In this document: piece by piece, positions 1-64,000 of the stretch | How the letters are laid out: every line of letters begins with the position of its first letter | Numbering within the stretch: position 1 is the stretch's first letter | The notes under the pieces: generated by a model | The model's input: only the letters and a program-made list of their open reading frames with translations | Database searches by the model: none | What the model was told of the DNA's origin: nothing | Program-made: the position numbers and the translations under genes | Source: Anaerohalosphaeraceae bacterium | GTDB lineage: Bacteria; Planctomycetota; Phycisphaerae; Sedimentisphaerales; Anaerohalosphaeraceae | Length of the DNA stretch: 64,000 nt | Assembly: GCA_050309605.1 (NCBI GenBank) | Contig: JBNRMN010000034.1 | Location: 32,001-96,000 of the forward strand | Direction of reading: 5' to 3'

Positions 1-2135
1 CCGTAGGCGCCGATGTTGATTCGGTCGCCGTGGCAGCGCAATTCATTGCGCACCTCCAACGCCGGATCACCGGCGTCAATACACGGACTGTTTTCGTCGT
101 CGGTCGGGTCAAAGTTGCCCCCGTCATCCAGCACCCAGTCGCCCGCTGTCGGGTCCCATCGTCCCGCGGCGTTTTTGAGGTGGTAATTCCGTTCCTCTGC
201 GTCGGCAAACAACGGGTCAGCGTCAAAATTTCCCCCGTCCCATTGGAGAATCGACCGGGCATCGACGAAATGCCCCTGATCCAGTCCCATCACATCGCTA
301 TAGCGGACCTTCAGTGTCGTTCGATTCAACCAGTCATCGATCAAAGCAAATTGATCGCCTTGCGGCTCGGCGGCCTGATTGTTCCAGACGATGCTGTTGT
401 GAAGCTGTACAATACTGTCCATTGCAAATAATCCGCCGCCCAGTCCGCCGGTGCGGTTATCAGCGATGGTGCAAAACCCGACCGCCGGTGCATTGGGATC
501 CGGGCCGACTGTTTCAGACAGGTGGATTTGCGGGGCCGGCGTTACCTCGTTGACATCGGCGGGGGTGCACTCATAGAAGAACAGTCCGCCGCCGGCCTGA
601 CCGGCGTAATTGCCCGCAATGACGCTGTTTTCCAGCGTGACGCGCGCATCGACCCAGGCATAGAGTCCGCCGCCTTCCATACCGGCGGTGTTGTCCAGGA
701 TTTCACATTCGGATATCCACGGTGAACTGTTGACACGAACACTGATACCGCCGCCGAAACTGCTGGCCGCGTTGTTCTGAATGCGACAGCGAAAAATCCG
801 TGCATTGCTGTTGTACAAAGCGATTGCGCCGCCGGCTTTGCGATAACCTGCGGCGGTGTTGTTCTCTAAGACACAATTTTTAATGGTCGGGCTGCTGAAA
901 TAGCAATAGATCGCACCGCCGTTGTCCAGCGGATAGCCGTTGCGTATCGTCAGGCCGTTGACGACCGCATCCGGCCCTTCACCGCCGTCAAAGATAAACG
1001 CCCGGCCCGGCTGTTCGTTGGATCCCTGACAATCAATCACGGTGGCCGCGACAGCGTCTTTGTCGGCGGGGTTGATCGAGCGAATCGCGACCGCCTTGCC
1101 CGAAAACCGAATATTGGTGTTTTCCGGCCCGGTATAGACGCCGGGGGCGAGGATAATGGTATCACGATCCGCGGCCATTTGCATCGCCGCCGAAATCGAA
1201 GGAAACGCCGAGGGTACGTGCAGTTCGTTCGGTTCATTTTCGGGTGTAAGCATCGCATAGCAGGGCGCCTGGCCGACGTTGTTGCGTTCGTATTCGATCC
1301 GCATATAACCGTTTTCGCCCCATCCGGCGCCCCATGAATTGCGCAGGTACCAAATGCCTTCCTGTCCCTGCGTGTCGTCCCAGCCGACCAGTACGACGGC
1401 GTGATTGTTCATCCCGTTTTCGTGCGCATTAAAAATCCCTCCGATATAGCATTGAAACAAATCGTTGGCATAAATTGTTACTGCGACCGGCCCATAGGCC
1501 ATAATTGCCTGTTTGATCGCCTCAATGTCCTGCCCGACGGCGCCCCATTGCGTAATGGAATACCGCACGGCCTCGGCGGGGACAGCGCAGTCCGCATCAC
1601 GCGACTCATACGGATAGAGCACTTCCGGCGGAGCGCCGATTTTATTGATGTGGTCCGGTTGCGAGATCATATGGTTCAGCGCCGCGCCATACCATCCCCC
1701 GTCGCAGCTTCCGGCATCGGTGCAGCTAATCAGCCATTGTTCCGACAAATCCAGTTCGGCGCCGTCTCGGATTAAATACTGGCTTTCGACGATTCCCATT
1801 GCGGCAAAGGCCCAACAGGAGCCGCAGCCGCCCTGATTTTTGACCGGTGTACAGCCGTCCAGTTTTCGCCAGTCAAAAGCGGCAGGCAGCGGTTCCATGT
1901 CAGCCGGTTCCGCTTTTTTGACGCGCTGCGTAAAATCGGCCGGTACCACTGTACCGCAAAGGTCTTCCAAAGCGTGCTCTGTCGCCGGGTTCGAGCCGAC
2001 CTCGAATGTATAGCCCTTATCGCGGACGCGCTGACGAACAGCTTCGATATCCGGTCTGCCCTGGGCGCTGACGGAAGACACATATAATCCTGTTGCGGCA
2101 AAAGCAACCCCGAAACCCCACATAAATTTTCGCAT
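1..2135 (-). CDS. Secreted papain-family (C1A) cysteine peptidase fused to right-handed beta-helix (GGA/GGG repeat) domain; 3' end runs off the window
   Basis: Not in the ORF track (open to the edge). Hand translation from ATG 2135: signal peptide MRKFMWGFGVAFAATGLYVSSVSA, then LPAAFDWR, KNQGGCGSCWAF (catalytic Cys), NHAVVLVGW (His), YLRNSWGAGWGENGY (Asn). Then NGGAIYC/GGGLY repeats and SPCIDAGDP...INIGAYG. Confidence 0.9.
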   Translation of the reverse strand, partial: MRKFMWGFGVAFAATGLYVSSVSAQGRPDIEAVRQRVRDKGYTFEVGSNPATEHALEDLCGTVVPADFTQRVKKAEPADMEPLPAAFDWRKLDGCTPVKNQGGCGSCWAFAAMGIVESQYLIRDGAELDLSEQWLISCTDAGSCDGGWYGAALNHMISQPDHINKIGAPPEVLYPYESRDADCAVPAEAVRYSITQWGAVGQDIEAIKQAIMAYGPVAVTIYANDLFQCYIGGIFNAHENGMNNHAVVLVGWDDTQGQEGIWYLRNSWGAGWGENGYMRIEYERNNVGQAPCYAMLTPENEPNELHVPSAFPSISAAMQMAADRDTIILAPGVYTGPENTNIRFSGKAVAIRSINPADKDAVAATVIDCQGSNEQPGRAFIFDGGEGPDAVVNGLTIRNGYPLDNGGAIYCYFSSPTIKNCVLENNTAAGYRKAGGAIALYNSNARIFRCRIQNNAASSFGGGISVRVNSSPWISECEILDNTAGMEGGGLYAWVDARVTLENSVIAGNYAGQAGGGLFFYECTPADVNEVTPAPQIHLSETVGPDPNAPAVGFCTIADNRTGGLGGGLFAMDSIVQLHNSIVWNNQAAEPQGDQFALIDDWLNRTTLKVRYSDVMGLDQGHFVDARSILQWDGGNFDADPLFADAEERNYHLKNAAGRWDPTAGDWVLDDGGNFDPTDDENSPCIDAGDPALEVRNELRCHGDRINIGAY

Positions 2136-2373
2136 TTGTATTTCCTTACAAGATTACATAAGAATAGCAAAATACGCCTGAAAAGTCAATTATTATCGGA
2201 ACATTTGTGGCCGCGGCCTGTTTTGAATAAACCGGAAAGGAAGAAGATGTTGTCGAATTTTCCGTTTTGAGTTCGTCCCCCTATGCCGCCGTGTATGCTC
2301 AGACTGCTTGCGAACGAATCGGGCCGAGCGCGTTGAAATGGGTCGGTCGCTGTTTGTGCGCAATGGCGAGCGG

Positions 2374-3546
2374 TTATGTGGTTTTTGGGAGCAATGCCGC
2401 CGCGGCGTCATCGACCAGCCAGTGTACGTTCTCCAGTACGGGCCATAAGACATACGCCGGATAACGCCCCGGATCGGGCGAACCGGAGATCAGATCGCGG
2501 AGAATCTCGGCCTTTTGCTCTCCTTGAACCAGGACGATTAGACGGCGGGCGTGCTGCAAGACCGGAGCGGTCAGGGTCACGCGATTGAAATGTGATTCAT
2601 TGAACACCGGCCAGGTTAAATCGTCGGCAACCGACACGCCCGGATCGTTCGGCAGCAGCGAGGCAATGTGGCCGTCCTGTCCCAGTCCGAGAACAATCAC
2701 GTCAAAACAGGGCACAGTGCCTTCTTCAGCGGCAAAGACATGACGCAACACCGTTTGATAGACATCGGCCGCGGTGACACAATCGTCATACTCGCCGTGG
2801 ATGCGATAGACCTGTTCGGACGGAATGGGAACAGCCTTTAGGAACGTCTCGGTCGCCAGGGCGTAATTACTGTGAGGCGAATCCGGCGGCACACAACGTT
2901 CATCCGCCCAGAAGAGGTACGTAGCGTCCCAGGGGACTTGCCCGATGTTGTCGGGCCGGGCCAATTGCTCAAAAAACAGCCGGGGCGTTTGTCCGCCGGA
3001 AAGGGCGGCATAAAATCGACCTCGTTCGGCGACGGCCTGACGAGCCGCGTCGATAAATTCTTCCGCCGCCTTCTCAGCCAGCGCCTTGGGTGAGGCAAGC
3101 CGTATGATAGTGGGCCGAGCGTCGGGCCTCTGCGCCGAACGCCGCTGGTCCAGAAAGGATTGGAGAATGACCGCTGCGGCCACGGCGTCGCGTCGTTTTT
3201 TCTTTTGACCGTGGCTCATCTGTCCGGGGGGAAAAAGCGAATCGGCTTCGTAGCTGCTGAGCCGCTCATCAAAAAAATCGATCGGTTTGGAGACCAGTTT
3301 CGACAGCGTTTTCGCAAACGCGCGGACCCGTTTTGCCTGCGGTCCTTCGGTGTCGTCCATATTCAGCGGCAATCCGAGCACCACCGCATCGACGGCCAGG
3401 TCATCCACAAGCTGCGCAATACGTTCTGCCAGATACAGCTCATTGTCCGTCTCAATGACCGAGTGCGGATTGGCCAGCGTCGCATCGGAATCCGAAACGG
3501 CCAATCCGGTACGTTTATTGCCGAAATCAACGCCTAAAAATCGCAT
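2374..3546 (-). CDS. ruvX-pgl: Fusion of RuvX/YqgF resolvase-like nuclease (N-terminal) and 6-phosphogluconolactonase (C-terminal)
   Basis: N-terminal LGVDFGNKRTGLAVSD, GLPLNMD, DERLSS, DAVAAAVILQ. C-terminal ALSGGQTP, FWADERCVPP..SNY, LGLGQDGHIASL, RVTLT. One continuous ORF. Confidence 0.9.
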   Translation of the reverse strand: MRFLGVDFGNKRTGLAVSDSDATLANPHSVIETDNELYLAERIAQLVDDLAVDAVVLGLPLNMDDTEGPQAKRVRAFAKTLSKLVSKPIDFFDERLSSYEADSLFPPGQMSHGQKKKRRDAVAAAVILQSFLDQRRSAQRPDARPTIIRLASPKALAEKAAEEFIDAARQAVAERGRFYAALSGGQTPRLFFEQLARPDNIGQVPWDATYLFWADERCVPPDSPHSNYALATETFLKAVPIPSEQVYRIHGEYDDCVTAADVYQTVLRHVFAAEEGTVPCFDVIVLGLGQDGHIASLLPNDPGVSVADDLTWPVFNESHFNRVTLTAPVLQHARRLIVLVQGEQKAEILRDLISGSPDPGRYPAYVLWPVLENVHWLVDDAAAALLPKTT

Positions 3547-3554
3547 AATGGGTC

Positions 3555-4643
3555 TTATAAAAATGTGTCGCGTCCGTGCCGCTGAATCTGCTCCAGCAGC
3601 TCTTTGAGCCGATGGGCCTGAGTTGCCGGACAGACCAGTGTCGCATCCGGACTGTGCGCGACAATCATATTGTCCAGTCCGATCAACGCGATCAGATGCC
3701 CTTTGTCTTCTGTAACGATGATGTTGTTCTTGCAGTCCAGCAGTTCGCTGTGGCCGGCCACAACGATATTGTTATGATTGTCGGAGCGGATGATATCGCC
3801 CAGCGCCGCGAACGATCCCAAATCAAGCCATCGGCAATTTAAGGCAATGGCATAGACATCGTTTGCTTTTTCCAGCACGGCATAATCAATGCTGATTTTG
3901 GGCAGGCGTCCGAACCATTCTTTCAGAGTGATCTGCTGGTCGGCGGTTCCCCAATCGGTCTGAATATGGCGCAGCGGTTCGAGACATTCCGGCAGAAAAT
4001 GGCCAAGCCGTTCAAGAATCGTTCGGCTCTTCCACACAAACATTCCCGAATTCCAGACATATTGATCGCTTTCAACATAAGTGTAAGCTGTCGCCTCATC
4101 CGGTTTTTCCCGGAAGGCCTCGACGCATCGCACCGCATCGCGGGATTCGGCAAAAGGCTTGACTTCGCCCAGCTTGATATAGCCGAACTGAGTACTCGGA
4201 AACGTCGGTTTGACGGCAAATGTGACCAGCGCTTCGGGATTTTCATTGACAAAGGATATCGCCGTGCGCAGGGCTGTTTCAAAGATGTCGGGGGGATCGA
4301 GAATCTGGTCAGCGGTGACCACCGCCATGGTGGAGTCCGGATCATATTTGCTCAACACCGTCGCCGCCAGACCAATTGCGCCGGCGGTATCGCGAACCGT
4401 CGGCTCGGCGATGACATTTTCTTCCGGCAGTTCCAGCAGATTTTCGCGCACTACATCGACAAATTCATGATTGGTCAGCACAAGGATATTGCGCAGATCA
4501 AAACTGCGCTGCAGCCGTTCAAAGCAGCGGCGCAAAAGGGTCTGTCCGTCCAGAATCCGAAGCACCTGCTTGGGACGTTTCTGGCGGCTCAGCGGCCAAA
4601 GCCGCTTGCCCGTTCCGCCTGCCAAAATAACCGCAAACTCCAT
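3555..4643 (-). CDS. manC: Mannose-1-phosphate guanylyltransferase
   Basis: VILAGGTGKRLWPLSR..PKQ, EP..RDTAGAI, FREKPD, WNSGMF, SIDYAVLEK, WLDLGSF. Confidence 0.9.
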   Translation of the reverse strand: MEFAVILAGGTGKRLWPLSRQKRPKQVLRILDGQTLLRRCFERLQRSFDLRNILVLTNHEFVDVVRENLLELPEENVIAEPTVRDTAGAIGLAATVLSKYDPDSTMAVVTADQILDPPDIFETALRTAISFVNENPEALVTFAVKPTFPSTQFGYIKLGEVKPFAESRDAVRCVEAFREKPDEATAYTYVESDQYVWNSGMFVWKSRTILERLGHFLPECLEPLRHIQTDWGTADQQITLKEWFGRLPKISIDYAVLEKANDVYAIALNCRWLDLGSFAALGDIIRSDNHNNIVVAGHSELLDCKNNIIVTEDKGHLIALIGLDNMIVAHSPDATLVCPATQAHRLKELLEQIQRHGRDTFL

Positions 4644-4687
4644 ACGTAAAGGCCCTCCGCGAAAAAGTAAAACTCCGATGCCGACGT

Positions 4688-6097
4688 TTAACTCATAAAC
4701 GCCTTATCCATGGTGGCGAACGGTCGAATTTTCTCGGCCAGCGCCTCGCTGCCCGGTTTGTCCATCAGGGCAAAGGTCGCGTCTTTGCCCAATTCCACCG
4801 CCGGCTGGTCATAGGCATTGATATCAAACAGCAGCCCGGCCAGCGAGGTGGTCACTTCAAACAGATAAATGAATTGGCCGACGGTTCCGGCGTCAATCGC
4901 GTCAAACAATACCGTCAGACACGGCCGTTTGTCGTGCAGCAGGGCGTATTCGGTGGCGACTTTTTCAGCATTCAGCAATCGGGACATCGGTTGTCCGGCC
5001 AGGTAGCTCAGTTCCGGCGCGTTCTTCGGCGCCGGGCCGATGATCACATCCTGATTGAATTGATCCACCTGCAAAAAGGTAAACAGTTTGTCGTTCGGTC
5101 CTTCGCGATAAAGCTGTACCTGACTGTGCTGGTCGGTTGTGCCCAGGGCTTTGACTGGGGTGGGGCCGATGCAGACCTCATTACCCTTTAGGTCATTTCG
5201 CTTGCCCAGGCTTTCCGCCCACAACTGACGATACCAGTCGGACATATCCTTGAGTGAGTAGGAATAGGGCATCATCACCGAGATCGGCTTGCCGCGATGA
5301 TAGAAATGCCGGTTGATTGCCGCGTTCAGCGCTGCCGGATTGTTGAAAAATTCTTCGCTGCTGCATCGCGCATCCATTGCCCGCGCCCCGGCCAGCAGCG
5401 CATCGATGTCAATCCCGCACACGGCCGCACTAAGCAGCCCCACGGGGCTAAGAACGCTGAATCGACCGCCCACACCGTCCGGTACTTCAAGCGTGCGCAG
5501 CGCTGCGGCGTCGGCGATTTTGCGAAGCGTCCCTTCCCGCGCGTCGGTGGTGGCGATGACCTGTTTTTTCAGTCCGTCGGGGCCGAGTTTCTTTTCGATC
5601 AGATCGAAAATGACCAGCATCTGTGCAGCGGTCTCGGCGGTACGTCCGGATTTGCTAATGACATTAAAGACGGTCTTGTCCAGCTTGTCAGCGGCCCATT
5701 CGAGAAAACTGCCGAATTGATGCGGATCTACGTTGTCGAATACAAACAACCGCGGGCCGTTGCGCTGTTTGTCATCCAGATTGTACATATACGGATTCAG
5801 CGCGGTTTGCAGAGCGATATTGCCCAGCGCCGAGCCGCCGATGCCCAGCACGACAAAAGTCTCACAGTCTTGGCGGACTTGCTGAGCCAGGGCCTTGACC
5901 TGCTGCGGATAGGTTTCATTGTACGGCAGATCGCGGTAGGGAGTCTTGCCGGCTTTGCGCTGCCGATTCAGCTCGGCGATCAGCGGTGCGGTCGTCTGCG
6001 CCAGCTCGTCAAACTGTGGTTTCGATATCCCGTGTTCGGTTCCGATAACGTCCGACGTTACGTTTTTGTAATACAAATGGATGTTGTGTTGCGTCAC
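4688..6097 (-). CDS. pgi: Glucose-6-phosphate isomerase
   Basis: VLGIGGSALG, ISKSGRTAET, VGGRFSVLS, QLWAESLGK, GTTDQHSQVQL, YDQPAVELGK. Confidence 0.95.
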   Translation of the reverse strand: MTQHNIHLYYKNVTSDVIGTEHGISKPQFDELAQTTAPLIAELNRQRKAGKTPYRDLPYNETYPQQVKALAQQVRQDCETFVVLGIGGSALGNIALQTALNPYMYNLDDKQRNGPRLFVFDNVDPHQFGSFLEWAADKLDKTVFNVISKSGRTAETAAQMLVIFDLIEKKLGPDGLKKQVIATTDAREGTLRKIADAAALRTLEVPDGVGGRFSVLSPVGLLSAAVCGIDIDALLAGARAMDARCSSEEFFNNPAALNAAINRHFYHRGKPISVMMPYSYSLKDMSDWYRQLWAESLGKRNDLKGNEVCIGPTPVKALGTTDQHSQVQLYREGPNDKLFTFLQVDQFNQDVIIGPAPKNAPELSYLAGQPMSRLLNAEKVATEYALLHDKRPCLTVLFDAIDAGTVGQFIYLFEVTTSLAGLLFDINAYDQPAVELGKDATFALMDKPGSEALAEKIRPFATMDKAFMS

Positions 6098-6200
6098 GTT
6101 CTTGTTCTCCGATAATCCGTTGCTCGCAGAAACGATCCGACAGGGTCGTTCTTTTTGTTACGATTTTCCAATTGCCGCGCCGATAGACAAACATAGGCTT

Positions 6201-8423
6201 CTATCCACCGACACGCTCCAGTTTGGCGTATTTTAGCATGAGCGATTTTGTCTGTCCAGAATTGAATCGCACCACGACAATACTGTCAGCACCCAGATCC
6301 AGGTATTCTTTGACTCGTCCCAGGCCGAATTTGCTGTGCTGAACCAGCTCATTGACCCGAAACGCGCCCGACGACGAAGTTACGCCTCCGGTGGGCTGAC
6401 GGCCTCTTGCCGCCGACCGATTTGACGATACGTCTTCCTGTTCAGCGCCAAAGTCGGCATCCCAATCCTCGGCAAAGTCGCCGTTTTGTTCGCCTTCGAA
6501 TCCGATTTCATACAAAAACGGCGACGGGGTAGATCGGATAAACTGCCCCCGCATCACGCGATGACGTGCATAACTCAAGTGCAGATATTTTCGCGCCCGC
6601 GTCAGCCCCACGAACAGCAGCCGACGTTCTTCTTCGATATCGTCCTTGCCGCCGTCCAGACTGCGTTCATGCGGCAGAATACCCTCTTCCAGACCGATGA
6701 TAAACACATAATCAAATTCCAGCCCCTTGGCCGCGTGCAGCGTCATCAATGAGATGCGTCCGGCGTCCGGATCATAGGCGTCGGTATCACTGTACAGGGC
6801 TATCGTCTGCATATAATCGGTTAGGGACGGCGTGTCGGTGCGAGTGTCGTATTCGGCCGCGGCGTTGACCAGTTCATTGACGTTATCGATGGCGCTTTGG
6901 GCGTCCTGTGCGGCGCTTTTCAGGGCGTCGGCGTAGCCCGTCTCGGCAAACACGCAATCCATCAGCGGCCCCACCGGCCCGTCGCTGTCGCCGCGAAACT
7001 TTTCGATCATCGCCGCGAAGGCCTTCAGCCGTGTCTGGGTGGGGCGATTGATCGTTTGCACCCGGTCGGCACAGGCCGACGCTTCGAGCAGGCTCAGGCC
7101 CGCTTTTCGAGCAAAATCCTCCAGCCGCTGCACCGAGGTCTTGCCGATACCGCGGGGATGCGTGCTGATGGCGCGTTGAAACGCGATATCGTCTTTGGGA
7201 TTGACGATCAGTTTCAGGTAACTGAGCATATCGCGGATTTCCTTGCGGGCGTAAAATGCCACCCCGCGGACGATCTGATACGGCAGGCGATCCCGAATCA
7301 GCGATTCCTCAATGGTGCGGCTCATCGAATTGACGCGAAAGAACACGGCAATTTCATTGGGGTCAACGCCCTCAGCAATCAGAGTCTTGATGCGTTCAGC
7401 CACCTGGCCGGTTTCGTGCTCTTCGTCTTCACAGGTCTGAATGACAACCGGTTCACCGGCCGGCCGCGTGGCAATCAAATCCTTGTGCTTTCGTTGGGTG
7501 TTGGCGCGGATAAGCCGAGAAGCTTTTTCAAGTATATTCGGCGTAGAGCGGAAGTTTTCTTCCAATTTGACGACCACCGCTTCAGGCCAGTCTTTTTCAA
7601 AGGCCAGAATGTTCCGAATGTCCGCTCCGCGCCAGCGATAGATCGACTGGTCGGGATCGCCGGTCACGCAGATGTTTCGATGTGCCAGGGCAAGCCCCTT
7701 GGCAATCTGATACTGGGCGTGATTGGTGTCCTGATACTCATCGACCAGCAGGTACTGAAAGCGACGACTCAGCTCAAGCCGTACATCGGGATAATCGCGC
7801 AGCAGAAACGCCGTCTTGAACAGCAAATCGTCAAAATCCAGCGCGTTGTTTTGGCGCAGCAGCGATTGATATTTGGCATAAATGCGAGCGGCCAATTTGC
7901 CGAAGTAATCATCCGCCCGCGCGGCAAAGGCTGCTTCATCTTCCAGATCATTTTTAAGTTTCGAAATCACATCCAGCATTCGCGCCGGAGTAAAATTGCC
8001 CGTATCGATCTGACAGGCGGCGATGGCCTCTTTCATGCACCGCTTCTGATCATCCACATCGTAAATAGTGAAATTGGCGGCGATGTCGGCCTGCTCGGCG
8101 TATCGGCGCAAAATGCGCACGCACAGGGCGTGAAAGGTGCTGACGTGCACACCCGATGCCGAGGTGCTCTGCTCGACGCGCAAACGCATCTCATCGGCGG
8201 CTTTATTGGTAAAGGTGATCGCGCAGATATGATACGGCGTTACGCCCGATTCAATCAGCGCCGCAATCCGGCAGGTAATCACCCGTGTTTTGCCGCTGCC
8301 CGGCCCGGCCAATACCAATAACGGGCCGGTTTTATGAAGGACCGCCTGTCGTTGAGAGTCTGTCAGTTGATCGATAGATACCGCAGGAGCCAAAAGCGCC
8401 TCCTTTATTCTTCTCTGAAACAC
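6201..8423 (-). CDS. pcrA: UvrD/PcrA superfamily-1 DNA helicase
   Basis: LAGPGSGKT, ITFTNKAA, VDEYQDTN, GDPDQSIYRWRGA, ENFRSTP, MTLHAAKGLEF, EEERRLLFVGLTRA, C-terminal Tudor-like HSKFGLG. Confidence 0.95.
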   Translation of the reverse strand: MFQRRIKEALLAPAVSIDQLTDSQRQAVLHKTGPLLVLAGPGSGKTRVITCRIAALIESGVTPYHICAITFTNKAADEMRLRVEQSTSASGVHVSTFHALCVRILRRYAEQADIAANFTIYDVDDQKRCMKEAIAACQIDTGNFTPARMLDVISKLKNDLEDEAAFAARADDYFGKLAARIYAKYQSLLRQNNALDFDDLLFKTAFLLRDYPDVRLELSRRFQYLLVDEYQDTNHAQYQIAKGLALAHRNICVTGDPDQSIYRWRGADIRNILAFEKDWPEAVVVKLEENFRSTPNILEKASRLIRANTQRKHKDLIATRPAGEPVVIQTCEDEEHETGQVAERIKTLIAEGVDPNEIAVFFRVNSMSRTIEESLIRDRLPYQIVRGVAFYARKEIRDMLSYLKLIVNPKDDIAFQRAISTHPRGIGKTSVQRLEDFARKAGLSLLEASACADRVQTINRPTQTRLKAFAAMIEKFRGDSDGPVGPLMDCVFAETGYADALKSAAQDAQSAIDNVNELVNAAAEYDTRTDTPSLTDYMQTIALYSDTDAYDPDAGRISLMTLHAAKGLEFDYVFIIGLEEGILPHERSLDGGKDDIEEERRLLFVGLTRARKYLHLSYARHRVMRGQFIRSTPSPFLYEIGFEGEQNGDFAEDWDADFGAEQEDVSSNRSAARGRQPTGGVTSSSGAFRVNELVQHSKFGLGRVKEYLDLGADSIVVVRFNSGQTKSLMLKYAKLERVGG

Positions 8424-8429
8424 CTCATC

Positions 8430-10205
8430 TTAATTTTGCTGTTCCTGTTGTTGACGGTGAAGGTCTTCGATGACCCGTTCTTGCTGTTGACGAAGCCGTT
8501 CAAACAGGTCGGGGCGTTCGATCTGGATGCGCGACAGCAGATTCTGCCGCATCTGCTCAGGGTACATCGGATCTTCCAAAAAGCTGATAAATGCGCCAAA
8601 GCGAAGGTGATCCAGCGACGGCAGGCCGACGCGCTCCTGCTCAAACTGCCCCATTTCACGTTGATACAGTTCATAGACTTCACGCGCCAGATTTTCCCGT
8701 CCGGCCGCTTCATCATCTTCAAACAAGGCATACCGAAAGTAACTTTCCCGCAGCACCGAGACAATAAATTCCGTCGCATCGTGAATGCTGATGCTTTCCA
8801 ATTCCTCTTTTAGGCGATTGCGAACGAACGTCATCATGGGGACTTGATATTCCGTTCGGACAAACCCCTGATCGTCGTATTCGTGCTGCGTTCTAAGCTG
8901 TCGGTATATCCGCTCCGCTTTTCGTGTGTGGCCGGCCTGATAAAACATCAACACCGCATTTTCAAGAAAATTCTTATGGCCGCCGCGTACCGCCTTGGGG
9001 TTGCCGCCTTCAAATTCTTCATATTTTTGGATAATTTCCTGCCAAAACCTGTCGCAGACATCAAACATCCGCATATCCGGCAGCAGATAAACCGCCGTCC
9101 CCCAGTTCTCATCATCATACAGCACGACCCGTCCGCGACGGTACAGCATTTGAAGGCTGTGAAAGACGATGCGGTCGGTATTTTTTTCATCGACGCGATA
9201 CTGGTCAGGGCGTCCTGCCGCTTTCAGTCCCATTGCTCCCCAGTAAAGGGCATGGGCCGCCGGATGCTCCCAGTTCACCGGATAGGTTTGATTCGGATCG
9301 TTGATGTCCACCGGCCCGAATTCTGTATTCATTTCGACCATAAAGTCGATATCAAATTTCCATTCATTGCGAAGCTTGGAGGCCCGGGCAAAATAATCAA
9401 ACGCCTGCATCGCCTCGCTGTCGCGCCACTGGTCAATGACCGCAAACGCCGCTTCAGAAAAACGCGCCGGATTTTGACGCAGCGACAGATAATTGTCCAC
9501 CAGACGGCTGCGATTTTCAAATGCCGAATCGGCCTGACGAAGCGCTTCAACAAACTCCCTGACTTGTGGCTCGGCCAGAATACCCTCCAGGGTTTGCGGA
9601 GTTGCCGCCAGTTTTTCGAACAGGGTGTTGTCGGGGCGCTCACCCAGTATCGCACGCATCGAGAGCGCCAGTTCTTTCTTGTAGTAGCGATGGCAATCGT
9701 CGGCGATATCGCCGATTTTATGCTGAAAAATCCACGCCAGCGAACGATACAGCAGAATGCTGTTCGGGTTTAACGGGATTGCGCGATCGCGCAGCAGTTC
9801 ATAGCCGTTGCGAACCCAGCGCCATCGCTCTTCCGGCTGCGTATTGGGAATGGCCACGGAGATATTGTAGGCCATATTCCAGGCGTGAAAATCCCACACC
9901 GCCGCAAAACGCGGCTGCAGGGTGGTGATCCACTCGGCCAACTGTTTGGCGTCAAAAAATTTGCCTTCCTGCTTGAGATTATCCGCGCGAATCCAGAGAA
10001 TATTGACCAGCAGTCCGCGAAACGCCCCCAGCGCGACGGTCGCGAAGGCCAGCGACGGCGGCGCATTTTCCAGCGCCGTCGTGGCCACCAGCCCCATCTG
10101 TTCGCGGGCGCTGCGAATATCGTCAAGCTGCATCGCCGCGCCGATTAAAAACGCCGCGCCCACGACTCCGCTCAACACAATGATAAATACATCCTTAATC
10201 CGCAT
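8430..10205 (-). CDS. Conserved hypothetical membrane-anchored alpha-helical protein (planctomycete-type)
   Basis: 591-aa ORF with N-terminal TM segment and motif LGAFRGLLVNILWIRA...LQPRFAAVWDFHAWNMAYNIS; function unknown. Confidence 0.75.
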   Translation of the reverse strand: MRIKDVFIIVLSGVVGAAFLIGAAMQLDDIRSAREQMGLVATTALENAPPSLAFATVALGAFRGLLVNILWIRADNLKQEGKFFDAKQLAEWITTLQPRFAAVWDFHAWNMAYNISVAIPNTQPEERWRWVRNGYELLRDRAIPLNPNSILLYRSLAWIFQHKIGDIADDCHRYYKKELALSMRAILGERPDNTLFEKLAATPQTLEGILAEPQVREFVEALRQADSAFENRSRLVDNYLSLRQNPARFSEAAFAVIDQWRDSEAMQAFDYFARASKLRNEWKFDIDFMVEMNTEFGPVDINDPNQTYPVNWEHPAAHALYWGAMGLKAAGRPDQYRVDEKNTDRIVFHSLQMLYRRGRVVLYDDENWGTAVYLLPDMRMFDVCDRFWQEIIQKYEEFEGGNPKAVRGGHKNFLENAVLMFYQAGHTRKAERIYRQLRTQHEYDDQGFVRTEYQVPMMTFVRNRLKEELESISIHDATEFIVSVLRESYFRYALFEDDEAAGRENLAREVYELYQREMGQFEQERVGLPSLDHLRFGAFISFLEDPMYPEQMRQNLLSRIQIERPDLFERLRQQQERVIEDLHRQQQEQQN

Positions 10206-10293
10206 AGGTCATTGGTACTACGTTATTTGAAAACAAGGGTTTCGATTTTTTTGAGTTTTATCGGCCGGCGTTGAACCGAACCGACCGGTGGTT

Positions 10294-13200
10294 TTACGCG
10301 ACCGCCGTTTCCGACTCCTCCCGTGAGCCTTCAAACTGGACACTGATTTTCTTGCTGACGCCCTGGGTTTGCATCGTGATGCCATACAGGATATCGGCGA
10401 TGCTCATTGTGCGTTTGGAGTGGGTAATGATCACAAACTGCGATTGTTCCTTAAATTCCTGAACAATCAGATTGAAGCGTTCATTATTGGCCTCATCCAG
10501 GGCCGCATCCACCTCATCCAGCACGCAGAACGGCGACGGTTTGGTCCGGAAGACCGAAAACAGCAGGGCAATGGCGGTCATGGTCTTTTCGCCGCCGCTG
10601 AGCAGGCTGATGGTGCGGGTTTCCTTGCCGGGCGGACGGGCAATGATTTCGATGCCGCTTTCGAGGATGTCTTCGGGAGTTTCCAGGATGATGTCGGCCC
10701 TGCCGCCGCCGAACAGTTTACGAAAGACCTGTTGAAAGTTCATCCGCACCTGTTCAAAAGTCGTCTCGAATTTTTCTCTGCTTTCTTTGTTGATTCGGGC
10801 GATTAGCTGTTCCAGTTGCGTCTTGCTCTGGTTCAGGTCGTCCACCTGCGCTGTCAAAAACTCAAACCGCTGTTCCAACTCGTCCTGCTGCTCGATGGCG
10901 TCAACATTGACATTGCCCAGCCGTTCAATCTTGCCCCGCAGTTCGGCTATCTCTTCCCGCACAAGCTCCCAATCCATATCCTCGTCGCGGAACGATTCAT
11001 ATGCCTCGGTCAAGTCAATTTGCAATTCTTCACGCACACGCTGGGTCAGGTCTTCATCCTTGACGTGAAGCTGACTCAACTCCAGTTCAAGGGAGTGAAT
11101 TTGTTCCTCCACCGTGGACTGCTCTTCACGATACTGACGCAGTTGCGCCTCAGCGTGCTTGCGTTCGGCCATCAGCGTCTCGACCTGTTGATGAAGTGCT
11201 TTACTGTGCTTTTGGGCCTGTTCTTTTTCGGCAAACAGGTCCGACACCGACGCCTCCGTCGCCAGAATGGTCCGTTCGGTCTGCACGACCTGGTCATCGC
11301 AGCTCAGCGCCTCGGTGCGAGCCGATTCAATCGCCATCCGGCTGTGCTGAAGCTGACTTTGGATCGTTCCGATGCGCTGCCGAATGGATCGCTGCTGTTC
11401 CTGAATTTGACCCAGTTGAATGCGTATTTCCGTCAGTTCGGTGTTGCGGCTTTGCTGGATGCGGCGCTGTTCATCAAAGCGGGCCTGCAGCGATTCGATA
11501 TGCTCGTTGCGTCGTTGATTGATGTCTTCGAGTTCTTCCAGTTTGCGTTGTGAAAGATGTTCTTTCTGAACGGATTGCTGGATTTCTTCTTCAAGCATCC
11601 GAATCTCGTCGGTGATAATGGGCTGCTCATCTGTGAGCCGCTTGATATTTGCTTCCAGCATTCGCAGTTGCGATTCGGCATCGACTTTTTCGGTATTGGC
11701 CTCATAAATGCTGGTGCGCAGTTCTTTGCACAATCCGGCCAGATGTTCGTTTTTATGGTCGGTTTCTTCAAGTACGGATTCATACTCTGTCAGGCGGCGA
11801 TTCAGTTCCTCCAGTTCTTCTTCGAGCTGCAAGATACGGCTCTTTCGTGAAATCAGGCCGGCGTTTTTTCCGACCGGGCCGACGGTCAATGCGTATCCGC
11901 CGTCGAAAACCTGCCCGTCCGGCGTAACGAAACGATACTCCGGCCCCAGCCGACCGGCCAGTTCCATCGCCGTATCCAGCGACTGAACCAGCAGCGTCTT
12001 GCCCAGCAGGTGCCAGACCAGGGGGGCAAACCGGCTCTCGAAACGAACAAACTGGATCAGCCGCCCCAGCACGCCGGGACAATCCGACAGATTGGCGCAG
12101 TCGGTAAACGGCGGCATCCGGTCCAGACAGACCGCACGGATCCGACTGTCCGGCATGGATTGCAGGGCGCCGTCCTGTAAAAAAGCGCCGGTGCTGTTGA
12201 CCAGCAGGGCGTCGGCGCAGTGCTCAACAGCGGCCTCAATCGCCTCTGCATAATCGGTATGGGCAAGGATGGCATCGGCGACGATCCCCTCGATATAATC
12301 CCGCCTGCCGTCCCGGACGGTCAGAATCTCCTTGAGCGACTGACTGAGTCCCTCTCGGCGGGCTTCCATATCCCGCAGCACATTCAGTTCGCTCAGAACA
12401 GCGCTGCGCTGTTCTTTCGTCGCGGCCATTGTGTCGGCCACCTGTCCGCGCCGGTCGCCGATGGCGTCCATCTCAGCCCGTTTGGCGTCCAGATTGCTTT
12501 GCAGTTCCGAGAGCACCGAGCGAATGTCTTCCAGTCGGGCCTGATACTGGGCTTTTTCCGTCAGCCAGCCGGAAAGCTGCTGTTCGGTCTGTGAGGCCTT
12601 GCCGCTGAGCCGCACTTTCTGGCCGGACAGGTTGTTGCGATACGTGCTCAGGCTCTGAATCTCATTGTGAAGCTGGGCGGTTCGACGCACAATATCGATA
12701 ATTCCGGATTTCTCATCTTCCAGCTCCGCCTGCAGCTCGGCGCAGCGCGTGTTGATCTCGGAAATGGCCGCCTGCGCGCGTTCCAGCTCGGTTGTTTTTT
12801 CCTCAAGCTGCTGCTGATTGGCTTTCAGATCGTCTTGGCATTGCCCCATCTCTGTGGACAGTTGTCGGGTCTGAGCGGTCAATTTCTGAATCTGAGCGAC
12901 GGCGTTCTTTTTGCGGTCGGCCAGTTCCTCAATTCGGCTTTTCAGAAAGCCGATGCGTTCAAGCTGCTGTTCAATGCGGCTGCGCGACGCGATTAAAGTG
13001 CTGTCCCATCGGTTGATTTGGTTTTCCGTATCCATAATGTCGCCTGTCAACCGGCTCAATTGTGTATCGCAGCGAGACACATCGGCCGCCGCCGTGCTGA
13101 ATCGATCCTGCCACTGTGAAAGGGCGGCCTGGCGCTCTTTTCGATTTGTGATAATCTTGTGATATTCCGCCAGTGAATAGTTCACGCGCAGTTCTTTGAG

Positions 13201-13860
13201 CCGCTGGCTGTATTCGAGGTAGTTGCGGGCTTTTCCGGCCTGCAGCTTGATGCTGCGAAGCTGTTTTTGCACCTCATTGACGATGTCGGCCAGACGCAGC
13301 AGATTCTGCTCGGTGCGTTCGAGTTTGCGCAGGGCCTCTTTTTTGTGAGCCTTGTACTTGCTGATGCCCGCGGCCTCTTCAAAGATAACACGGCGATCCG
13401 AGGTGGAGGCCTTAAGCAATTGATCAATTTGTCCCTGTTCGATGATGGAATATGCGCTAACGCCGATGCCCGTGTCCATAAACAACTCGCGGATGTCGCG
13501 CAGTCGGCAGCTTTTTCCGTTAATCTGATAATCGCTTTCACCGCTGCGAAACAGCCGCCGTGTAATCTGCAGGTCGTCCTGTTCCAGTCCCAGACCCCGG
13601 ACGTCCGAAAAATGCAGGCTGACCTCGGCCATCCCGCAGGGCTTTCGACTGCCTGAGCCGCTGAAGATGACATCCGCCATTGCATCGCTGCGAAGACTTT
13701 TTGGACTTTGGTTGCCCAGAACCCACTTGATGGCGTCCACTACGTTGCTCTTTCCGCATCCGTTCGGCCCTACAATGGCCGTGATCGGATGGCTTATTTT
13801 CAAGTCCGTTTTGTCGGCAAAACTTTTGAAGCCATTGATTACGATTTTCTCAAGTTTCAT
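10294..13860 (-). CDS. smc: Chromosome segregation protein SMC
   Basis: GFKSFA, VGPNGCGKSN (Walker A), long coiled coils with hinge, LLSGGEK, LDEVDAALD, VIITH. Confidence 0.97.
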   Translation of the reverse strand: MKLEKIVINGFKSFADKTDLKISHPITAIVGPNGCGKSNVVDAIKWVLGNQSPKSLRSDAMADVIFSGSGSRKPCGMAEVSLHFSDVRGLGLEQDDLQITRRLFRSGESDYQINGKSCRLRDIRELFMDTGIGVSAYSIIEQGQIDQLLKASTSDRRVIFEEAAGISKYKAHKKEALRKLERTEQNLLRLADIVNEVQKQLRSIKLQAGKARNYLEYSQRLKELRVNYSLAEYHKIITNRKERQAALSQWQDRFSTAAADVSRCDTQLSRLTGDIMDTENQINRWDSTLIASRSRIEQQLERIGFLKSRIEELADRKKNAVAQIQKLTAQTRQLSTEMGQCQDDLKANQQQLEEKTTELERAQAAISEINTRCAELQAELEDEKSGIIDIVRRTAQLHNEIQSLSTYRNNLSGQKVRLSGKASQTEQQLSGWLTEKAQYQARLEDIRSVLSELQSNLDAKRAEMDAIGDRRGQVADTMAATKEQRSAVLSELNVLRDMEARREGLSQSLKEILTVRDGRRDYIEGIVADAILAHTDYAEAIEAAVEHCADALLVNSTGAFLQDGALQSMPDSRIRAVCLDRMPPFTDCANLSDCPGVLGRLIQFVRFESRFAPLVWHLLGKTLLVQSLDTAMELAGRLGPEYRFVTPDGQVFDGGYALTVGPVGKNAGLISRKSRILQLEEELEELNRRLTEYESVLEETDHKNEHLAGLCKELRTSIYEANTEKVDAESQLRMLEANIKRLTDEQPIITDEIRMLEEEIQQSVQKEHLSQRKLEELEDINQRRNEHIESLQARFDEQRRIQQSRNTELTEIRIQLGQIQEQQRSIRQRIGTIQSQLQHSRMAIESARTEALSCDDQVVQTERTILATEASVSDLFAEKEQAQKHSKALHQQVETLMAERKHAEAQLRQYREEQSTVEEQIHSLELELSQLHVKDEDLTQRVREELQIDLTEAYESFRDEDMDWELVREEIAELRGKIERLGNVNVDAIEQQDELEQRFEFLTAQVDDLNQSKTQLEQLIARINKESREKFETTFEQVRMNFQQVFRKLFGGGRADIILETPEDILESGIEIIARPPGKETRTISLLSGGEKTMTAIALLFSVFRTKPSPFCVLDEVDAALDEANNERFNLIVQEFKEQSQFVIITHSKRTMSIADILYGITMQTQGVSKKISVQFEGSREESETAVA

Positions 13861-14000
13861 CCATCATCCTCAAAAAGCCCGAGCTGTTATTCTGTTGATC
13901 GTCATGAACAATGAAACGAACATAAAGGTTATCCGTTTTTATTATTATCGGTCTATGGGGCGTTTTTTCTGTACGCGGGTTTCGAAAATTGCAGCAAAAA

Positions 14001-15617
14001 TCACAAATTTTCAAACATCTCCCCCACCGTAGTCAAGGGACCCTGCTCAAATCGCGCGGGAATATGGTTGCCGGCACACATTTTCTCAAGAATTTCGACA
14101 ATCTGGGTATAAGATAACGCAAGTCCAGGCAGGGTGGTCGTGCCCTGTTTTTGTTCCGGCGACTCACCCAAAGCGCGAACCAGTTGTGAGACCTCGAACC
14201 CGGCTGACAGCGGTCCGACGACACGCGGCCGATTGGGATGGGTTCGCGATATGGAGATGAACCGGTCGCCCGGTCGGGCATTGAGCGTGACCTGGCCGTC
14301 GTCCGACCGGAGAAACAGGTTTTCGTTGCATCGAACCGGTGAGCCGAAAACGGCGATGCCCGGTTCGTTCTGTTGCTTGGCATAGACGACCTTGGGGCCG
14401 CCGCAACTGATGCGATCAATGAAAAAGTTACTGGTCACTGGAATTCGGGTGATAATCGGACTTTTGGCGGCCAGAGCCGTTTCATAGGCGACAACGCGAA
14501 GTGCCATATCGTCCTGAGCCAACACACGAAGCAAAATCGGCTCGGCGTCATTGAGTCGGATATTGCGTCCGATAGCGCGCAGCGCCTCTTGGCGATAAGG
14601 TGATTGCGGATCAAACACAAACTCTCGCAGGATCGGCAAAACGCGTGCGTCGCCGATATTGCTCATACAGCGGGCGGCATGAAAACGCACGGCCATGTCA
14701 TCCTCTGATCTCAGAAGAGCAGCCAACTCATCCAATGCCGGTTTGCCGATGGCTTCCAGGGCTGCTTCTGCGGACAGTTGATCCGGTTCTGTCTTAAGCT
14801 GTTCGATAAGTTCGTCAATGCGACGCTCCTGAAGGGCGGGCTGGTTGACCAGATGGAGCCGACGAATCATCAGCAAAAACCGTTCTTTATCGTAGTGATA
14901 CTTCGTAGGAATGGTCAACAGAATTTCGCCCGGAGAAACGGCATTGGCGATTCGTGGACCGAAACGCTCATTGATGCGATTGCGAATGGCCCCGGCAACC
15001 ACAAAATCGGGCTGATTCAAAAGCAGCGAGACCTGGGTACTGGTCAGGGTGTAGCCGCCGCCGAGTACATACCACGACTGCGTATCGTCCTGCGGTCGGC
15101 CGGGAATGGAAAAAATCGGCCCCTGCGCCCGTGCAATGGTTTTGGCGTACTGGTTAAATTGAGTAATTCGGCTTAATTCTTTCAGATCCGTGGTATATAG
15201 ATGTCCGCCTTTCAGCGAGGTAGTCTGAGTACTGGACAACGGACGAATAAGCACATCAAAACTTTGTCCGACCCTGGCCATCGGCGGGATGATGCCCAGC
15301 ACTTCCACAACAGCGGTATCGCTGCTTTCAATAAAACGCCGCGGATTGAGGATATTGGCCTCAGGAAGCCGCTGCCAGATATATTTTTCCAGTTCCTGCC
15401 GCAAGGCGGGCGGGCATTCAGACGAACCGGTTCCAAACAGACCCGCCACTATCCCGAAACCGCGGACCGCAATAGCAGGCGACTCAACCACGCGGGCGAC
15501 ATCTTCAATGGTACTGTCCGGCGATATCGCCGGCGGCTGCTCCGGTTCCGGGGCAGACGCACACGACAGCAGAAACGTCGAACCGATGGAAAACAACAAA
15601 AACAGGATTTTTCTCAT
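14001..15617 (-). CDS. Lipoprotein with FlgI (flagellar P-ring)-like domain and HEAT repeats
   Basis: Lipobox-like LLSC; VRGFGIVAGLFGTG, GQSFDVLI..TTSLKGGHLYTTDL (FlgI-like); central HEAT repeats (AALEAIGK..., VRFHAARCM...). Confidence 0.75.
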   Translation of the reverse strand: MRKILFLLFSIGSTFLLSCASAPEPEQPPAISPDSTIEDVARVVESPAIAVRGFGIVAGLFGTGSSECPPALRQELEKYIWQRLPEANILNPRRFIESSDTAVVEVLGIIPPMARVGQSFDVLIRPLSSTQTTSLKGGHLYTTDLKELSRITQFNQYAKTIARAQGPIFSIPGRPQDDTQSWYVLGGGYTLTSTQVSLLLNQPDFVVAGAIRNRINERFGPRIANAVSPGEILLTIPTKYHYDKERFLLMIRRLHLVNQPALQERRIDELIEQLKTEPDQLSAEAALEAIGKPALDELAALLRSEDDMAVRFHAARCMSNIGDARVLPILREFVFDPQSPYRQEALRAIGRNIRLNDAEPILLRVLAQDDMALRVVAYETALAAKSPIITRIPVTSNFFIDRISCGGPKVVYAKQQNEPGIAVFGSPVRCNENLFLRSDDGQVTLNARPGDRFISISRTHPNRPRVVGPLSAGFEVSQLVRALGESPEQKQGTTTLPGLALSYTQIVEILEKMCAGNHIPARFEQGPLTTVGEMFENL

Positions 15618-15711
15618 CTTATTAGCCCTCTAAGAGCCTTGCACAGTGGATGATAACGCATATTCAATCAGCCGCACAGCATACGCAGGGACGAATCGAA
15701 CGTCAAGGATA

Positions 15712-17247
15712 TTATGTTTGAATCGGCGGGGGCATGGCGATTAGCCGTCGGCAAAAGCCCAAAGTTCCCAATGCGCTTTCGACGGATGGTGTGTTATCAT
15801 CAAAACCGAATACGAAAACCGTCGGTTCGAAGGGTCCGATGGCGGCAGCGAGGCTGTCCCGAACCGACGCGCTCGGAGCGTAAATCAGAAGGCATGCGTA
15901 GTTCTCGACCGCCGTTGTGATCATAGACGGTATCCCCTGCGGCCGGCCGTACAATCCGAAGAGATCCAGCCCATCGAAAACCGTGGCTTGTATGGCCTTC
16001 TCTAATTGTTTAGGCGGAACGTCAAAGACCTGCGCCAGGGCATGTCGCTGTGGGTCGGCATCGATCAGGAGCAGCGTTTGGCCCTGTTGGGCCAGTTCAA
16101 TGGCGGTGTTGACAAAGGTGGTTACCGGCAGATCACGGACCTGTTCTGCAGCAAATACCACGATCCGTGATGTCTCGGCTGCCTTGGTCGTATAGGCGGC
16201 CAGTTGACGATAATACCCCTGCGGCGTATCGGCACTGAACCTCGGCGTTTCAATCGGTATTGAATTATGTTGCGGCTCGAACTCGGCCAGTTGTTCATGC
16301 GACGTATCGCCGGCGGTGGCTTCCGAAATGACCGTAAAATCAGGATTCAGCAGTTCAACCGCTTCGCCGCGGCCGGTGGTTTTGTCCACGAGGGTAAAGA
16401 CCCGACCGACCTCGGCAGGCTCGTCTGGAACGGATCGCAGCGTCAGCGAGTCCTTGCCGGCCAGATAAGCGCCCGCCGCCGCCGAAAGCACTGCGGGAAT
16501 CAGACTGACTATCGCCAGTCCGACCGCCGAGGCTGAGGCCTGCGCGATCCGTTCAGCACCGGAGCCAAACTCCGAACCGGCCCCCAAAAACGGCCAAATC
16601 AGACAAGCCAGCATCGCCGTAATCTCAATGGCCCCCTCAGTTCGCATCAGCAGCGATGCCCCGGACAATTGAGCAAACAGACGCGACTCGTCGCCGATCT
16701 TTTCGGCCAGCGTCTGCGCCTGGCCGGCGGTGAGAATGCCCATTTTCAAATCGGTTTCAATGCCGACACATTTGAGCGGCCCGATACGCCTCAAATAGTG
16801 CTTGCCCGCTGCGGCGATTTTCTGACAGGTCGCAAACAACACCCCCAGCAGCACGACCGCCGCGGCCAGTCCCGCCAGCGCCGCGGCCAATGGCCATATC
16901 ACAGTAACGGTTTTTCCGAGTGCCGGAATCAGCAGCCCGCACGGCCTGCCTTGCAGCAGTTTTGTCCCGGCCGCACCGACCAGACCGATGCGCAGCAGGG
17001 CCGGAACGATAAGCAGCAGCGCAAAACCCTTCAAATCGGCCGTACTGGCCGCCGCTGGGAAGATCGTTGCCGCGGCAATCGTCAAACTCAGCACACACAC
17101 CCACAGAATGTCCAGAAGGATGTCAGGGATGGGCACAACCACGCCTGCCAGCAAGGCGCCCGCCGCGGCCAGGAAAACCGTTTCACGCCGGCTCCAGACC
17201 GTTCGATTTTGCCGATTTTCATAGATTTTTCGATCGTTTATCGACAT
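15712..17247 (-). CDS. FHIPEP/FlhA-like membrane domain fused to degenerate ParA/MinD/BY-kinase-like domain
   Basis: VVPIPDILLDIL, LLLIVPALLRIGL, IETDLKMGILTAGQA (FlhA-like); C-terminal TTFVNTAIELAQQGQTLLLIDADP without an intact GxGK Walker A. Confidence 0.6.
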   Translation of the reverse strand: MSINDRKIYENRQNRTVWSRRETVFLAAAGALLAGVVVPIPDILLDILWVCVLSLTIAAATIFPAAASTADLKGFALLLIVPALLRIGLVGAAGTKLLQGRPCGLLIPALGKTVTVIWPLAAALAGLAAAVVLLGVLFATCQKIAAAGKHYLRRIGPLKCVGIETDLKMGILTAGQAQTLAEKIGDESRLFAQLSGASLLMRTEGAIEITAMLACLIWPFLGAGSEFGSGAERIAQASASAVGLAIVSLIPAVLSAAAGAYLAGKDSLTLRSVPDEPAEVGRVFTLVDKTTGRGEAVELLNPDFTVISEATAGDTSHEQLAEFEPQHNSIPIETPRFSADTPQGYYRQLAAYTTKAAETSRIVVFAAEQVRDLPVTTFVNTAIELAQQGQTLLLIDADPQRHALAQVFDVPPKQLEKAIQATVFDGLDLFGLYGRPQGIPSMITTAVENYACLLIYAPSASVRDSLAAAIGPFEPTVFVFGFDDNTPSVESALGTLGFCRRLIAMPPPIQT

Positions 17248-17467
17248 TATTTAAGCATAATCATTGTCGTAATTGTTGCGTTCTCTTGCAATGCGACACA
17301 CACGACACAAACCCCGTGACGGCGCTGCAGTATCCGGTTCCCTATCGTAGCAAATAACCGCTGTACTGGGAACTGTTTTTGTCGGCCAAATCAGCCCGAA
17401 CCTTCTCTGGCTTTGACTTGACTCAGAAGCGCTGTTTCGAATTTGCCCCGTGCTGGGCGGATTTTTC

Positions 17468-17497
17468 TTGACAATTCGTCCAAGCGGTGTATATAGA
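17468..17497 (+). promoter_or_regulatory. Sigma70-type promoter of tRNA-Gly
   Basis: TTGACA (17468-17473), 16-18 nt spacer, TATATA/TATAGA, about 20 nt upstream of the tRNA. Confidence 0.65.
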
Positions 17498-17517
17498 CCT
17501 TGCAGACAAGCACTTAG

Positions 17518-17588
17518 GCGGGCGTAGTTCAGTGGTAGAACACCAGCTTCCCAAGCTGGATACGCCAGTTCGATTCTGGTCGCCCGCA
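17518..17588 (+). tRNA. tRNA-Gly (anticodon CCC), CCA not encoded
   Basis: Cloverleaf: GCGGGCG/CGCCCGC acceptor, GTTC-AGTGGTA-GAAC D arm, CCAGC-TTCCCAA-GCTGG anticodon arm, GCCAG-TTCGATT-CTGGT T arm. Confidence 0.97.
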
Positions 17589-17730
17589 TTCATTTTTGGC
17601 CTGAAAATGAGGTTTTCAGGTTTTTTTACTCCATTTTTCCCGCGTCCGGGATATTCCCCCTTTGACGCTGCGGCCAGTGTATGTGGAGTCGATGAGCGGT
17701 GCGTACTGTGTTGGTTCCGGTTATGCCGGG

Positions 17731-18846
17731 TTAGGACGATGCTGACGGCCCTTCCTCTGGAGTCGGCGGGGGATTGTAGGAACCGAGCAGCATGGCCATC
17801 CAGCGGGTTTCCTTGTTGGTCTGCAGGGCAATCTTGACGGTCATTGTCAGCGGCACCGACAGCAGCATCCCCATCGGGCCGAGCACCCACCCCCAGAAAA
17901 TTAACGACAAAAAGACCACCAGGGTCGAAAGCCCAAGCCGCTGCCCCATCAAGCGCGGCTCAAGGAAGTTGCCGATGGACACATTGATGATGACGTAGCC
18001 CAGCAGCGTCATGATCGCCGTAGCCGGACCGTGCTGCACCAGTGCCAGCAGAACCGCCGGAACCGCGGCGAGCAATGAGCCGATATTCGGGACAAAATTC
18101 AGCAAAAACGCGATCAACCCCCAGACCACCGGATAGTTGACCTTCAGCACAATCAGCAGCCCCATAACCAGCAGACCCGTGGCCAGACTCAGCGCGGTCT
18201 TCAGCGCCAGATACCGCTTGACATTGTTGGCGATTTGCGAGAGGTTTTCAAAGGTTTCCTCGGAGTTCAGCGCTTCACGAATCTTGCTCGGAAGAGCCGA
18301 CGCCTCCATCAACATAAAGACCATCATCAGATAAATGACAAACCCGTTTTTCAGAAGCGTCCCCAACTGAGCCAGCAGTTCACGGACAAATTTAACAACG
18401 GCGCTGGCGTCGGGTTTGATCAGTTCCCGAAGGGAATCCTGAACGTCCACTCCTTTTTCATCCAGCCAGTTAATCAGCAGATTGCTGTTGTCTTCGAGTC
18501 GCTTGGCATATTCGGGCAGGGTTTTGGTAAAATCTGTAATGGACGCGGCCAGCAGAGAGCCGACCAGGATTCCGATAGCCAAAATGACCAGTGAGATAAT
18601 CAGAATGGCGAAAAAAGTGGAAATCTTTCTTTTTTTCATCCAGAACAGGGCGGGCGTGCTGATAATCGCCAGAAACACCGCCAGCAAAAACGGAATAATG
18701 ATATTGACTGCCGCCTGCATCCCGCCCACGATGACGACAAACGATGCGGCCGAGACCAGAAACTTGATCGGAGACGGCAGATGGTCCGACGGCGGCGTCG
18801 GCACACCTGAATCCGGTGAAGGTTGTGTTGTCGGCGAATTTGTCAT
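17731..18846 (-). CDS. AI-2E family transporter
   Basis: Multi-TM; WGLIAFLLNFVPNIGS, GNFLEPRLMGQRLGLS..VFLSLIFWGWVLGPMGMLLSVPLT; start uncertain (18846-18855). Confidence 0.9.
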   Translation of the reverse strand: MTNSPTTQPSPDSGVPTPPSDHLPSPIKFLVSAASFVVIVGGMQAAVNIIIPFLLAVFLAIISTPALFWMKKRKISTFFAILIISLVILAIGILVGSLLAASITDFTKTLPEYAKRLEDNSNLLINWLDEKGVDVQDSLRELIKPDASAVVKFVRELLAQLGTLLKNGFVIYLMMVFMLMEASALPSKIREALNSEETFENLSQIANNVKRYLALKTALSLATGLLVMGLLIVLKVNYPVVWGLIAFLLNFVPNIGSLLAAVPAVLLALVQHGPATAIMTLLGYVIINVSIGNFLEPRLMGQRLGLSTLVVFLSLIFWGWVLGPMGMLLSVPLTMTVKIALQTNKETRWMAMLLGSYNPPPTPEEGPSASS

Positions 18847-18956
18847 CGTTGGCACATTGAACGAATTACCTTATTCCCACAGCATTAACTGCCTATTACC
18901 ATATCCTTGAAGAGCTTTTCGGTCAACTGAATTTACCTCTATTTCTTGTCTTGTGC

Positions 18957-18984
18957 TTGACGGCAAGGGAGTTTTCTCTATAAT
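18957..18984 (+). promoter_or_regulatory. Sigma70-type promoter of ykgJ-like/hisS operon
   Basis: TTGACG-16nt-TATAAT. Confidence 0.7.
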
Positions 18985-19038
18985 GCGTCTTTTTGAGCCA
19001 TTTTTCAGAGACAGGAATGTTGGTCCCGGAGTGATTGA

Positions 19039-19515
19039 ATGACGAAAGTACGTAAAAAGTCCCCTAAAGCCTCAAATGCAAGAAGAAAATCAGCCGACAA
19101 AGTAACCCCGGCCTGCGTCAAGTGCAATGGCAAATGCTGCCGATATTTTGCGTTGCCGCTGGATAATCCGGAGGACTGGAGCGACTACGACGATATCCGC
19201 TGGTACCTGTGTCATGAAAACGTAACGGTATTTGTCGAAGACGGCCAGTGGTATCTGAACGTCAACAATAAATGCCGCCATTTATCCGAGACGAATTATC
19301 GATGTCAAATGTACGAACTGCGGCCCAAGATTTGTCGGGCGTATGAGACCGACGGCTGCGACCTGACCGGCAGCGGTTACGACTATGAGCTGCATTTTAC
19401 AAACGACAAGCAAATGGAAGAGTACATGCGCATCAAGTTTGGTCAAAAGGTGTTTGACAAACTTCAGGCCCCCAAAAAGAAGAAAAAATCCAAAAAGAAG
19501 TCCAAAACAAAGTAA
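19039..19515 (+). CDS. YkgJ-family cysteine-cluster (Fe-S/Zn) protein with Lys-rich tails
   Basis: CVKCNGKCCRY, CRHL....CQMYELRPKICRAY. Confidence 0.85.
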   Translation: MTKVRKKSPKASNARRKSADKVTPACVKCNGKCCRYFALPLDNPEDWSDYDDIRWYLCHENVTVFVEDGQWYLNVNNKCRHLSETNYRCQMYELRPKICRAYETDGCDLTGSGYDYELHFTNDKQMEEYMRIKFGQKVFDKLQAPKKKKKSKKKSKTK

Positions 19516-19521
19516 GTTGAT

Positions 19522-20823
19522 ATGAAAATCCCTTCGGTTAAAGGTACGCGGGACTTTTATCCCCCGCAGATGGCGGTGCGGAATTATATCACCGACGGCT
19601 GGAAGGCCGTGTCGCTGCGCAATGGTTTTGTCGAATACGACGGGCCGATTTTTGAGTATCTCCAGATGTATCAAATCAAAAGCGGCGAGGAAATTGTCGA
19701 GCAGCTCTTTCATTTGACCGACCGCGGCGGCCGGGAACTGGCGATTCGCCCGGAGATCACCCCCACGCTGGCCCGGATGATCAACCAGCGGATTAACGCC
19801 TTGCCGCGTCCGATTAAGTGGTTCTCCGTGCCGCGGCTGTGCCGGGCCGAGCGTCCTCAAAAGGGGCGGCTTCGTGAATTTTTTCAATGGAATATCGACA
19901 TTGTCGGCGTCGATGACATTCTGGCTGATGCGGAAGTAATCTTTTGTACGCTGGACTATCTGCGGTCGGCAGGATTGACCGCCGCGGACATCACCGCCAA
20001 AATCTCCAGTCGAAAGCTGCTGGCGGCCTTGCTGATGCATCTGGGCATTGCGGAAGATCAACTTGAAACACTCTATCCGATTTTGGATAAAAAGGCCAAA
20101 CTCCCGCCCGATACGTTTGCGGCGATGCTGGCCGAGGCGGTTGCCAACCAAGCGGCCGTTCAGATCATCTTGAAATTACTGGATATCCATTCGGTCGGCG
20201 ATATTCAAACGCTGGTTCCGGATGTCGCCTCCAACCGGCAGGCTCAATCCGCCCTGGGCGAATTGCATAGGCTCTTTGACTTGTTGAAGGCGATGGGGGT
20301 GGCCGACTACTGCCGATTTGACATGAGCATCGTTCGCGGGTTGGCCTACTATACGGGGATGGTCTTTGAGGTGCACGATGCCGTGGGCGATTTGCGCGCG
20401 GTCTGCGGCGGCGGGCGATACGATAACCTGCTGCGCGATTTCGGCGGGCCGGCACTGTCGGCAACCGGGATGGGCATGGGCGATTGCGTATTGGAAATTC
20501 TGCTTCGTGACCGGGGGCTTCTTACTGAGTCGTTGTCCCATCGCCACGTGGATTTTTTTGTGGTTTGTATGGATGAGGCATTGATGTCCAAAGCCCTGGA
20601 CATTGTGGCCCGACTTCGGTCTTGTGGAAAATCGACGGAGTTCAGCTACAAAACAGTCGGTCTCGGTAAACAACTCAAGCTGGCCGATGCCTGCGGCGCC
20701 CGACAGGTGCTCATTATCGGACAGGAATATCTCGACGAACAAAAAATTATATTAAAAGAGATGCAAACCGGCACTCAACGTGCAGTTGACGAAGACAGTC
20801 TGTTTGTTTTGGATTCCGACTGA
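19522..20823 (+). CDS. hisS: Histidyl-tRNA synthetase
   Basis: KGTRDFYP, IRPEITP, RAERPQKGRLREFFQ, VRGLAYYTG, GGGRYDNL. Confidence 0.97.
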   Translation: MKIPSVKGTRDFYPPQMAVRNYITDGWKAVSLRNGFVEYDGPIFEYLQMYQIKSGEEIVEQLFHLTDRGGRELAIRPEITPTLARMINQRINALPRPIKWFSVPRLCRAERPQKGRLREFFQWNIDIVGVDDILADAEVIFCTLDYLRSAGLTAADITAKISSRKLLAALLMHLGIAEDQLETLYPILDKKAKLPPDTFAAMLAEAVANQAAVQIILKLLDIHSVGDIQTLVPDVASNRQAQSALGELHRLFDLLKAMGVADYCRFDMSIVRGLAYYTGMVFEVHDAVGDLRAVCGGGRYDNLLRDFGGPALSATGMGMGDCVLEILLRDRGLLTESLSHRHVDFFVVCMDEALMSKALDIVARLRSCGKSTEFSYKTVGLGKQLKLADACGARQVLIIGQEYLDEQKIILKEMQTGTQRAVDEDSLFVLDSD

Positions 20824-20904
20824 GGCGCTTCTGCCTGACTGGCGGATCCCTGTTTTTTCGGACGACATGATGTCAGATCAAATACACCTCCCGAATTCTG
20901 CGGC

Positions 20905-20933
20905 TTGACAGCCTTTCGGCTTATTGCTACTAT
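20905..20933 (+). promoter_or_regulatory. Sigma70-type promoter upstream of rnk pair
   Basis: TTGACA-17nt-TACTAT with extended -10 TG. Confidence 0.7.
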
Positions 20934-21064
20934 TAGGCGAAGTTATTTTTTATTGAATGAAATAGCGGTCAACATGCCGATATAGGCTAAAACAGGTCTC
21001 GAAACAGGCTGATTTATTAGCGGGTATGTGAAAGGACCTGTTCACAACAGAAAGGAACTCTGTA

Positions 21065-21481
21065 ATGGCGACAAAAAAGATTCAGGTTACCCAAACGGAT
21101 CATGAACGGTTAACGGCTCTGGTCGAGTCAATGCGTAATCTACCGTCGCGCGATCAAGCCTGTCTGGATAAACTTCGGGGTGAGCTGAATCGTGCACGGA
21201 TTATTTCGACCAAGCGAGTCAAGCCCGATGTGGTGACGATGAATTCGACAGTGGCCTTGCGTGATCTGGATAATGGGCAGATATTTGAGTATCAATTGGT
21301 CTATCCGCAGGACGCCGATCCGGAAGAAAACAAGCTCTCTATATTGGCGCCGGTGGGCACGGCGTTGCTGGGTTACAGTATCGGGGATATCGTAGAATGG
21401 CAGGTACCGGCCGGAGTGCGCCGCTTTAGCATCGAAGGCATCACGTATCAACCGGAAGCGGCCGGCGATTATCATCTCTGA
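21065..21481 (+). CDS. rnk: Rnk (regulator of nucleoside diphosphate kinase; GreA/GreB C-terminal family)
   Basis: DVVTMNSTV, LVYPQDAD, SILAPVGTALLGY, YQPEAAGDYHL. Confidence 0.9.
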   Translation: MATKKIQVTQTDHERLTALVESMRNLPSRDQACLDKLRGELNRARIISTKRVKPDVVTMNSTVALRDLDNGQIFEYQLVYPQDADPEENKLSILAPVGTALLGYSIGDIVEWQVPAGVRRFSIEGITYQPEAAGDYHL

Positions 21482-21498
21482 GAAAGGAGCGCAGATGT

Positions 21499-21966
21499 AT
21501 GCTGCATACCGCACAGCCGATCAAGCCGCCAACCCTCTGGGAATCGTTTCGGCAGCGTTTTTTTCGGCGGCACGACGAGCAGGTGCGCATTTTTTCGGAA
21601 ATCGATTATTATCGTTTTCAGGGCTTATTGACCAGGCAGCATCAGGTCGCTTATCCTTCGCTGGCCGCCCATTTGCAGCAGCTTCGCCGACTCATCCACC
21701 GCGGCTATTTATACCCGTGTAAAGCGGTTCCCGCCAATTTGGTGACGATGAATTCAGTGGTTTTGCTCCGGTCGCGTCGCGGCACGGCCTTTCGCGTCAG
21801 TTTAGTGTATCCGCCGCAGGCGAATCATCAGGAACGAAGGTTTTCGATTCTTTCGCCGCTCGGTCTGGCCATGATTGGACGGTCTGAAGGGCAGCAGATC
21901 TCTGACAATTTGATGATAGAAAAACTTCTCTATCAGCCGGAAAGTCTCGGCAATTACTACACTTAG
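21499..21966 (+). CDS. Second, divergent Rnk/GreA-family paralogue
   Basis: NLVTMNSVV, SLVYPPQAN, SILSPLGLAMIG, LLYQPESLG. Confidence 0.75.
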   Translation: MLHTAQPIKPPTLWESFRQRFFRRHDEQVRIFSEIDYYRFQGLLTRQHQVAYPSLAAHLQQLRRLIHRGYLYPCKAVPANLVTMNSVVLLRSRRGTAFRVSLVYPPQANHQERRFSILSPLGLAMIGRSEGQQISDNLMIEKLLYQPESLGNYYT

Positions 21967-22127
21967 ACTCGCCGAACCCAGCTCTTGCATCACGCCGACC
22001 AAAGGATGCCGTTGGCGGTGATGTCATCGATTCGCCGCCCCCCTGCATTTCCGCAGGTTGTGCCCGTTATTGACGCAGGATAAAATGCTTGCATTCGCAG
22101 CGATTCTGCGGTTTATTGTCAGCCGGT

Positions 22128-22700
22128 ATGGGTGCCAAACCAGACGGACAAAATGAATATGAAAAGGCGTTCGAAGGGTGGCTCTGTGAGCGGGGGATGC
22201 GTTTTGCCCGGGTCGATCAGACACACCGCTGTCTGTTCGAGGGACAGCCCCTCAAGACGTTTGATTATGTGCTCTATCCAAAGCAGGGCGGCTGCGTTTT
22301 GGTGGAGTTGAAGGGGCGCCTGTTTCGAGGGTGTTCTTTGGCGCGGCGAACAGGGCTGCAAACATGGGTTCTGGCCGAGGATGTCGCCGCGCTGGCGCAT
22401 TGGCGCACGCAGTTTGACCGTCAGATGCCGCCAACAAGAGCGCTATTTGTGTTCGCCTACCGGATTGAGCAGATTGCGGCTGATTGCGACGGATTGGATG
22501 TGTATGAAGCCGACGGTCAGCGGTTTATATTTCTGGCGATTCGACAGGGGGATTATCAATCCTGTATGCGGCCGCGCAGCGGTCGCTGGAAAACGGTGTC
22601 ATGTCCGGCAAAGGATTTTCGAGTATTGAGCTTTCCGCTCGAACAGATTTGGCTTGGAGAACAAAACACAAATGAATTCCACGATACATACATTGGCTGA
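22128..22700 (+). CDS. HYExAFE-family protein (putative PD-(D/E)xK nuclease fold)
   Basis: NEYEKAFEGWL, KTFDYVLY...LVELKGR; ATG at 22128 preferred over TTG at 22089. Confidence 0.75.
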   Translation: MGAKPDGQNEYEKAFEGWLCERGMRFARVDQTHRCLFEGQPLKTFDYVLYPKQGGCVLVELKGRLFRGCSLARRTGLQTWVLAEDVAALAHWRTQFDRQMPPTRALFVFAYRIEQIAADCDGLDVYEADGQRFIFLAIRQGDYQSCMRPRSGRWKTVSCPAKDFRVLSFPLEQIWLGEQNTNEFHDTYIG

Positions 22701-23709
22701 GCAAATCCTGGCCGGCGACCTTTTGTCTGTCGAACAGACAAAGCGCCTCTCGGAGGCCTCCTGTGGCAGCCTTGATGATCTGCTGTACTGGGCCAGCCGG
22801 ATTCGCCGGCGTTTTTTCGGCAACCAGATACGGATCTGTTCTATTGTGCCGGGACGTCTGGGCGGATGCAGTCAGGATTGTGCGTTTTGTGCCCAGTCGG
22901 TACGATACGAGACCGGTATCGACAAAACGCCGAAGGTGCTGACCGATGAGCAGATTATCGCCGCCGCCGCCGAGGCCAAGCGCAAAGGCGTGCCCAATTT
23001 CGGCATCGTATATAGCGGCAAGGCCGTCAGCGATGCGGAACTGGAGCGGCTGATTGCCCTGACCGGACGCATCAGGAATGAATACGGGCTGGGGGTGTGT
23101 ATGGGGCTGGGCATTTTGAATGACCGTCAGATGCAGCGGCTGGCCCGGGCCGGCGTCGTTCGTTACAATCACAATCTTGAAACCTCCCGACGGCATTTTG
23201 CCGATATCGTGACAACCCACTCATACGACGATCGCATCCGCACGATTGAAGCCGCCGTGAAAGCCGGTCTGGGCGTCTGTGCCGGCGGCATCTTCGGCAT
23301 CGGCGAACGTGAGCAGGATCGCCTCGATATGGCCTTTGAGCTGCGGCGGCTCGGCGTCGATACCGTACCGATGAACTTTTTGCATCCGATTGCCGGAACG
23401 CCGCTGGAACACGCTGAAACACTTAAGCCCCGCGAAATCCTTCGACTCATCGCTCTGTATCGTTTTATTCTGCCTCGCACTCATCTCAAGGTCGCCGGCG
23501 GCAGGGTGCTGAACCTGCGCGATCTGCAAAGCTGGATTTTTTACGCCGGCTGCACGAGTATCCTGTCCGGCCATTATCTGACCACGGCCGGCCGGTCGGT
23601 TGACCAGGATATGCAGATGCTGCACGATCTGGAATTGACCCCGGTCTCTGAAATATTGATCAAAGAACAAAACGCCGCTACGTCACAAACACAGGGAGTT
23701 GCTCAATGA
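22672..23709 (+). CDS. bioB: Biotin synthase (radical SAM)
   Basis: CSQDCAFCAQS, RYNHNLETS, CAGGIFGIGE, VPMNFL.PIAGTPL, YLTTAG. Confidence 0.92.
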   Translation: MNSTIHTLAEQILAGDLLSVEQTKRLSEASCGSLDDLLYWASRIRRRFFGNQIRICSIVPGRLGGCSQDCAFCAQSVRYETGIDKTPKVLTDEQIIAAAAEAKRKGVPNFGIVYSGKAVSDAELERLIALTGRIRNEYGLGVCMGLGILNDRQMQRLARAGVVRYNHNLETSRRHFADIVTTHSYDDRIRTIEAAVKAGLGVCAGGIFGIGEREQDRLDMAFELRRLGVDTVPMNFLHPIAGTPLEHAETLKPREILRLIALYRFILPRTHLKVAGGRVLNLRDLQSWIFYAGCTSILSGHYLTTAGRSVDQDMQMLHDLELTPVSEILIKEQNAATSQTQGVAQ

Positions 23710-26126
23710 ACCGTTCAGTTAGTGTACCGATTGTATTTGTTGCAAGCCTGTTGGTCTCGGTCGGTTTGTGTCAGACCGCTTCGCCGCGGCGATATGTGCC
23801 GTTGACAACAGAGTGGACATTTCACAAAGGCGATGTCCCCGGTGCGGAAAAAATGACCTTTGACGACAGCCGCTGGCGAACTGTTACCGTGCCGCACGAC
23901 TGGAGCATCGAAGGGCCTTACAGCGAGCAATGGGCCAGCGGCACCGGTTATCTGCCCGGCGGCATCGGCTGGTACCGCAACACGTTTCAACTGGACGCCG
24001 ACGCTGACGGCAAAAGCGTCTATGTCGAATTCGACGGCGTGTATTGCAACAGCGAGGTCTGGATCAACGACCATTATCTCGGCAAGCGCCCTTACGGCTA
24101 TATCAGTTTTTATTATGATCTGACGCCGCATATTCGTTATAACGGGGATGAGAATATCCTTGCGGTGCGCGTCGATCATTCCGACTATGCCGATTCGCGC
24201 TGGTACACCGGTTCGGGGATTTATCGTCCCGTGCGGCTGTGTATTACCGACAAGGTGCGGATTGCGACGTGGGGTGTTTATGTAACGACACCGAAAGTCA
24301 CTGCCGAGCAGGCCGAGATTCGCATTGAGACGACCCTCGATAATTTGGATGCGGCCCAAAGCCAAATCGACCTGACCTCCTACATTATAAACCCCGACAA
24401 CCTGGTCGTTGCCAAAGTATCCCATTCCGGCGGCGTCGTAGAGGCTCAAGGCCTGAAAACTTATGTCCAAACGGCAACCATCCGGGATCCGCAATTATGG
24501 TCGATCCAAACGCCGACGATGTACTCTGTGCTCAGCGTTCTTGAAACCGACGGACGCATAATCGATCAGGTACGCACGCCTTTCGGTATTCGCACTTTTC
24601 GGTTTGATCCGGACGAGGGGTTCTTTCTGAATGATGAGCATGTGACTCTCAAAGGCGTCTGTGTCCATCACGACGCCGGGCCGGTCGGGGCGGCGGTGCC
24701 GTCCGGAATGTGGCGCAGACGGCTCGAAATGCTCAAAGAAATCGGGTGCAACGCCATTCGGATGAGCCACAATCCGCCGGCCAAAGAACTGCTGGATTTG
24801 TGCGATCAAATGGGGTTTCTGGTGATGAATGAGGCGTTTGACGAATTTACGCCGCCCAAACGCAAATGGGTCGAAGGCTGGAACGCCGGAACCCCTTCTT
24901 TGAAGGGGTACGGCCAGGTCTTTGAACAGTGGGCGGTGCGCGACATTCAGGATTGGGTGCGGCGCGACCGGAACCATCCGAGCATTATTTTCTGGAGCAT
25001 CGGCAATGAAATTGATTACCCCAACGATCCTTTTTCGCATCCCGTGCTGGGCAATGAATACAAGCCGACCCAGCCGCCGGCCGACGATCTGGTGCGCTAC
25101 GGCAAGCCGCTGGTCGAAGCGGTCAAGGAGCTGGATACGACTCGGCCGGTAACGGCCGCGCTGGCCAGTGTGGCCATGTCCGATGCAGTCGGATTTACCG
25201 ATTTGCTTGATGTCGTCGGTTACAACTATCAGGAACAGCGTTATGTTGACGATCATGCCAAACACCCGAAGCGTGTGATATACGGCAGCGAAAACGGCAA
25301 GCATTACGGCGCCTGGCAGGCGGTTACTGACAACGACTTTATTTCAGGCCAATTCTTGTGGGTTGGATTTGATTTTCTCGGCGAGGCCCGCGGTTGGCCG
25401 GTGCGCAATTCGCAGGCGGGACTGTTTGATCTGTGCGGCTTCAAAAAACCGATCGGCTGGTTCCGTCAGGCACTCTGGGCGCCGGCGCCGATGATCTATC
25501 TGGCAGCAAGCCCTCGTCGCGACGGTTCAGGCTCCGCGCGGCGCAACCTCGAACGCGGGATGCGCTCGCATTGGAACTGGCCGGAGCAGCAGCGGATGAG
25601 TGTGATTGCGTACAGCAATTGCCCGCAGGCTGAGTTGTTTCTCAACGGCCGGTCGCTGGGCCAGGGAACCCCGATGCCGCAGATGGGGCCGGTGTTCGTG
25701 TGGGACGTGCCCTTCAGCGCCGGCGAACTGAAAGCCGTCGGTCAAAAAGACGGCGGGGCGGTCTGTGAATATAGTCTCAATACCGCCGGCGAACCTCAAC
25801 GAATCCATCTGAAACCTGATACCCGCTCTCTCAAAGCGGATGGCCAGGATGTCTGCCAGATTGAATTTTATATCGCCGACGATAAGGGCGTTCGCGTGCC
25901 GGATGCGGAGAACCTGGTGCGGTTCCATGTGAGCGGCCCGGCCCGGATTCTGGCGGTGGGCAACGGCGACCCGGCCAATCACGCCGATGAAACCGACGCC
26001 GTTCATAACGCCTGGCAGGGCCGGGGGCTGGCGATTGTGCAGGCCCTGTACGAATCAGGGACTGTGCGTGTTTCGGCCTCGTCGCCGGATCTGGACGGCA
26101 CAGAGGTTCAGATTGAGATCAAGTAA
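23706..26126 (+). CDS. Secreted glycoside hydrolase family 2 (beta-galactosidase-like)
   Basis: Signal peptide; VPHDWSIE, FDGVY, SRWYTGSGIYR, KGVCVHHD, NAIRMSHNP, DRNHPSIIFWSIGNE, GSE. Confidence 0.93.
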   Translation: MNRSVSVPIVFVASLLVSVGLCQTASPRRYVPLTTEWTFHKGDVPGAEKMTFDDSRWRTVTVPHDWSIEGPYSEQWASGTGYLPGGIGWYRNTFQLDADADGKSVYVEFDGVYCNSEVWINDHYLGKRPYGYISFYYDLTPHIRYNGDENILAVRVDHSDYADSRWYTGSGIYRPVRLCITDKVRIATWGVYVTTPKVTAEQAEIRIETTLDNLDAAQSQIDLTSYIINPDNLVVAKVSHSGGVVEAQGLKTYVQTATIRDPQLWSIQTPTMYSVLSVLETDGRIIDQVRTPFGIRTFRFDPDEGFFLNDEHVTLKGVCVHHDAGPVGAAVPSGMWRRRLEMLKEIGCNAIRMSHNPPAKELLDLCDQMGFLVMNEAFDEFTPPKRKWVEGWNAGTPSLKGYGQVFEQWAVRDIQDWVRRDRNHPSIIFWSIGNEIDYPNDPFSHPVLGNEYKPTQPPADDLVRYGKPLVEAVKELDTTRPVTAALASVAMSDAVGFTDLLDVVGYNYQEQRYVDDHAKHPKRVIYGSENGKHYGAWQAVTDNDFISGQFLWVGFDFLGEARGWPVRNSQAGLFDLCGFKKPIGWFRQALWAPAPMIYLAASPRRDGSGSARRNLERGMRSHWNWPEQQRMSVIAYSNCPQAELFLNGRSLGQGTPMPQMGPVFVWDVPFSAGELKAVGQKDGGAVCEYSLNTAGEPQRIHLKPDTRSLKADGQDVCQIEFYIADDKGVRVPDAENLVRFHVSGPARILAVGNGDPANHADETDAVHNAWQGRGLAIVQALYESGTVRVSASSPDLDGTEVQIEIK

Positions 26127-26136
26127 GTGAGGCGCT

Positions 26137-26742
26137 ATGCGAATTATTGCCGGCTCCAAACGCGGGATGAGGCTGCTGTCGCCGCCGGGACGCGATACCC
26201 GTCCGATTACCGACCGAGTTAAGGAATCGCTGTTTAATATCCTGTACAATCACGGGCTGCCCGAAGGCGCGGCGGTGGCGGATTTGTTCTGCGGTACCGG
26301 CTCGATGGGGCTGGAGGCCCTCAGTCGCGGGGCGGCGTGGGTGACGTTTATTGACAAAAACCGCAAAGTCATAGAGATCTTGAAGAAAAATATTGCCCGC
26401 GCAGGATTCGAGCGGCAGTGCCGGCCGATTGCAGCCAATATTTTGTCGGTCGGCGCAGCGCCAGCCGCTGAGCATGGGTTGTATGATTTGGTGTTTGTCG
26501 ATCCGCCGTATGCAATGAGCAGATGCGCCGGTGAAGGCTCGGCAATCGCCGGTCTGATGCAATTGATTGACACCCAGGTCAACCCCGACGCCCTGATTGT
26601 GCTTCGAACCCATCAGGACGCCCTGATCTGCGATGAATACGGCCTGCTAACGGCAGTGGACACACGCCAATGGGGGGCGATGAAAGTGATTTTTTATCGT
26701 CCCAAACCGCACCATAAAGGACATGAATCCCACAGCACATAG
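26137..26742 (+). CDS. rsmD: 16S rRNA (guanine966-N2)-methyltransferase
   Basis: MRIIAG, RPITDRVKESLFN, DLFCGTGSMGLEALSRGA, FVDPPY. Confidence 0.92.
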   Translation: MRIIAGSKRGMRLLSPPGRDTRPITDRVKESLFNILYNHGLPEGAAVADLFCGTGSMGLEALSRGAAWVTFIDKNRKVIEILKKNIARAGFERQCRPIAANILSVGAAPAAEHGLYDLVFVDPPYAMSRCAGEGSAIAGLMQLIDTQVNPDALIVLRTHQDALICDEYGLLTAVDTRQWGAMKVIFYRPKPHHKGHESHST

Positions 26743-26788
26743 GTCGTAAACCCTGTTTGTGTTCTTCATATCCTTTATGGTTGTGCGG
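26707..26788. repeat. Long imperfect inverted repeat between convergent rsmD and araA (probable bidirectional terminator)
   Basis: CCGCA-CCATAAAGGACATGAA (26707-26727) vs TTCATATCCTTTATGG-TTGTGCGG (26765-26788), with further inner pairing. Confidence 0.6.
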
Positions 26789-26797
26789 GGGTATGTA

Positions 26798-28294
26798 TTA
26801 CAGTAAAGCCTTGTTCATCCAGTAATAGACTTCATTGAACCGCAGCTCTTTCTTGAAGTTGCGGATATCGGTCGTCTCGTCGATAACAACGGATTCGATG
26901 CCGGCCATATCGGCGAAGTCTTCCAGATGTTCGCTGGTCAGTGCCATTGAAAAACCGGTATGATGTGCACCGCCGGCCAGAATCCACGCGGCGGCTGCCA
27001 CCTTCAAATCCGGCTTGGGCATCCAGACCACGCGGGCAACCGGCAGCTTGGGCAGATCGGCGTCCGGTGCAACCACATCGACCGGATTAATCAGCAGCCG
27101 GAAGCGGTTGCCCATATCAATCAGCGAGGCGTTCAATCCCGGTCCCTGTGCGACGTTAAAGACCAGTCGGGCCGGATCGTCTTTGCCGCCGATGCCCAGC
27201 GGATGCGCCTCCAGCGACACATTGCCGTCGGCGATGGACGGACACACTTCCAGCATGTGCGCCCCGAGCACTTTCATTGCCGCCGGATTCAGGTGGTAGG
27301 TGTAGTCTTCCATAAAGGACGTGCCGCCTTTCAGGCCGGCGGCCATCACTTTCATCGACCGCACCAGCGCGGCGGTTTTCCAGTCGCCTTCGGCGCCGAA
27401 GCCGTAGCCGTCGGCCATCAGTCGCTGGACCGCCAGCCCCGGCAGTTGGGCCAGGCCGTGCAGGTCTTCAAATGTGGTGGTAAAGGCCTTGAATCCGCCG
27501 TCCTCAAGAAAGCCGCGCAGTCCCGCCTCGATTCGTGCCGCGTCGCGGACATTCTGAAGATGCTTGCCTTTGACCTTCATATTGTACTGTTCTTCGTACT
27601 GCTTGACGAATTTGTCAACCTGAGCGTCGGAGACTTTATTGACGATCGCGACCAGGTCGCCCACGCCGTAGCCGTCCACCGCATAACCCAGTTGCTTTTG
27701 GGCCTCAACTTTATCGCCTTCGGTGACGGCCACATTACGCATATTGTCGCCGAAACGGGCGACTTTCATCCCCTGGGCGTCGTCCCATGCACAGGCCGCA
27801 CGCATCCAGGCATCCAGCCGCTGCTGGGCTTCCGTGTCCTGCCAGTGTCCGACGACAACCTTGCGATTTTTGCGAAGCCGCGTGCAGATAAACCCGAATT
27901 CGCGGCCGCCGTGAGCCGACTGGTTCAGGTTCATAAAGTCCATATCGATGGTATCCCACGGGATGTCGCGGTTAAATTGAGTGTGGAAGTGGGCAACGGG
28001 TTTTTGCAGAATCTGAAGGCCGCGAATCCACATCTTAGCCGGACTGAACGTATGCATCCAGGCGATCACTCCGACACAGGCCGTGGCGGTGTTCGCTTCG
28101 GCGCACAGCTCAGAAATAGCGTCAGCGGTTGTCAACACAGGCTTGAAAACGACTTTACAGGCTAATTGACCGGAATTGTTCAGGCCTTTGACGATTTTTT
28201 TGGAATCGTCGGCCACCTGCTTGAGTGCCTCGGGACCATACAAATGCTGGCTGCCCGTGATGAACCATACTTCACATTGCTTTAAGTCGTTCAT
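26798..28294 (-). CDS. araA: L-arabinose isomerase
   Basis: [75 protein letters not shown]. Confidence 0.97.
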
Positions 28295-28707
28295 AAACTC
28301 CCTTTCCTAAAAAAAATGTTACAAGTCCGAACAATGAAAATGACATTCAAACGTCCCGCATCACGGTACGTAATTTGACAATCAATTTACCAAAACAAGA
28401 TAGGTTCGACAAGCGATTTTCCAGCGACTGGGTGTATTTTTTACGAGAAAGAAAAAATTGAAACCCATCTTGATATGGGTGTTCGATTCGGGTTTTGCTC
28501 ATTTCAAAGAGACCAGCCGAAGATGAAATCGGCTGCTCTGATCAAAATTTTAGTGTTGTTCAGGGATTTCCGCCGGCATACGCGTCTTGTGCGGGGCGGC
28601 AATGATGTAAATTTTGCTTGAATCCGGTGGGGACGTCTGCGATAATAAAAAGGGTTAAGGTTTTGACAAGACGATGGAAAGACCTTCTTTTTCGAAAGGG
28701 ATTGTCC

Positions 28708-29583
28708 ATGTCTGGAAGTTTAACGTTTTTGATTACTGCGCTGTTGATCGGCGTTGTCGGAATAGAGTCGGAAAAATCGACCTCTTACACGGTCGGTCAG
28801 TTCATCGAAGCTCAGGGACCCGAGTCCGTTGTCTGTCGATTGCGGGATTACGCCGGTCCGACCCAGGTGCGGTTTGTCGTGCGGATTGCCGACCTGGAGG
28901 CGCCGGAAGATCCGAATGCTGTTCAGCTTGCACGGGACTTTCTGCATGAGCGGCTCAGCCATGCGCAGATGATCAAATTGCGGAATGTGCAGGATCACGG
29001 CTATTTCCGTTTGACTGCCGAGGTCTATGCCGATGGGCTAAATGTCGGTCGGCATATGTTGAAAGCAGGGCTGATGCGTCCGAAGCCGTCGAAATCTGCT
29101 GCCGACACGAAGGATGGGTCGGCCAACGGCCTTGACCGCTTTCCCGATTTTCCCCTGGCGGCTGAACATATCCGCTCAAGGCCGCCTACTGCCGCCGCGC
29201 GGGGGCCGGATAGGCCAAAGCGGTTTGCCGGATTGGTGGACATGTCCCGTATCAGGCCGGACACGACGTTTCGAGAGGCGTTGTCGATCATCAGCGGACA
29301 GCAGCCGCGTCTGCCGATTTTGGTCTTGTGGAACGACCTTGAGCGTAACGCTTTTGTTGAACGCGACACGCCGGTCGGCATCGAAGGGTTCGGCAGAATG
29401 CGGGCCGAGGCGGCGCTGGATCTTGTGTTGCGTGCGGTCGCCACTTCTGGGATGCGATTGAGGGTCATCCCCGAAGGCGGTGTGCTGACGATTGCCACCG
29501 AGGCCGCCGATCTGGGAAAACCGACCACCCGGGTTTATCCCGTGGCCGATCTGCTTGCCAGGCCCTCCGAGCTGTATTGGTAG
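28708..29583 (+). CDS. Exported hypothetical protein with thermonuclease(SNase)-like OB domain and C-terminal STN/secretin-N-like domain
   Basis: N-terminal hydrophobic segment; VRIADLEAPE...ARDFL...YFRLTAEVYADGLNVGRHMLKAGL; C-terminal ALDLVL...GGVLTIAT...TRVYPVADLL. Confidence 0.55.
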   Translation: MSGSLTFLITALLIGVVGIESEKSTSYTVGQFIEAQGPESVVCRLRDYAGPTQVRFVVRIADLEAPEDPNAVQLARDFLHERLSHAQMIKLRNVQDHGYFRLTAEVYADGLNVGRHMLKAGLMRPKPSKSAADTKDGSANGLDRFPDFPLAAEHIRSRPPTAAARGPDRPKRFAGLVDMSRIRPDTTFREALSIISGQQPRLPILVLWNDLERNAFVERDTPVGIEGFGRMRAEAALDLVLRAVATSGMRLRVIPEGGVLTIATEAADLGKPTTRVYPVADLLARPSELYW

Positions 29584-29808
29584 GCGAAAATTTTTGAGGC
29601 AAATCAGACGCAGGGAGCGTATAATTCAGCCCTATGACAGCATAGAAACGCAACTATTGAGATATACAATGGGTATTATCGGGCCTGCGATTGAATCCCT
29701 TATTGACCTTTTGTGTCTTTCTTTCAGGGAATCTGTTAAGACCTTTTCAATTCCAGCCGATGAAGTAAGAAGTAATTAGTGTCGTTTTTTTCAGAACAGG
29801 AATCGTAT

Positions 29809-32463
29809 ATGGCATCATCAATAAAATCGTCGGATAAGGAACCAACTAAGATGCACACCGTCAGGACATTTACGGTCAAGCCCTCGCTGCCGGAACCGTT
29901 GAAGGAGTTGTATGTTGTTGCAGGGAATCTGTACTGGTCGTGGCACTATGAAATCACGGAGCTGTTTCGCCGCGTCGATTACGACCTGTGGAAACAATGC
30001 GCTCATAATCCGATTCGTATGCTCGGCATGGCTTCGCAGGCCCGTTTGGAAGATTTGTCTCACAATGAAGGATTTTTATATCAATTGCGTCAAGCGCGCC
30101 AGAAGCTTGAAGAGACGCTTAATGCGCCGTCCTGGTTTGACAAGATCTACGCCCGTGAAGAGGCACGTCCGACCATTGCTTATTTCAGTGCCGAATTCGG
30201 CATTCACGAATGTCTGCCGATTTATTCGGGCGGCCTGGGAATTTTAGCGGGCGATCACCTCAAAAGCGCATCCGATCTGGGCGTTCCGCTGGTCGGTATT
30301 GGACTGCTGTATCAGAAAGGGTACTTTCGCCAATATCTTAACACGGACGGCTGGCAGCAGGAACATTATATTGAAAACGATTTTCACAATATGCCGCTTG
30401 AGTTGGTCCGAAAAGAAAGCGGCCACCCGCTGATCGTCAACATCCAGTTTCCCGGCCGCACGGTATCCGCTCAAGTCTGGAAAGTCATGGTCGGCCGCAC
30501 ACCGCTGTACCTGCTGGATACGAATCTGCCGAGCAATTCGACATTCGACCGGACAATTACCCAGACGCTGTACGGCGGCGATGCGGAAATGCGAATTTGT
30601 CAGGAAATCGTGCTGGGCATCGGCGGTTTGAAGGCCCTGTATGCAATGAACCTGGAGCCGACGGTGTGCCATATGAACGAAGGACACGCTGCGTTTATGG
30701 CGCTGGAGCGTGTTCGTCGGATTCGCAGCCGCTATAAGATGACCTACGAGGAAGCGTTCGAGGCGGCCAAGGCCAGCAATGTCTTTACCGTACACACGCC
30801 GGTGGCCGCCGGCAACGACGAGTTCCCCGTTGAGATGATGGACAAATACTTCGGCCATTACTACGGCAAACTCGGATTGAATCGCGAGCAGTTTCTGGCC
30901 CTGGGGCGCGTCCATCCGGACAACCCCGCCGAATCCTTCAAGATGCCTGTCTTGGCCATTCGCACCAGCGCCTATCGCAACGGCGTCAGCCAGCTTCACG
31001 GCGAGGTGTCCCGGACGATTTGGTCCGGCCTGTGGCGTGAACTGCCGACCGAAGAGGTGCCGATCAACGCCATCACCAACGGTGTTCACGCCAAGACGTG
31101 GCTCAGCGCCGAAGTCAACTTACTGCTCGAACGGTATCTCGGCGCTCGCTGGAGCGAAGAGATTGTTGATAAATCCATCTGGCACAACATCGACCAGATT
31201 CCGGATGAAGAATTGTGGCGGATTCATCAGCGCTGCAAAGAGCGGCTGGTCGGTTTCGCACGATCCCGACTCAAACGGCAGCTTCAACGGCGAGGCGCGT
31301 TCCATACCGAGCTGAGCTGGGCCGAGGAAGTGCTCGATCCCGAAGCGCTGACCATCGGTTTTGCCCGCCGGTTTGCTACCTATAAACGCGGCAATCTGCT
31401 GCTGCGTGAGCCGGAACGCTTGATTAAACTGCTCAACAACAGTGAGACGCCGGTCCAGTTTATCTTCGCCGGCAAGGCGCACCCGCGCGACACGGCGGGC
31501 AAGGAAATCGTGCGTCAATTGGTGCACTTTGCCACCGAGCATCCTGAAATTCGTCGGCGGCTGCTGTTCCTCGAAGATTATGACATTGATATTGCCCGGT
31601 ATATGGTGCAGGGCGTTGATGTGTGGCTGAACAACCCGCGTCGCCCGATGGAAGCCAGCGGCACCAGCGGAATGAAAGCCGCCCTGAACGGCGTGCTGAA
31701 TATGAGTACGCTGGACGGCTGGTGGTGTGAAGGCTACATTCCGGACGGCGGCTGGATCATCGGGGCCGGCGAGGAATACGACGATCTGTCCTATCAGGAT
31801 CAGGTTGAATCGCAGGCGATATTCAATCTGCTTGAGCAGGAAGTCGTGCCGCTGTATTTTGCCCAGTCCAAAGACCGACTGCCGCGGCGGTGGATACGCC
31901 GGATGAAAAACACGATCAAGTGGTGCGCTCCGCGGTTTAATACCAGCCGGATGGTCGCCGAATACACGCGCAAATTTTATACCATGGCCGACAGCAAGTG
32001 GCGCGAACTGACAGCCGATGACAGCGCTCGTGTTCGTGAGTTGGCGGCCTGGAAGAATTCGGTCCGCCACGCCTGGTCGGACCTGGACATTCAAAATGTG
32101 GAAGTCCAGACCCGCGACGGCGAAGTTTTTGCTCACTGGAACGGCCGTCATCCTGAGTTGCAGGTGGGTTCGGAAATCAAGGTGAATGCCAAAGTGCGGC
32201 TTGGCCGGCTCAATCCCGACGATGTGTCCGTTCAGATTTTCCACGGTGCGGTGGATTCGTCGGGACACATTGAAAATCCACAGATTGCCGAGATGCAGTT
32301 TTTGGAAGGCTCGCTGGACGAGACCAAAACCGCCTCGTTTGTCGGTTCCATTCCCTGCCACAGTTCGGGCAAGCATGGTTTTTCACTGCGCGTCTTGCCG
32401 CGGCACAAAGATTTGGTCGAACCGTATGAGCACGGGCTGATTTTGTGGGAATCCTCCAATTAG
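29809..32463 (+). CDS. glgP: Alpha-glucan (glycogen) phosphorylase
   Basis: AYFSAEFG, YSGGLGILAGDHLKSASDLG, HMNEGH, GFARRFATYKR, EASGTSGMK (PLP Lys), STLDGWW; start uncertain (29779-29851). Confidence 0.95.
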   Translation: MASSIKSSDKEPTKMHTVRTFTVKPSLPEPLKELYVVAGNLYWSWHYEITELFRRVDYDLWKQCAHNPIRMLGMASQARLEDLSHNEGFLYQLRQARQKLEETLNAPSWFDKIYAREEARPTIAYFSAEFGIHECLPIYSGGLGILAGDHLKSASDLGVPLVGIGLLYQKGYFRQYLNTDGWQQEHYIENDFHNMPLELVRKESGHPLIVNIQFPGRTVSAQVWKVMVGRTPLYLLDTNLPSNSTFDRTITQTLYGGDAEMRICQEIVLGIGGLKALYAMNLEPTVCHMNEGHAAFMALERVRRIRSRYKMTYEEAFEAAKASNVFTVHTPVAAGNDEFPVEMMDKYFGHYYGKLGLNREQFLALGRVHPDNPAESFKMPVLAIRTSAYRNGVSQLHGEVSRTIWSGLWRELPTEEVPINAITNGVHAKTWLSAEVNLLLERYLGARWSEEIVDKSIWHNIDQIPDEELWRIHQRCKERLVGFARSRLKRQLQRRGAFHTELSWAEEVLDPEALTIGFARRFATYKRGNLLLREPERLIKLLNNSETPVQFIFAGKAHPRDTAGKEIVRQLVHFATEHPEIRRRLLFLEDYDIDIARYMVQGVDVWLNNPRRPMEASGTSGMKAALNGVLNMSTLDGWWCEGYIPDGGWIIGAGEEYDDLSYQDQVESQAIFNLLEQEVVPLYFAQSKDRLPRRWIRRMKNTIKWCAPRFNTSRMVAEYTRKFYTMADSKWRELTADDSARVRELAAWKNSVRHAWSDLDIQNVEVQTRDGEVFAHWNGRHPELQVGSEIKVNAKVRLGRLNPDDVSVQIFHGAVDSSGHIENPQIAEMQFLEGSLDETKTASFVGSIPCHSSGKHGFSLRVLPRHKDLVEPYEHGLILWESSN

Positions 32464-32470
32464 TCGCGAG

Positions 32471-32519
32471 GGCGCAAGACAGAGAATGGGGTGATGTTTT
32501 TCGTTCTCTGTCTTGTGTT
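32471..32519. terminator. Hairpin between convergent glgP and antiporter genes
   Basis: GCGCAAGACAGAGAAT...GTTCTCTGTCTTGTGT inverted repeat. Confidence 0.65.
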
Positions 32520-32533
32520 CGTCGTGTGCCGGT

Positions 32534-33520
32534 TCATCGGTTCAGCAGAAACAGATACGCAATATAGCCGCAATAACCGGCAAACAGCAATGCCCCCGCA
32601 GGCCGACCGATACGCCGCTGCGTAAAGGCGATCACCGCGAAAATCAGCGAGACTGTCGCCATCAGCCAATAATCTGTTCCTGCCAGCCGACTGCTGATCT
32701 CAAACGGCCTGACCAGACCGGCCGTGCCGGGTACCAGCAGGGCGTTAAAGATGTTCGAGCCGACCAGATTGCCGATAGACAGGTCGTCATGCCCTTTTAC
32801 GGAGGCAACCAGGCAGGTACTCAACTCCGGCAGCGACGTGCCGACTGCGACGATGGTCAGGCCGATAACCGCCTCCGAGATACCTGCGGCACGTCCCAGC
32901 ACCGAGGCGCTGAGCACCGTCAGATGTGCTCCGGCGGCCAGACAGCCCAGCCCCACAGCAAGCAAGATGACCGACAGCAGCAACGATCGAGGAATATGAG
33001 CTGCCGCTTGCTCGATCCGGGTTTCCAGTTCGCTTAAGACCTGGCGGTCGGCCAGTGCCCGAAGACGTTCGGAATGAACCATCAGTGCAAGGATGCCGCA
33101 AAACAAGAAAATCAACATCAAAGACTCAATCCGAGACAGACGGGTATCAAAAAAAACCAGCCACAGGGCCAATGTCGCGGCCAGCATCAAAGGCAGATCG
33201 CGCCGCAGTACGGCCCGTTGGACGACAATCGGACGTATCGCGGCGCATAACCCGGCCACAAGAGCCAGATTGGCGATATTGGAGCCATAGATGTTGCCCA
33301 CGGCGATGTCGCCGGAGCCTGACAGGGCAGCGGCAATGCTGGCGGCGACCTCAGGCGCTGAGGTGCCCATAGCCACAATCGTCAGGCCGATAATCAGCGG
33401 CGTCATTCCCAGCCGTTCAGCCAAAGCAACGGCGCCGTCCACCAGCCAGTCCGCCCCCTTGACGAGGACGGCGATGCCGACCGGCAACAGCACGATGGCC
33501 CAAAACAGCGACATTGTCAA
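32534..33520 (-). CDS. Calcium/sodium antiporter (YrbG/CaCA family)
   Basis: Two alpha repeats GLTIVAMGTSAPE...GNIYGSNIAN and GLTIVAVGTSLPE...GNLVGSNIFN. Confidence 0.93.
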   Translation of the reverse strand: MTMSLFWAIVLLPVGIAVLVKGADWLVDGAVALAERLGMTPLIIGLTIVAMGTSAPEVAASIAAALSGSGDIAVGNIYGSNIANLALVAGLCAAIRPIVVQRAVLRRDLPLMLAATLALWLVFFDTRLSRIESLMLIFLFCGILALMVHSERLRALADRQVLSELETRIEQAAAHIPRSLLLSVILLAVGLGCLAAGAHLTVLSASVLGRAAGISEAVIGLTIVAVGTSLPELSTCLVASVKGHDDLSIGNLVGSNIFNALLVPGTAGLVRPFEISSRLAGTDYWLMATVSLIFAVIAFTQRRIGRPAGALLFAGYCGYIAYLFLLNR

Positions 33521-33531
33521 AACTCCCGATT

Positions 33532-33577
33532 AAAAAAACTCCGACCGTTCGGCCGGTCCGACCGTTCGGCCGGAGTT
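33532..33577 (-). terminator. Intrinsic terminator after fabF, built from a 17-bp tandem duplication
   Basis: TCCGACCGTTCGGCCGG twice (33540-33556, 33557-33573); on the minus strand it forms a GC stem followed by T7. Confidence 0.7.
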
Positions 33578-33628
33578 CTAAGATGCGTTTAATCCAGAAA
33601 CTGTTGCAATTAAAAACTCTCGGTCGGG

Positions 33629-34873
33629 CTACACCTTTCCGATGACCAGGCTGCAATTGTGGCCGCCAAATCCCAAGGAGTTGCTCAGCACAAAGCGGAC
33701 ATTCGCCGAGCGTGCCTCTTTGGGGACATAATCCATTTTCGGGTCGCAATCCGGAGCGATTTCGTCGAGATTTGCCGTCGGATGGATAATACCCTTTTCC
33801 ACCGTTTTGCAGCAGGCGATCAATTCAATAGCGCCGCTGGCGCCGAGTGTGTGCCCGACACAGCTTTTGGTTGAGTTGACGGCCAGCTTGTAGGCATGGT
33901 CGCCGAAAACATGCTTAATGGCCAAGCACTCGGCGGCGTCGTTCAATTGCGTACTGGTTCCATGGGCATTGACATAATCGATCTTTTCAGGATCCAGTCT
34001 GGCCTGATCCAGGGCAAGCTGCATGGCTTCGGCCGCGCCGGAACCGTCCTCAAGCGGGGCGGTGATATGATAGCCGTCGCCGGTCGCCCCATAACCGAGC
34101 AGCTCGGCGTAAATCTTCGCGCCGCGTTTTTTGGCGTGTTCGTATTCCTCAATAACCAGCACGCCGGCGCCTTCCGAAAGAACAAACCCGTCGCGGTCTT
34201 TGTCAAAGGGTCGCGATGCGCAGGTCGGCTCATCGTTTCGGGTGCTCAGGGACCGCAGGGCGCAGAAGGAAGCCAACCCGATCGGGGTCAGTGCCGCCTC
34301 CGAACCGCCGGTGATACACACATCACTGCGGCCGCTCAGCACATTCCAAAACGCCTCGCCGATGGCGTGACTGGCCGAAGCACAGGCTGTCACCACGCAT
34401 AAGTTCGGTCCTTTCAGCTCGAATTGAATGGAGATACAGCCGCTGGCGGCGTTGCCCATCAGTTTCGGTACGCAAAAAGGCGAGACCTTTCGCGGGCCTT
34501 TTTTCAGCAGTCGAATGTGCTGATCCTCGATTTCCTTGATGCCGCCGATACCCGTACCGATAATCACCCCGATACGTCGGCGGTCTTCTTTGTCGAAGTC
34601 CAATCCGCTGTCCCGGACGGCCTGAATCGCTGAGGCCAGAGCCATCTGCGTAAACCGATCCATCCGCTTGCCTTCGCGCACCCCGGCGTAGTTTTCGATA
34701 TTGAATTGTTTGATTTCACCGCCGATTTTAACCGGATACTGTGCGGTATCAAACGACTCAATCACGGAAATACCGCTGCGGGCCTGACAAAGCCCCTCAA
34801 ACAGCGATTCAGCCGATTCAGCCAGCGGCGTTACACATCCCAGGCCTGTTATAACAACACGACGTTCTGTCAT
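33629..34873 (-). CDS. fabF: 3-oxoacyl-ACP synthase II
   Basis: VVITGLG, TACAS, SRPFDKDRDGFV, NAHGTST, KSCVGHTLGA, SNSLGFGGHN. Confidence 0.97.
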   Translation of the reverse strand: MTERRVVITGLGCVTPLAESAESLFEGLCQARSGISVIESFDTAQYPVKIGGEIKQFNIENYAGVREGKRMDRFTQMALASAIQAVRDSGLDFDKEDRRRIGVIIGTGIGGIKEIEDQHIRLLKKGPRKVSPFCVPKLMGNAASGCISIQFELKGPNLCVVTACASASHAIGEAFWNVLSGRSDVCITGGSEAALTPIGLASFCALRSLSTRNDEPTCASRPFDKDRDGFVLSEGAGVLVIEEYEHAKKRGAKIYAELLGYGATGDGYHITAPLEDGSGAAEAMQLALDQARLDPEKIDYVNAHGTSTQLNDAAECLAIKHVFGDHAYKLAVNSTKSCVGHTLGASGAIELIACCKTVEKGIIHPTANLDEIAPDCDPKMDYVPKEARSANVRFVLSNSLGFGGHNCSLVIGKV

Positions 34874-34888
34874 AGCGGTCCTGTGTGA

Positions 34889-35158
34889 TTATTGTTTTTC
34901 CTGCTGGCTTTTGGCAATTTCGACAATGTAGTCGATGGCGGCGCCGACGGTCTGAATCTTCTCGGCCTCTTCGTCCGGAATGCTCATATCAAACTCATCC
35001 TCGAACTCCATGACCAGCTCCACCGTATCCAATGAGTCGGCGTTCAGATCGTTGATGAACGACGTTTCGCGCGTAATCTCGGACTTGTCCACGCCCATTT
35101 GTTCGCTGACGATCTCAATGACTTTTGCCTCAATGGCTTGAACATCTACATCTGCCAC
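34889..35158 (-). CDS. acpP: Acyl carrier protein
   Basis: [20 protein letters not shown]. Confidence 0.97.
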
Positions 35159-35301
35159 TTTTATACTCCTTAAAAACGTATCCAGGTTTCTGTTTTTAAT
35201 CCGTTAAATTCCGCTAAAGTGTGATTTCACACGGGTTTCGGCGGTACTATACAGGCCGATTGAGCCGTTTTCAATCATTTTTTAACAAAAATATTGCCAA
35301 A

Positions 35302-36036
35302 TTACATAGCCATTCCGCCATCGACACAAAGCACCTGACCGGTAATATAGCCGGCTTCATCGGAGGCCAAAAAGGCCACCGCACGGGCTACTTCTTCAGG
35401 GGTGCCAAAGCGTTTGACCGGAATGACCGCCAGAGCGCCTTGTTTGACGGCATCGGGCAGGATCTCCGTCATATCGGTCATAATAAAGCCGGGGGCGATG
35501 CAATTGGCGGTGACGTTCTTTTTGCCGACTTCGCGGGCGATGGATTTGGTCATCCCGATCAATCCGGCCTTGCTGGCGGCGTAGTTGGCCGAGCCGGCCT
35601 GTCCCATTACGCCGGCCACCGAACTGATATTGATGATCCGACCGAATTTCTGCCGTACCATTGAGCGGGCCGCAACGCGCGTGGCGACAAACGCAGCCCT
35701 CAGATTGACGGCGATGACCTTATCAAAGTCGTCATCATCCATCTGAATCATCAGCTTATCGCGGGTAATACCGGCATTATTGACCAAAATACCGATGCCG
35801 CCGTGTTCATCAGCCAGACTGTCGAGTGTCTCGGTCAGTTTGTCGGTGTTTGTAATGTCCACACATCGTGTCAGCACGCTGTGGCCGGCTTCTTTCACAA
35901 TCGTTTCCAGTTCGGCCAATTGCTCGACATTCAAATCCAGCCCGGCCACCGTACGACCCTGCTTGAGCAATTCGAGCACGATGGCCCGCCCAATGCCGCG
36001 TGCGGCTCCGGTTACAACAGCTAAACGTTGCGTCAT
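35302..36036 (-). CDS. fabG: 3-oxoacyl-ACP reductase
   Basis: TGAARGIG, NNAGITRD, NYAASKAG, APGFIMTDMT, VDGGM. Confidence 0.96.
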   Translation of the reverse strand: MTQRLAVVTGAARGIGRAIVLELLKQGRTVAGLDLNVEQLAELETIVKEAGHSVLTRCVDITNTDKLTETLDSLADEHGGIGILVNNAGITRDKLMIQMDDDDFDKVIAVNLRAAFVATRVAARSMVRQKFGRIINISSVAGVMGQAGSANYAASKAGLIGMTKSIAREVGKKNVTANCIAPGFIMTDMTEILPDAVKQGALAVIPVKRFGTPEEVARAVAFLASDEAGYITGQVLCVDGGMAM

Positions 36037-36096
36037 TTTAACCTGTCCTTACTTAAATCCGATTTACCACGTCTATTAGTCTTTTAATAGATCGAT

Positions 36097-37032
36097 TTAC
36101 TTCTGTAATTGCCGCAGCGCATCCCATGTGCTGAGATTAATGATTTTGGCGCGTCGATGAATTCGTTTCATCAGTCCGGTCAGAACGCGCCCCGGCCCGA
36201 TTTCGTAAAAATCCTCAACGCCGTCGGCCAAAAGCCGCTCCATGCACTTATGCCAAAGGATCGGCTGAACGAGCTGGCGAACCAGACCGTCGCGGATGGC
36301 CTCGGCGTCGGTATAATAGTCGGCGTTGATGTTGGCGATGACCTTGGGTTCCGTTGGGGATTGAATGGGGCACTCGGCCAGTGCCTGCTTGAGCTGCTCG
36401 GCGGCCGGCGCCATCATCGAGGTATGAAACGCGCCGGCTACTGCCAGCGGGACAGCCTTCATCGCGCCGTATGACTCGGCACGCTGTTCGGCCCGCCGAC
36501 ACGCCTCGACCGTTCCACTCACGACAATTTGGCCGGGGCAGTTGAAATTGACCGGCTCCAATACTTCGCCCTGTGCCGCGTCCTGGCACAACGCCCGTAC
36601 TTTCTCCTCGTCCAGTCCGAGAATACTGACCATTGAACCGGTTGAGGCGTCCGCGGCGGCCTGCATTGCCCGGCCGCGTTCCTGGACAAGACGCAATGCG
36701 TCCTCAAAGCCCATCAGACCGGCCGCGTACAGGGCAGAATATTCGCCCATGCTCAGGCCGGCGGTTACGTCCGGTTTGAGTTCAGGATGATCCTGCTTAA
36801 GAATCTCCATCATACACGCCGTGACCACGAATATCGCCGGCTGAGAGACCGTGGTCGCGTTCAACTGCTCTTCGGGGCCGTCAAAGCACACCCCGCGCAG
36901 ATCGTAGCCGACAATGTGGTTGGCTTTCTCAAACAGCGCCGCAGCGGCAGGGGACTGCTGAACAAGGTCTTTGCCCATACCGACGACCTGAGCGCCCTGA
37001 CCCGGAAATAAAAATGCAGTTTTCATCATCAA
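36097..37032 (-). CDS. fabD: Malonyl-CoA:ACP transacylase
   Basis: FPGQGAQ, GLSMGEYSAL, NFNCPGQIV, GAFHT, EIGPG. Confidence 0.96.
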   Translation of the reverse strand: MMMKTAFLFPGQGAQVVGMGKDLVQQSPAAAALFEKANHIVGYDLRGVCFDGPEEQLNATTVSQPAIFVVTACMMEILKQDHPELKPDVTAGLSMGEYSALYAAGLMGFEDALRLVQERGRAMQAAADASTGSMVSILGLDEEKVRALCQDAAQGEVLEPVNFNCPGQIVVSGTVEACRRAEQRAESYGAMKAVPLAVAGAFHTSMMAPAAEQLKQALAECPIQSPTEPKVIANINADYYTDAEAIRDGLVRQLVQPILWHKCMERLLADGVEDFYEIGPGRVLTGLMKRIHRRAKIINLSTWDALRQLQK

Positions 37033-37065
37033 TTCAACGATTAAAACTCAAAATGAAGGTTTTGC

Positions 37066-38082
37066 CTACAATTGTATGACGTTCGCGCCCCACGTCAAAC
37101 CGCCGCCGAACGCGACCAGCAGGACGATATCACCTTGCTGGAGTTTGCCGAGACGTCGGCATTCATCCAGCGCGATAGGAATGGAAGCGGCGGACGTGTT
37201 GCCGTATTTGTCAATGTTAATAAAAATCTGTTCATCAGAAAAATTCAGCCGTTTGCCGACGGATTCAATGATGCGGGCGTTCATCTGGTGGGGGATGAAC
37301 ATCTTGATTTGATCGACATTGAGGTCGCATTTTTCAAGGCATTCCTTCACCAGTTCCACAATGCGGCGAACGGCCAATTGATAGATTTCGCGTCCCTGGA
37401 TGTTCATATAGACCATTTTCGGGTCGGCAAGCGGTTTGCTGACGGGATTGCGCGAACCGTAGGCAAGGCAATTCAGCGAGGTCCAGCCCCGTCCGTCTGA
37501 AAAGGAGGTGCTGTACATCAATCCCATCGATCCGGACTCGGCGGCCTTGACGACCACGGCGCCGGCGCCGTCACCGAACAAAATACAGCTTCCGCGGTCG
37601 CTGTAATCGGTAATTCGGCTCAGGGTTTCCGCTCCCATCACCAGTGCGGATTTATATCGTCCGGAACTGATAAATTGCTGTGCGATAGACAGGCCATAGA
37701 CGAACCCGCTGCATGCGGCCGAGAGATCAAACGCCCAGGCGTTGACCGCCCCGATCATTTCCTGTACAAAACAGGCCGTCGCCGGAAAGACCATCTCCGG
37801 CGTGATGGTGGCCGTAATAATCAGCTCGATCTCCGAGGCATCCATCCCCGCATCCGCCAGAGCGTTGCGGGACGCCTCGGCAGCCAACGTGGCGGTGGTG
37901 TCTGTGTCGTCGGCAATATGCCGGACTTTGATGCCGGTGCGCGTGGTAATCCACTCGTCGGAGGTATCCACAAAGGTCGTAAAATCTTCGTTGGTCAGTA
38001 CCTTTTGCGGAACGGACGAGCCGGTGCCCGCGATAATGGCTCGATAGCGTGCCTCCGATTGTAATGTGGGATTATTCACCAT
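37066..38082 (-). CDS. fabH: 3-oxoacyl-ACP synthase III
   Basis: DTSDEWITTRTGI, AACSGF, LFGDGAGA, PHQMN, GNTSAASIP, FGGGLTWG; true start about 38082 (the track's upstream extension overlaps plsX). Confidence 0.95.
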   Translation of the reverse strand: MVNNPTLQSEARYRAIIAGTGSSVPQKVLTNEDFTTFVDTSDEWITTRTGIKVRHIADDTDTTATLAAEASRNALADAGMDASEIELIITATITPEMVFPATACFVQEMIGAVNAWAFDLSAACSGFVYGLSIAQQFISSGRYKSALVMGAETLSRITDYSDRGSCILFGDGAGAVVVKAAESGSMGLMYSTSFSDGRGWTSLNCLAYGSRNPVSKPLADPKMVYMNIQGREIYQLAVRRIVELVKECLEKCDLNVDQIKMFIPHQMNARIIESVGKRLNFSDEQIFINIDKYGNTSAASIPIALDECRRLGKLQQGDIVLLVAFGGGLTWGANVIQL

Positions 38083-39085
38083 TGTTCGACACCGATGTTT
38101 TGGAAATTGCACTGACGATTTGCGTGTTGATTTTTTTATCATAAAACCGTTTGCAGGCGGAGATGGCGTTTTTAATGGTTCGGGCCTTGCTGGAGCCGTG
38201 GCAAATAATCGCCGTTCCGTTGACACCCAGCAGCAGTGCTCCGCCGTATTCATGGTAATCATATTTTTTGAAGATGCTCTTGGCTACAGACTTAAACCAC
38301 AGTGCCAGCAGCTTGTTGCGCGTCATCAACTCGGCCTTGATGGCCTTAAAAACCATATTGGCCATGCCCTCGGACAATTTTAGAATGACATTGCCGACGA
38401 AGCCTTCACAAATCACCACGTCGCACTTGCCCTCGAACAGATCGCGTCCTTCCAGATACCCGATATAATTCAGATTCGGATCGTTTTTCAGCAGCAGCCG
38501 CGTTTTTTTGATCAGGTCGGTTCCTTTGGCGTCTTCTTCGCCGATGTTCATCATTCCGATGCGCGGCGATTCGATGCCGAACATTTCACGTGCATAAACC
38601 CCGGCCATGATGGCATATTGGTACAAATGAATCGGCTTGCAGGCGATGTTGGCGCCGACGTCGCAAATGGTAACCGGCCCGCCATATGTCGGCAACACGA
38701 CGGCGATGCCCGGACGCGATACCCCTTCCAGCGTTCGCATTCGAATCTGACAGGCCGCGACACAAGCGCCGGTATTTCCGGCCGAAAGCACTGCGTCAAC
38801 CTGGCGGTGCGATGCAGCGTGGGCCATGACGGCAATCGAGCTTTTGGGCTTGCGCCGCAGCGATTCAATCGGCGACTCATTCATTCCAATCACATCGGGT
38901 GCCTGGAATATACGAAAGGTGTCCGCCGGCATTTTCAGCGCAATCAATTGGTCGCGGATCACGGATTCGTCGCCGACCAATACGATTTCATCGTCTTGAC
39001 CGAGGACATCCCTGCCCTGCAACGCCCCGGCGATAATTTCGCCGGGAGCATAATCGCCGCCCATAGCATCGATTGCGATGCGCAT
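38072..39085 (-). CDS. plsX: Phosphate acyltransferase PlsX
   Basis: IAIDAMGGDYAP, SAGNTGA, DVGAN, GFVGNVILK, GGALLLGVNG..HGSS. Confidence 0.96.
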   Translation of the reverse strand: MRIAIDAMGGDYAPGEIIAGALQGRDVLGQDDEIVLVGDESVIRDQLIALKMPADTFRIFQAPDVIGMNESPIESLRRKPKSSIAVMAHAASHRQVDAVLSAGNTGACVAACQIRMRTLEGVSRPGIAVVLPTYGGPVTICDVGANIACKPIHLYQYAIMAGVYAREMFGIESPRIGMMNIGEEDAKGTDLIKKTRLLLKNDPNLNYIGYLEGRDLFEGKCDVVICEGFVGNVILKLSEGMANMVFKAIKAELMTRNKLLALWFKSVAKSIFKKYDYHEYGGALLLGVNGTAIICHGSSKARTIKNAISACKRFYDKKINTQIVSAISKTSVSNNGE

Positions 39086-39087
39086 CG

Positions 39088-39276
39088 TTAACTTTCGGCC
39101 TCCTCAGCGAACTTCAGCGTAATACTGTCGTTGAGGTATCCGCACTGGCCGCAGGCTGCGTGCGGCAGCTTGGCCGAGCCGCATTGCTTGCACAGTGAAT
39201 AATTGACCGGACGCAGTGCGTGATGAGCACGACGACTGCGCGTCTTGGCGCGACTGAGTTTCTTAACCGGAAGCAT
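39088..39276 (-). CDS. rpmF: 50S ribosomal protein L32 (Zn-ribbon type)
   Basis: PVKKLSRAKTRSRR, CKQCG...PHAACGQCGY; canonical position upstream of plsX. Confidence 0.92.
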   Translation of the reverse strand: MLPVKKLSRAKTRSRRAHHALRPVNYSLCKQCGSAKLPHAACGQCGYLNDSITLKFAEEAES

Positions 39277-39473
39277 AGTTTCTGTTTACTCCACAAATTG
39301 TATAACGCGGTTATTGGTACTGTCCGTTCGTCTTAATGGGTTTATACTCCTTTTTTGCTGTACCGGACGATGTCCCCGGAACGGCCGAAAATCAAAAAAA
39401 GCCCGCCTGGAAGTCCTATTTCTATATCAGACCGGGGGCTTTCCGTAAAGCAAAAACCACATAAAAAAAAGAA

Positions 39474-39502
39474 TCTATAACGTCTCGAACCCCCGCTGTC
39501 AA
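39474..39502 (-). promoter_or_regulatory. Sigma70-type promoter of rpmF-plsX-fab operon
   Basis: Minus strand TTGACA-17nt-TATAGA. Confidence 0.65.
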
Positions 39503-39677
39503 GACAATAACGCAAAACATTCCACAAAATATGGAATTTATTTGAAAGATTCCGATTGAAAAGCCGTAAGAAATATTGTAGATTACAGACCTTTGGGACT
39601 GAGCCGCGGAGCTGATATGCAGGGTGATGACGCCGAGAAACGGATATATCGGACTTACTGAAGGGATTGTTTGAATT

Positions 39678-40538
39678 ATGGGTCGGCAAGCAAATTTTTC
39701 CGAACTGCGGGATGCCATTCGGCAGGGACAAGCCAAGATCGCACAGGGGCTTAAAACCGGCCAAATGCGTTCGGATCGAGACAAGGCAGGCGCCGGCCGC
39801 GTGCCCCGGCTTGATCCTGCCCACGAGGTGTTGGGCCAAAAGCCGACGTTGACGGGAAAAGCCGCCATTTTTCAGGGGCGAAAGAAACCCCGATTTCGGT
39901 TTTCACTGCCGAAATTGCCGACAATTCGAATTCAGCTGCCGCAGATGTCGCTGCTGCCTATGCGATCTGTCGTGTCCGGTATTGCGGCGGTTCTGGTTGT
40001 GGGGCTTGTGGTTTTTGTGGTGTTTTGGATTGGAAAGGTCCTGGTTGGGTCAGGGACGACGCCCCCGGTCGCTGAGGTCGATCCGGCGGTCCAGCAGCCG
40101 GCCGTTGCGCCGGGGCCTTCTGAGCCGGTTCTGACAGGGCGGCAACCTGCCCCTGTTGAGCGTCAGTCACCGCAAGAAACCGCAGCGGTGCGGACTGAGA
40201 CGGTTCAGCCTACACAAACGCCGGCGGTTTCAACCCCAAGTACCGGCAATAATGTGATCGTGATACAGGGTATTGCGACTGCACGCGAAAATGAACTGCG
40301 CTCTGTGCAGGAATTTTTTGCTCGCCACGGCATTGAGACGGAAATTATCCGAGGCGGCAATAACTACAGTCGTTTGGTGACGAAAGGCCGATTTGAAAAT
40401 CCCAATCGGCCGGGTACCGACGGCTATGAGATGAGAATGAAAATCAGGAATGTCGGGAAACGGTATCCGGCCGAAACCGGTGATACGAAGTTCGGTACCG
40501 AGCCGTTTCAGGATGCGTATGGTCTATTAAGACAGTAA
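39678..40538 (+). CDS. Bitopic membrane protein with Pro-rich linker and SPOR-like C-terminal domain (putative)
   Basis: One TM (IAAVLVVGLVVFVVFWIG), P/T-rich linker, short beta-alpha-beta C-terminal domain. Confidence 0.6.
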   Translation: MGRQANFSELRDAIRQGQAKIAQGLKTGQMRSDRDKAGAGRVPRLDPAHEVLGQKPTLTGKAAIFQGRKKPRFRFSLPKLPTIRIQLPQMSLLPMRSVVSGIAAVLVVGLVVFVVFWIGKVLVGSGTTPPVAEVDPAVQQPAVAPGPSEPVLTGRQPAPVERQSPQETAAVRTETVQPTQTPAVSTPSTGNNVIVIQGIATARENELRSVQEFFARHGIETEIIRGGNNYSRLVTKGRFENPNRPGTDGYEMRMKIRNVGKRYPAETGDTKFGTEPFQDAYGLLRQ

Positions 40539-40564
40539 TTTTTTGATATGCAGGAGAGTTGATA

Positions 40565-40726
40565 ATGTCAGTGGATCCTTCGTTAAAAGTGAAAAGTGCG
40601 TTGATGCGCCACCGCAATGTGTTGTCGCGCGAAGAGCGGATCAAAGTTCTCCGGTCGGAAGACCGCTGGAAAGAGGGCGATAAGGTCATGGGACTTCCCA
40701 AGGTCGCCCACCGCAAAATTACGTAA
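40565..40726 (+). CDS. PVC-superphylum 'small basic protein' (53 aa)
   Basis: Below the ORF-track cutoff. MSVDPSLKVKSALMRHRNVLSREERIKVLRSEDRWKEGDKVMGLPKVAHRKIT; AGGAG RBS upstream; RNVL.R.ERI...W......GLPK signature. Confidence 0.88.
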   Translation: MSVDPSLKVKSALMRHRNVLSREERIKVLRSEDRWKEGDKVMGLPKVAHRKIT

Positions 40727-40848
40727 TCCGGAGTGTGTCGGAGTGCATCGGTGCCGCGCCGTGCGAGACGGTGTTCTCCTGCGGGCGGCATTCTGTTGCG
40801 CCCTGCGGCAGTTGACCCTGAAATTTGCCTTTGTTGTCGAGTGAACGG

Positions 40849-41970
40849 ATGAAGACTTATCTTGCAGAGCGAACGAAGCTGATTGATGCCAGTGGTATCC
40901 GCAAAGTATTTGCCCTGGGCGCGACGCTGAAAGACCCGATTAATTTTTCGATCGGCCAGCCGGAGTTTGATGTGCCTGAGGCGGTCAAAGAGGCGGCCAT
41001 CGGGGCGATTCGCGATGGACAAAACCGCTATTCCCAGACCGCCGGCGAGAATGCCGTGCTTGAGATGCTCCGTCCCCGTGTCAAAGCCGACACGGGCTGG
41101 GATGCGCCGCAGGTGATGTTGACCAACGGCGTCAGCGGGGGGTTGTTGCTGGCGTTTATGGCGCTGATTAATCCCGGCGATGAGGTCATTGTGCCGGATC
41201 CTTATTTCGTGATGTATAAACATCTGGTGCGGATGCTGGGCGGCAAATGTGTGTTTGTGGACTGCTATCCTGATTTTACACTGCCGGTTGAGAAGATCGC
41301 GGCCGCGGTGACGGACAGGACCAAGCTGATTATTCTCAATTCGCCGTCCAATCCGACCGGTCAGGTCTATAGTGAACAGGAGATCAAGGCGGTTGTCAAG
41401 ATTGCCGAGGAACGGGATATTCTCCTGCTCAGCGACGAAATCTACGAGCTGTTCAGCTACGAGCATCCCCATTTATGTATCGGGCGGTATTACGACAAGA
41501 CGCTGCTGCTGAAAGGCTTCGGCAAAAGCTACGGCATGACCGGTTGGCGGATGGGCTATGCGGCCTGTTCGGAGGCGCTCAAGCCGCTGATGGAATCGAT
41601 GCTGATGATTCAGCAATATACGTTTGTCTGTGCGCCGACGCCGTTTCAATTGGCGCTGCCGACGGCGATGGACTACGATATGAGCAGTTATGTGCAGGCG
41701 TATCGAACCAAACGGGATATGCTGTATGACGGGCTGAAAGAGACGTTCACTGTTCACAAGCCCGGCGGGGCGTTTTATATGTTCGCCGAAAAGCCCGAAC
41801 GGTACGCCACGGCGACCGATTTTGTCAAAGATGCCATCGCCCACAATGTGCTGATCATCCCCGGCAACGTCTTCAGTGAGCATGACAGCCATTTCCGGAT
41901 GTGCTATACCACCACCGAAGACAAAATCCGCCAGGGCATTGACATCCTCTGCCGTCTGGCGAAAGGGTAA
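40849..41970 (+). CDS. PLP-dependent aminotransferase class I/II
   Basis: FSIGQPEF, LNSPSNPTG, SDEIYE, GFGKSYGMTGWRMGY, PGGAFY. Confidence 0.93.
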   Translation: MKTYLAERTKLIDASGIRKVFALGATLKDPINFSIGQPEFDVPEAVKEAAIGAIRDGQNRYSQTAGENAVLEMLRPRVKADTGWDAPQVMLTNGVSGGLLLAFMALINPGDEVIVPDPYFVMYKHLVRMLGGKCVFVDCYPDFTLPVEKIAAAVTDRTKLIILNSPSNPTGQVYSEQEIKAVVKIAEERDILLLSDEIYELFSYEHPHLCIGRYYDKTLLLKGFGKSYGMTGWRMGYAACSEALKPLMESMLMIQQYTFVCAPTPFQLALPTAMDYDMSSYVQAYRTKRDMLYDGLKETFTVHKPGGAFYMFAEKPERYATATDFVKDAIAHNVLIIPGNVFSEHDSHFRMCYTTTEDKIRQGIDILCRLAKG

Positions 41971-42115
41971 AACAGAGGCATTCATTGCCCCTCATCATAG
42001 CCCCCGTGGAATGGAATGGATTGAATGCAACAAGAACATTGTCGGCGCGTCTGAAATAAGCGGACGCGCCGTTTTTTTGTTGTATTATCAGATTTTTGGC
42101 TATACGATTGCTTTT

Positions 42116-43714
42116 ATGGATGGACTGACGGGTTCAATTCGGATGGCTTGGCTGGCGGCTGCGGCGGCAGGAGCGGTGCTGGCGGCGGGGTGGGTTTCAA
42201 GCGGATATGCCGTGTCGGGAAATGGAAGACAGATTGCCGACGCCAACCTGCCGGCGCTGACGTCGTCACCGAAAATCGCCGCCGTGATCGACTGCCATGG
42301 AATGATCGATGAGGGGCTGTATCAGTCCATTGTTCGCCGCAGCGAGGAGGCGATTGCCGCGGGGGCGGACTACCTTTTTTATGATATTCAAACCTACGGC
42401 GGACGGGTTGACAGCGCCGATGAAATCAGCAAGTATCTCATTCACGACGTGAGGCCGATGGCCCATACGGTGGCGTATATCAGCAAAGAGGCCATTTCCG
42501 CCGGCGCTATGGTCAGCGTGTCCTGCAAAGATATTCTAATGCGCAGACATACGACCATCGGCGCCAGTGCCCCGATGTCGATGGGCGGGACACTGGAAGG
42601 GGTCGAGCGTGAAAAGATCGAAAGCTACGTTCGTTCGGTGTTCAGCCGGGCCGCCGAGGCCAACGGCTACCCCGAAGCACTGCTCAAGGCGATGGTCACC
42701 CGACAGCTTGAGGTCTGGCAGGTCAAAAATCGGACCACCGGACAAATGGAATTTTTTGAGACCGAGCACCTGCCGACCGACCCCAATACCTATGATTTGA
42801 AGAACAAGCATCTGATTGTCAAAGATGATGAGATTCTGACGCTGACCGATTCCAAAGCGTATGAGTACGGCATTGCTCGGGCGGTGGTTGAGAATTTGGA
42901 TGAAGCGCTGGCGTTTCTGGCCGAGCGCGACGGGGTGGTTTTTGACCCCAAGGTGCTGTTCTTTAAACCGCTCTGGTCTGAACAAATGGTGCGGTGGATC
43001 AATTCGCCGGCGGTCGTCAGCGTCCTGGTGCTGGGGATTTTGCTGGGGATTTATGTGGAAATGAACACGCCGGGACTGGGGCTGCCGAGTCTGTTGGCGA
43101 TCCTCTGTCTGGTGGTTCTGGTCGGCAGTCGGTATTTGACCGGTATGGCCAACTGGATTGAGATTGCGATTTTGGTGATCGGCATCGTGCTGCTGCTGGT
43201 TGAGTTTTTTATTCTGCCCGGTTTCGGCGTGGCTGGATTTTTGGGTATTACGTGCATTTTGATCGGTTTATTCGGAATGCTCGTACGCACCGCGCCCGGG
43301 GAGATTCCCTGGCCCAAAAATCCGGCGGCCTGGCAGGAGTTTACCGACGGACTGATGGGCATTGCGGTCGGTTTTGCGGCGTTTTTGGTCGCAGTGCTGG
43401 TGTTGTCTCGGTATATGGATCGAATTCCTCTGTTTCGGTCGTTTGTGCTCAGCAGCGCCCTGGACAGGCCCGGCCGCTCAGATGCCGCCGTTGCATCGAA
43501 AGAAAACGCTGCCGTTCCGGCCGCGACTGCGCTTGGGCCGGGACAAATCGGGCGAACGATTTCGGTCTTGCGTCCGGCAGGCAAGGCGCGATTCGACGAC
43601 ACAATCGCCGATGTCGTTACCCGCGGCGAGTTCCTGGGCAAAGATATTTCGGTCACGATACTTGAAATCCGCGGCAACCGAATTGTTGTTGCGGCCGAAC
43701 AGTGGGAAACCTGA
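42116..43714 (+). CDS. NfeD-family membrane protein with ClpP/crotonase-like N-terminal domain (YqeZ-like)
   Basis: IQTYGGRVDSA, AISAGA, TM bundle with ILPGFGVAG, C-terminal LRPAGKA...DVVTRGEFL; start uncertain. Confidence 0.88.
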   Translation: MDGLTGSIRMAWLAAAAAGAVLAAGWVSSGYAVSGNGRQIADANLPALTSSPKIAAVIDCHGMIDEGLYQSIVRRSEEAIAAGADYLFYDIQTYGGRVDSADEISKYLIHDVRPMAHTVAYISKEAISAGAMVSVSCKDILMRRHTTIGASAPMSMGGTLEGVEREKIESYVRSVFSRAAEANGYPEALLKAMVTRQLEVWQVKNRTTGQMEFFETEHLPTDPNTYDLKNKHLIVKDDEILTLTDSKAYEYGIARAVVENLDEALAFLAERDGVVFDPKVLFFKPLWSEQMVRWINSPAVVSVLVLGILLGIYVEMNTPGLGLPSLLAILCLVVLVGSRYLTGMANWIEIAILVIGIVLLLVEFFILPGFGVAGFLGITCILIGLFGMLVRTAPGEIPWPKNPAAWQEFTDGLMGIAVGFAAFLVAVLVLSRYMDRIPLFRSFVLSSALDRPGRSDAAVASKENAAVPAATALGPGQIGRTISVLRPAGKARFDDTIADVVTRGEFLGKDISVTILEIRGNRIVVAAEQWET

Positions 43715-43728
43715 GTCGAGGCGAACGA

Positions 43729-44235
43729 ATGCTCATGGATATTGCCCTGATTGTGTTTGCGTTGTTTTTGTATATCGTCTGTGCCGTACTGACGGTGATG
43801 GAGATCTTTATCCCCAGTTTCGGATTGCTGACGCTGCTGGCAATCGGAACGTTTGTGTGGGGGGCGTCCCTGTTTTTTCAGGTCAGCACGGCGGTCGGCT
43901 GGTTTGGTGTGTTTACGGCGATGGTGGTGATACCCACGTTTTGGGTAATCACCTACAAGCTGTTTCCGAAAACCTCCATCGGACAGGCGATGGTGCTGAA
44001 GAATGTCTCGCGTTCGGCCGGCGATGCCATCGCGGACAAAGATGATCTGGCGCGATTGTCAGGCAAGCGCGGCAGGACGATGGGTCCGCTCAGGCCGGTG
44101 GGGGTTTGCGAGATTGAGGGCAAGCGGGTCATCTGCAGCGCCGAGGTGGGATTTATCCCCAAAGAGACTGAGATTGAAGTCATCCGTGTGGAAGGCAACA
44201 CGATTACCGTGCGAACAAAAGAAACACATATTTAA
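43729..44235 (+). CDS. Short NfeD-family protein
   Basis: EIFIPSFG TM segments plus C-terminal OB (LRPVG..EIEGKR...VEGNTITV). Confidence 0.85.
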   Translation: MLMDIALIVFALFLYIVCAVLTVMEIFIPSFGLLTLLAIGTFVWGASLFFQVSTAVGWFGVFTAMVVIPTFWVITYKLFPKTSIGQAMVLKNVSRSAGDAIADKDDLARLSGKRGRTMGPLRPVGVCEIEGKRVICSAEVGFIPKETEIEVIRVEGNTITVRTKETHI

Positions 44236-44253
44236 TTTCGAAAGGAGTCAACA

Positions 44254-45279
44254 ATGATCGAGGCATTGCTGCTTGCCAATGTTGTCCAGGTCGGCTTTTT
44301 TATCGTGATCGGCCTGATCTTACTGCTCTTTGTGATGCTGGTGATTTTTTACGGGAATTTGTGGCTTCAGGCCCGATTCTCAGGCGCTCCGGTCTCCTTT
44401 GCCGAACTGATCGGGATGTCGCTTCGCAAGGTCAATTCCCGCACGATTGTTGTGAGTCGAATTACCGCGGCCAAGGCGGGTTTGGAGCTGACCACGGCGC
44501 AGCTTGAAAGCCATTATCTTGCCGGCGGACGTGTGCCGAATGTCGTCAGTGCGCTGATTGCCGCCGACCGAGCCAATATCAATCTGTCCTGGCAGGTTGC
44601 CACCGCGATTGATCTTGCCGGACGCGATATTCTCGAAGCGGTGCAAACCAGCGTCAATCCCAAGGTCATCGACTGTCCCGATCCGCGCAAAGGCCGCGAA
44701 ACCGTCGATGCGGTCGCCCAGGACGGCATTCAGCTCAAGGCCAAGGCCCGCGTAACGGTTCGTGCCAATATCGAGCGACTCATCGGCGGAGCAACCGAGG
44801 AGACCATCATCGCGCGTGTCGGTGAGGGAATTGTCACCACCATCGGCAGCGCGGTCAACCACAAAAGCGTGCTGGAAAATCCCGACCGCATTTCACGAGC
44901 GGTGCTCGAAAAAGGCCTGGATGCCGGCACGGCCTTTGAAATCCTGTCCATTGATATCGCGGATGTCGATGTAGGGCAAAATATCGGCGCCCAGCTTCAG
45001 GGAGCACAGGCCGAGGCCGACAAACTTCGCGCCAAGGCCGAGGCGGAAAAACGACGCGCCATGGCCGTCGCGCGCGAACAGGAAATGCGTGCGCTGGTCG
45101 AAGAAAATCGCGCCAAAGTGGTGCTGGCCGAGGCGGAAATCCCGCTGGCCATGGCCGAGGCCTTTCGCAAGGGCAATCTCGGTGTGATGGATTACTATCG
45201 CCTGAAAAATATCAAATCCGATACTGAAATGCGCGAATCCATTGCCAAAGGTGACGCCAAGCCCAAGTCGGAGGACTGA
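44254..45279 (+). CDS. floA: Flotillin-like protein FloA (YqfA)
   Basis: [68 protein letters not shown]. Confidence 0.95.
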
Positions 45280-45281
45280 TT

Positions 45282-46046
45282 GTGTCGATGGCAGCCTATA
45301 CAATGCCGCCGGCAAACGGCGATTGGCTGGAGTTGCTTTTCCCCATTGTGCTGATGGTGGTTTACTGGGCTGCGGCGGTGGGCAAGGCATTTATGGCGCG
45401 CGCAAAGCAAAAAGATCAGCAGGCCGAGAGTGCTTCACGATCGGATGTGCCGGAGCGATCAGCGCCGCGGTTTAAGCCGCTTGATCAAGCCGCTCGCTCC
45501 CGTCAACAGACGCCGCCGCAGCGAACGCTGCCGTATGCGCGCACAGCATCCCGAAGTTCCGGTCTGCCCTCGGAGCCGTCCTATGCCGATCAGGAGGCCC
45601 GACGGCGCGCCGATCAGGAACGTCAACAGCAGATCGAACAACGTCGGCTTCGACACATCGAGGCGTTGCGCCGTCAGCAATTGCAGCGAAAACAGTATAT
45701 GCAGCGTCAGCAGCAGATTCAGCAACAAGCGTCACAGTCGGTCAAGGCGGCTCAAACCGTCGGACAGCGGGTCTTGCGGTCGCCGGGCAGTGTGTCCAAG
45801 ACTCCGCAGGAGGCCTTGAGGCAGGCGCGCACCGGAAAACCGGTCGGCGTCGGGGCGGCCGCTGCACGTCCGGCTGCAGGCAAGGAGCCGCCTCAAGTCC
45901 GCCCAGCAATACGGCAAGAGCCAATCGAAGCGGGCGGCTCGTCCGCGGCCGAATTGCGCCGAATGCTGCAAAAACGCGGAAGTTTGCGTACGGCGTTTGT
46001 GCTGAAGGAAATCCTTGATTTGCCGATGGCTTTGCGGGACGGGTAA
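45282..46046 (+). CDS. Hypothetical membrane-anchored low-complexity protein (YqfB-like position after floA)
   Basis: N-terminal TM, Q/R-rich middle, C-terminal LRTAFVLKEILDLPMALR. Confidence 0.65.
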   Translation: MSMAAYTMPPANGDWLELLFPIVLMVVYWAAAVGKAFMARAKQKDQQAESASRSDVPERSAPRFKPLDQAARSRQQTPPQRTLPYARTASRSSGLPSEPSYADQEARRRADQERQQQIEQRRLRHIEALRRQQLQRKQYMQRQQQIQQQASQSVKAAQTVGQRVLRSPGSVSKTPQEALRQARTGKPVGVGAAAARPAAGKEPPQVRPAIRQEPIEAGGSSAAELRRMLQKRGSLRTAFVLKEILDLPMALRDG

Positions 46047-46109
46047 AACCCTGTTTTACCGCGGATTGACTGCTGCATTCAGTCGATTTGGCGAAATATT
46101 TGCCGGATA

Positions 46110-46892
46110 TTAGTCGTCTGTTTGTCGCCGGGCGGCCAGAATCGCTGCGCCCAGGGCGCCGGTAAACTGTGGCGATTGACAGACCTTGACCGGTTGAGCC
46201 AGGACGGTTTCAAAGGCCTCGCGCATTCCCGAAATCAGCGCTGCGCCGCCGGTAAAATAGACGGGGCTTTGGATCAGGCCGCCGCCCATTGCCGCCAGTC
46301 GGCGTACGATGGCGTTTTGCACGCCGGCGATAATATTTTCGCGCGATTGGCCCTGGGCGAGCAGGCCGACGATCTCGGTCTCGGCAAAAACCACACAAAT
46401 GCTGCTGACGGCTGCGGGGGCATCGCTGCGGCGGGCGTAATCACCCAGCTCATCCAGCGGCACATCCAGCCGGTCGGCGACGACTTCCAGGAATCGCCCG
46501 GTCCCGGCGGCGCAGCGATCGTTCATCACAAAATCCCGCACCTTGCCCCGGCTGTCCAGTCGAATGAGTTTGCTGTCCTGTCCGCCGATGTCGATGACGG
46601 TGGCGACGTCCGGGTGCAGATGGGCGGCGCCGACGGCATGGCAGGTGATTTCGGTGATCGTCGTATCGCTTACATTCACGAGCCTGCGTCCGTAGCCGGT
46701 CGCGGCCACAGCGGCGACGCGACTGCGATTGATCTTTACCTCATTGAGGAGATCATAAAACAGGCGTCGAGCGCGACTCTGCTGATCGGCGCCCTGGTCG
46801 TCCAAGCGGCGGGCCAACACGGTTTGCTGTTGACTGTCCCACAGCACGGCCTTAAGCGTGCGCGAGCCGGCGTCAATGCCTGCGGTAATCAT
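46110..46892 (-). CDS. ATP-dependent [4Fe-4S] activase/reductase (HgdC/BcrAD/DCCP-R type, ASKHA ATPase)
   Basis: GIDAGSRTLK, ATGYGR, TEITCHA, IDIGGQDSK, MNDRCAAGTGRFLE, SSICVVFAETE, FTGG. Confidence 0.93.
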   Translation of the reverse strand: MITAGIDAGSRTLKAVLWDSQQQTVLARRLDDQGADQQSRARRLFYDLLNEVKINRSRVAAVAATGYGRRLVNVSDTTITEITCHAVGAAHLHPDVATVIDIGGQDSKLIRLDSRGKVRDFVMNDRCAAGTGRFLEVVADRLDVPLDELGDYARRSDAPAAVSSICVVFAETEIVGLLAQGQSRENIIAGVQNAIVRRLAAMGGGLIQSPVYFTGGAALISGMREAFETVLAQPVKVCQSPQFTGALGAAILAARRQTDD

Positions 46893-48280
46893 ATTGCTCT
46901 CCTGCTTTTTGCGGTTTCGATTAAGGCTTCCAATCGCGTTGTCAGCGATGATTCATACGGGTCAATCAGCGTGGGAATTTCGATATCCAGAACGGCAAGC
47001 GCGGTGTGGTTTCGAATGCAGTCGGCAATGAGTCTGCCTTCTGTGGCGCAGTGGCTGGCGCCGGGGATGCGGCTGAATACGACCGCCTCGGCGCCGACGG
47101 TATGAATGCTGCGCAGGATACCTCCTGCTCGTCGTTGAGCTGAGCCGGCCATCGGATCGGCCAGGGCGGCTGTGGCCAGGGCGACAAACGGGTCATCGGT
47201 TTCATCGATGGACATTAAAGCGTGCGGGAACATCAGCTCCGTGCCGCAGAGCCGTCCGCCGCACTGTTCCATCAGATTCATTGCATAGACATCTGCCGGC
47301 GGATTGACCCAGAAAACACGTACCGGTTCATTTGAAAGGACGCCGAGGTTGTTTTCGACGCGGCGGTTCACCTCGTTCAGCAGGCCGGTCAGGACGACCT
47401 CGGTCTCGTTCGGATCGGAACAAAAGTGAATCGCCAGCATCTCGGCCAGCATCATCTCCAGCGCCGGCAGGGGACATCGCGGTGCGGAGAACACCCTCAT
47501 TTTCAGGGTTCTCAAAAGCTTCCGGATGCGATTGGTTTGACGGATCGAAGTTCTGAGTTGTTGATGATCAAGCGGCCGGCCCGCAACCTCTGCGAGATAG
47601 TCGGCCACACGCATCAACTCACATCGCACATAATCGATTTGTTGTTCCGATGCCGTCAGGCCGTTGGGTCGAACACGGGCTGTTTGGCCGTTGTGCGGGT
47701 TGCGGTAATGGGGCATTTCCCACCAGAAGATTTCAAATCCGAGGCTTTCCAGCCGTGCCGCGGCGATGGAAAAATCGTCGCAGGTGGCCCCGACACTGCA
47801 CACGAGGGCGTCGGGAATCGGAAAATGCTGTCCGTTGACAAATGCCCCGACCATGGCGCGGACCGGACAAAACGCAGCGTCCAGTCCATATTGGTCGGCC
47901 AGCTCGAACAGGCCGTCTCGCTGCTGTTTGAAGCAGGGAATCCACCAGGCCGCGTCAGGATAAAACGCCGTCAGATTTTCAAAGGCGTATGCAATGACCG
48001 GTATCGTGCCGAGGTCTTTCATTGTGCCGATGATTTTGTTGCCCTGCCGGCGCCACAGCCGCAGGCGGTCTTCTTCGGTCAGTATCAAGTTCCACAAGGC
48101 CAGCGCCGCCGGCGCGTTGTCAAACCGCAGCCGGTCAAGCCGTTTGTCGCCGGCGTTAAAATGACGCTGCAGCGGCCCGCCGTAAAAGCGTTCTTTCAGG
48201 TCGGCCTCGCAAAGCTGTCGGTAGCGCTGCTGCCACTGGTCAAGCGTCAGTTGTGCAGGCGGTACGTTCATCGCTCCCAT
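46889..48280 (-). CDS. 2-hydroxyacyl-CoA dehydratase (HGD-D) family Fe-S protein, divergent
   Basis: AFCPVRAMVG, GATCDDFS, LRTSIRQTNRIRKLL, SHCATEG, LTTRLEALIE; overlaps both neighbours. Confidence 0.8.
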   Translation of the reverse strand: MGAMNVPPAQLTLDQWQQRYRQLCEADLKERFYGGPLQRHFNAGDKRLDRLRFDNAPAALALWNLILTEEDRLRLWRRQGNKIIGTMKDLGTIPVIAYAFENLTAFYPDAAWWIPCFKQQRDGLFELADQYGLDAAFCPVRAMVGAFVNGQHFPIPDALVCSVGATCDDFSIAAARLESLGFEIFWWEMPHYRNPHNGQTARVRPNGLTASEQQIDYVRCELMRVADYLAEVAGRPLDHQQLRTSIRQTNRIRKLLRTLKMRVFSAPRCPLPALEMMLAEMLAIHFCSDPNETEVVLTGLLNEVNRRVENNLGVLSNEPVRVFWVNPPADVYAMNLMEQCGGRLCGTELMFPHALMSIDETDDPFVALATAALADPMAGSAQRRAGGILRSIHTVGAEAVVFSRIPGASHCATEGRLIADCIRNHTALAVLDIEIPTLIDPYESSLTTRLEALIETAKSRRAI

Positions 48281-49119
48281 TGCTCCAAAAAAGCGTCCAG
48301 CCGCGACAGCGAAGCTGCTGACAGACGTGCGCAGGAATCGGTTTCAATGCAGATAAGCGGTACGGTAAGTCGCTTGCGCAGATCGAATATCGCCGCCTTC
48401 CAGTAATCACAGAACGGATGCCGGATGACCATCGCGCCAAGAACCCGACGGCGATGGATCGCCTCGCTGAGCCGGTCGAAAAACGGCTCAGCCGGACGCC
48501 GCCAGATCGCAGGCGTTGTCAGATAATGGTCGGCCAGCGCCGCAAGCGGAGGGCTGTTGCCCGCTGTCGGCTCGAAGGGCGTTCGCAGATTTTGCCATGC
48601 CGATTCGGTGCCGTTGAAAACAATCGGCAGACCGCGTGCGGCCGTAAGTTGAGTCAGATCGAAAAAATCGCACTCAAACAACGGCCCGCCGATCACGGCA
48701 AGCCCCTTGTCCTGCGATTCGACGGTTTGGGATGCTGAGTGATTCATTGGATCGGTCAGGAGGGCGGGATTAGTTCGACCGCCGTCCAGCTCGACCAGAC
48801 CGCGTTCCAGCCGTTCAAACTCGTCGCAAAGGATGGTGCGTGCCGTCGGGCTGCCGGTTTTGGGGATGTTCAGCAAAAACGCCGGTTTGTCCGATTGAAG
48901 GGTGTGTCTCTCATACATACGCCTCATCTGGTCGCAGCCGGTGGTAAAAACCGCCGCATCGACCTGTCGGACCGCAGCGGAAAAGGCGTTTGCCCACGCA
49001 CAAAGACCTTCGATCTCGTCGCGTCGTTCCGGCGTTGGTTCGGGACGACAGGGCGTGTGGCCGCAGGCGGTAATCAGCTCAATCGGAACAAACGGACAAC
49101 AATAACCGATTCTTGCCAT
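48268..49119 (-). CDS. 2-hydroxyacyl-CoA dehydratase family protein, shortened (about 283 aa)
   Basis: MARIGYCCPFVPIELITACG, GLCAWA, TTGCDQMRR, PFCDYW, IETD...SRLDAFLE; ATG at 49119, 4 nt after the upstream stop. Confidence 0.8.
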   Translation of the reverse strand: MARIGYCCPFVPIELITACGHTPCRPEPTPERRDEIEGLCAWANAFSAAVRQVDAAVFTTGCDQMRRMYERHTLQSDKPAFLLNIPKTGSPTARTILCDEFERLERGLVELDGGRTNPALLTDPMNHSASQTVESQDKGLAVIGGPLFECDFFDLTQLTAARGLPIVFNGTESAWQNLRTPFEPTAGNSPPLAALADHYLTTPAIWRRPAEPFFDRLSEAIHRRRVLGAMVIRHPFCDYWKAAIFDLRKRLTVPLICIETDSCARLSAASLSRLDAFLEQWER

Positions 49120-49123
49120 CGTA

Positions 49124-50269
49124 TCAGCCTGTCCTTTCGCGCAGCGTTTCGATGAGCGCTTCGATGCGCACCGACAGCCGGGGCGAATCCGACGGCGCAT
49201 AATCGGTCACGATTTTCAAATAGCCCAGACCTTTGCGCTCGGCCAGTTGACGCACATGATAGGATTCCACATCGTATGTCAGACAACCCTGCCAGACGAG
49301 ATCGATGATGCAGTCGGCGCTGTAGTCCTCGGTCAATTGATCGAGCAGCTCAAGCCGTCGCGTATTCGGCGTCATCACCGAGCAGGGCAGATGGAAATAC
49401 GTCTCGGCAATCGCCTCCAGCGGATCGATGGCCTGTTCCTCTACATCGTCAAGAACGGGTTTGATGCCGGTACAGTTTTCCATACACACCACCCGTGCAC
49501 CGGTGTGTTCGATTAAATCAACAATACGCTCGGCGCCGTGGACAGTCGGCACGCCGGTCAATAACACACGAATGCCGCTGTCGATGGTTGAACCGGCTGT
49601 GTCGGCAGATTCAAGCAATCGCTCATATTCATTCAAATCGTCCTCGATGCCGGAGATGATGCTTTTGAAGTCCAGCAGCCGTCGGCCTGTCCACGGCGGC
49701 CGGGGGCGTTTCATTTGCTCGGCCAGTTGCCGCCGCAATGCGCGTTCGCGATTCATTCGTTTGATGGCGCTGCGCAGCGCGTCGTCCGTGATACGGCACG
49801 ACAGACGGTCTTCGAGTACTGCTTTGAGTTTTCGCACCTCGGCCAGCCAATGCGTTCGGGCATTCGGGTCGTCGGCCTTTTGCGGCAGTTCAAGGATGTG
49901 CATCGGACGTTGCTGTGCCATTAGCTCGAACATTTTCTTCTTGCCGTCGCAGGTGGTCTCAGCCACGATCAAATCGGCCATAGCCAGAAAGGGGTTGCTG
50001 TCGGTGATGTGGTAGCCATAGGTGGATTTAATCAGGGGGCACAGGCCGGCGGGCAGGTCCTGTTCGGCCGGGGCAATTGTTTCCAGCGACCCGCCGCACA
50101 GACACACCGGCACACCGCCGGCGGCAAGAATCAGTTCGCGCGGTGTGTATTCGCACATAATCCCGACGATGGGACGACCCTGGGATTGGGCGGCTGTCGC
50201 AAAGGCGTAACAGTGTTGAATCATTTGATCGAAGCGGCATTGTATCTGCGGGTTTTGGTTCTGTGTCAT
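49124..50269 (-). CDS. Double-cubane-cluster-type / 2-hydroxyacyl-CoA dehydratase family anaerobic reductase
   Basis: GIMCEYTPRE, LCGG, LCPLIKSTYG, AETTCDGKKKMFE, ENCTG, LPCSVMTPN, GCLTYDVE, TDY....RIEALIE. Confidence 0.85.
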   Translation of the reverse strand: MTQNQNPQIQCRFDQMIQHCYAFATAAQSQGRPIVGIMCEYTPRELILAAGGVPVCLCGGSLETIAPAEQDLPAGLCPLIKSTYGYHITDSNPFLAMADLIVAETTCDGKKKMFELMAQQRPMHILELPQKADDPNARTHWLAEVRKLKAVLEDRLSCRITDDALRSAIKRMNRERALRRQLAEQMKRPRPPWTGRRLLDFKSIISGIEDDLNEYERLLESADTAGSTIDSGIRVLLTGVPTVHGAERIVDLIEHTGARVVCMENCTGIKPVLDDVEEQAIDPLEAIAETYFHLPCSVMTPNTRRLELLDQLTEDYSADCIIDLVWQGCLTYDVESYHVRQLAERKGLGYLKIVTDYAPSDSPRLSVRIEALIETLRERTG

Positions 50270-50308
50270 TTGAATGTTCCTCTGACGATCAGGGGCTCAA
50301 ATCGATTC

Positions 50309-51124
50309 TTATGCGGTTTTTACCGCGACGAACAAAGCCTGGATGATTTTGCCCTCGCGGGCCAGTTTTTCCATGGCGGCCATCTCTTTGCCGATGGTGT
50401 TGAGCAGGGTCTGGTCAAAGCCGATAATTTTCAGGGCGTCATACGTAAGCTGCGTACCGACCATTTTTTGATAGAGTTCCACATGGTCGGCAAAGCGGCC
50501 GGTGTCTTCCAGGTGCTTGACGGTGCAGCCGCTTTGTTCAAGCAGAGCGGCGTATCCGCTGCGGCTCTGAAGGTTGGGGAATTTCATAAACGCCAGTGTC
50601 CGCTGCAATTCCTCGGCGGTCATCGGCACATCGCCGAGCACCCAGTCGGTAAAGGCAATCGTACCGCCGGGGCGGACGATGCGGCAGGCCTCGGCAATCA
50701 TCGTGTCTTTGTCTTCCACATAGCACCAGGCGTCCTCGCCCCAGACGAAATCGGCGCTGGCAGCGGCAAGTCCGCTATTGCAGACATCGGCCAGGACAAA
50801 CTGAATCTTATCGTCAGAATGTTCTTCCTGGCAACGTTTTTTACCCAGTTCGACCATCGCTGCTGTGGCATCAACGCCGGTCATGGCGGCGACGCCGCAG
50901 AACCGCACGAGGAAGCGCATCCCTGCGCCGCTGCAGCAGCAGAAATCCACGCCTTTGGTACCGGGCTGAATTGCGGCCTTCTTGGCCAGATCCATCGACG
51001 AGGTCAATCCGCCGATATGAATCTGCTCGCCCATGAGCAATTCCCAGAGTTTGCCTTCGGGGCCGCTATAAACCGTTTGAACCGCTGCCAGCGGACTGTT
51101 TGATTGTTGTGCTGTTTGCTTCAT
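50309..51124 (-). CDS. Class I SAM-dependent methyltransferase with Cys-rich motif I
   Basis: GEQIHIGG, VDFCCCSGAG (motif I), TGVDAT, FVLADVC, DAWCYV, RIVRPGGTIAFTDW. Confidence 0.88.
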   Translation of the reverse strand: MKQTAQQSNSPLAAVQTVYSGPEGKLWELLMGEQIHIGGLTSSMDLAKKAAIQPGTKGVDFCCCSGAGMRFLVRFCGVAAMTGVDATAAMVELGKKRCQEEHSDDKIQFVLADVCNSGLAAASADFVWGEDAWCYVEDKDTMIAEACRIVRPGGTIAFTDWVLGDVPMTAEELQRTLAFMKFPNLQSRSGYAALLEQSGCTVKHLEDTGRFADHVELYQKMVGTQLTYDALKIIGFDQTLLNTIGKEMAAMEKLAREGKIIQALFVAVKTA

Positions 51125-51140
51125 TGTGTAATCCGTTGAT

Positions 51141-51174
51141 AAAAAAAGCGGGCCGAAACTGTTTTTCGACCCGC
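51141..51174 (-). terminator. Intrinsic terminator between the small selenoprotein ORF and the methyltransferase operon
   Basis: GCGGGTCGAAA-AACAG-TTTCGGCCCGC (11-bp stem, one G-U) followed by T7. Confidence 0.8.
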
Positions 51175-51203
51175 CGATACTTGCTCTGTTGTGTGAGGAC
51201 TGC

Positions 51204-51464
51204 TTATCGCGTCAACTCCTCAATCGAATACCATCGGTTTTCCTGGTGGACGGTAAACGGTCCGGAATCGATGTCGATTTCGATGCGGAACCGCCTGCGG
51301 AAGTCCTCTGGCACTCGCCACGAGTACCGGCAGGTGCTGCCTCACCCATACTCCATAGAGCCGGTGCGCAGGAAACCGCCGTCTTCAAGCCGAGCTGTTT
51401 CGAAGTTTGTATAGAAAAACGAATAGCCAGGAGATTGCGAATGTTTTTTTTCGATTCCCGTCAT
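51204..51464 (-). CDS. Putative small soluble selenoprotein (86 aa, Sec41, G-U-G-S-T-C)
   Basis: MTGIEKKHSQSPGYSFFYTNFETARLEDGGFLRTGSMEYG-U-GSTCRYSWRVPEDFRRRFRIEIDIDSGPFTVHQENRWYSIEELTR. Single in-frame TGA at 51344-51342; SECIS-like hairpin 13 nt downstream; divergent from selA. Confidence 0.75.
51310..51328 (-). promoter_or_regulatory. Putative bacterial SECIS element
   Basis: GGUACUCG-UGG-CGAGUGCC: 8-bp stem, UGG loop, starting 13 nt after UGA. Confidence 0.7.
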
Positions 51465-51539
51465 GACTCCGATTCCAATGTGTCCGTCAATTCTTTAAAG
51501 ACGTTTGCCGTACGACGGTGTTACGAAGATTTTTGTTAT

Positions 51540-51664
51540 TTTTTACCGTTTTAACAGAAAAAAAGCAAGCGGATTCAACGACATTTTTGTATTGTACAAA
51601 AAAAGCACAAAATGTCTTGAATTTAAGTGTCTTGGCTTGCTTTTTGGGCGGATCGGCGTACAAT
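51540..51664. promoter_or_regulatory. Divergent promoter region (selenoprotein operon / selAB)
   Basis: Plus: TTGCTT(51637)-16nt-TACAAT(51659). Minus: TTGCTT(51568)-17nt-TAAAAA. Nested inverted repeats lie between them. Confidence 0.55.
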
Positions 51665-51710
51665 AACATCGCAGGCAGGGACTGATTGATCGGACTACGA
51701 AAGGCGGCTT

Positions 51711-53111
51711 ATGGAAGCACAGATTCAGGCGCAGCTTCGGCAGATTCCTTCGGTGGATGCGGTGTTATCGCAGATTCAGGCACATCCGGCGGCCCGGCGT
51801 GTGGGTGCGGCGATGCGGACGCAACTGGTGCGCGAGGTGATTGAGACAATCCGCCGGCAGGTGCGGGACGGGACATTTTCAGCCGATGCCGATATGGCCG
51901 GGGCGGTGCGGGACCGGATCGAGCGGCGACTGGAAGCGGTGGCGGGGGTGTTTTATCGACGGGTGGTCAATGCGGCCGGGATCATTCTGCACACCGGACT
52001 GGGACGGGCGCCGCTGGCGGGTGAGGTCCTGGAGCAGATCAGCTGGCAGTTGGGCGGGTATTCGCTGTTGCAGGTGGATGTCGAGGCGGGCAAGCGGTCC
52101 TCGCGAGATGGACGGATTGAAGACTTGCTCAAACTGCTGACCGGCGCCGAAGCGGCGACCGTGGTGAATAATAACGCCGCGGCCACGGCGCTGGTGCTGA
52201 ACACCATTGCCGCAGGCAAAGAGGTCATCGTGTCGCGCGGACAGCTCGTCGAGATCGGCGGGGCGTTTCGCCTGCCGGACGTGATGGCCTTTAGCGGGGC
52301 CAGGCTGGTCGAGGTGGGTACCACCAACAAGACGCACCTGCGGGATTATGAGAATGCGATTACCGAAAACACCGCCGCGATTTTGCGGGTGCATCCGAGC
52401 AATTATAAGATTACGGGTTTTACGAGCGAAGTGCCGCTGGAGGAGATGGTCAAGCTGGCCCACGCCAACGGCCTTTTGCTGTTTGATGATGTCGGGGCCG
52501 GGTCGCTGATTGATTTTTCGCGATTTGGATTTGAAAAAGAGCCGACGTTGATGGAATCGGTCGCCGCCGGGGCCGATGTGATTACCTCCAGCGGCGACAA
52601 ACTCATCGGGGCCTCTCAGGCGGGGATCGTCCTTGGCCGTGCCGAAATCATCCAGAAGGTGCGCAAAAATCAATTTGCGCGGATCGTGCGGGTCGATAAG
52701 TTTACGCTGGCGGCGTTGGAGGCGACGCTGAAATTGTTTCTGGATGAGGCGGCGGTGTTGGAAAAGGTGCCCGCCTTGCGGCTGATGCTGCGTTCGGCGG
52801 AGGAGATTCAGCGGCAGGCCGAGCGCATCTGCGAACGGGTGCAGAGGGCCTGCCCTGATGCGTGCGTCTCACTGCTGCCGGGCCAGTCGCAAATCGGAAG
52901 CGGCTCACTGCCCGGACAAAACCTGCCGACGACCCTGGTGGCAATTGCGTCGCCGCATCAATCCGCTGCGGCACTGGCCGACACGCTGCGGGGCGCTGCG
53001 ACGCCGGTCTTTACGCGCATCGGCGATGATCGTGTGCTGATTGACCCGCGCACGCTGCTGGACGGCGATGAGGCGATTTTGATTGAGACGCTGGTTGAAA
53101 TTCTGCATTAA
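51711..53111 (+). CDS. selA: L-seryl-tRNA(Sec) selenium transferase
   Basis: RVVNAAGIILHTGLGRAPL, VVNNNAAA, SRGQLVEIGGAFRLPDVM, EVGTTNKTH, HPSNY, SGDKLIG (PLP Lys), GSGSLP. Confidence 0.97.
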   Translation: MEAQIQAQLRQIPSVDAVLSQIQAHPAARRVGAAMRTQLVREVIETIRRQVRDGTFSADADMAGAVRDRIERRLEAVAGVFYRRVVNAAGIILHTGLGRAPLAGEVLEQISWQLGGYSLLQVDVEAGKRSSRDGRIEDLLKLLTGAEAATVVNNNAAATALVLNTIAAGKEVIVSRGQLVEIGGAFRLPDVMAFSGARLVEVGTTNKTHLRDYENAITENTAAILRVHPSNYKITGFTSEVPLEEMVKLAHANGLLLFDDVGAGSLIDFSRFGFEKEPTLMESVAAGADVITSSGDKLIGASQAGIVLGRAEIIQKVRKNQFARIVRVDKFTLAALEATLKLFLDEAAVLEKVPALRLMLRSAEEIQRQAERICERVQRACPDACVSLLPGQSQIGSGSLPGQNLPTTLVAIASPHQSAAALADTLRGAATPVFTRIGDDRVLIDPRTLLDGDEAILIETLVEILH

Positions 53112-53144
53112 AACAAACCATGAAGATCGTTTCAAGACATTATG

Positions 53145-53179
53145 CTCCGAACTAAGAACTACGAACTAAAAACTCCGAA
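53145..53179 (+). repeat. Five degenerate tandem heptamers in the selA-selB spacer
   Basis: CTCCGAA CTAAGAA CTACGAA CTAAAAA CTCCGAA. Confidence 0.6.
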
Positions 53180-53181
53180 TT

Positions 53182-55089
53182 ATGACCCAAATCAACATCA
53201 CTCTCGGCACCGCCGGGCATATTGACCACGGCAAGACGGCGTTGATCCGCTTGCTGACCGGCTGTGAGACCGACCGGCTCAAGGTCGAAAAACAGCGTGG
53301 CATGAGCATTGAGCTGGGCTTTGCCCCGTGTCTGCTGGGGGATAGGGAGGTGGGGATCGTCGATGTCCCCGGACACGAACATTTCATCAAGACGATGGTC
53401 GCCGGCGCCGCGGGCATTGACGGAGTGCTGTTTGTCGTGGCCGCCGATGACGGGATTATGCCTCAGACGCGCGAGCATCTGGAGATTTTGACCCTGCTGG
53501 GCGTGCGGCACGGCCTGACCGTCCTGACCAAGATCGATCGTGTTTCGGAGGAGCGCGTCGAGGCAGCGATCGATGAACTCCGAACGTTTTTGTGCGGCAC
53601 GTTTTTGCATGATGCCCCGATTTGCCCGATGTCCAGCATCACCGGGCAGGGATTCGACGGATTCTATACGGCGTTGAAAGATGTGGTCGCTTCCATATGC
53701 CCCAAAAGCATTGACGGGGTGTTTCGTCTGCCGGTGGAACGGGCGTTTTCGGTCAAGGGCTTCGGCACAGTGCTCAGCGGCATCCCCGCCGCCGGTTCGG
53801 CACAGATCGGCCAGGAAGTCGTCCTGCTGCCGAGCGGACAAACCGGACGCATCAAGGCGATACAGGTTTACGGCAAGCCGTCCGAATACGTGCGAAGCGG
53901 CCAGTGTGCGGCGCTGAATATCCCGCAGATGGATTATCGTACTATCCGACGGGGCGACGTGTTGACGGTAGAGGGGTATTTTTCTCCGACGCAGTGGTTT
54001 TTGTGTGCCGCCGCGGTGCTGCCCGGTCAGTCGCTGCCTGTTAAAAACGGTGCTGAGATGAGGTTCCACACCGGCACGGCGGATGTTGCGGCCAATGTTT
54101 ATCGTGTTGAGCGAGACGAGTACTTTGCCGACGGCGACTTCCTGCTTCAGATTCGTGCGCATACGCCGCTTGTGGCCGCCCCCGGCGACCGGTTTATCCT
54201 GCGGTCGCTGTCGCCGATGCGTACCGTCGGCGGGGGGCGCATCCTTCAGGCGATGTCATCGCGTCTTCGGTATGCTCACGGGCGGGGGCCGGCCTATGCC
54301 AAAGCACTGGCCGAGGCGCAGCGGAATGAAACGGCATTTGTCGCTTTTGCGGTGGAATCGGCGGCGTCCGGCGTCGCACGGCTTGATGATCTCACGTCGT
54401 TTACCAAGCAGAAGCCTGAGCGGGTGCGGCGGCTGCTGGCGGATTTGCTGCAGACACAAACCGTTGTCGCTTTGTCCGGCGATGTGTATATCCACGCCCG
54501 AAAACTGTCGGTGATGTGCCGGCACATCACCGAAACGCTTGAGCAGTTTCACGCCGACCATCCCGAACGGCCGGGCATGGATGCGGAAGCTTTAGCCGAG
54601 CGGCTTGAACTGGGCAAAGGCGTTTTTGATGCCCTGCTGGAAGTTGCCCTGAAACAAGGGACGGTCGTGCGGCGTCTGGATCGGCTGGCACTGCCGTCGC
54701 ACACCGAAACCTGCAATCCGGCTCTGGCAAAACGGCTCCGGCAAATCGAAACAGCGTTCCTGAAAAACCTGTTTGCTCCTCCCGGCCTCAATGAACTGAC
54801 GGCCGAGTCCGGCCTGACCCCATCACAAATCCGGGAGGCCATTACGATTTTGATCGAACAGAAAAAACTATTTTATGTGGACCGAACGATGGTATTCCAC
54901 GCCGAGGCCGTAAAGCAGGCCAAACGCCGTATTGCCGAGCATATTCAGGGCCAAGGGCGGGGCCGTCTGGAAAGCGTCGCATTCAAATACTTGATTGATA
55001 CGACCCGAAAATACGCCATTCCGCTGCTGGATTATATGGACAAAATCGGCTTTACCCGTCGGGTCGGCAATACACGTTACTTGAAATAA
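53182..55089 (+). CDS. selB: Selenocysteine-specific elongation factor
   Basis: GTAGHIDHGKT, DRLKVEKQRGMSIELGF, DVPGHEHF, TKID, VERAFSVKGFGTV, C-terminal SECIS-binding winged helix TTRKYAIPLLDYMD...TRRVGNTR. Confidence 0.97.
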   Translation: MTQINITLGTAGHIDHGKTALIRLLTGCETDRLKVEKQRGMSIELGFAPCLLGDREVGIVDVPGHEHFIKTMVAGAAGIDGVLFVVAADDGIMPQTREHLEILTLLGVRHGLTVLTKIDRVSEERVEAAIDELRTFLCGTFLHDAPICPMSSITGQGFDGFYTALKDVVASICPKSIDGVFRLPVERAFSVKGFGTVLSGIPAAGSAQIGQEVVLLPSGQTGRIKAIQVYGKPSEYVRSGQCAALNIPQMDYRTIRRGDVLTVEGYFSPTQWFLCAAAVLPGQSLPVKNGAEMRFHTGTADVAANVYRVERDEYFADGDFLLQIRAHTPLVAAPGDRFILRSLSPMRTVGGGRILQAMSSRLRYAHGRGPAYAKALAEAQRNETAFVAFAVESAASGVARLDDLTSFTKQKPERVRRLLADLLQTQTVVALSGDVYIHARKLSVMCRHITETLEQFHADHPERPGMDAEALAERLELGKGVFDALLEVALKQGTVVRRLDRLALPSHTETCNPALAKRLRQIETAFLKNLFAPPGLNELTAESGLTPSQIREAITILIEQKKLFYVDRTMVFHAEAVKQAKRRIAEHIQGQGRGRLESVAFKYLIDTTRKYAIPLLDYMDKIGFTRRVGNTRYLK

Positions 55090-55141
55090 GTCTGCTTGAA
55101 TCCATCGGCAAAAAAGGATATATTGGTCAAGAGAGGTGTTT

Positions 55142-55402
55142 ATGCGATACGGTGCAATTTCTGCCAAACTGTTGGCGCTGGGGGTGGGCAGTTTCGTCGT
55201 GCTGGTGGTTCTTCAGCCGGGGTGAGGCAATCCCTTTGGAGTGCTTGGAGCACTCCTGATGATGGTTAGTATGCCGCTGGCGCTGGTCTTCGGCGTTATC
55301 GGCGTGTTTCTGGACAAACCCCGCTGGCCGGCGATCATTGCCGCGCTGATTGCATTGCTCTTGCTGTTGCCGGTCGTGATGAACCTGGCCGGCTGGTGCT
55401 AA
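55142..55402 (+). CDS. Putative small 3-TM membrane selenoprotein (86 aa, Sec28, C-terminal Cys86)
   Basis: GAGG RBS 5 nt before ATG. MRYGAISAKLLALGVGSFVVLVVLQPG-U-GNPFGVLGALLMMVSMPLALVFGVIGVFLDKPRWPAIIAALIALLLLLPVVMNLAGWC. TGA at 55223-55225; SECIS-like hairpin 12 nt downstream; directly after selB. Confidence 0.78.
55238..55256 (+). promoter_or_regulatory. Putative bacterial SECIS element
   Basis: GGAGUGCU-UGG-AGCACUCC: perfect 8-bp stem, UGG loop, starting 12 nt after UGA. Confidence 0.72.
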
Positions 55403-55404
55403 GG

Positions 55405-57996
55405 TCAACGGCTTTCAAAGGTGCGCCCGCCGGAGCCGACCGATTCAATGACCCACCAGCCGTCCGATTGGACGGCCTCAGTCGGTTTGCCGTTCATCAG
55501 CACGGCCGGGCGGTCGCTGTGCTGAACGGGCAGATATACCTCTGCGGTCATATTGGCCGGCAGGGTGATGTCCAGTTCAAAGGTCCCCGCCGTATCGCGA
55601 AAGGCCGCCTCGATAGTCCCCCGAATCGTCGGAAGCCTGAGCTGTGCCCATTCCAGCCCGCCGGTTTGCGGACGGATGCGAATGCGACCGTAACCGGCCT
55701 CGATCGGTTCAATGCCGAACAGTCGGCGGGGGATGATATTGAGCGGGGCACTGGCCCATGGGTGGGCATAGCTCATATTGGGCTTGCCGGACGGATCCCA
55801 TGACTCAGTGGTGATAGTCGCGCCGAGGTGATGGATCATATGATGCCAGGAATGTTTCTCGGTCGAGGTCATCAGTGCCAGCGCCGCATCACCGCGGTCG
55901 GCGTTATACAGCGCATCGAGCAGGTATTGCGCCCCATACACGCTGCAAACCATTCCTTTCTCGATCAGAAACTGAGCCACTAACTTTTTGCGTTCCGGCG
56001 GCGTGACCGTCAGCGCCAGCGGAAAGAAGTTCGCATGAGCAGCGCTGTGGGCGCTGTCGCGTCCGTCGCGATAGATACCGGATTGTGCATCGAACAGATG
56101 GGTGTTTATTGCATTTTTGACCTGCTCGGCTGCGGCGGCGTAACGAGTTGGGTCGTTGGTTTTATCCAATACGCCGGCGATGCGGCTGAGCAGCTCCACG
56201 GCCTTATAATGAAAGGCATTCGTTACGGTGTTGATCGGCGTAAATTCATAGCCGTCGCGATAATACGCCGGCCAATCCACCAGCACGCGGTCGTTGTCGC
56301 TGTCGTGTTTTTCGACCAGTCCCTGTTCATTGACAAAATCGCACAGCGTTTTGGTCGTCAGGATATCATAGTGTCGGCGAATGGATTTTGCGTCGCCGGT
56401 GGCCATATAATCGGCCCAGGCCATCAGCAGGCAGGTTTGCTTGTACTCGGTCGGCCAGGTCGGGCGATGATACAGGTATTCGTTGGTATAACGGGCAAAC
56501 GCATATTCACGATCCGCCGCGTAATGGGAGAGCATATTGATGTAGGCGTCGCCCTCATACGGGCCGCGCTCGCGTGTCGGACAGTCCTGATACAGGTCGA
56601 TGTTGGTCGCCTTGATGCTGTAATGGCATAAGTCCCAGACTTCATTCAGGATGGTACTGGAACTGTCAAAGGCCGCCGCGTCCTGATCAAACGGATACTC
56701 AAGCGTCACAGTGCTCAGCACGAAGTCATCCGTCGGCAGGTTCAGCAGCTCGCCGTAGCGAAACCCGCGATAGCCGAAGTTCTCGATCACTTGCAGCCCG
56801 TCGCGCAGCGTCCATTTCTCGGCATAGGTAACGCCCGTGCGGGCTTGGTGACGAACGGTCTTATCGCCGTCCAGCTCTTCGCCGAGGCGTACTTCGATCT
56901 GTCGTCCGTTCGTGCCTTCAATGGACAGACGCACACACCCGACAATCTCCCTACCAAAATCAAAGAAATAATGCCCTTCGCTTTTTTTGTGCATCAGGAC
57001 GGGCTTGACCTCTTCCATTTGCACATTGCGAATCGGCTGAGCAACCAGTCGCTCGGCATAATGCGGTACGGTGCGCACCGAACGCCAGCCGCTGTCGTCA
57101 AAGTCGGTCCTCAGCCAGCCGTGCGGTTCATTGCGGGCGTCGATATGTTCCGGGCCGGCCTCGTAATACCAAAAAAACTTCGGCCCCATATTATAATAAG
57201 GATCGGCGTTGATCCCCCGCCACGTATCGTCTGTGCCGAATGTGCCGACGGCGTCGTCTTTGTAGAAGACTTTGATCTCGGCGATAAAATCTTTGGCGCG
57301 ACCATTGGAAAAACAGATGGCCCCCAGCACATGACTCGTTCCGGCGGTCAAATGCTCAGTGATATCGAAAACGTTGTAGGGCACCTTGCCGTCGTAGCCT
57401 CGCGCCGGCCCAATGCCGATGGGTGTGTCGTTGACATAGAATTTGAAGACATACTGGCGCGACGGATGGGTATCGCGCCCGCTGACAAATGCGAACGCCT
57501 TCTCGATGGGTTTGTCAGGCAGTTCTATCGTATCGCGCAGGAACACATATTTATTTTCTGCCGCTGCCCAGATCGGACGGGCGGACCAGGTGTCTTTCAG
57601 TGCCGTGACGAACAATTGCGGCTCGGCATACGGCCCCGGCTGGTTTCTGTTGTTCCAGGTCCGAACCGTCCACCGGTACATCCGCCCGGGTTGCAGTTCC
57701 GGCCCGGCATACGGCACGGCAATCGACCGCGGCGAAGCGACTTTGCCGGAATCCCACACCAGCGTCCGCTTGCTGCTGAGGCCGGTATAGACCTGAATCT
57801 GATAAGCCGTCTGCACGGCGTCAGGCTGCGGGTCGTTGACAATCCAGGAAAACGCCGGCGTAAAATCCTCAATTCCCAGCGGCTCGGGGTTTAAGTCACA
57901 CAGCAAACCCGTCGGTTGTTGCGGCGGTCTGGCACACCCGCAGGCCGCCAACAGCGTACCGGCCAAGAGAACCTTACAGCAGTGTCTTAAGTTCAT
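55405..57996 (-). CDS. Alpha-L-rhamnosidase-like lipoprotein (GH78)
   Basis: Lipobox LAAC; QTAYQI..WDSGKV, FDFGRE, YRGFRY, DCPTRERGPYEGD, GATITTESW, SYAHPW; start uncertain (57996-58008). Confidence 0.9.
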   Translation of the reverse strand: MNLRHCCKVLLAGTLLAACGCARPPQQPTGLLCDLNPEPLGIEDFTPAFSWIVNDPQPDAVQTAYQIQVYTGLSSKRTLVWDSGKVASPRSIAVPYAGPELQPGRMYRWTVRTWNNRNQPGPYAEPQLFVTALKDTWSARPIWAAAENKYVFLRDTIELPDKPIEKAFAFVSGRDTHPSRQYVFKFYVNDTPIGIGPARGYDGKVPYNVFDITEHLTAGTSHVLGAICFSNGRAKDFIAEIKVFYKDDAVGTFGTDDTWRGINADPYYNMGPKFFWYYEAGPEHIDARNEPHGWLRTDFDDSGWRSVRTVPHYAERLVAQPIRNVQMEEVKPVLMHKKSEGHYFFDFGREIVGCVRLSIEGTNGRQIEVRLGEELDGDKTVRHQARTGVTYAEKWTLRDGLQVIENFGYRGFRYGELLNLPTDDFVLSTVTLEYPFDQDAAAFDSSSTILNEVWDLCHYSIKATNIDLYQDCPTRERGPYEGDAYINMLSHYAADREYAFARYTNEYLYHRPTWPTEYKQTCLLMAWADYMATGDAKSIRRHYDILTTKTLCDFVNEQGLVEKHDSDNDRVLVDWPAYYRDGYEFTPINTVTNAFHYKAVELLSRIAGVLDKTNDPTRYAAAAEQVKNAINTHLFDAQSGIYRDGRDSAHSAAHANFFPLALTVTPPERKKLVAQFLIEKGMVCSVYGAQYLLDALYNADRGDAALALMTSTEKHSWHHMIHHLGATITTESWDPSGKPNMSYAHPWASAPLNIIPRRLFGIEPIEAGYGRIRIRPQTGGLEWAQLRLPTIRGTIEAAFRDTAGTFELDITLPANMTAEVYLPVQHSDRPAVLMNGKPTEAVQSDGWWVIESVGSGGRTFESR

Positions 57997-58406
57997 AAAA
58001 AACCTCATTGTACATCTTTAATCGTAAGTCTTGATTGCTTTCAGAGTATAACGCAAAAATCCTGTGGTGTCCAATGACTCGCACGCACCGCCGGTTCTTT
58101 TCAAAAAGTCCAAACGGATACCGCCGATACCGCGTCAGCCGGACTGGGAGGTGGAATCTGATTATGGGACGATGTTAAAAAAGTTTTGTTGCACAGCGGC
58201 CCCAAAGGGCTTGTGGATGGATCTTTTATCGGAAGTAAGTTGGCTTATGTCTTTTTTATACAGCAACTTGTATATTTTTTCGAAAAGTGTATCACGGTTG
58301 TTGATATGTTTAAGTTAGCCCGAAGACCGGTTTGACCGATACAACGGCGTAACGTAATTTTTACGAAGGGAAAGGTCTCGCAAGCGTGTCTTGAAAGTCG
58401 ATAACA

Positions 58407-59765
58407 ATGAGCCGAATGAACTGGACAATTCTGGCATTGATGCTGATGATCCCCGGTGCAGTGGGTCTGGGGTGGGGGACGATGCAAAATCGCCAAGCCG
58501 CCCGGCGGATCGTTCAAGCCGCCGGGACGATTGAGCAGGCCCCTTCAGCCGACGAATATCTTGCTATGTATGCCCAGTGGTCACAGCTGTCGCCTGCGGA
58601 GAAAGCTGAAAACCCTTGGGGGCAGGGTCCATACGGCGGAGCCGACATACAAAAGCGGCTGCGAGAACATCAGCAGCCGCGTCTTGAGGCGGATTTGCCC
58701 GATCTTGACGCGGGACTGAAGACATACCCGCCCCAGCTTGCCGATGTGTTATACGGTCCGGGCTGGGAGCAGCGGCTGGCCGATTTCCAGCGCGCGCGTG
58801 AAATACGCAATCTGGTGACGACCGCATCAGGGATTTTGTTGTTTGCGGGGGGGTTGCTGTTTTGCGGCGGACTGGTCCGATATGCGGTCGTACGAGTTCT
58901 GTATAAAGAGCAAACCGAGCAGATGTCAGAGGAAATCCAGGCATTTGAGGATACCGAGATGAACAATAAGGGCGTCAAAGAACCCGCCGGCAAGGGGTCG
59001 GATCGTCCATCCGCTTCGGCCATGGCGCAAACGCCGGACGCTCCGGTCAAACCCGCCGTGAAGTCCGCTGATAGCTGCGGCTATTTTGAATCCACGGAGA
59101 ACCATCAAAAACAGGCCGTGAAGTCCGCTATGTCCACACCGATGCCTGCTGCCCAACCTTCGGGCGACTTCGCGGCGTCGGTGTCTCTGGTTGATTCGTC
59201 TTCGGCGCCGCAGAGCCGGTCGTATTTTGGCTGGGAAATGGATACCCAGGAAGAGGATCCGGCGATCTCGACGCTGATGACGACACACCCCGTTACTCAT
59301 GAACTGACGGAGTTGACCGAAGAAGTCTCGGCCATTCGTCAATACGCCGCCGCTCAGCAGGATCAAATCCGTAAGTTCCAGGATGGGTATGACTGGATGA
59401 TCATCCGTCGGTTTTGTATGCGGATCATTCGCTGTATTGACAATCTGGACGACCGGCTGGCCAAACTTGACCCGGAAGAACAAACCCTGCAAGGCTGTCT
59501 GGAAGACATTCGGGATGAATTGATTTTTGCGCTGGAGTCCAGCGGTGTTGAGCAGTTCAGTCCCGATGTGAAGACGCCTTTCAAAGGGCTTGAAAAATAC
59601 GTCGAGGCAGTGCATCAGCGGGTTCCTGTTTCGAATGCGGATTGGGCGGGAACCATTGCCGAGATTGTTCGCCCCGGCTATCAATATCTGATCAACGATG
59701 ACGAGGTAAAAATTGTGCGTTGTGCACAGGTCAAACTGTACGACGCAGCGGAAACTGAAGCATAA
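58407..59765 (+). CDS. Membrane-anchored protein with C-terminal GrpE domain
   Basis: Two hydrophobic segments, long linker, C-terminal IIRCIDNL...ALESSGVEQF...GTIAEIVRPGY.......IVRCAQV (GrpE-like). Confidence 0.75.
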   Translation: MSRMNWTILALMLMIPGAVGLGWGTMQNRQAARRIVQAAGTIEQAPSADEYLAMYAQWSQLSPAEKAENPWGQGPYGGADIQKRLREHQQPRLEADLPDLDAGLKTYPPQLADVLYGPGWEQRLADFQRAREIRNLVTTASGILLFAGGLLFCGGLVRYAVVRVLYKEQTEQMSEEIQAFEDTEMNNKGVKEPAGKGSDRPSASAMAQTPDAPVKPAVKSADSCGYFESTENHQKQAVKSAMSTPMPAAQPSGDFAASVSLVDSSSAPQSRSYFGWEMDTQEEDPAISTLMTTHPVTHELTELTEEVSAIRQYAAAQQDQIRKFQDGYDWMIIRRFCMRIIRCIDNLDDRLAKLDPEEQTLQGCLEDIRDELIFALESSGVEQFSPDVKTPFKGLEKYVEAVHQRVPVSNADWAGTIAEIVRPGYQYLINDDEVKIVRCAQVKLYDAAETEA

Positions 59766-59776
59766 AGGAAACAGCC

Positions 59777-61327
59777 ATGGGAACGATTGCAGGAATCGAC
59801 TTGGGAACAACATTTTCAGCATTGGCCCGATTGAATGAGATCGGTCGGCCGCAGATTGTCCCCAACAGTGAAGGCGAGCGCATTACGCCCTCGGCGGTGT
59901 ATTTTGATGACGAAGAGGCCGGCGCCATTCGTGTCGGTCTGGAAGCGTTGAATTGCCGTCAGCTCAATCCTGAACGCACTGTTCGTTGGGTCAAGCGGTA
60001 TATGGGCGATTCGAACTGGAAAAAGAGCATCGACGGGCGCGAGTGGACGCCTCAGGAAATTTCCAGTCTGATTCTCAAGAAACTTTGTCAGGACGGCGCA
60101 ATTGAAAACGGTCCGATTCAGGATGTGGTAATTTCCGTGCCTGCGCATTTTGACGAGGTACGTCGCAAGGCCACCATGGACGCCGGAACGCTGGCCGGGC
60201 TGAATGTGATCGGCATTGTCAATGAGCCGGTGGCCGCAGCGCTCTATTACGCCACCACGCAGACTGTCAACGGGCGCGTGCTGGTCTATGACCTCGGCGG
60301 CGGGACCTTTGACGTGACCGTTCTCGATATTGACGGGCGGGATATGAATATTGTGTGCAGTCAGGGCGACCATGCCCTGGGCGGCGTGGATTTTGACCGC
60401 AAGCTGCTGGAGGTGTTCGAGCAGTTATACCGGGAGGAATACCATACCGACTTGATTCAGTCCGAGCAGGATCGCGCGCGGTATGAAGATGAAGCCGAAG
60501 ATGTGAAAAAGACACTGTCGCGGCGTCCGACGGCCCGCCGCATTTTGTACGGACCGGCCGGCAGCCTGCGGATTGAAATCACCCGCGAACAGTTCGAAAA
60601 AGCCATTGAGCCGCTTATTTCACGAACCGAGATTTTGATTGAAGTGGCGTTGGAAGAGGCCAAATCCAAGGTCGGCCAGATCAATCAGGTGCTGTTGGTC
60701 GGCGGCAGTACGCGGATGCCCGTGGTGCACAAACGGCTGACTGAAAAATTCGGCTTTGCCCCGGAAAATGCCGTCAATGTCGATGAATGTGTCGCGCTGG
60801 GAGCGGCCATTCATGCGGGACTGACGCTGCTGCGCGATGAGCCGAGCAAGGTTTCGGCGGGAATAACGGCGGGGCTGCGCGATGTCAAACTCAAAGATGT
60901 CTGCAATCACAGTTACGGAACGATTTGTGCCCCGATGGACGAAGAAACCGGACGTCCGACCATTCGCAACACGATTCTTTTGAAAAAGAACACGCCGCTG
61001 CCCTGTGAGGCGACGCAGACGTTTTATACCATGGCCGAAGGCCAAACCGAGCTTCAGATCATTGTTACGCAGGGCGAAGATGAGGACCCTGAATTTGTCA
61101 ATCGGATTGCGACGGAAATCTTCGAACTGCCGCCGGATCGACCGGCCAATCGCCCGATTCGCGTGCGGTACAGTTATGATGTCAACCAGCGGATGCACTG
61201 TACCTTTCTGGATGAAGATTCCGGTCGGTCTCTTGAGGTCGAATTTTGCGTCGGCGAGAAAGGACGAATGAAGCGGGCCAATGTGGAACAGACCGCCGAA
61301 GAATTGAATACCTATAAGGTGCAGTAA
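59777..61327 (+). CDS. Hsp70-family chaperone (non-canonical DnaK paralogue, no lid domain)
   Basis: GIDLGTTFS, SVPAHF, VNEPVAAA, YDLGGGTFDVT, LGGVDFD, LVGGSTRMP; only 516 aa. Confidence 0.92.
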   Translation: MGTIAGIDLGTTFSALARLNEIGRPQIVPNSEGERITPSAVYFDDEEAGAIRVGLEALNCRQLNPERTVRWVKRYMGDSNWKKSIDGREWTPQEISSLILKKLCQDGAIENGPIQDVVISVPAHFDEVRRKATMDAGTLAGLNVIGIVNEPVAAALYYATTQTVNGRVLVYDLGGGTFDVTVLDIDGRDMNIVCSQGDHALGGVDFDRKLLEVFEQLYREEYHTDLIQSEQDRARYEDEAEDVKKTLSRRPTARRILYGPAGSLRIEITREQFEKAIEPLISRTEILIEVALEEAKSKVGQINQVLLVGGSTRMPVVHKRLTEKFGFAPENAVNVDECVALGAAIHAGLTLLRDEPSKVSAGITAGLRDVKLKDVCNHSYGTICAPMDEETGRPTIRNTILLKKNTPLPCEATQTFYTMAEGQTELQIIVTQGEDEDPEFVNRIATEIFELPPDRPANRPIRVRYSYDVNQRMHCTFLDEDSGRSLEVEFCVGEKGRMKRANVEQTAEELNTYKVQ

Positions 61328-61374
61328 CAATTGATTGTTGGTAAATTGACTGAGATCAAAAAGGACAAGGCGTT

Positions 61375-62520
61375 ATGACAGTGGAATGGGTAGGCAGGCA
61401 GATGACGTTGGCGGGGCGGCTCGGCTCTGCTGCGCTGCGCAGGCTCATCCGTTGCCGCTGGCCTTCGCTGCCCGGAACACGTTTCCACTGTCGGGCGGAA
61501 CAGATTATTGATGAGTCCTGTCCGCCGTATGAAGATCGCTTTTTATGTGTTCAGGTTTTTGGGCGTTTTGTTGTGCCGCGTGAGCGTTCGGAGACGGACG
61601 TCTGTGTTGAGTTGCTGGATATAACCGACGGCGCCGGTCAGGCGGAACAGGTTCTGTCGGCTGCGCCTCAGTGGCAGCGCCCCGATTCACCGGTGTTTTA
61701 TTACCGAGCGCATTACGGCGCCGTCGCAGGCAAGCGGTTTGTGCTTTCAAAACCGATCACCATTGCAAAAATCCCGCTGCACCTGCTTCGCTTTGCCCGA
61801 CGCGGACGCCGAAAAATTCAGGTGTTGGCGGGCATGATCGATCGTGAAAAAGGGCAGATTCTTGCGCGGGCCGATACCTGCATGGAATATGTCGCGTGCG
61901 GAGAAGGATACGCCGAGATTCAGGAACGACGGGAAGCGGTATTGCGGGCCTGCGTGGAGCTTGCCTGCGCGGTGGCGACTGATGAGCCGTTTATCCCATC
62001 CGTTGCCGAAGTCATCGGTGACTGGATCGCGGATAAAACGCGGCGTTTTACGCCTCGAAGCGATTTACTCGAACCGCTGAGCCGCCTTGAAGCGTCCAAA
62101 GGAACATTCGATACCGCCGGGGCGTGTGAGGGTATCCTTGCTTGGGGACAAAAAGCCGATACCATCGAGGCGATGGATCTTGCCCTTCAGGTTGCCGCGC
62201 TGTATGCGTCGCCGTCCGCCCGACAGGAACAGTTGCTTTGGGAGCTGTCCGACGGTCTGGAGCTTTCACAGGAACGATTCATCGCGCTGTGCCAGAAACA
62301 GCTGCTGACGGACAATTGTTCGATTGAGCGATGGCGGCTTCTGTTGGGAGTTCGCCGGGAACTGGCTCCTGAACAATTGCGGCGACTGATCAATGAAGAA
62401 TATCGCAAGTGGAACGCCCGTATCACACACGCCGATCCGCGGATACGTCACCAGGCCGATATCATTCTCTCTATCATTGCTGACGTTCGCAGCCGACAGC
62501 AGGCGGTTTCCTGTTCATAA
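61375..62520 (+). CDS. Hypothetical protein with TerB-like region and C-terminal J-domain-like helices lacking HPD
   Basis: VELACAVA..., AMDLALQVAA...SARQEQLLWELSDGLEL (TerB-like); LLLGV...EQLRRLINEEYRKWNARITHADP...ADIILSII. Confidence 0.55.
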   Translation: MTVEWVGRQMTLAGRLGSAALRRLIRCRWPSLPGTRFHCRAEQIIDESCPPYEDRFLCVQVFGRFVVPRERSETDVCVELLDITDGAGQAEQVLSAAPQWQRPDSPVFYYRAHYGAVAGKRFVLSKPITIAKIPLHLLRFARRGRRKIQVLAGMIDREKGQILARADTCMEYVACGEGYAEIQERREAVLRACVELACAVATDEPFIPSVAEVIGDWIADKTRRFTPRSDLLEPLSRLEASKGTFDTAGACEGILAWGQKADTIEAMDLALQVAALYASPSARQEQLLWELSDGLELSQERFIALCQKQLLTDNCSIERWRLLLGVRRELAPEQLRRLINEEYRKWNARITHADPRIRHQADIILSIIADVRSRQQAVSCS

Positions 62521-62568
62521 CGCGACTGTCACTATTCATCTGATTGCCTTCTGTTTTTTTAACATGGC

Positions 62569-64000
62569 CTATTCGGCCCTGCGTTTTGCACATTGCGTTT
62601 GATGGATTTGACTGCATAGATCGCAGAGCTGATCGACCGCAAGCGTCAATTCCTGCAAAGACGATCCGCCCTCTCGAAGAGAACCCAGCATCGCGTCTGC
62701 TTTTTCGGTCAATGTGCTCTGGCCGGTGGTTTGACCGATCTCAGAGAACAATTCGGCAAATCGTGCCAGCAGTTCCATATCCGAATGCATCAAGACCTCA
62801 CGAGCGCCGTTTGCCAGCTCCGGCAGTTGCTTGAGCAGTGATTCGACACAAGCCATATCCTGTTCCGATAGCTCCGAGTCTTCAAGAGCAGGGCGGGCGG
62901 GACTTGTTTGTTCAGGAAGGTAATGGCTGATGACGGTATAAAGCTGATCGCGCGACAGCGGACGACTGATGCATTCATCAAACCCCATCTGTTGCCACGG
63001 GTCAGCCGGTTCGCCGTCCCGGTCCGAGACGAGGATGAGAGGAATTTCAGGCCATTGATTCCGAATCGTATGCACCAGCGTTTTGACGTGCTCAAATCCC
63101 AGTCCCTCATCCAGAAAAATCAGATCAAAATTCTGTTCATCGAGACATTCAAGCACCTGTTCGGCTGTTCCGGCAAGCTGGACGTCCAGTCCGAACCGGC
63201 GCATCATCAGTGCCAGGGTCAACTGACTTGGGAAGGCTTGTTCCGCCAGCAGAATATGTCCGCAGGCGGCGTCGGCATCCTCGTCTCGCCGCATCGGCCG
63301 CAGGCCCAGTGAGGCCGGGCCGTGATCAGCGGTCTTGGGCACAAACAGCGGCAGCGTCAGCGAAAACGTCGATCCTTGATCGGCTTGACTGACCAGGCGA
63401 ACATCGCCGCCGAGCAGTCCGGCCAGCCGGCGCGTGATCGCAAGCCCCAGCCCCGTTCCGCCGTATTGTCGGCACGTGGCAATATCCGCCTGTGCAAACG
63501 ACTTGAAGATGATGTCCTGTTTGTCCGGCGGAATGCCGATGCCCGTGTCTTCCACATCAAAGCGAACGCAGGGCTGTCCGGCACGATTGTCCGACCGAAC
63601 GCGCAGGGCGATATGTCCTGTGTCGGTGAATTTGATCGCGTTGCCGATCAGGTTGATCAAACATTGTTTCAGTCGCGTCGGGTCGGTAAAAAATGTCTTC
63701 GGCAAACAGTCATCCACCTGGATGATAAAGTCCAGCCCCTTTTTCCTCGCCTGCGTTTCCATCATCACGCGGATTTCCTGAACAAGCTCTGCGACAGTGC
63801 AGGAGATCACTTCGATTTTCAGTTTGCCGGCCTCGATCCGCGAAAAATCCAGAATATCGTTGATCAAATCAAGCAGTCCTTTGGCGGCCTGATGAATGGT
63901 TATAACATACTCCTGCTGTTCTTCGTCCAGCGTGGTGTCCATTAAAATTTCGGTAAAGCCAATGATTGAATTCATTGGCGTGCGAATGTCGTGGCTGGAA
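62569..64000 (-). CDS. Hybrid sensor histidine kinase (HisKA-HATPase-REC-HPt-like); 5' end outside the window
   Basis: H-box SHDIRTPMNSIIGF at the window edge, NLIGNAIKFT, VEDTGIGI, FAQAD, GGTGLGLAI, then REC-like FDLIFLD. Confidence 0.92.
   Translation of the reverse strand, partial: SSHDIRTPMNSIIGFTEILMDTTLDEEQQEYVITIHQAAKGLLDLINDILDFSRIEAGKLKIEVISCTVAELVQEIRVMMETQARKKGLDFIIQVDDCLPKTFFTDPTRLKQCLINLIGNAIKFTDTGHIALRVRSDNRAGQPCVRFDVEDTGIGIPPDKQDIIFKSFAQADIATCRQYGGTGLGLAITRRLAGLLGGDVRLVSQADQGSTFSLTLPLFVPKTADHGPASLGLRPMRRDEDADAACGHILLAEQAFPSQLTLALMMRRFGLDVQLAGTAEQVLECLDEQNFDLIFLDEGLGFEHVKTLVHTIRNQWPEIPLILVSDRDGEPADPWQQMGFDECISRPLSRDQLYTVISHYLPEQTSPARPALEDSELSEQDMACVESLLKQLPELANGAREVLMHSDMELLARFAELFSEIGQTTGQSTLTEKADAMLGSLREGGSSLQELTLAVDQLCDLCSQIHQTQCAKRRAE

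Follow-up and report, generated by a model that had tools for sequence, protein, structure and literature searches.

Gene content of the locus

In this anaerobic planctomycete, the genes for selenocysteine (Sec) adjoin two overlooked selenoproteins and an operon for a putative ATP-driven Fe-S reductase. The window, i.e., the whole analysed stretch of 64,000 nt from Anaerohalosphaeraceae bacterium (GCA_050309605.1, JBNRMN010000034.1:32001-96000), carries nine genes of interest, listed with their features in Table 1. All nine lie where the sequence-only reading of this DNA had placed them, including the UGA-containing 86-codon ORF on either side of selA-selB, and the observation of these two small ORFs is confirmed as real. 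The described packing of the last four operon genes also agrees with the junctions: the DCCP stop is followed after 4 nt by the H2 ATG, the H2 stop overlaps the H3 start as ATGA and the H3 stop overlaps the activase start in the same form. The MT stop and the DCCP start are 39 nt apart. For H3, the ATG at 48271 is the likelier start (46889..48271, about 460 aa).

Table 1. Position and identity of the genes and hairpins at the selenium-linked locus.
Feature	Position	Strand	Basis or detail
Activase, HgdC/DCCP-R-type, ATP-dependent, 260 aa	46110..46892	-	TIGR00241 + PF01869
H3, divergent HGD-family protein	46889..48280 (463 aa)	-	PF06050
H2, short, very divergent HGD-family protein, 283 aa from ATG 49119	48268..49119	-	PF06050
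DCCP (double-cubane cluster protein), 381 aa	49124..50269	-	NF040772
MT, Cys-rich class I SAM methyltransferase, 271 aa	50309..51124	-	PF08241/PF13649
Terminator-like hairpin between sL and MT	51147..51175	-	12 pairs + T7 tail
sL, 86-codon selenoprotein ORF, U41	51204..51464	-	in-frame TGA 51342-51344, G-U-G
sL SECIS hairpin GGUACUCG-UGG-CGAGUGCC	51310..51328	-	13 nt 3' of UGA
selA, 466 aa	51711..53111	+	TIGR00474, 550.9 bits vs cut-off 267.9
selB, 635 aa	53182..55089	+	TIGR00475, 323.5 bits vs cut-off 242; SelB winged-helix domains
sR, 86-codon membrane selenoprotein, U28	55142..55402	+	in-frame TGA 55223-55225, G-U-G
sR SECIS hairpin GGAGUGCU-UGG-AGCACUCC	55238..55256	+	12 nt 3' of UGA

Two selenoproteins flanking selAB

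The right-hand ORF, sR, is an intact three-helix membrane selenoprotein with QPGUGNP around Sec, three hydrophobic stretches and a C-terminal Cys. Of 61 related genomes, 13 carry homologues whose in-frame TGA is at the matching position, as it is in all 16 distinct homologues; at eight distinct loci, sR lies within about 150 nt 3' of selB. Four TGA-free matches are weak (E 6e-4 to 5e-3) and sit inside long unrelated frames. No Pfam or NCBIfam family was matched by sR.

The left-hand ORF, sL, with the core GSMEYGUGSTCRYSWRVP around U41, belongs to a large selenoprotein family that is unannotated and mostly extracytoplasmic (motif FEYGUGGTCRYSWRVP; 2067 cluster representatives) and of which it is a member truncated at the N-terminus. 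Most database entries of this family end at the TGA, and among the 150 best database proteins for sL, 127 end one residue before the TGA site. Homologues with the in-frame TGA at the same place are present in 18 of the 61 related genomes, where every match among those listed contains it, and the family comprises 87 TGA-bearing ORFs across 91 sources. Three homologues (P0014, P0065 and P0102) have Cys in place of Sec, and TGA-free versions are found in two genomes without a selA match (G130 and G255). Instead of a thioredoxin fold, the domain of sL has a generic Ig/MG-like beta-sandwich. No Pfam or NCBIfam (release 20) model was reached; the best one, OS_HP2 (NF041425), gave 13.3 bits against a cut-off of 100, with matches to 3 of 54 members (best E 0.035), and the identity of sL as an OS_HP2 (seleno)protein was rejected on this score.

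Both hairpins were followed through the relatives. For sR, 96.1% of the cells are paired in 16 sequences and seven of the eight pairs changed on both sides. The sL hairpin is formed by the codons for RYS-W-RVP; the window's own sequence, folded alone, is unremarkable (z -0.49), while in 79 sequences 95.9% of the cells are paired (slid controls, 25-59%) and three of the eight pairs changed on both sides. The covariation score of each hairpin was reached by 0 of 500 shuffles. Because of these compensatory changes in relatives, both hairpins are SECIS elements, and sL and sR are real selenoprotein genes. Both proteins appear, from their sequences, to face outward from the cell, and the suggestion that they serve as carriers or substrates of the reductase found no support.

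In this genus, the truncation of sL has removed the membrane anchor along with the opening strands of the beta-sandwich domain. Its core has a dN/dS of 0.59 versus the sister species, the upstream part being unalignable; the TGA is retained in other strains, and most of the differences between strains affect first or second codon positions. At two other loci (L060 and L068), sL is reduced to a shorter and clearly degenerate remnant. The gap between sL and MT measures 79 nt and contains the terminator-like hairpin (7 of its pairs are G-C); a similar hairpin with a T-run is present in all ten related loci in which fewer than 400 nt separate the end of sL from MT. Since this conserved hairpin stands between sL and MT, sL is not the head of a tightly coupled operon, as had been proposed.

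These features raise the possibility, which we consider doubtful, that the truncated sL of this genus is no longer a working protein, having become a decaying remnant or serving as a Sec-dependent leader. In the leader version, sL translation and the terminator would tune read-through into the MT operon by selenium supply. The missing anchor and strands, the dN/dS value with its codon-position pattern, the remnants at L060 and L068 and the end of the hairpin 22 nt before the MT start are all consistent with it. However, two species and several strains have retained the TGA together with the SECIS and the consensus at the C-terminus. Moreover, the same terminator stands behind full-length sL genes of other genera, so the hairpin simply marks the end of the sL gene, and it begins 29 nt past the sL stop, too far to be disturbed by a ribosome bound at the stop.

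Five operon enzymes

Judged by its sequence, the 381-aa protein is a true double-cubane protein. It scores 406.5 bits with NF040772 (cut-off 350), of which it is the sole member in the genome, and matches the solved DCCP (7YYL/6ENO) at E 1e-54. Seven Cys (C39, C58, C77, C107, C266, C296 and C329), each aligned to a Cys of 7YYL_C, are kept in 58-60 of 60 homologues; following the motif, we take them to be the ligands of the [8Fe-9S] cluster. Their spacing is slightly off the published motif (X18 not X19, X158 not X166-170). The substrates known for DCCP are small unsaturated molecules rather than selenium. The activase reaches 251.4 bits with TIGR00241 (cut-off 125.4), and 74 of the 75 related loci with sufficient flank contain it; its Cys at 127 and 166 presumably match the HgdC ligand numbering.

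The two remaining Fe-S proteins are more distant. H3 belongs to PF06050 (E 1e-31) and stays below the NF040772 cut-off of 350 with 48.7 bits, its C-terminal half matching the solved DCCP at E 1e-14; 393 relatives were confirmed in the related-locus search. All 80 of its homologues carry C116, C138, C161, C167 and C287, and 79 and 77 of them carry C411 and C345, respectively. H2 (PF06050, E 2e-25; NF040772, 43 bits against 350) matches only BzdN among solved structures (E 0.006), and none of the 73 loci with sufficient flank lacks it; in the numbering of its 310-aa ORF, all 71 homologues have C89 and C264, and 70 of them C67. The reading of the operon as a 2-hydroxyacyl-CoA dehydratase of the Hgd/Had/Fld type was rejected, with 51.6 bits for the HadC model against 700 and the partner genes absent. 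As originally noted, no fermentation-type CoA-transferase or acyl-CoA dehydrogenase gene is adjacent: there is none in the window flanks, nor in the conserved set.

The nearest solved relatives of MT are small-molecule methyltransferases (E 1e-10), and its best NCBIfam match is the DVU_1556 family (58.5 bits, below the cut-off of 155). Its identity as the arsenite methyltransferase ArsM was rejected, every ArsM model being far below cut-off (NF008823, 39.3 bits against 263; NF041537, 40.3 against 510). In the 59 MT homologues, C62-C63-C64, which take the place of the GxG of motif I, recur 59, 58 and 59 times, respectively, and C98, C115, C134 and C200 recur 53-58 times.

Linkage and distribution

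The five enzyme genes are conserved as a unit, at the end of which most relatives have selD and selC, the usual island being sR <- selB <- selA / sL (0-4 copies) -> MT-DCCP-H2-H3-activase-selD-tRNA-Sec. The selD gene lies immediately 3' of the activase, in the same orientation, in 55 of 68 loci with flank and in 7 of 8 relatives' loci; tRNA-Sec follows selD in six of eight such loci tried. Of the 37 loci for which all 10 kb of upstream sequence are available, 27 have selA or selB there, with selA-selB divergent, and 30 keep sL genes, so the linkage to selAB and to sL held in homologous operons. The genomes behind the counts in this work are related and hence not independent, and part of the 80 loci is identical in DNA to loci retrieved separately. 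This genome is the exception: its selD (374.7 bits) and tRNA-Sec (74.4 bits) lie away from the operon on another contig (C64), and this selD is the only one above the curated cut-off in the genome. The idea of a conserved, uncharacterised, selenium-linked locus is supported, the linkage being even stronger than envisaged with selD-selC as the last operon genes in relatives, and no published description of it was found in the literature searched.

In the order (61 genomes), H3 was found in 13 of 16 selA-positive versus 1 of 45 selA-negative genomes; the lone selA-negative one is 76% complete. Two near-complete genomes of the same genus are without the whole set. Three selA-positive relatives have no operon (G014, 90% complete; G019, 96%; G025, 99%), so the operon is not needed for Sec use. 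In the phylum sample, selA is present in 19 of 20 H3-positive genomes versus 294 of 401 overall, a weak enrichment, and the selenoproteins and the operon are co-distributed only loosely: sL occurs in 10 of the 20 operon-bearing genomes, and 20 of 30 sL genomes are without the operon. Together with G025, which has selAB, sL and sR and no operon, these counts do not support the earlier reading of a self-contained pathway of selenoproteins and operon. In other Planctomycetota the gene order differs (e.g., MT-D-H2-H3-Act-SelD-SelA-SelB at locus L156), and sel genes lie inside 5 of 16 loci. Overall, the earlier interpretation as a whole is partly supported.

Possible role in selenium supply and its alternatives

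The Fe-S reductase operon probably supplies or handles the cell's selenium. As its specific role, we tentatively favour the ATP-driven, low-potential reduction of selenium species to selenide for SelD. The activase would spend ATP to drive very low-potential electrons into DCCP and the H2/H3 pair, and these would reduce poorly available selenium species to selenide, candidate substrates being elemental or polysulfide-bound selenium or an organoselenium compound. SelD would then convert selenide to selenophosphate for Sec synthesis. The Cys-rich MT may act on thiol-held selenium, either methylating surplus selenide as a safety valve or activating an intermediate. Among the products of the island would be sL and sR, outward-facing and with a Gly-flanked Sec paired with a nearby Cys (U-x-x-x-C in sL, the C-terminal Cys in sR) for redox exchange or soft metal(loid) binding. 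In this genome, selD-selC have moved to another contig and the N-terminal half of sL has been lost.

The supply argument builds on the very negative potential of the Se(0)/HSe- couple, for which a literature search found no value. Against it, a SAM methyltransferase has no obvious place in selenide making, and 11 of the 16 loci in other Planctomycetota are without a sel gene in their flank; the three selA-positive relatives without the operon and the weak selA enrichment across the phylum weigh the same way. The known DCCP substrates, in part as given in the accessible text of the bioRxiv preprint by Haft & Gwadz (10.1101/2022.07.06.499078), are small unsaturated molecules and not selenium, which likewise counts against supply. 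In favour of supply, the same text places 955 of 970 strong NF040772 proteins in SelD-containing assemblies. The linkage to selD, tRNA-Sec and selAB, the co-distribution with selA within the order, the conserved Cys of DCCP, H2, H3 and MT and, for the selenoproteins, the SECIS covariation and the Cys-type and TGA-free sL versions favour it too.

The reductase might instead consume selenium, its Fe-S clusters in DCCP and H2/H3 needing a selenophosphate-derived Se atom, e.g., in a Se-bridged double cubane; selD would then be part of the operon in the way that it accompanies selenium-dependent molybdenum hydroxylases, and the real substrate would be some other refractory molecule. This seems unlikely to us. 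The position of selD as the gene most tightly joined to the operon would suit it, and a Se-bridged cluster is listed as a formal possibility for the DCCP-SelD correlation in the available part of 10.1101/2022.07.06.499078. The operon enzymes show no in-frame TGA in the loci aligned, so any selenium in them would be non-Sec. However, the Sec-only genes selA, selB and tRNA-Sec belong to the same island, selD also serves Sec synthesis since the genome has no other above the curated cut-off, and no YqeB/YqeC-type cofactor genes were noticed on inspection of the flanks.

A role of the island in dealing with arsenic, tellurium, mercury or a similar soft metal(loid), be it toxic or useful, is quite unlikely. 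In this reading, sL and sR would bind the metal(loid) outside the membrane via Sec/Cys, the reductase and an ArsM-like MT would reduce and methylate it inside, and the sel genes would be there only for the Sec need of sL and sR. The Sec/Cys arrangements of both selenoproteins agree with such binding; sL is found in 14 of 14 H3-positive genomes of the order, the nearest named families of MT include ArsM (E about 1e-10) and seven of its Cys are conserved, and SAO offers a precedent tying selenoproteins, DCCP and organometallic chemistry (10.1101/2022.07.06.499078, accessible text). Yet the ArsM models remain far below cut-off (e.g., 39 bits against 263), the conserved set has no transporter or resistance gene, half of the operon genomes across the phylum (10 of 20) are without sL and two thirds of the sL genomes without the operon, and selD as the last operon gene is hard to explain.

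That the operon is an ordinary fermentative dehydratase/reductase, unrelated to selenium and beside sel genes by descent in one lineage, is highly improbable. In its favour, the three Fe-S proteins are all of PF06050, the 2-hydroxyacyl-CoA dehydratase family, and 11 of 16 loci outside the order have no nearby sel gene, but the conserved set is without the CoA-transferase and acyl-CoA dehydrogenase genes, the dehydratase equivalogs (HadC included) are far below cut-off, the sel linkage recurs under different gene orders, and the presence of the operon tracks selA within the order.

Comparison with known systems

MT shares the class I fold with ArsM and PEAMT/SDMT-type methyltransferases, and several of its conserved Cys recall the arsenic-binding thiols of ArsM. 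Unlike these, it scores below every curated cut-off and has a CCC triplet in place of the Gly-rich SAM loop, a replacement of which we know of no description. With HgdAB/HgdC, HadBC/HadI and BzdNO-type benzoyl-CoA reductases the operon has in common PF06050 and an ATP-driven activase feeding Fe-S subunits, and H2 and H3 are translationally coupled like a dehydratase alpha/beta pair; however, the island proteins differ in their Cys patterns, and their equivalog scores lie far below cut-off. As in the catalogued bacterial selenoprotein families (PMC13188914, in the part available), sL and sR combine an in-frame UGA with a downstream hairpin carrying a G-rich apical loop; for sL, Cys-type homologues and database entries ending at the UGA are shared features as well. 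In contrast to those families (PMC13188914, same part; NCBIfam release 20), they reach no Pfam or NCBIfam model.

The DCCP/DCCP-R system of Carboxydothermus hydrogenoformans (6ENO, 7YYL) belongs to the same family, with seven Cys aligned and, as here, an HgdC-type ATPase co-encoded. Unlike that system, the DCCP of the island always comes with H2 (three conserved Cys), H3 (seven) and the Cys-rich MT, and with selD-selC in relatives. The physiological substrate of DCCP is unknown according to the accessible text of Haft & Gwadz (10.1101/2022.07.06.499078). The link between DCCP and SAO, noted in the first reading, is present in that text. SaoL (NF040728) had no match in the genome, nor in the control genomes, and no protein scanned gave a match to any of the nine SAO families. 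As far as that source is available (10.1101/2022.07.06.499078), SAO likewise brings together overlooked selenoproteins, DCCP with an activase and selenium genes in anaerobes, and Sec lies in likely metal- or substrate-binding motifs in both. The DCCP-selenium link is statistical there, whereas here it is physical, in an operon with selD-selC and beside selAB, and the locus suggests a testable role for these puzzling enzymes as a family.

Gene organization of the island

The genes were called from ORFs listed both by translation table 11 and with read-through of TGA, combined with translations and family scans. All the genes named in the sequence-only reading are present where it placed them, and their junctions are as it described: the stop codon of the double-cubane cluster protein (DCCP) lies 4 nt from the ATG of H2, H2 overlaps H3, and H3 the activase, by ATGA in each case, and 39 nt separate the methyltransferase (MT) from DCCP. 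In both of the small flanking ORFs, sL and sR, the TGA codon has a Gly codon on either side (GGN-TGA-GGC).

Genes of the selenium island, with positions in the window
Feature	Position	Strand	Family match or remark
Activase	46110-46892	minus	TIGR00241, 251 bits (cut-off 125)
H3, HGD-family protein, 463 aa	46889-48280	minus	
H2, short HGD-family protein	48268-49119	minus	
DCCP	49124-50269	minus	NF040772, 406.5 bits (cut-off 350)
MT, class I SAM methyltransferase	50309-51124	minus	
sL, 86 codons	51204-51464	minus	one TGA, 51342-51344
selA	51711-53111	plus	
selB	53182-55089	plus	
sR, 86 codons	55142-55402	plus	one TGA, 55223-55225

One element of the earlier description did not hold. It had sL heading a tightly coupled operon, but a terminator-like hairpin (12 pairs, followed by a T7 tail) separates sL from MT. 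A like hairpin with compensatory variants was found in all ten loci with less than 400 nt between the end of sL and MT; viewed from the MT start, it lies 22–53 nt upstream in 12 of 57 loci, which are those with sL directly upstream. This hairpin is read as the end of the sL gene, which would leave sL outside the coupled unit. In a near-identical strain, seen in contigs from two other studies (sequencing runs X3 and X6), positions 51071-51166 of the window, which include part of the terminator and the start of MT, are replaced by 1058 other letters. The strain matches the window at about 99.8% identity towards the operon and at about 98.3% towards the sel genes, which marks a recombination boundary at this stretch. 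Among the sequencing runs listed for the locus none is an RNA run, the one labelled transcriptomic (X17) being probably DNA.

Conservation of the operon and its linkage to the selenocysteine genes

The five-gene unit is conservedly joined to selD-selC and to selAB. In ten neighbourhoods of relatives searched by tblastn, MT-DCCP-H2-H3-activase adjoins selA/selB and sL in three families of the Sedimentisphaerales (f1, f2 and f5). A pattern scan for H3 in one genome per species gave 393 confirmed relatives, of which the best 80 loci were kept; some of the 80 coincide with loci retrieved individually, and related genomes are not independent. Among the loci of this set with enough flank, the activase was present in 74 of 75, H2 in 73 of 73, DCCP in 61 of 64 and MT in 56 of 60. 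Where the full 10 kb was available, selA or selB lay upstream in 27 of 37 loci, and sL, in zero to four copies, accompanied the operon in 30 of 37. Homologous operons thus retain the selAB linkage as well as the sL genes.

Moreover, the gene directly 3' of the activase is selD, with the strand shared, in 55 of 68 loci; among the loci of relatives this holds for 7 of 8, the sister species included. tRNA-Sec then follows selD in 6 of the 8 loci tried. The usual island reads sR <- selB <- selA / sL(n) -> MT-DCCP-H2-H3-activase-selD-selC. The genome of the window is an exception: selD (374.7 bits) and tRNA-Sec (74.4 bits), which had been anticipated elsewhere in the genome, are together on another contig, C64 (selD at L065:8084-9778, tRNA-Sec at L065:9854-9946). 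In relatives a long SelD of the same kind, together with selC, comes after the activase, so that it is this genome that has been rearranged. In 16 loci of other Planctomycetota the five genes occur in other orders, with sel genes inside 5 of the 16, and one of these loci reads MT-D-H2-H3-Act-SelD-SelA-SelB.

Within the order, sampled as 61 genomes, selA was found in 16, H3 in 14 and both in 13. H3 without selA occurs in a single genome (76% complete), and selA without H3 in three (90, 96 and 99% complete). sL accompanies H3 in each of the 14 H3-positive genomes, and two near-complete genomes of the window's own genus lack selA, H3, sL and sR alike. The same profile of H3 against selA across the phylum is uninformative as evidence, because selA is present in 294 of 401 genomes.

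Selenocysteine codons and SECIS elements of sL and sR

Both sL and sR are real selenoprotein genes. A six-frame search gave sL-like matches in 18 of the 61 related genomes, with an in-frame TGA in every match listed, and scanning the window plus 90 further loci for the motif Y-G-U-[GS]-G-x-C-x-Y-S-W-R-V-P collected 87 TGA-bearing ORFs. The SECIS element of sL is an 8-bp hairpin beginning 13 nt past the UGA, with 95.9% of cells paired over 79 distinct sequences and both-sided changes in three pairs; none of 500 shuffles reached these values, and slid controls were paired at 25–59%. The arms and the UGG loop of this hairpin are at the same time the codons for R-Y-S, W and R-V-P, for which reason the Ser is always TCG. 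A homologue of sR with TGA was found in 13 of 61 genomes, its hairpin being 96.1% paired, with both-sided changes in 7 of 8 pairs (16 distinct sequences). When folded singly, the post-TGA stretches of the window are unremarkable (z of -0.49 and -1.91), so that it is the comparative counts that carry the selenoprotein claim.

The sL and sR families share the GGN-UGA-GGC context, a hairpin start 12–13 nt after the UGA and the UGG apical loop. This common context may be a lineage-specific rule of Sec insertion rather than a requirement of the proteins.

A genome-wide SECIS scan returned 397 candidates, nearly all of them noise in this GC-rich genome, and four looked genuine after filtering: sL, sR and two sL paralogues on another contig, C2. 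This crude scan demands perfect stems of at least 7 pairs, so that its yield cannot show the absence of other selenoproteins. A molybdopterin enzyme was not found in the window's genome, and TGA is absent from all five of its peroxiredoxin matches. Taken with the scan, a weak point in itself, this suggests that the principal selenoproteins of the genome may be sL and sR, which may also be the main reason why the lineage keeps the Sec trait.

The sL family

Full-length sL members have 180–530 aa, with a hydrophobic anchor or signal at the N-terminus and a Sec module that makes up roughly the final 75 residues; invariant are G-U, a C four positions on, and then S, R and P. Both paralogues on C2 (L064:6808-9696 and L064:12322-13602) contain a TGA in frame and the hairpin described above. 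In one, a protein of 962 aa, the Sec module is combined with a LamG domain and with an anchor at the C-terminus; in the other, a signal peptide and the sL domain stand in front of a multi-helix membrane domain which matches no family. In P0103, a database protein of 815 aa, a Ser/Thr kinase at the N-terminus is joined by a membrane helix to an outer region whose last part is a TGA-free sL-like domain; the sL fold may be a sensor or ligand-binding module.

For one full-length member, AlphaFold models the last 162 residues confidently (pLDDT 94.6) and as all-beta. Foldseek with the model of the domain gave nothing at E <= 0.001, and the best VIA-align Z of 8.3 was tied among many sandwiches of the Ig, FN3 and macroglobulin (MG) type. 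The predicted fold is a generic beta-sandwich that offers no functional lead. Two conceivable analogues, carrier arms of the SoxY-like GGCGG type and the DsbD domain with an Ig fold, found support in no search. None of the Pfam and NCBIfam models attains its cut-off on sL members; assignment to the best of them, OS_HP2 (NF041425), was also rejected, with ~13 bits against a cut-off of 100 and a match in 3 of 54 members.

Searched against 1.84 billion representatives, the sL profile matched 2067 proteins at E <= 0.001, of which 740 were at E <= 1e-10. Among the best 150 matches, 127 end at the residue preceding Sec, and the database protein itself stops there in all but two of these; the other 23 run through, with Gly at the Sec position in four, Cys in three (P0014, P0065, P0102) and other residues in the rest. 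The Gly versions are public gene calls (P0008, P0010, P0013 and P0093; for example FQYGGGGTCRYSWRVP) for which the automatic annotation evidently used an alternative code that translates TGA as Gly. A word-indexed search gave only truncated "hypothetical proteins" of 169–173 aa. With 127 of the best 150 representatives stopping at the UGA and four read with Gly, a family of 2067 cluster representatives implies that the selenoproteomes of Planctomycetota and other anaerobes are undercounted, and that their annotation can be corrected. Among sampled Planctomycetota, sL is present in 30 of 401 genomes, and two genomes with no selA match have TGA-free versions. In family f5, sL lies between selA and selB, not between selA and MT (L059:4084-4773, L060:8940-9629).

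The copies in the window and in the sister species are shortened, with 86 and 96 codons, and lack the anchor and the first strands of the sandwich. Between the two, the core has a dN/dS of 0.59 at a low dS (0.185), and 30 upstream codons are unalignable. Near-identical strains from other studies keep the TGA, and their differences fall mostly at first and second codon positions. Degenerate remnants of 54–60 codons, with the TGA and part of the motif kept, occur in two relatives (L060:6194-6358, L068:5860-6042), so that sL copies do decay in place. Whether the sL of the window is still a working protein is about an even call.

The sR family

Members of the sR family have 84–104 aa, a basic N-terminus (MRFGKIA) and three hydrophobic stretches, with Q/R-P-G-U-G-N/S/D-P after the first and a D-K/R-x-K loop after the second; most have a Cys at most 4 residues from the C-terminus. 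By the positive-inside rule, the Sec and the terminal Cys would both face outward. In 8 distinct loci the gene lies within ~150 nt downstream of selB, two of them having it as a tandem pair; three genomes carry it at other places. Pfam and NCBIfam scans gave no family model for it.

Operon enzymes and SelD

DCCP is the sole NF040772 member in the genome, and its seven Cys all align with Cys of the solved DCCP chain 7YYL_C. H3 matches the solved DCCP in its C-terminal half only; its own seven Cys are kept in 77–80 of 80 homologues with a spacing unlike that of DCCP. H2 has three conserved Cys, two in 71 of 71 homologues and one in 70 of 71, three being the number typical for a dehydratase subunit. 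MT scores below all curated cut-offs, and its nearest solved structures are small-molecule methyltransferases (E 1e-10). Its Gly-rich SAM loop (motif I) reads D-F-C-C-C-S-G-A-G, the CCC at residues 62–64 being present in 58–59 of 59 homologues, and four further Cys are conserved. No Sec codon was found in the operon enzymes across the aligned loci; the TGA reported for H3 of one relative (G046) just precedes the start codon and hence encodes no Sec.

This clade has a long SelD of 564 aa, with a Cys-rich N-terminal extension, a CCC triplet in a linker and a C-terminal AhpD-like CxxC domain. The CCC triplet is common to MT and SelD of the window's genome.

Possible function of the operon

The favoured reading, to which we give a little less than an even chance, is that the operon reduces a refractory form of selenium to selenide for SelD. 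By family precedent, the activase would drive low-potential electrons at the expense of ATP into DCCP and the H2/H3 pair, and MT would act on thiol-bound selenium. The substrate would be a selenium form beyond ordinary reductants and, with selD as the last gene of the operon, the product would most simply be selenide. The Se(0)/HSe- couple has a strongly negative potential; a literature search on this potential found nothing.

Selenium might instead be a cofactor of the operon enzymes themselves, a possibility raised in a preprint by Haft and Gwadz (bioRxiv 10.1101/2022.07.06.499078); it is considered unlikely. Somewhat less likely again is metal(loid) handling, in which the operon would act together with sL and sR. 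One relative (G025) has both selenoprotein genes and no operon, and across the phylum they are only loosely co-distributed with it; sL and sR therefore look like products of the island rather than partners of the reductase. That the operon should encode an unrelated fermentative enzyme is very improbable.

A bolder form of the selenium-reduction reading, which we regard as doubtful, takes operon-type double-cubane enzymes as the missing route from insoluble or organic selenium to selenide. Inside the Sec operon (MT-DCCP-H2-H3-activase-selD-selC) there would be an ATP-driven, nitrogenase-like reductase, and the outward-facing Gly-Sec-Gly proteins sL and sR would form a selenol relay capturing selenium, another chalcogen or a metalloid outside the cell. 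If the selenium route is real, the island would be a self-sufficient and transferable module of selenium economy, its Sec machinery serving mainly its own capture proteins.

Comparison with known systems

Literature searches on Sedimentisphaerales, on selenoproteins of Phycisphaerae and Planctomycetota, and on double-cubane proteins with sel genes or a methyltransferase returned no description of the locus. In its available part, a 2026 review of prokaryotic selenoproteomes (PMC13188914) has no family with the sL or sR motifs; supplementary tables of surveys might list sL under another name. The operon offers a concrete assay for the role of DCCP and for the supply of selenide to SelD in strict anaerobes, with ATP, reductant and selenium species in, and selenide or selenophosphate out. 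DCCP proteins are reported to co-occur with SelD, often beside loci belonging to the SAO system (selenocysteine-assisted organometallic), according to the available text of Haft and Gwadz (bioRxiv 10.1101/2022.07.06.499078), which describes neither the operon nor sL or sR. What is new is a DCCP/activase system built into a selenocysteine operon, together with two selenoprotein families: in dozens of species DCCP, two Fe-S partners, the activase and a Cys-rich methyltransferase are joined to selD-selC beside selAB.

Follow-up and report, generated by a model that had tools for sequence, protein, structure and literature searches.

A Truncated Selenoprotein Gene as a Candidate Selenocysteine-Sensing Leader Upstream of a Methyltransferase and Double-Cubane Reductase Operon in Planctomycetota

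Introduction

A short reading frame with a single in-frame TGA, encoded divergently from selA and selB in an Anaerohalosphaeraceae bacterium, is proposed to be the translated leader of a transcription attenuator that senses selenocysteine (Sec) ahead of an operon for a methyltransferase and a double-cubane reductase; on the sequence comparisons described here, this reading stands at about even probability. In a wider form it would apply to an order of PVC-type anaerobes, in which a dedicated Sec-sensing attenuator would use the SECIS element both as insertion signal and as sensor arm of the switch. Such switches would govern genes for an outer-membrane channel, an ABC importer, the methyltransferase, the double-cubane reductase and selD, would have evolved repeatedly, each time through reduction of a selenoprotein gene lying upstream until only the regulatory core was left, and would descend from a new multi-copy family (up to 8 per genome) of extracytoplasmic selenoproteins. 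Taken jointly, these wider points are put forward tentatively, a little short of even confidence.

If the proposal is correct, the 21st amino acid would for the first time be found as the signal of an attenuator, and the leader would be a clear case of a SECIS element recruited for gene control. It would also link double-cubane reductases with selA, selB and selD, both physically and in their regulation, so that the use these enzymes make of selenium could be approached by experiment; the tight co-occurrence of double-cubane proteins with selD was noted and left unexplained by Haft and Gwadz (10.1101/2022.07.06.499078). Finally, it would reveal a family of selenoprotein domains whose members gene callers truncate or misread, although genomes of the Planctomycetota/Verrucomicrobiota type contain them in abundance.

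The Reading Frame, Its TGA and the Hairpin

The stretch of DNA analyzed (64,000 nucleotides, hereafter the window) contains the features collected in Table 1. Rechecking of the coordinates upheld an earlier note on this DNA, which had described the frame as open but for a TGA at codon 41: the start codon occupies 51464-51462 and the stop codon 51206-51204 (minus strand), with 40 codons before the single interrupting TGA and 45 after it. The Cys four residues past Sec (U-x3-C) and the in-frame TAA upstream of the ATG, 11 codons before it, were found as described. The SECIS-like hairpin reported 13 nt after the TGA is also present. Among 50 distinct family members (TGA-plus-42-nt segments), 41 have it at the same distance past the TGA with at least 7 of its 8 pairs.

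Table 1. Features of the window and their positions (position 1 is the first letter of the window).
Feature	Position	Strand	Remarks
Promoter-like site upstream of the frame	51591..51618	-	Weak: 1 site vs 0.8 expected by chance
Reading frame (proposed leader)	51204..51464	-	40 codons + TGA (Sec) + 45 codons + TAA
In-frame TGA, very probably read as Sec	51342..51344	-	Codon 41
Segment A	51318..51335	-	Spacer end + SECIS 5' arm + loop; could pair within the SECIS or with segment B
SECIS hairpin, GGUACUCG-UGG-CGAGUGCC	51310..51328	-	8 bp, UGG loop, 13 nt past TGA
Segment B	51169..51186	-	Complement of A; its 3' part is the terminator 5' arm
Intrinsic terminator	51141..51175	-	12-bp stem 51175-51147, T-run to 51141
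SAM methyltransferase (ArsM/UbiE-like)	50309..51124	-	First gene past the terminator
Double-cubane-cluster anaerobic reductase	49124..50269	-	NF040772, 406.5 bits, cut-off 350
Two further HGD-D family proteins	48268-49200 and 46889-48280	-	
Acyl-CoA dehydratase-type ATP-dependent activase (BcrAD/BadFG)	46110..46892	-	
selA	51711-53111	+	Adjoins the frame, divergent
selB	53182-55089	+	Divergent from the frame

Folded alone, the 81-nt piece of the window that carries the hairpin is unremarkable (z -1.02), so that the significance of the hairpin comes from comparison across family members and not from single-sequence folding. The ATG at 51464 is preceded by GGAG only, poorly spaced, and a promoter may lie inside the proposed leader. 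A search with Rfam gave one tRNA only at gathering thresholds and chance-level matches at E<=10. Metagenomic strains from two studies differ from the window at 51338, 51254, 51246, 51239, 51237 and 51211 and by a 1-nt deletion at 51598; three of the strain amino-acid changes (S43G, T71A and N76E) match the state of a second species of the genus (G002; the window genome is G000).

A Selenocysteine-Decoding Domain Family

Judged by conservation and covariation, the TGA of the window is very probably a genuine Sec codon, belonging to a family that is absent from the libraries and lists checked. The translated homology search that had been suggested as a check recovered homologues conserved on both sides of the TGA, with TGA or Cys at that position. 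In a six-frame search of relatives an in-frame TGA occupies the aligned position in all 27 places with E<=1e-3, and in a sample of the phylum 22 of 401 genomes have matches, up to 8 copies each, with TGA in 51 of 61 places. The alignments define the motif YG-U-GG-x-C-x-x-SWR-x-P, in which conservation flanks U on both sides. Cys replaces Sec in a Pirellulales genome (locus L022) and, as read by eye in 39 of the 150 matches listed, in the database proteins P0028, P0032, P0033, P0042, P0043, P0057 and P0134. A contig scan with U back-translated as Cys yielded one Cys homologue only, and a word-indexed homologue search gave no candidate of 47-151 aa. Other database proteins carry G (P0009, P0011, P0016, P0025, P0029) or W (P0022, P0128) at the Sec position, probably because the TGA was read under translation tables 25 or 4.

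The hairpin behaves as a conserved RNA element. In the SECIS alignment 85.8% of the cells pair, as against 22.8-54.5% when the partners are slid, and compensatory changes occur in five of the eight pairs, the observed values being reached in none of 500 shuffles. The hairpin is missing from seven of the eight homologues that lack the TGA, these seven forming only 2-3 of the 8 pairs. The remaining one, a TGT-Cys homologue of the Pirellulales (L022:2819-2992), retains 7 of 8 SECIS pairs and looks, from its sequence, like the fossil of a SECIS after a recent Sec-to-Cys change. The hairpin also codes for RYSWRVP or SLSWREP, and part of what appears as a protein motif is therefore dictated by the RNA. 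As selA, selB, tRNA-Sec and selD are all encoded in the window genome, the marks by which selenoproteins are recognized in silico (a UGA with conservation on both sides, a covarying SECIS, Cys homologues and Sec machinery) are found together.

The suggestion of a new selenoprotein family has thus held up, on the strength of conservation on both sides of the TGA, the hairpin, the Cys homologues and the lack of a family model in the libraries checked. Neither Pfam (E<=0.01) nor NCBIfam (E<=1) returned a family for the window frame; two larger paralogues gave unrelated matches only in the same libraries, leaving the domain without a model; and the Sao, Tso and Mdu families had no profile match to the frame at the Pfam/NCBIfam thresholds used. 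Among known families, DUF1573 is also an Ig-like domain and is found in PVC bacteria. The DUF1573 "UGC" protein, the UGSC-containing protein and the hypothetical protein DG "GUxG" are likewise small or modular, with Sec near Cys or Gly, as given in Table 1 of a 2026 review (PMC13188914); the domain described here differs in that its U-x3-C sits between two strands and in having no Pfam/NCBIfam match. No U-x3-C Ig-like family appears among the 119 families as tabulated in that review, and the families of Haft and Tolstoy (2025, mSystems) were compared through the table of the review and NCBIfam.

Truncation of the Frame and Sequence Constraint

By its sequence relationships, the window frame derives from a gene for a Sec-domain protein, of which it preserves the end in 5'-truncated form. 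Its closest relatives are the C-terminal domains of 462-aa membrane-anchored proteins in the genomes G046 and G055, with 63% and 58% identity, respectively, over residues 30-85. Full-size membrane-anchored relatives comprise about 210-460 aa, of which the window copy keeps the last part of the C-terminal domain, and homology begins only at about residue 28 of 86 (possibly 11). Compared with G002, DNA similarity extends from about 13 codons before the TGA through the terminator, with unalignable sequence upstream; this shared segment is 83% identical over 231 nt, vs 75.6-77.8% in the flanking genes.

The earlier note had taken the 86-codon frame for a complete soluble selenoprotein, a view that the comparisons do not support. 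The domain is partial, since the first two strands of the 114-aa domain model have no counterpart in the frame, and omega between G000 and G002 is 0.60-0.74 (pS 0.14), compared to 0.12 (pS 0.52-0.53) for selA and the methyltransferase gene and 0.08-0.26 for the same region of whole family genes. The low pS of 51204-51364 against G002 is explained in part by constraint at the RNA level, and a recent exchange between the two species may be a further source of it. The differences between G000 and G002 spare second codon positions (by-eye tally from the alignment), and the 45 codons past the UGA of the window still resemble the protein domain; some selection on the peptide may therefore act on this copy.

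Shorter versions of 40-60 codons in other genera appear, from their substitution patterns, to evolve like constrained RNA and not like protein. A 60-codon mini-frame compared across five species of one genus has its variable sites spread 10/11/14 over the three codon positions, as against 39/23/134 in the methyltransferase gene, and its omega is 0.33-1.18 vs 0.07-0.13 (pS 0.05-0.22 vs 0.15-0.55).

These data bear on the possibility, which is considered improbable, that the frame encodes a working small soluble selenoprotein of at most 86 aa, which would employ the U-x3-C loop for selenium, metal or redox chemistry and whose own gene would be ended by the terminator. The frame is indeed intact in the window, in G002 and in a third genome (G048), with 44-45 post-UGA codons that can be aligned to the domain, YG, U and Cys+4 are retained even in the shortest versions, and omega is as low as 0.26-0.33 when G048 is compared with G000 or G002. 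However, besides the two absent strands of the beta-sandwich and the high omega between G000 and G002, the first 27 or so residues of these two species of one genus bear no relation to each other, and two metagenomic strains show, past the TGA, four amino-acid changes vs one silent change (worked out by hand). Moreover, G048 has lost the otherwise invariant Trp while keeping the hairpin, the evenly varying mini-frames of other genera have no protein homology past the SECIS, and a small selenoprotein would leave the long-range complementarity described below unexplained.

The Terminator and a Conserved Long-Range Complementarity

The intrinsic terminator, a strong one that was absent from the earlier note, lies about 28 nt past the stop codon of the frame, and the next ATG (51124) follows 16 nt after the T-run. 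A terminator occurs past 25 of 30 such frames, at 21-41 nt from the stop, and in the six leaders read, the window included, the next ATG lies 12-52 nt past the T-run. Upstream tandem copies and other paralogues are without a terminator. The layout is that of an attenuator, with a short frame containing a putative sensing codon, a terminator, and a first structural gene that leaves no room for a promoter. An alternative pairing that excludes the terminator is likewise found in silico: segment A could either form part of the SECIS or bind to segment B and, as segment B contains the 5' arm of the terminator, the A:B pairing is the proposed antiterminator.

The complementarity of A and B is conserved. 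The energy of the duplex ranges from -14.7 to -30.4 kcal/mol and beats the 10-21 intervening control windows of each sequence in 25 of 25 cases, and in 24 of the 25 sequences at most 3 of 200 shuffled versions of B reach the observed value. The 18-bp A:B helix was evaluated on an alignment of 27 sequences, where 83.1% of its cells pair, vs 33.3-44.2% when slid, and the same feature is present in G055, G024 and G068. In two terminators that follow unrelated paralogues this complementarity was lacking: 91 and 146 of the 200 shuffles did as well. Covariation within the helix is weak, with nine cells changed on both sides over five pairs, a score reached in 22 of 500 shuffles; single compensatory changes are seen in G526 and G484. 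The energies of cognate and non-cognate A:B pairs (-24.0 vs -23.0 kcal/mol) do not discriminate between them either, so that the support for the A:B pairing consists of a conserved complementarity that relatives may share by descent.

Forced folds suggest that the two states are close in energy. On average, the A:B state and the state with SECIS plus terminator are 0.6 kcal/mol apart (range -11.6 to +12.8), with values of -73.8 and -77.4 kcal/mol, respectively, in the window. Of the terminator 5' arm, 7 nt are also part of the A:B helix, and 0-10 terminator base pairs form in the A:B state vs 11-17 in the other one. A lower stem that extends the SECIS appears in the predicted fold of G002 and is absent from that of G000.

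The same architecture could be what is left of a deleted gene, an inert remnant with its old terminator and a complementarity inherited from the 3' end, where it may have served, for example, to stabilize the mRNA. This explanation is regarded as unlikely, to the same degree as a small selenoprotein. Where whole family genes occupy this position, segment B and the terminator are present as well, both of which therefore predate the truncation, and the frame is absent at E<=1e-8 from two complete genomes of the same genus (G001 and G003). Nevertheless, neutral sequence between G000 and G002 can no longer be aligned, yet the remnant is more similar than the flanking genes, to the extent given above, and UGA, hairpin, segment B and terminator have survived in at least five separately reduced lineages of two families.

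Neighboring Genes and the Same Place in Relatives

The preferred reading, that of a Sec-sensing leader, draws on the genes that accompany the frame. Orthologues of the methyltransferase are found in 33 of 201 genomes of the order, and 24 of the 30 methyltransferase loci fetched have a frame with TGA and SECIS at most 1.5 kb upstream on the same strand, either as a whole gene of 206-462 aa or as a mini-frame of 54-128 aa. Frames of 40 codons in G016 and 54 codons in G034 each lie between selA and the methyltransferase gene; protein similarity past the SECIS is gone from both, and UGA, YG, Cys+4, the full hairpin and the terminator are kept. The operon behind the element ends in selD in G002, G016 and G034, and in the window genome selD is located on contig C64, outside the operon behind the proposed leader. 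It had also been suggested that the frame encodes a substrate for the downstream enzymes, for which no support was obtained; the conserved feature is the RNA architecture that links the frame to those genes.

The position of the element next to selA-selB, from which it diverges in G000, G002, G048, G016 and G034, together with its own terminator and the precedent of SelB bound to a SECIS-like element that controls selAB in Escherichia coli, as summarized for that system (10.64898/2026.03.03.709296), would suit a small SelB-binding RNA that tunes selA-selB expression or buffers free SelB, acting either in trans or on the divergent promoter region; this is the least probable of the explanations considered, since the element is on the strand opposite selAB and therefore not in the selAB mRNA, in most of the six leaders read the next gene is so near the terminator that an independent promoter would not fit, and other genes intervene between the element and selA in the genus g18 and in G055.

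G055 was considered as a genome with the downstream genes of the window and was rejected, as its last Sec gene is followed by genes for an outer-membrane barrel and an ABC importer and by selD. This locus (L039:7658-11310) encodes a MetA-like outer-membrane barrel, an NMT1-like binding protein, a permease and an ATPase, followed by SelD, and looks like a candidate selenium uptake locus. In G055 (L039:11307-12740, 477 aa) and in G002 (L041:1526-3229, 567 aa) SelD is fused to a C-terminal CMD/AhpD-like domain, and these fused genes end operons behind a Sec leader or a Sec gene. In genus g18 (L082-L087) a conserved TTGGCA/TTGACA - 18 nt - GATAAT is present about 40 nt upstream of the 60-codon mini-frame. 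The promoter-like -10 box overlaps codons 2-4 of the presumed frame (by eye), and the true start codons are therefore uncertain and possibly further downstream. The selenium region of the window is flanked by ordinary-looking genes for a GH78 alpha-L-rhamnosidase (55405-58008, minus strand) and a flotillin-like FloA (44254-45279, plus strand).

Proposed Mechanism and Known Systems

Under the proposed mechanism, the ancestral gene would have encoded a membrane-anchored protein ending in a Sec-containing Ig-like domain and would have been cut down to its last part, in which UGA and SECIS, a stretch of codons and the terminator are retained. Segment A would alternate between the local SECIS pairing and pairing with the distal segment B, and the A:B pairing would block termination and allow transcription into the operon for methyltransferase, double-cubane reductase and activase. 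When Sec-tRNA(Sec) and SelB are present, the SECIS would be bound and the ribosome would read on to the stop codon just before B; the terminator could then form and the operon would be damped, if the direction of the switch is as presumed. When Sec is lacking, translation would stop at the UGA, A would pair with B and the operon would be transcribed. With this presumed direction, the logic is likely to be a negative feedback on genes for selenium acquisition and activation.

The attenuators of trp, his and pheA consist of a translated frame with the sensing codon, a terminator before the first structural gene and an alternative pairing over the 5' arm of the terminator. The layout of the proposed leader is the same in these general terms; it differs from trp and his in that it would sense UGA-Sec, in that the sensing hairpin is the SECIS and hence the binding site of SelB, in the pairing scheme (1:2, 1:3 and 3:4 as opposed to 1:2, 2:3 and 3:4), and in its visible origin from the 3' part of a protein-coding gene.

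Two systems are closer with respect to selenium. In Treponema primitia, selenium controls transcription past the UGA/SECIS of fdhF-Sec by means of translational coupling, and an undecoded UGA uncouples translation and truncates the transcript near the SECIS, according to the published account (PMC3892789). This likeness is limited by the fact that the effect occurs inside the gene of a functional enzyme, for which that account describes no dedicated antiterminator/terminator pair (PMC3892789), whereas the window has a reduced frame and a conserved long-range complement before a separate operon. In E. coli, SelB binds a SECIS-like element in the selAB leader, a SECIS structure that, as outlined in the report (10.64898/2026.03.03.709296), regulates selenium-metabolism genes and does not make a selenoprotein. 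That element is described there as untranslated, as located within the selAB mRNA and as blocking translation initiation; in contrast, the element of the window is on the strand opposite selAB, has an in-frame UGA and is coupled to a terminator.

The Sec Domain and Its Larger Paralogues

The family domain is modeled with confidence by AlphaFold as a generic Ig-like beta-sandwich of about 110 residues and eight strands, in which Sec and Cys flank an inter-strand turn. The 114-aa domain gave a pLDDT of 92.6 (37 sequences), and a 455-aa relative a pLDDT of 87.2 (22 sequences), with an N-terminal helix followed by all-beta domains. Fold searches returned generic Ig, fibronectin or macroglobulin-like matches and no functional lead, the best ones being at E 2.7e-3 and TMq 0.50 with Foldseek and at Z 9.5 and rmsd 2.5 over 95 residues with VIA. 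A Cys-form relative in the database leads to uncharacterised clusters of about 393 aa, mostly from Planctomycetota and Verrucomicrobiota.

The domain is placed at the C-terminus of membrane-anchored proteins or internally in LamG-type proteins of about 960 aa, and the parent proteins might bind selenium or a metalloid, or carry out redox chemistry, outside the cytoplasm. Two larger paralogues are encoded on contig C2 of the window genome. The first (L021:6808-9696) is a protein of 962 aa with a signal peptide, a LamG domain, a C-terminal anchor and Sec at position 390 (U390), and the second (L021:12322-13476), with about 385 aa and U102, is a membrane protein of the multi-pass type; between them lies the gene of an 834-aa protein with seven CarboxypepD_reg domains.

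Follow-up and report, generated by a model that had tools for sequence, protein, structure and literature searches.

In the SECIS elements of E. coli fdhF and Moorella thermoacetica fdhA, the winged-helix domain of SelB binds a minimal upper hairpin located approximately 11–13 nt past the UGA, and a G in the loop, together with the following G or U, forms the contact with SelB. In the E. coli SECIS the loop is made of four bases, GGUC, and one U is bulged; the selAB leader of this species also contains a SECIS-like element, which tunes selAB expression. The general model of bacterial SECIS elements, that of bSECISearch by Zhang and Gladyshev, is quoted in a review (PMC13188914); the relevant part of the review gives a loop of 3–9 nt with a G among the two leading nucleotides, a stem of 4–16 bp, a UGA-to-loop distance of 16–37 nt, and an MFE of -7.5 or lower.

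The window analysed here is a stretch of 64,000 nucleotides from an Anaerohalosphaeraceae bacterium. It contains selA, encoding L-seryl-tRNA(Sec) selenium transferase (51711..53111, + strand; TIGR00474, E 2.3e-165, score 550.9 bits where the cut-off is 267.9), and selB, encoding the Sec-specific elongation factor (53182..55089, +; TIGR00475, score 323.5 bits, cut-off 242). The two genes are flanked on one side by P0001 (51204..51464, -) and on the other by P0002 (55142..55402, +), both putative selenoprotein genes of 86 codons. Translation of P0001 gives …MEYG-U-GSTCRYSWRVP… with Sec as codon 41 (in-frame UGA, 51344..51342, -), and that of P0002 gives …VLQPG-U-GNPFGVLG… with Sec as codon 28 (in-frame UGA, 55223..55225, +). 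P0002 starts 53 nt after the selB stop, and its product, a membrane protein with a C-terminal Cys, is predicted to have three helices.

A hairpin follows each UGA. In P0001 it begins 13 nt past the UGA (51310..51328, -) and consists of GGUACUCG (51328..51321), a UGG loop (51320..51318), and CGAGUGCC (51317..51310), with eight pairs including one G-U. In P0002 it begins 12 nt past the UGA (55238..55256, +), and GGAGUGCU (55238-55245) and AGCACUCC (55249-55256) form eight Watson-Crick pairs around UGG (55246-55248). The UGA-to-loop distances are 21 nt (13 + 8) and 20 nt (12 + 8), respectively, and are alike across the two families. Hence the arrangement described in the initial annotation, GGG-UGA-GGC-A followed after 12 or 13 nt by an 8-bp stem and a UGG triloop, was confirmed from the sequence for both elements. 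Folded alone, both hairpins are the minimum-energy structures (-12.0 kcal/mol for P0001; -12.9 kcal/mol, z -3.85, for P0002). Within a 66-nt context, an alternative pairing was preferred for P0001 (z -0.68), and the hairpin was not the minimum-energy fold. The loop UGG of P0001 is the in-frame Trp codon of an S-W-R motif, and that of P0002 lies out of frame (cuU GGa, Leu-Gly). An Rfam scan of window positions 49000-57000 with E values up to 10 gave three weak matches and no SECIS family.

The two hairpins resemble the fdhF and fdhA elements in the spacing of the minimal hairpin, in a loop G with a further G behind it that would contact SelB, and in the winged-helix Pfam domains of the cognate SelB, and the UGG triloop differs from the GGUC loop and bulged U of E. 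coli. The general consensus, in the part of the review that sets it out, accommodates both: they sit within the coding region, immediately 3' of an in-frame UGA, have a 3-nt loop with G at position 2 followed by another G and an upper stem of 7–8 bp, and show a distance of 20–21 nt and an energy of about -12 kcal/mol. Unlike this consensus, the geometry (triloop, fixed distance) is very narrow over about 70 elements of the two families, and a bulge or lower helix has no covariation support in either family. The proposal of a lineage-specific SECIS architecture was therefore abandoned, since the elements fall inside the general bacterial model as quoted in that part of PMC13188914; they are ordinary, and the general model would detect both.

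We conclude that both UGAs are very probably Sec codons read by the organism's own SelB and tRNA-Sec, each with an ordinary bacterial SECIS (7–8 bp, UGG, 20–21 nt). The earlier claim of recoding at the two UGAs, with the two hairpins acting as SECIS elements, is supported by the conserved in-frame TGA, the covariation within each family, and the full Sec machinery. The genome possesses selA, selB, selD (with no stop), and a tRNA-Sec gene adjoining selD. SelB carries the C-terminal winged-helix domains PF09107 (SelB-wing_3, residues 600-634) and PF09106 (residues 451-503). Among the 61 relatives, 16 have selA, and 15 of those 16 also have the P0001 family. From the sequence we infer that SelB would bind both hairpins and that Sec would actually be inserted at both UGAs.

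The P0001 family is defined by a domain with the motif [FY]G-U-GG[TV]C-x-[YL]SWR[VE]P. It occurs across Planctomycetota, and a single genome may contain as many as about ten copies. The proteins that include the domain are secreted or membrane-anchored and 200-990 aa long. This genome has three copies, P0001 and two paralogues on contig C2, all with an in-frame TGA; the open frame of one paralogue comprises 986 codons, 413 before the TGA and 572 after. All 57 matches in relatives, found in 18 of the 61 genomes, contain the TGA, and 124 of 134 public loci retrieved by a DNA-pattern scan pass as TGA-containing homologues. For three independent public runs, no difference at the UGA of P0001 appears among the 40 rows covered, out of 80. 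Of 55 distinct contexts, 49 have a UGG loop and three a UGU loop; stems of 7 bp occur in 34 and stems of 8 bp in 17, and 51 have a spacer of 13-14 nt. In the hairpin alignment, 90.5% of the cells are paired and four of the eight pairs have changed on both sides. A typical compensation is the change of UCG UGG CGA (S-W-R) to ACG/GCG UGG CGU (T/A-W-R), in which a synonymous Arg change restores the pair.

The P0002 family, with the motif QPG-U-GNP, consists of 86-aa three-helix membrane proteins encoded just downstream of selB. The best 14 of 18 matches in relatives have the in-frame TGA, and these 14 homologues come from 13 genomes. In all of them the frame is open across the UGA, with conserved residues before and after it. 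Twelve of the 14 have a UGG loop, 94.6% of the cells in the hairpin alignment are paired, and seven of the eight pairs have changed on both sides. The covariation score is 0.827, compared with 0.248 in shuffles. Control hairpins slid along the alignments of both families paired at most 58% of the cells. None of 500 shuffles reached the covariation score of either family, a significance that the shuffle controls overstate because the sequences counted are related. The initial annotation had regarded the different stems of the two genes, which lie on opposite strands, as natural covariation and as the strongest internal evidence for recoding. That the genes belong to unrelated families was upheld, and for that very reason their stem differences do not count as covariation; the real covariation lies within each family.

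The pattern was also used to search this genome and its relatives. Genome-wide, 37 hairpins combine a stem of 8 bp with a TGG triloop, and a looser pattern (TGA, 19-22 nt, a stem of at least 6 bp, and a TGN loop) gave 133 matches against 120 expected. The frequency of the pattern alone is without significance, which comes instead from the position flanking selAB, the continuity of the frame, and the comparative data. Mining with the pattern found two more genes in this genome and 79 sites in relatives, and all nine of the new sites inspected belong to the P0001 or P0002 family. Thus, its suggested use for finding more selenoproteins held insofar as further genes were recovered, but these were solely members of the same two families. 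A covariance model built from both hairpins gave four matches in this genome at E <= 5.6e-7, the next standing at E 6.1, and matches in 19 of the 61 relatives, the other 42 having none at E <= 0.01. A filter requiring a hairpin and no longer ORF in another frame proved too strict; it lost P0001 and returned mostly terminators.

The 10-nt context shared by the two genes raised the question of an extended recoding signal, in which GGN-UGA-GGC(R) would be the nucleotide part of a lineage-specific element that weakens RF2 termination or contacts SelB or the ribosome. The 10-mer GGGTGAGGCA occurs in the window at 51338-51347(-) and 55220-55229(+), with a third copy at 3088-3097(+), which was rejected as a SECIS because no hairpin follows (fold z +2.19). 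Its five occurrences on both strands of the 3.4-Mb genome are about what simple arithmetic predicts from its length. The Gly codon after the UGA is GGC in 43 of 47 cases in the P0001 family and in 11 of 12 in the P0002 family, compared with a 49.8% share of GGC where long ORFs of this genome encode Gly, and Ser at this position is coded by AGC, so that the context is RGC in both unrelated families. These observations favour such a signal and make a nucleotide-level preference for GGC after the UGA possible, but the binomial values for the bias are overstated, because the sequences share ancestry and belong to genomes whose codon usage differs. Moreover, the codon before the UGA varies, both in the P0001 family (GGG 27, GGC 21, and GGT 7) and in the 124 public loci (GGC 70, GGG 41, GGA 7, and GGT 6), and the tenth letter of the 10-mer is G in three near-identical strains. 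A 5-bp mini-hairpin right after the UGA, pairable in 83% of the cells in the P0001 family, was rejected as a conserved structure; 425 of 500 shuffles scored as high, and codon content explains the pairing without covariation. We consider the extended signal unlikely. The sharing of the identical context is real, and it mainly reflects a Gly-Sec-Gly peptide motif.

The P0002 hairpin might alternatively be an element that binds SelB and tunes selAB, instead of or besides serving as a coding SECIS, comparable to the selAB leader of E. coli. It shares a strand with selB, lies 133 nt past the stop codon of that gene and would be co-transcribed with it in all probability, and the order selA-selB-P0002 is repeated in several relatives, as judged from coordinates. 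However, a regulatory role would not account for the retention of the frame past the UGA by all 14 homologues, together with conserved residues before and after it, nor for the purifying selection beyond the hairpin (dN/dS 0.12-0.45 in 8 pairs), and in relatives G016 and G033 the homologue is far from selA or on another contig. This explanation therefore appears quite improbable next to Sec coding, though regulation on top of coding is conceivable. Still less probable is that the UGAs are true stops, the hairpins terminators or chance structures, and the genes pairs of short unrelated ORFs. Such a view could draw on the background frequency of the loose pattern and on gene callers, which split P0002 at the UGA, so that the protein collection holds its family only as 47-aa fragments downstream of the UGA; yet the P0001 paralogues are open for hundreds of codons on both sides, the TGA is kept in 57/57 and 14/14 homologues with the protein conserved across it, Cys homologues of the P0001 family exist, and neither hairpin is followed by a run of U in the sequence. 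Reading of TGA as Gly or Trp throughout the organism (genetic code 25 or 4) is hardly conceivable, despite some library homologues in which G (11) or W (6) replaces Sec, given the complete Sec machinery and a genome-wide scan in which only four in-frame TGAs had coding signal on both sides and a SECIS-type hairpin, the remaining 64 candidates looking like adjacent genes.

In the proposed mechanism, arrival of the UGA in the A site would place the hairpin at the mRNA entrance, where the C-terminal winged-helix domain of SelB would bind the loop and deliver Sec-tRNA(Sec). The hairpins of P0001 and P0002 may look alike because one SelB reads both unrelated genes. The P0001 family would have built the loop on a pre-existing Trp codon, with Ser…Arg (UCG…CGA) and Tyr…Val or Leu…Glu fixed as its flanks because their codons pair; the P0002 family would have made the same loop out of frame from Leu-Gly codons. 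The same 19 nucleotides of the P0001 family are clearly under overlapping constraints at the codon and RNA levels. If the hairpin has also dictated the protein sequence, the family would be a clean instance, found in nature, of RNA structure limiting how amino acids evolve.

Several known bacterial selenoproteins, such as thioredoxin-like and AhpD-like proteins, have a Sec…Cys redox pair and Cys homologues. The P0001 family is similar in that its U-x3-C aligns with C-x3-C homologues, and the motif would have a redox role. Of 99 covered library matches, 27 show Cys in place of Sec, usually within a C-x3-C motif, and some Cys forms (P0013 and P0027) are fused to a thioredoxin-like C-x-x-C domain. 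Other residues at this position (G 11, R 11, L 9, S 9, and W 6) could be real substitutions or TGA decoded under other codes by gene callers. For P0002, one word-indexed search limited to 47-151 aa found no Cys homologue. The P0001 family differs from the known Sec…Cys proteins in its many copies per genome, its secreted or anchored host proteins, and the lack of any match in Pfam, NCBIfam, or PDB sequences; a PDB profile search likewise gave 0 matches. An AlphaFold model of the P0001 segment is beta-rich (mean pLDDT 73.8), and Foldseek against the PDB returned nothing at E <= 0.001, with weak beta-sandwich-like rows only. P0002 had no match in Pfam or NCBIfam. NCBIfam release 20.0, which should cover the families of Haft and Gwadz (2023) as well as those of Haft and Tolstoy (2025), gave no match to P0001 or P0002. 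Our literature searches found no paper describing either family, and none of the Planctomycete selenoprotein candidates in Table S9 of PMC4807772 is recognisably a member. P0001 and P0002 apparently represent two selenoprotein families of Planctomycetota that have yet to be described.

Formate dehydrogenase is often named as the enzyme that anchors the Sec trait. A molybdopterin enzyme (PF00384) is absent from this genome, which offers no known selenoprotein gene for comparison. The relatives gave 24 PF00384 matches, 23 without a stop, and the three inspected (L083, L085, and L087) have Cys at what we take to be the Sec position. A TGA in the PF00384 gene of G034, presumably at a Met position, was rejected as Sec; it has no hairpin and probably reflects a sequence error or a pseudogene. 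SelD was not found in a Sec form, as selD has no stop in five relatives or in this genome, and neither was AhpC-type peroxiredoxin, the 35 AhpC-TSA matches in relatives being without a stop. The Sec trait without its usual enzymes, both in this genome and in the five relatives lacking Sec-form SelD or AhpC-type peroxiredoxin, raises the question of what task of the new proteins needs selenium. One tentative answer, which we regard as possible but doubtful, is that the whole Sec apparatus is kept for two extracytoplasmic selenoprotein families forming one system, with no classical selenoenzyme, in this lineage and patchily in Planctomycetota. P0002, with U28 and the C-terminal Cys outside, might then be a selenol/thiol relay to the U-x3-C proteins, whose S-W-R and Y…V or L…E residues the hairpin would dictate.

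The start codon of P0001 is uncertain, and the protein is small, possibly an N-terminally truncated family member. Its N-terminal 32 residues are unconserved in the same-genus orthologue, suggesting that the gene may be decaying. Both families are missing from Pfam and NCBIfam. Gene callers split the genes at the UGA, so that members are mis-annotated in the loci examined, and the four selenoprotein genes of this genome likewise. The covariance model separated Sec-using from non-Sec relatives almost perfectly (19 vs 42), so that automatic annotation is feasible.

Three copies of the 10-mer GGGTGAGGCA are present in the window, at 3088(+), 51338–51347(−), and 55220–55229(+). A hairpin follows each of the latter two copies, as the initial annotation described, and folding revealed none after the copy at 3088(+). 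On the minus strand, the UGA (51344..51342) is followed by 13 nt and the hairpin GGUACUCG / UGG / CGAGUGCC, ending at 51310; it is codon 41, the selenocysteine (Sec) position, of the 86-codon frame of P0001 (51464..51204). On the plus strand, the UGA (55223–55225) is followed by 12 nt and GGAGUGCU / UGG / AGCACUCC, ending at 55256, and is in frame at codon 28 of the membrane protein gene P0002 (55142..55402, 86 codons). Both hairpins were read from the sequence, and each is the minimum-energy structure when folded alone (−12.0 and −12.9 kcal/mol for P0001 and P0002, respectively); in a 66-nt context, other pairing wins over the P0001 hairpin. Between the two genes lie selA (51711–53111) and selB (53182–55089), both far over the NCBIfam cut-offs, and the C-terminal part of SelB contains two winged-helix domains, PF09106 and PF09107. 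The repeat-like selA–selB spacer carries a 7-nt insertion (GAACTAA, at 53148) in two of three independent public runs. Directly downstream of P0001 on the minus strand (49124–51124) are genes for a SAM methyltransferase (best NCBIfam match, DVU_1556 family, scoring 58.5 bits where the cut-off is 155) and a double-cubane-cluster anaerobic reductase (406.5 bits; cut-off, 350).

The recoding of both UGAs as Sec, proposed in the initial annotation, is very probable in view of the conserved TGA, the selection past the UGA, and the Sec machinery. A search with P0001 among the genomes of 61 relatives gave 57 matches in 18 genomes, all with an in-frame TGA. The P0002 search gave 18 matches, the best 14 of which, in 13 genomes including the source genome, each contain one TGA; the remaining four lack it, are the weakest matches (E ≥ 6.5e-4), and lie in long unrelated frames. 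The dN/dS ratio 3′ of the P0002 hairpin was 0.12–0.45 (eight pairs). The locus was also present at about 98% identity in the three public runs, and none of the differences listed falls at either UGA or inside the hairpins. A codon-usage scan of the genome for in-frame TGAs flanked on both sides by coding signal found two additional genes on contig C2, both sharing the P0001 peptide and hairpin: one lies in an open frame of 986 codons (962 aa counted from the start codon) and has a laminin-G-like domain, and the other encodes a membrane protein of about 380 aa. In the source genome, which is 99.7% complete, selD contains no internal stop and is adjoined by tRNA-Sec. This selD lies outside the window (contig C64, 22338–23949) in a 575-codon open frame, compared with 311 positions in the model, and the tRNA-Sec gene follows it after about 600 nt. 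The selD genes of five relatives occupy the same contig region as selA and the selenoprotein genes.

Both hairpins are maintained by covariation. In the ungapped alignment of 14 P0002-family sequences (A2), 94.6% of the stem cells are paired, both sides have changed in seven of the eight pairs, and the loop is UGG in 12 sequences, UGC in one, and UGU in one. The covariation score was 0.827 versus 0.248 in shuffles, none of 500 being as high, and slid controls paired at most 58% of cells. Among 55 distinct contexts of the P0001 family, 90.5% of cells are paired, both sides have changed in four of eight pairs, and again 0 of 500 shuffles reached the score; 49 contexts have a UGG loop and three a UGU loop, 34 have a 7-bp stem and 17 an 8-bp stem, and the spacer is 13–14 nt in 51. 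The P0001-family loop coincides with the Trp codon of a conserved S-W-R; UCG…CGA makes up the stem together with UAC…GUR (Tyr…Val) or with CUC…GAG (Leu…Glu). Replacement of the Ser with Thr or Ala (ACG or GCG) is accompanied by a synonymous change of the Arg codon from CGA to CGU. Since UGG is in frame in P0001 and out of frame in P0002 (cuU GGa), the common element is an RNA feature rather than a shared peptide.

The identity of the 10-mer has a different explanation. The codon 5′ of the UGA always encodes Gly but varies, both in the relatives (GGG 27, GGC 21, GGT 7) and among the 124 public loci listed (GGC 70, GGG 41, GGA 7, GGT 6), and the tenth letter is G instead of A in most P0001-family members. 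Even the three near-identical strains of the public runs carry G there (C on the forward strand at 51338), which changes a Ser after Sec in P0001 to Gly. The identity is therefore attributable partly to Gly-Sec-Gly coding and partly to coincidence. Of the Gly codons 3′ of the UGA, 43 of 47 are GGC in P0001-family members and 11 of 12 in those of the P0002 family, compared with 49.8% of Gly codons genome-wide; a Ser right after Sec is encoded by AGC. We consider a genuine preference for RGC 3′ of the UGA unlikely.

The proposal of a lineage-specific SECIS architecture was not supported. The general bacterial model, as excerpted from PMC13188914, specifies a loop of 3–9 nt whose first two positions include a G, in most cases with G or U as the next base, a stem of 4–16 bp, an MFE of −7.5 or below, and a UGA-to-loop distance of 16–37 nt, and both elements satisfy each of these terms. 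Their geometry is narrow and uniform within that range, and they are ordinary bacterial SECIS elements, not a new type. An Rfam search gave no SECIS match. The 3.4-Mb genome contains five copies of the 10-mer, counting both strands, and 37 TGG-triloop hairpins whose stem is 8 bp. A loose descriptor (TGA, 19–22 nt, stem ≥ 6, TGN loop) matched 133 sites where trinucleotide frequency predicts 120, that is, background frequency, an outcome that the initial annotation had set against its own proposal. The pattern frequency by itself is no proof, and the weight of evidence lies elsewhere. The genome-wide hairpin census also showed an excess of TGA triloops (121), which is due to a CRISPR array elsewhere in the genome, on contig C13; each repeat of the array forms a hairpin of 8 bp capped by such a triloop.

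The suggested use of the pattern for mining was borne out in part. A covariance model built from the hairpins of both families (R1) gave four matches in the source genome at E ≤ 5.6e-7, the next being at E 6.1, and 79 matches in 19 of the 61 relatives, with none in the other 42. By eye, the coordinates of 70 of the 79 coincided with loci already recovered in the protein searches; the remaining nine, when fetched, proved to be new sites of the P0001 (seven) and P0002 (two) families. The pattern is thus an excellent annotator of these two families, and it revealed no third selenoprotein family in the source genome or the 61 relatives. Known selenoprotein families offered no comparison, because no molybdopterin enzyme was found in the source genome, 23 of 24 FDH-like matches in relatives lack a stop, and none interrupts SelD or the 35 AhpC-TSA genes of five complete relatives. 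The three FDH-like matches that were read have Cys at what we take to be the Sec position. One FDH-like gene (L087, G034 contig C512, at about 2344) has a single in-frame TGA (…QGACD-TGA-GALP…), presumably at a Met position; a SECIS-type hairpin is absent, and rather than a Sec codon the TGA is probably a sequencing error or a sign of a pseudogene.

The notable result is, rather than the SECIS architecture, the two selenoprotein families themselves, which are apparently undescribed: no published description was found in the literature searched, which left out two relevant papers, and Pfam and NCBIfam release 20.0 gave no match for P0001, P0002, or the Sec region of the two C2 proteins. The P0001 family is present in 15 of the 16 relatives (among 61) that possess selA, G019 being the one without it, and in three genomes without selA that are 76–83% complete. 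The two families seem to be the reason that the lineage keeps its Sec machinery.

The P0001-type domain, with the motif [FY]G-U-GG[TV]C-x-[YL]-S-W-R-[VE]-P and a predicted beta-rich fold, occurs in up to about 10 copies per genome, often clustered by coordinates with selA, selB, and selD. It was found in 17 genomes of an even phylum sample of 201 (44 matches, 37 with TGA and seven without). A DNA-pattern scan of species-representative genomes gave at least 134 loci; among the 134 listed, the motif is in an open frame in 124, and about seven look like chance matches. The 124 belong mostly to Sedimentisphaerales, Phycisphaerae, Pirellulales, and Planctomycetaceae, with a few labelled Verrucomicrobiota, Hydrogenedentota, Zixibacteria, or Acidobacteriota. 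Among 1.84 billion representatives, a profile search picked out 118 proteins, 99 of which cover the Sec site, and 27 of these 99 have Cys there, mostly as C-x3-C. The fusion of some Cys-type homologs (P0013, P0020, and P0027) to a C-terminal thioredoxin-like domain with C-x-x-C may indicate a thiol- or selenol-based redox role for the P0001-type domain. The fact that the Trp is kept in 25 of the 27 Cys forms and the neighboring residues vary suggests that the SECIS loop of the P0001 family was built on a pre-existing Trp codon.

P0001 shares 77% identity with its same-genus ortholog over residues 33–84 only, the first 32 or so residues not being conserved, and both genomes of the genus have a Met four codons 5′ of Sec (M-E-Y-G-U). 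Several other family members, some adjoining selA, are open frames of 213–254 aa. The start codon is uncertain, and P0001 may be truncated at the N-terminus. Judged from its sequence, P0002, of which the protein collection contains only a 47-aa tail, has three hydrophobic helices, and the final three residues of most of its homologs (L003–L019) include a Cys. If the N-terminus is inside, Sec28 and the C-terminal Cys would lie on the same outer membrane face, where a selenenyl-sulfide pair would be possible.

Follow-up and report, generated by a model that had tools for sequence, protein, structure and literature searches.

The window analyzed here, a stretch of 64,000 nucleotides from one contig of an Anaerohalosphaeraceae bacterium, harbors a same-strand cluster of selenium genes that runs from selA, encoding L-seryl-tRNA(Sec) selenium transferase, through selB, encoding the selenocysteine (Sec)-specific elongation factor, to a small open frame of 86 codons in which codon 28 is TGA (Table 1). 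Translated with TGA as Sec (U), this frame reads MRYGAISAKLLALGVGSFVVLVVLQPG-U-GNPFGVLGALLMMVSMPLALVFGVIGVFLDKPRWPAIIAALIALLLLLPVVMNLAGWC. The sequence-only reading that drew attention to the frame described its layout accurately: a GAGG ribosome-binding site stands 5 nt before the ATG, a 52-nt spacer separates the start from the end of selB, the in-frame TGA follows the first hydrophobic segment in the context QPG-U-GNP, a perfect SECIS-like hairpin lies downstream of it, and the frame closes with ...GWC-TAA only 2 nt from the convergent GH78 gene, Cys86 being the sole Cys of the translated protein. Of 58 family members, 40 likewise have a Shine-Dalgarno-like tetramer ahead of their start codon. 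A search of 54900-55600, which includes the interval between selB and the small frame, revealed no terminator-like site. Given the weak promoter-like match in that interval, the small gene may also be transcribed on its own. A contig of one sequencing run (probably DNA, possibly from the source sample) spans positions 55175-55500 and carries the TGA unchanged.

Table 1. Genes and sequence features around the selenium cluster, in window coordinates.
Feature	Position	Strand	Basis and remarks
2-hydroxyglutaryl-CoA dehydratase D-component gene	49124-50269	-	Pfam; ordinary-looking, upstream of the selenium cluster
Class I methyltransferase gene	50309-51124	-	Pfam; ordinary-looking, upstream of the selenium cluster
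Second selenoprotein candidate, 96-codon open frame with TGA at 51342-51344	51207-51494	-	Motif EYG-U-GSTC..SWR; 8-bp stem, UGG triloop
selA, L-seryl-tRNA(Sec) selenium transferase	51711-53111	+	Pfam SelA, E 1.2e-140; first gene of the same-strand cluster
selB, Sec-specific elongation factor	53182-55089	+	Pfam GTP_EFTU, Beta-barrel_SelB, SelB-wing_2, SelB-wing_3; directly 5' of the small frame
Weak sigma-70-like promoter match, TTGAAT-17-TATATT	55096-55124	+	Consensus scan, 9/12 positions, consensus match only; in the spacer between selB and the small frame
Shine-Dalgarno-like GAGG	55133-55136	+	Read from sequence; 5 nt 5' of the ATG (55142)
Small membrane selenoprotein gene (predicted)	55142-55402	+	86 codons and TAA, Sec at codon 28; translated with TGA=U
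In-frame TGA, codon 28 (U28)	55223-55225	+	Conserved in homologues; context QPG-U-GNP
SECIS-type hairpin, 8-bp stem and UGG triloop	55238-55256	+	Fold and covariation; 12 nt after the TGA
GH78 gene	55405-58008	-	Bac_rhamnosid6H, E 1.3e-46; convergent, own TGA stop
452-residue frame	58407-59765	+	C-terminal third matches GrpE, E 1.2e-6; far longer than the 165-position GrpE Pfam model

Matches that span exactly one TGA at the same position are present in 7 of 41 related genomes (the window's own included), with identities from 93% down to 37%; three further weak matches among the 41 (E 6.5e-4 to 1.9e-3) seem spurious. The TGA contexts of the related-genome matches served to build a DNA pattern, which hit 87 places in species-representative genomes, 63 of which fit the protein profile at E < 1e-5, the remaining 24 being chance hits in unrelated bacteria. 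Because this genome set was selected by its TGA and loop, a second set of metagenome loci was drawn solely by N-terminal and loop-2 peptide patterns, with codon 28 ignored, and TGA occupies codon 28 in all 80 of these loci (73 distinct proteins). The start codon lies exactly 27 codons 5' of the TGA in 50 of 58 genome members, and the entropies of the three codon positions are 1.03/0.75/1.62 before the TGA vs 1.16/0.75/1.61 after it, third-position entropy falling to 1.22 over the hairpin. With the codon positions equally variable on either side of the TGA, codons 1-27 must be translated in frame with what follows, and their conservation excludes a start only at the internal Met codons, a prospect that the sequence-only reading had named as fatal to its case. 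Both the position of the UGA and the coding conservation on its two flanks are thus as in a bacterial selenoprotein gene. TGA otherwise serves as a normal stop in these organisms, ending the GH78 gene and 27 of the 58 family genes.

Gene callers trim the small selenoprotein to a 47-residue fragment, and a word-indexed protein search with it returned three 47-residue fragments only, all starting after the TGA. The pooled genome and metagenome sets comprise 115 distinct complete proteins of 79-100 residues, for which U at residue 28 was a selection criterion. Among 57 lineage-labelled genome members, 55 are Planctomycetota (Phycisphaerae, Sedimentisphaerales, Anaerohalosphaeraceae, Pirellulales and Planctomycetales, order-level labels being unreliable), and the other two are one Anaerolineales and one Candidatus Aegiribacteria. 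The family also has variant members: two copies (L072 and L088) begin without the first helix from a short MFLCQPG-U... start, a degenerate copy (L035) has its TGA 45 nt past the end of the selB match, and a divergent relative of 174 residues (L050) has extra helices.

The arms of the hairpin, GGAGTGCT (55238-55245) and AGCACTCC (55249-55256), pair perfectly over 8 bp around a TGG loop (55246-55248). Folded from the window sequence alone, the hairpin is not significant (z = -1.60, with 18 of 200 shuffles folding equally well or better); its significance stems from well over 100 related loci, in which the TGA recurs at an identical distance from a covarying stem. In the pattern-selected alignment of 56 sequences, 93.3% of cells are paired vs 75.2% after shuffling, both members of a pair are changed in 77 cells vs 15.9 in the shuffles, none of 500 shuffles reaches the observed score, and slid controls are paired at 35-57%. 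Because the DNA pattern had fixed 4 of the 16 stem columns in this alignment, the count was repeated on the pattern-free metagenome set (69 distinct sequences), where 92.6% of cells are paired vs 86.4% after shuffling, both-side changes number 43 vs 13.6, again 0 of 500 shuffles reach the score, slid controls are paired at 31-62%, and three sequences have U-A in place of the closing C-G pair. Mismatches in the three to five inner pairs of the stem are almost absent (none among the 56 sequences), and each of the outer three is unpaired in 7 to 17 sequences. The gene thus has a stem-loop directly 3' of the UGA that is conserved as a structure, as is characteristic of bacterial selenoprotein genes.

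The hairpin loop encodes Leu35-Gly36, and in the 115 TGA forms L35 is retained in 112 and G36 in 108, whereas only 5 of 26 homologues without the TGA keep LG at this position; the constraint on the loop hence acts on the RNA rather than on the protein. The Rfam SECIS models gave no match, either at the gathering threshold or at E <= 10. When the organism's own genome was scanned for a UGG-triloop stem 3' of a TGA, 26 hits were obtained, three of which, besides the small frame, are paralogous frames that are conserved across their TGA and carry the UGG loop 21 nt after it. From these same-spaced hairpins, it follows that this SECIS geometry is shared by further candidate selenoprotein genes in the organism's genome. 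A genome-wide scan on codon scores plus any hairpin was dropped, being unspecific and having missed the small frame itself.

In the 115 proteins the turn around residue 28 is near-invariant (P26 in 113, G27 in 115, G29 in 108 and P31 in 113), and conservation extends past the hairpin to G51 (113), G54 (114), D58 (114) and K61 (100). Three hydrophobic segments had been proposed from the sequence, and AlphaFold2, given a 44-sequence alignment, predicts three helices at residues 2-24, 31-57 and 61-85 with low confidence (mean pLDDT 66.5, pTM 0.37). Positive charges are unevenly distributed: the mean number of K+R is 1.82 at the N-terminus and 2.54 in loop 2 vs 0.66 in loop 1 and 0.70 in the C-terminal tail, or 4.36 vs 1.36 in sum. 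This distribution fits an N-in/C-out arrangement, in which Sec28 and the C-terminus would share the outer face of the membrane, in keeping with the earlier prediction that Sec28 and the C-terminal residue both face outward. In genomes that carry two copies in tandem, both paralogues have the same charge bias, i.e., one fixed orientation, and this common bias suggests a parallel rather than an inverted assembly. Look-alikes of a natural homologue (P0007) in the protein Atlas were generic small membrane proteins (YnaG, score 0.91) and were not used as evidence.

A profile search of 1.84 billion representative proteins returned 86 hits, 49 of them short fragments that start after the TGA (as judged by length and match position), one the 27-residue part that precedes it, and five in which the internal and the terminal TGA are both read as W. 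The residue aligned under Sec in 26 non-TGA homologues is R in five, G in four, V in four, L in three, C, A and K in two each, and P, E and Y in one each, with one gap; some of the G forms could reflect a TGA read as Gly by the gene caller. The sequence-only reading had looked to Cys aligned with Sec at codon 28 for its confirmation and to non-Cys residues there for its refutation, and with Cys in only 2 of 26 homologues it is largely the latter that was found. SECIS-independent searches usually rely on Cys homologues that align with Sec (PMC12013277), a pattern seen here in only 2 of 26. The P-G-x-G-N-P turn decays in the same non-TGA homologues. We read the turn and Sec as a single site, retained intact together with Sec or else given up entirely, for which Cys would be no accepted substitute. 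The aligned homologues also suggest that the fold can persist without a thiol or selenol at residue 28 and that this residue may not be catalytic.

A Cys lies within the last four residues in 47 of the 115 proteins, vs 8.3% expected from composition, and in 14 it ends the chain; four proteins are devoid of Cys. As a family feature, the U28-C86 pair put forward for the window protein is not supported: C-terminal Cys is enriched, but it is not general, with 68 of the 115 proteins lacking it and four being Cys-free, so that an intramolecular U28-C86 bond cannot be the mechanism of the family. Such a bond may nonetheless form in the window protein itself.

A Pfam-A scan of the small protein (E <= 0.001) matched no family, Mer transporters, YeeE/YedE and DsbD/CcdA included, and the loose likeness to small Mer-type transporters suggested earlier was in this respect not borne out. 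An NCBIfam scan of the protein and three relatives (E <= 1) gave chance-level matches to unrelated transporter models only, the best at 18 bits vs a cut-off of 850, and the protein does not reach the cut-off of curated NCBIfam selenoprotein families such as VPGUxxT (NF041383), TsoX and TsoC. No small membrane selenoprotein, whether encoded after selB or from Planctomycetota, turned up in our literature search. Table 1 of a 2026 review (PMC13188914) covers 119 prokaryotic selenoprotein families, and within that table there is no three-helix protein with a PGUGNP-type motif, the sole PGU motif belonging to a thioredoxin-like family. The NCBIfam model of that thioredoxin-like family does not match the small protein. 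The main texts of deep-Sep (PMC12013277) and BSepDB (PMC13326102) contain neither 'Planctomycet' nor 'transmembrane', and their supplements may list more families. As judged from sequence conservation, the small frame represents a real family of predicted membrane selenoproteins, previously uncatalogued in the catalogues checked, that usually forms the tail of a selA-selB operon.

Several known systems invite comparison. MerT, MerF and MerC have a paired Cys motif in the first helix, and MerT has in addition a cytoplasmic Cys pair; the small protein matches none of these families, has one U and one C that are not adjacent, lacks the cytoplasmic pair, and is encoded next to selA and selB rather than mer genes. 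YeeE/YedE genes are often found near selenium-metabolism genes. DsbD/CcdA and YeeE/YedE are built as inverted repeats, whereas the tandem paralogues of the small protein share one fixed orientation, and the small protein matches neither YeeE/YedE (PF04143) nor the DsbD/CcdA-type membrane thiol relays in the Pfam-A scan. The eukaryotic proteins SELENOK and SELENOS are likewise very small and membrane-anchored, with one Sec and no recognizable enzyme fold, but they have a single helix, a cytosolic Sec near the C-terminus and a SECIS in the 3' UTR, and no homology is to be expected. The SECIS-like element of the E. coli selAB leader, in work attributed to Thanbichler and Boeck in 2002, reportedly binds SelB and represses translation. 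It resembles the present case in being a SelB-binding hairpin on the selAB message itself; it differs in lying at the 5' end, where it is not decoded and encodes nothing, whereas here the hairpin lies at the 3' end, inside a conserved coding frame. Among the known selenoproteins in Table 1 of PMC13188914 is a Sec-containing MerT-type 'putative mercuric transport protein' (PF02411), which is similarly a small inner-membrane protein of few helices with Sec/Cys near the outer end of the first helix, and both proteins are thought to bind a soft ligand; there is, however, no sequence match, and the MerT-type protein has a Cys/Sec pair where the small protein has a single Sec in P-G-U-G-N-P. The same table gives a selenoprotein form of YeeE/YedE (PF04143, motif GUxSG), another membrane protein with glycine-flanked Sec, and one tied to the transport of selenium or sulfur compounds, but YeeE/YedE is a large multi-helix transporter, whereas the small protein has 86 residues and three helices and no sequence match to it.

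The organism's genome, which is 99.7% complete, carries the full Sec machinery (selA, selB, selC and selD), with selD and then tRNA-Sec adjoining each other outside the window (contig C64:22338-23949); selD is a 575-codon open frame with no in-frame stop and is possibly fused to another domain. FdhA and Rdx found no match in this genome, the SelD, DUF1573, AhpC/TSA and Thioredoxin_2 matches have no in-frame stop, and none of these six known families tested (of more than 100 known) contains an in-frame TGA. Of 401 genomes sampled from the phylum, nine match the small protein, eight of them across one TGA, and selB scores above its curated cut-off in 281. Only 9 of the 281 selB-positive genomes have the small gene, all nine carriers having selB at E <= 1e-83, and the gene is hence an accessory of a minority of Sec users rather than a general part of the Sec pathway.

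The position behind selB is widely, if not universally, kept. A same-strand selB precedes the gene in 5 of 7 relatives. It does so in 41 of 63 genome loci as well, and in 34 of these its end is under 400 nt from the TGA; the other 22 of the 63 show no selB in the available DNA, some flanks being short, and the gene can thus work away from selAB. Where metagenome loci include 300 nt or more of DNA 5' of the gene, selB stands there on the same strand in 68 of 73 (54 within 300 nt and 14 at 404-542 nt), five having no selB; seven further loci were too short to judge. The larger gaps are filled by a second tandem copy with its own TGA at codon 28. Such pairs, each copy with its own TGA, occur, by our reading, in 22 of 143 loci; they include L113, L125, L107, L173 and L122, in which the second paralogue (MRFGKIAITLL...RPG-U-GNPIRALVG...YGGMLQ) lies between selB and the downstream copy. 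Away from selB, no recurring partner was found among 40 flanking frames of 15 loci, and copies there have mutually unrelated neighbors, e.g., photolyase/epimerase/MatE, MscS, GH15 or a response regulator.

A second selenoprotein candidate lies in the same window, divergent from selA, between the methyltransferase gene and selA. It has two larger paralogues on contig C2 (986- and 392-codon frames, L105), and neither Pfam nor NCBIfam covers its Sec domain. Matches occur in 12 of 41 related genomes, and all 26 of them span an in-frame TGA, kin among these not being independent; the seven genomes with the membrane selenoprotein are all among the 12. This is probably another uncatalogued selenoprotein family.

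How the small protein might act can be sketched as follows. SelB and Sec-tRNA(Sec) would decode the UGA at codon 28, directed by the hairpin 12 nt downstream, to yield an 86-residue protein with three transmembrane helices, N-in/C-out, whose P-G-U-G-N-P turn would expose a single selenol on the outside of the cytoplasmic membrane. Parallel homo- or hetero-oligomers are conceivable in view of the GxxG-type G51/G54, D58 and the tandem paralogues of some genomes, and the Sec residues of such an oligomer, together with the C-terminal Cys where present, could form a selenolate/diselenide site that binds or relays a soft ligand. A first guess for this ligand would be a selenium species that supplies the Sec pathway of the cell itself, since selAB is the only recurring neighbor. 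Confidence differs between the parts of this proposal. Taken as a whole, we consider it reasonably likely that the gene is a selenoprotein gene, the last cistron of selA-selB, with an outward selenol site and a possible soft-ligand role. Whether the outward-facing site is a chemical one appears to us evenly balanced. Selenium handling specifically, argued from the linkage to selAB and from analogy, is a doubtful proposition; selenoprotein genes can cluster with sel genes by co-inheritance alone, which leaves the selenium guess on weak ground. The most elaborate version, in which the Sec ring or pair at the outer mouth of a parallel oligomer would take up a selenium species (Se-Se) and pass it inward to SelD, SelA and SelB, we regard as rather improbable.

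These expectations must be set against other ways of reading the locus. The UGA and its hairpin may be mainly regulatory, with the chemistry of residue 28 mattering little: completion of the small protein, or occupancy of the 3' end of the selAB message by ribosomes and SelB, would report on the supply of Sec-tRNA(Sec) and SelB, as a sensor or gate. Pro-Gly 5' of a stop is a poor context for termination, the frame stands directly behind selB in most loci, two such frames occur in tandem at some loci, and homologues without the TGA have almost any residue at position 28, with a spectrum (R, G, L, C) like that of neutral point mutations in TGA. A device of RNA and translation alone would, however, need none of the strong protein conservation past the hairpin (G51, G54, D58, K61), and the near-invariance of P26-G27-x-G29-x-P31 with the TGA and its decay without are what one functional site of turn and Sec would leave behind; moreover, the window offers no downstream gene to regulate, as GH78 is convergent, and about one third of the genome loci have no selB nearby. 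On this balance, a chiefly regulatory role seems unlikely to us. We give a similarly small chance to the original suggestion that Sec28 and Cys86 act together within one chain, either as a redox pair joined by a selenenyl-sulfide bond or as the two ligands of a soft-metal site, after the fashion of small Mer-type proteins. The two residues share a predicted face, Cys86 has no competitor within the window protein, Cys is enriched among the last four residues (47 of 115 vs 8.3% expected), and a Sec-containing MerT-type protein is among the selenoproteins of PMC13188914 (Table 1). Against this pairing stand the 68 proteins without such a Cys and the four without any, the lack of a Pfam match to MerT or any other family, of a vicinal Cys pair and of mer genes among the neighbors, and the low confidence of the structure model.

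The remaining possibility is that no Sec is inserted, the TGA being either a true stop, which would leave a 27-residue peptide and a separate frame or dead gene, or a codon for another amino acid, with the hairpin used otherwise. Current annotation would agree with it, as gene callers start after the TGA (the 47-residue entries and 49 short fragments) and some pipelines read TGA as W. Sec insertion in bacteria usually competes with termination, and the 27-residue product is for that reason likely also made. The frame, the start position and the variability by codon position are, however, conserved across the TGA; all 80 loci of the unbiased set retain TGA although eight sense codons are one base away; the stem covaries at a fixed spacing; the TGA stops of GH78 and of 27 of the 58 family genes show that the code is not reassigned; and the genome has the full Sec machinery. 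A locus without Sec is accordingly very improbable, and 55142-55402 is, as far as conservation patterns can tell, very probably a Sec-decoded gene.

Bacterial selenoproteins are mostly soluble redox enzymes, recognized by the pairing of Sec and Cys in homologues. The family encoded by the small frame differs in being a predicted membrane microprotein that is fixed behind selB in most loci and duplicated in tandem in some genomes, and, as its Sec is almost never replaced by Cys, pipelines built on Sec/Cys pairs would miss it. It would enlarge the selenoproteome of the Planctomycetota by one family and, with the nearby candidate, probably by two, and it provides a compact native test case for Sec insertion, consisting of a UGA, a 12-nt spacer and a 19-nt hairpin, as well as a lead on the handling of selenium at the membrane. 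If the tentative selenium-handling role were true, selenoprotein synthesis would draw selenium from a member of its own class, a selenoprotein encoded in the operon of the machinery that it feeds, and this protein, together with the second Sec domain beside selA, may be what keeps the Sec trait in these anaerobic Planctomycetota.
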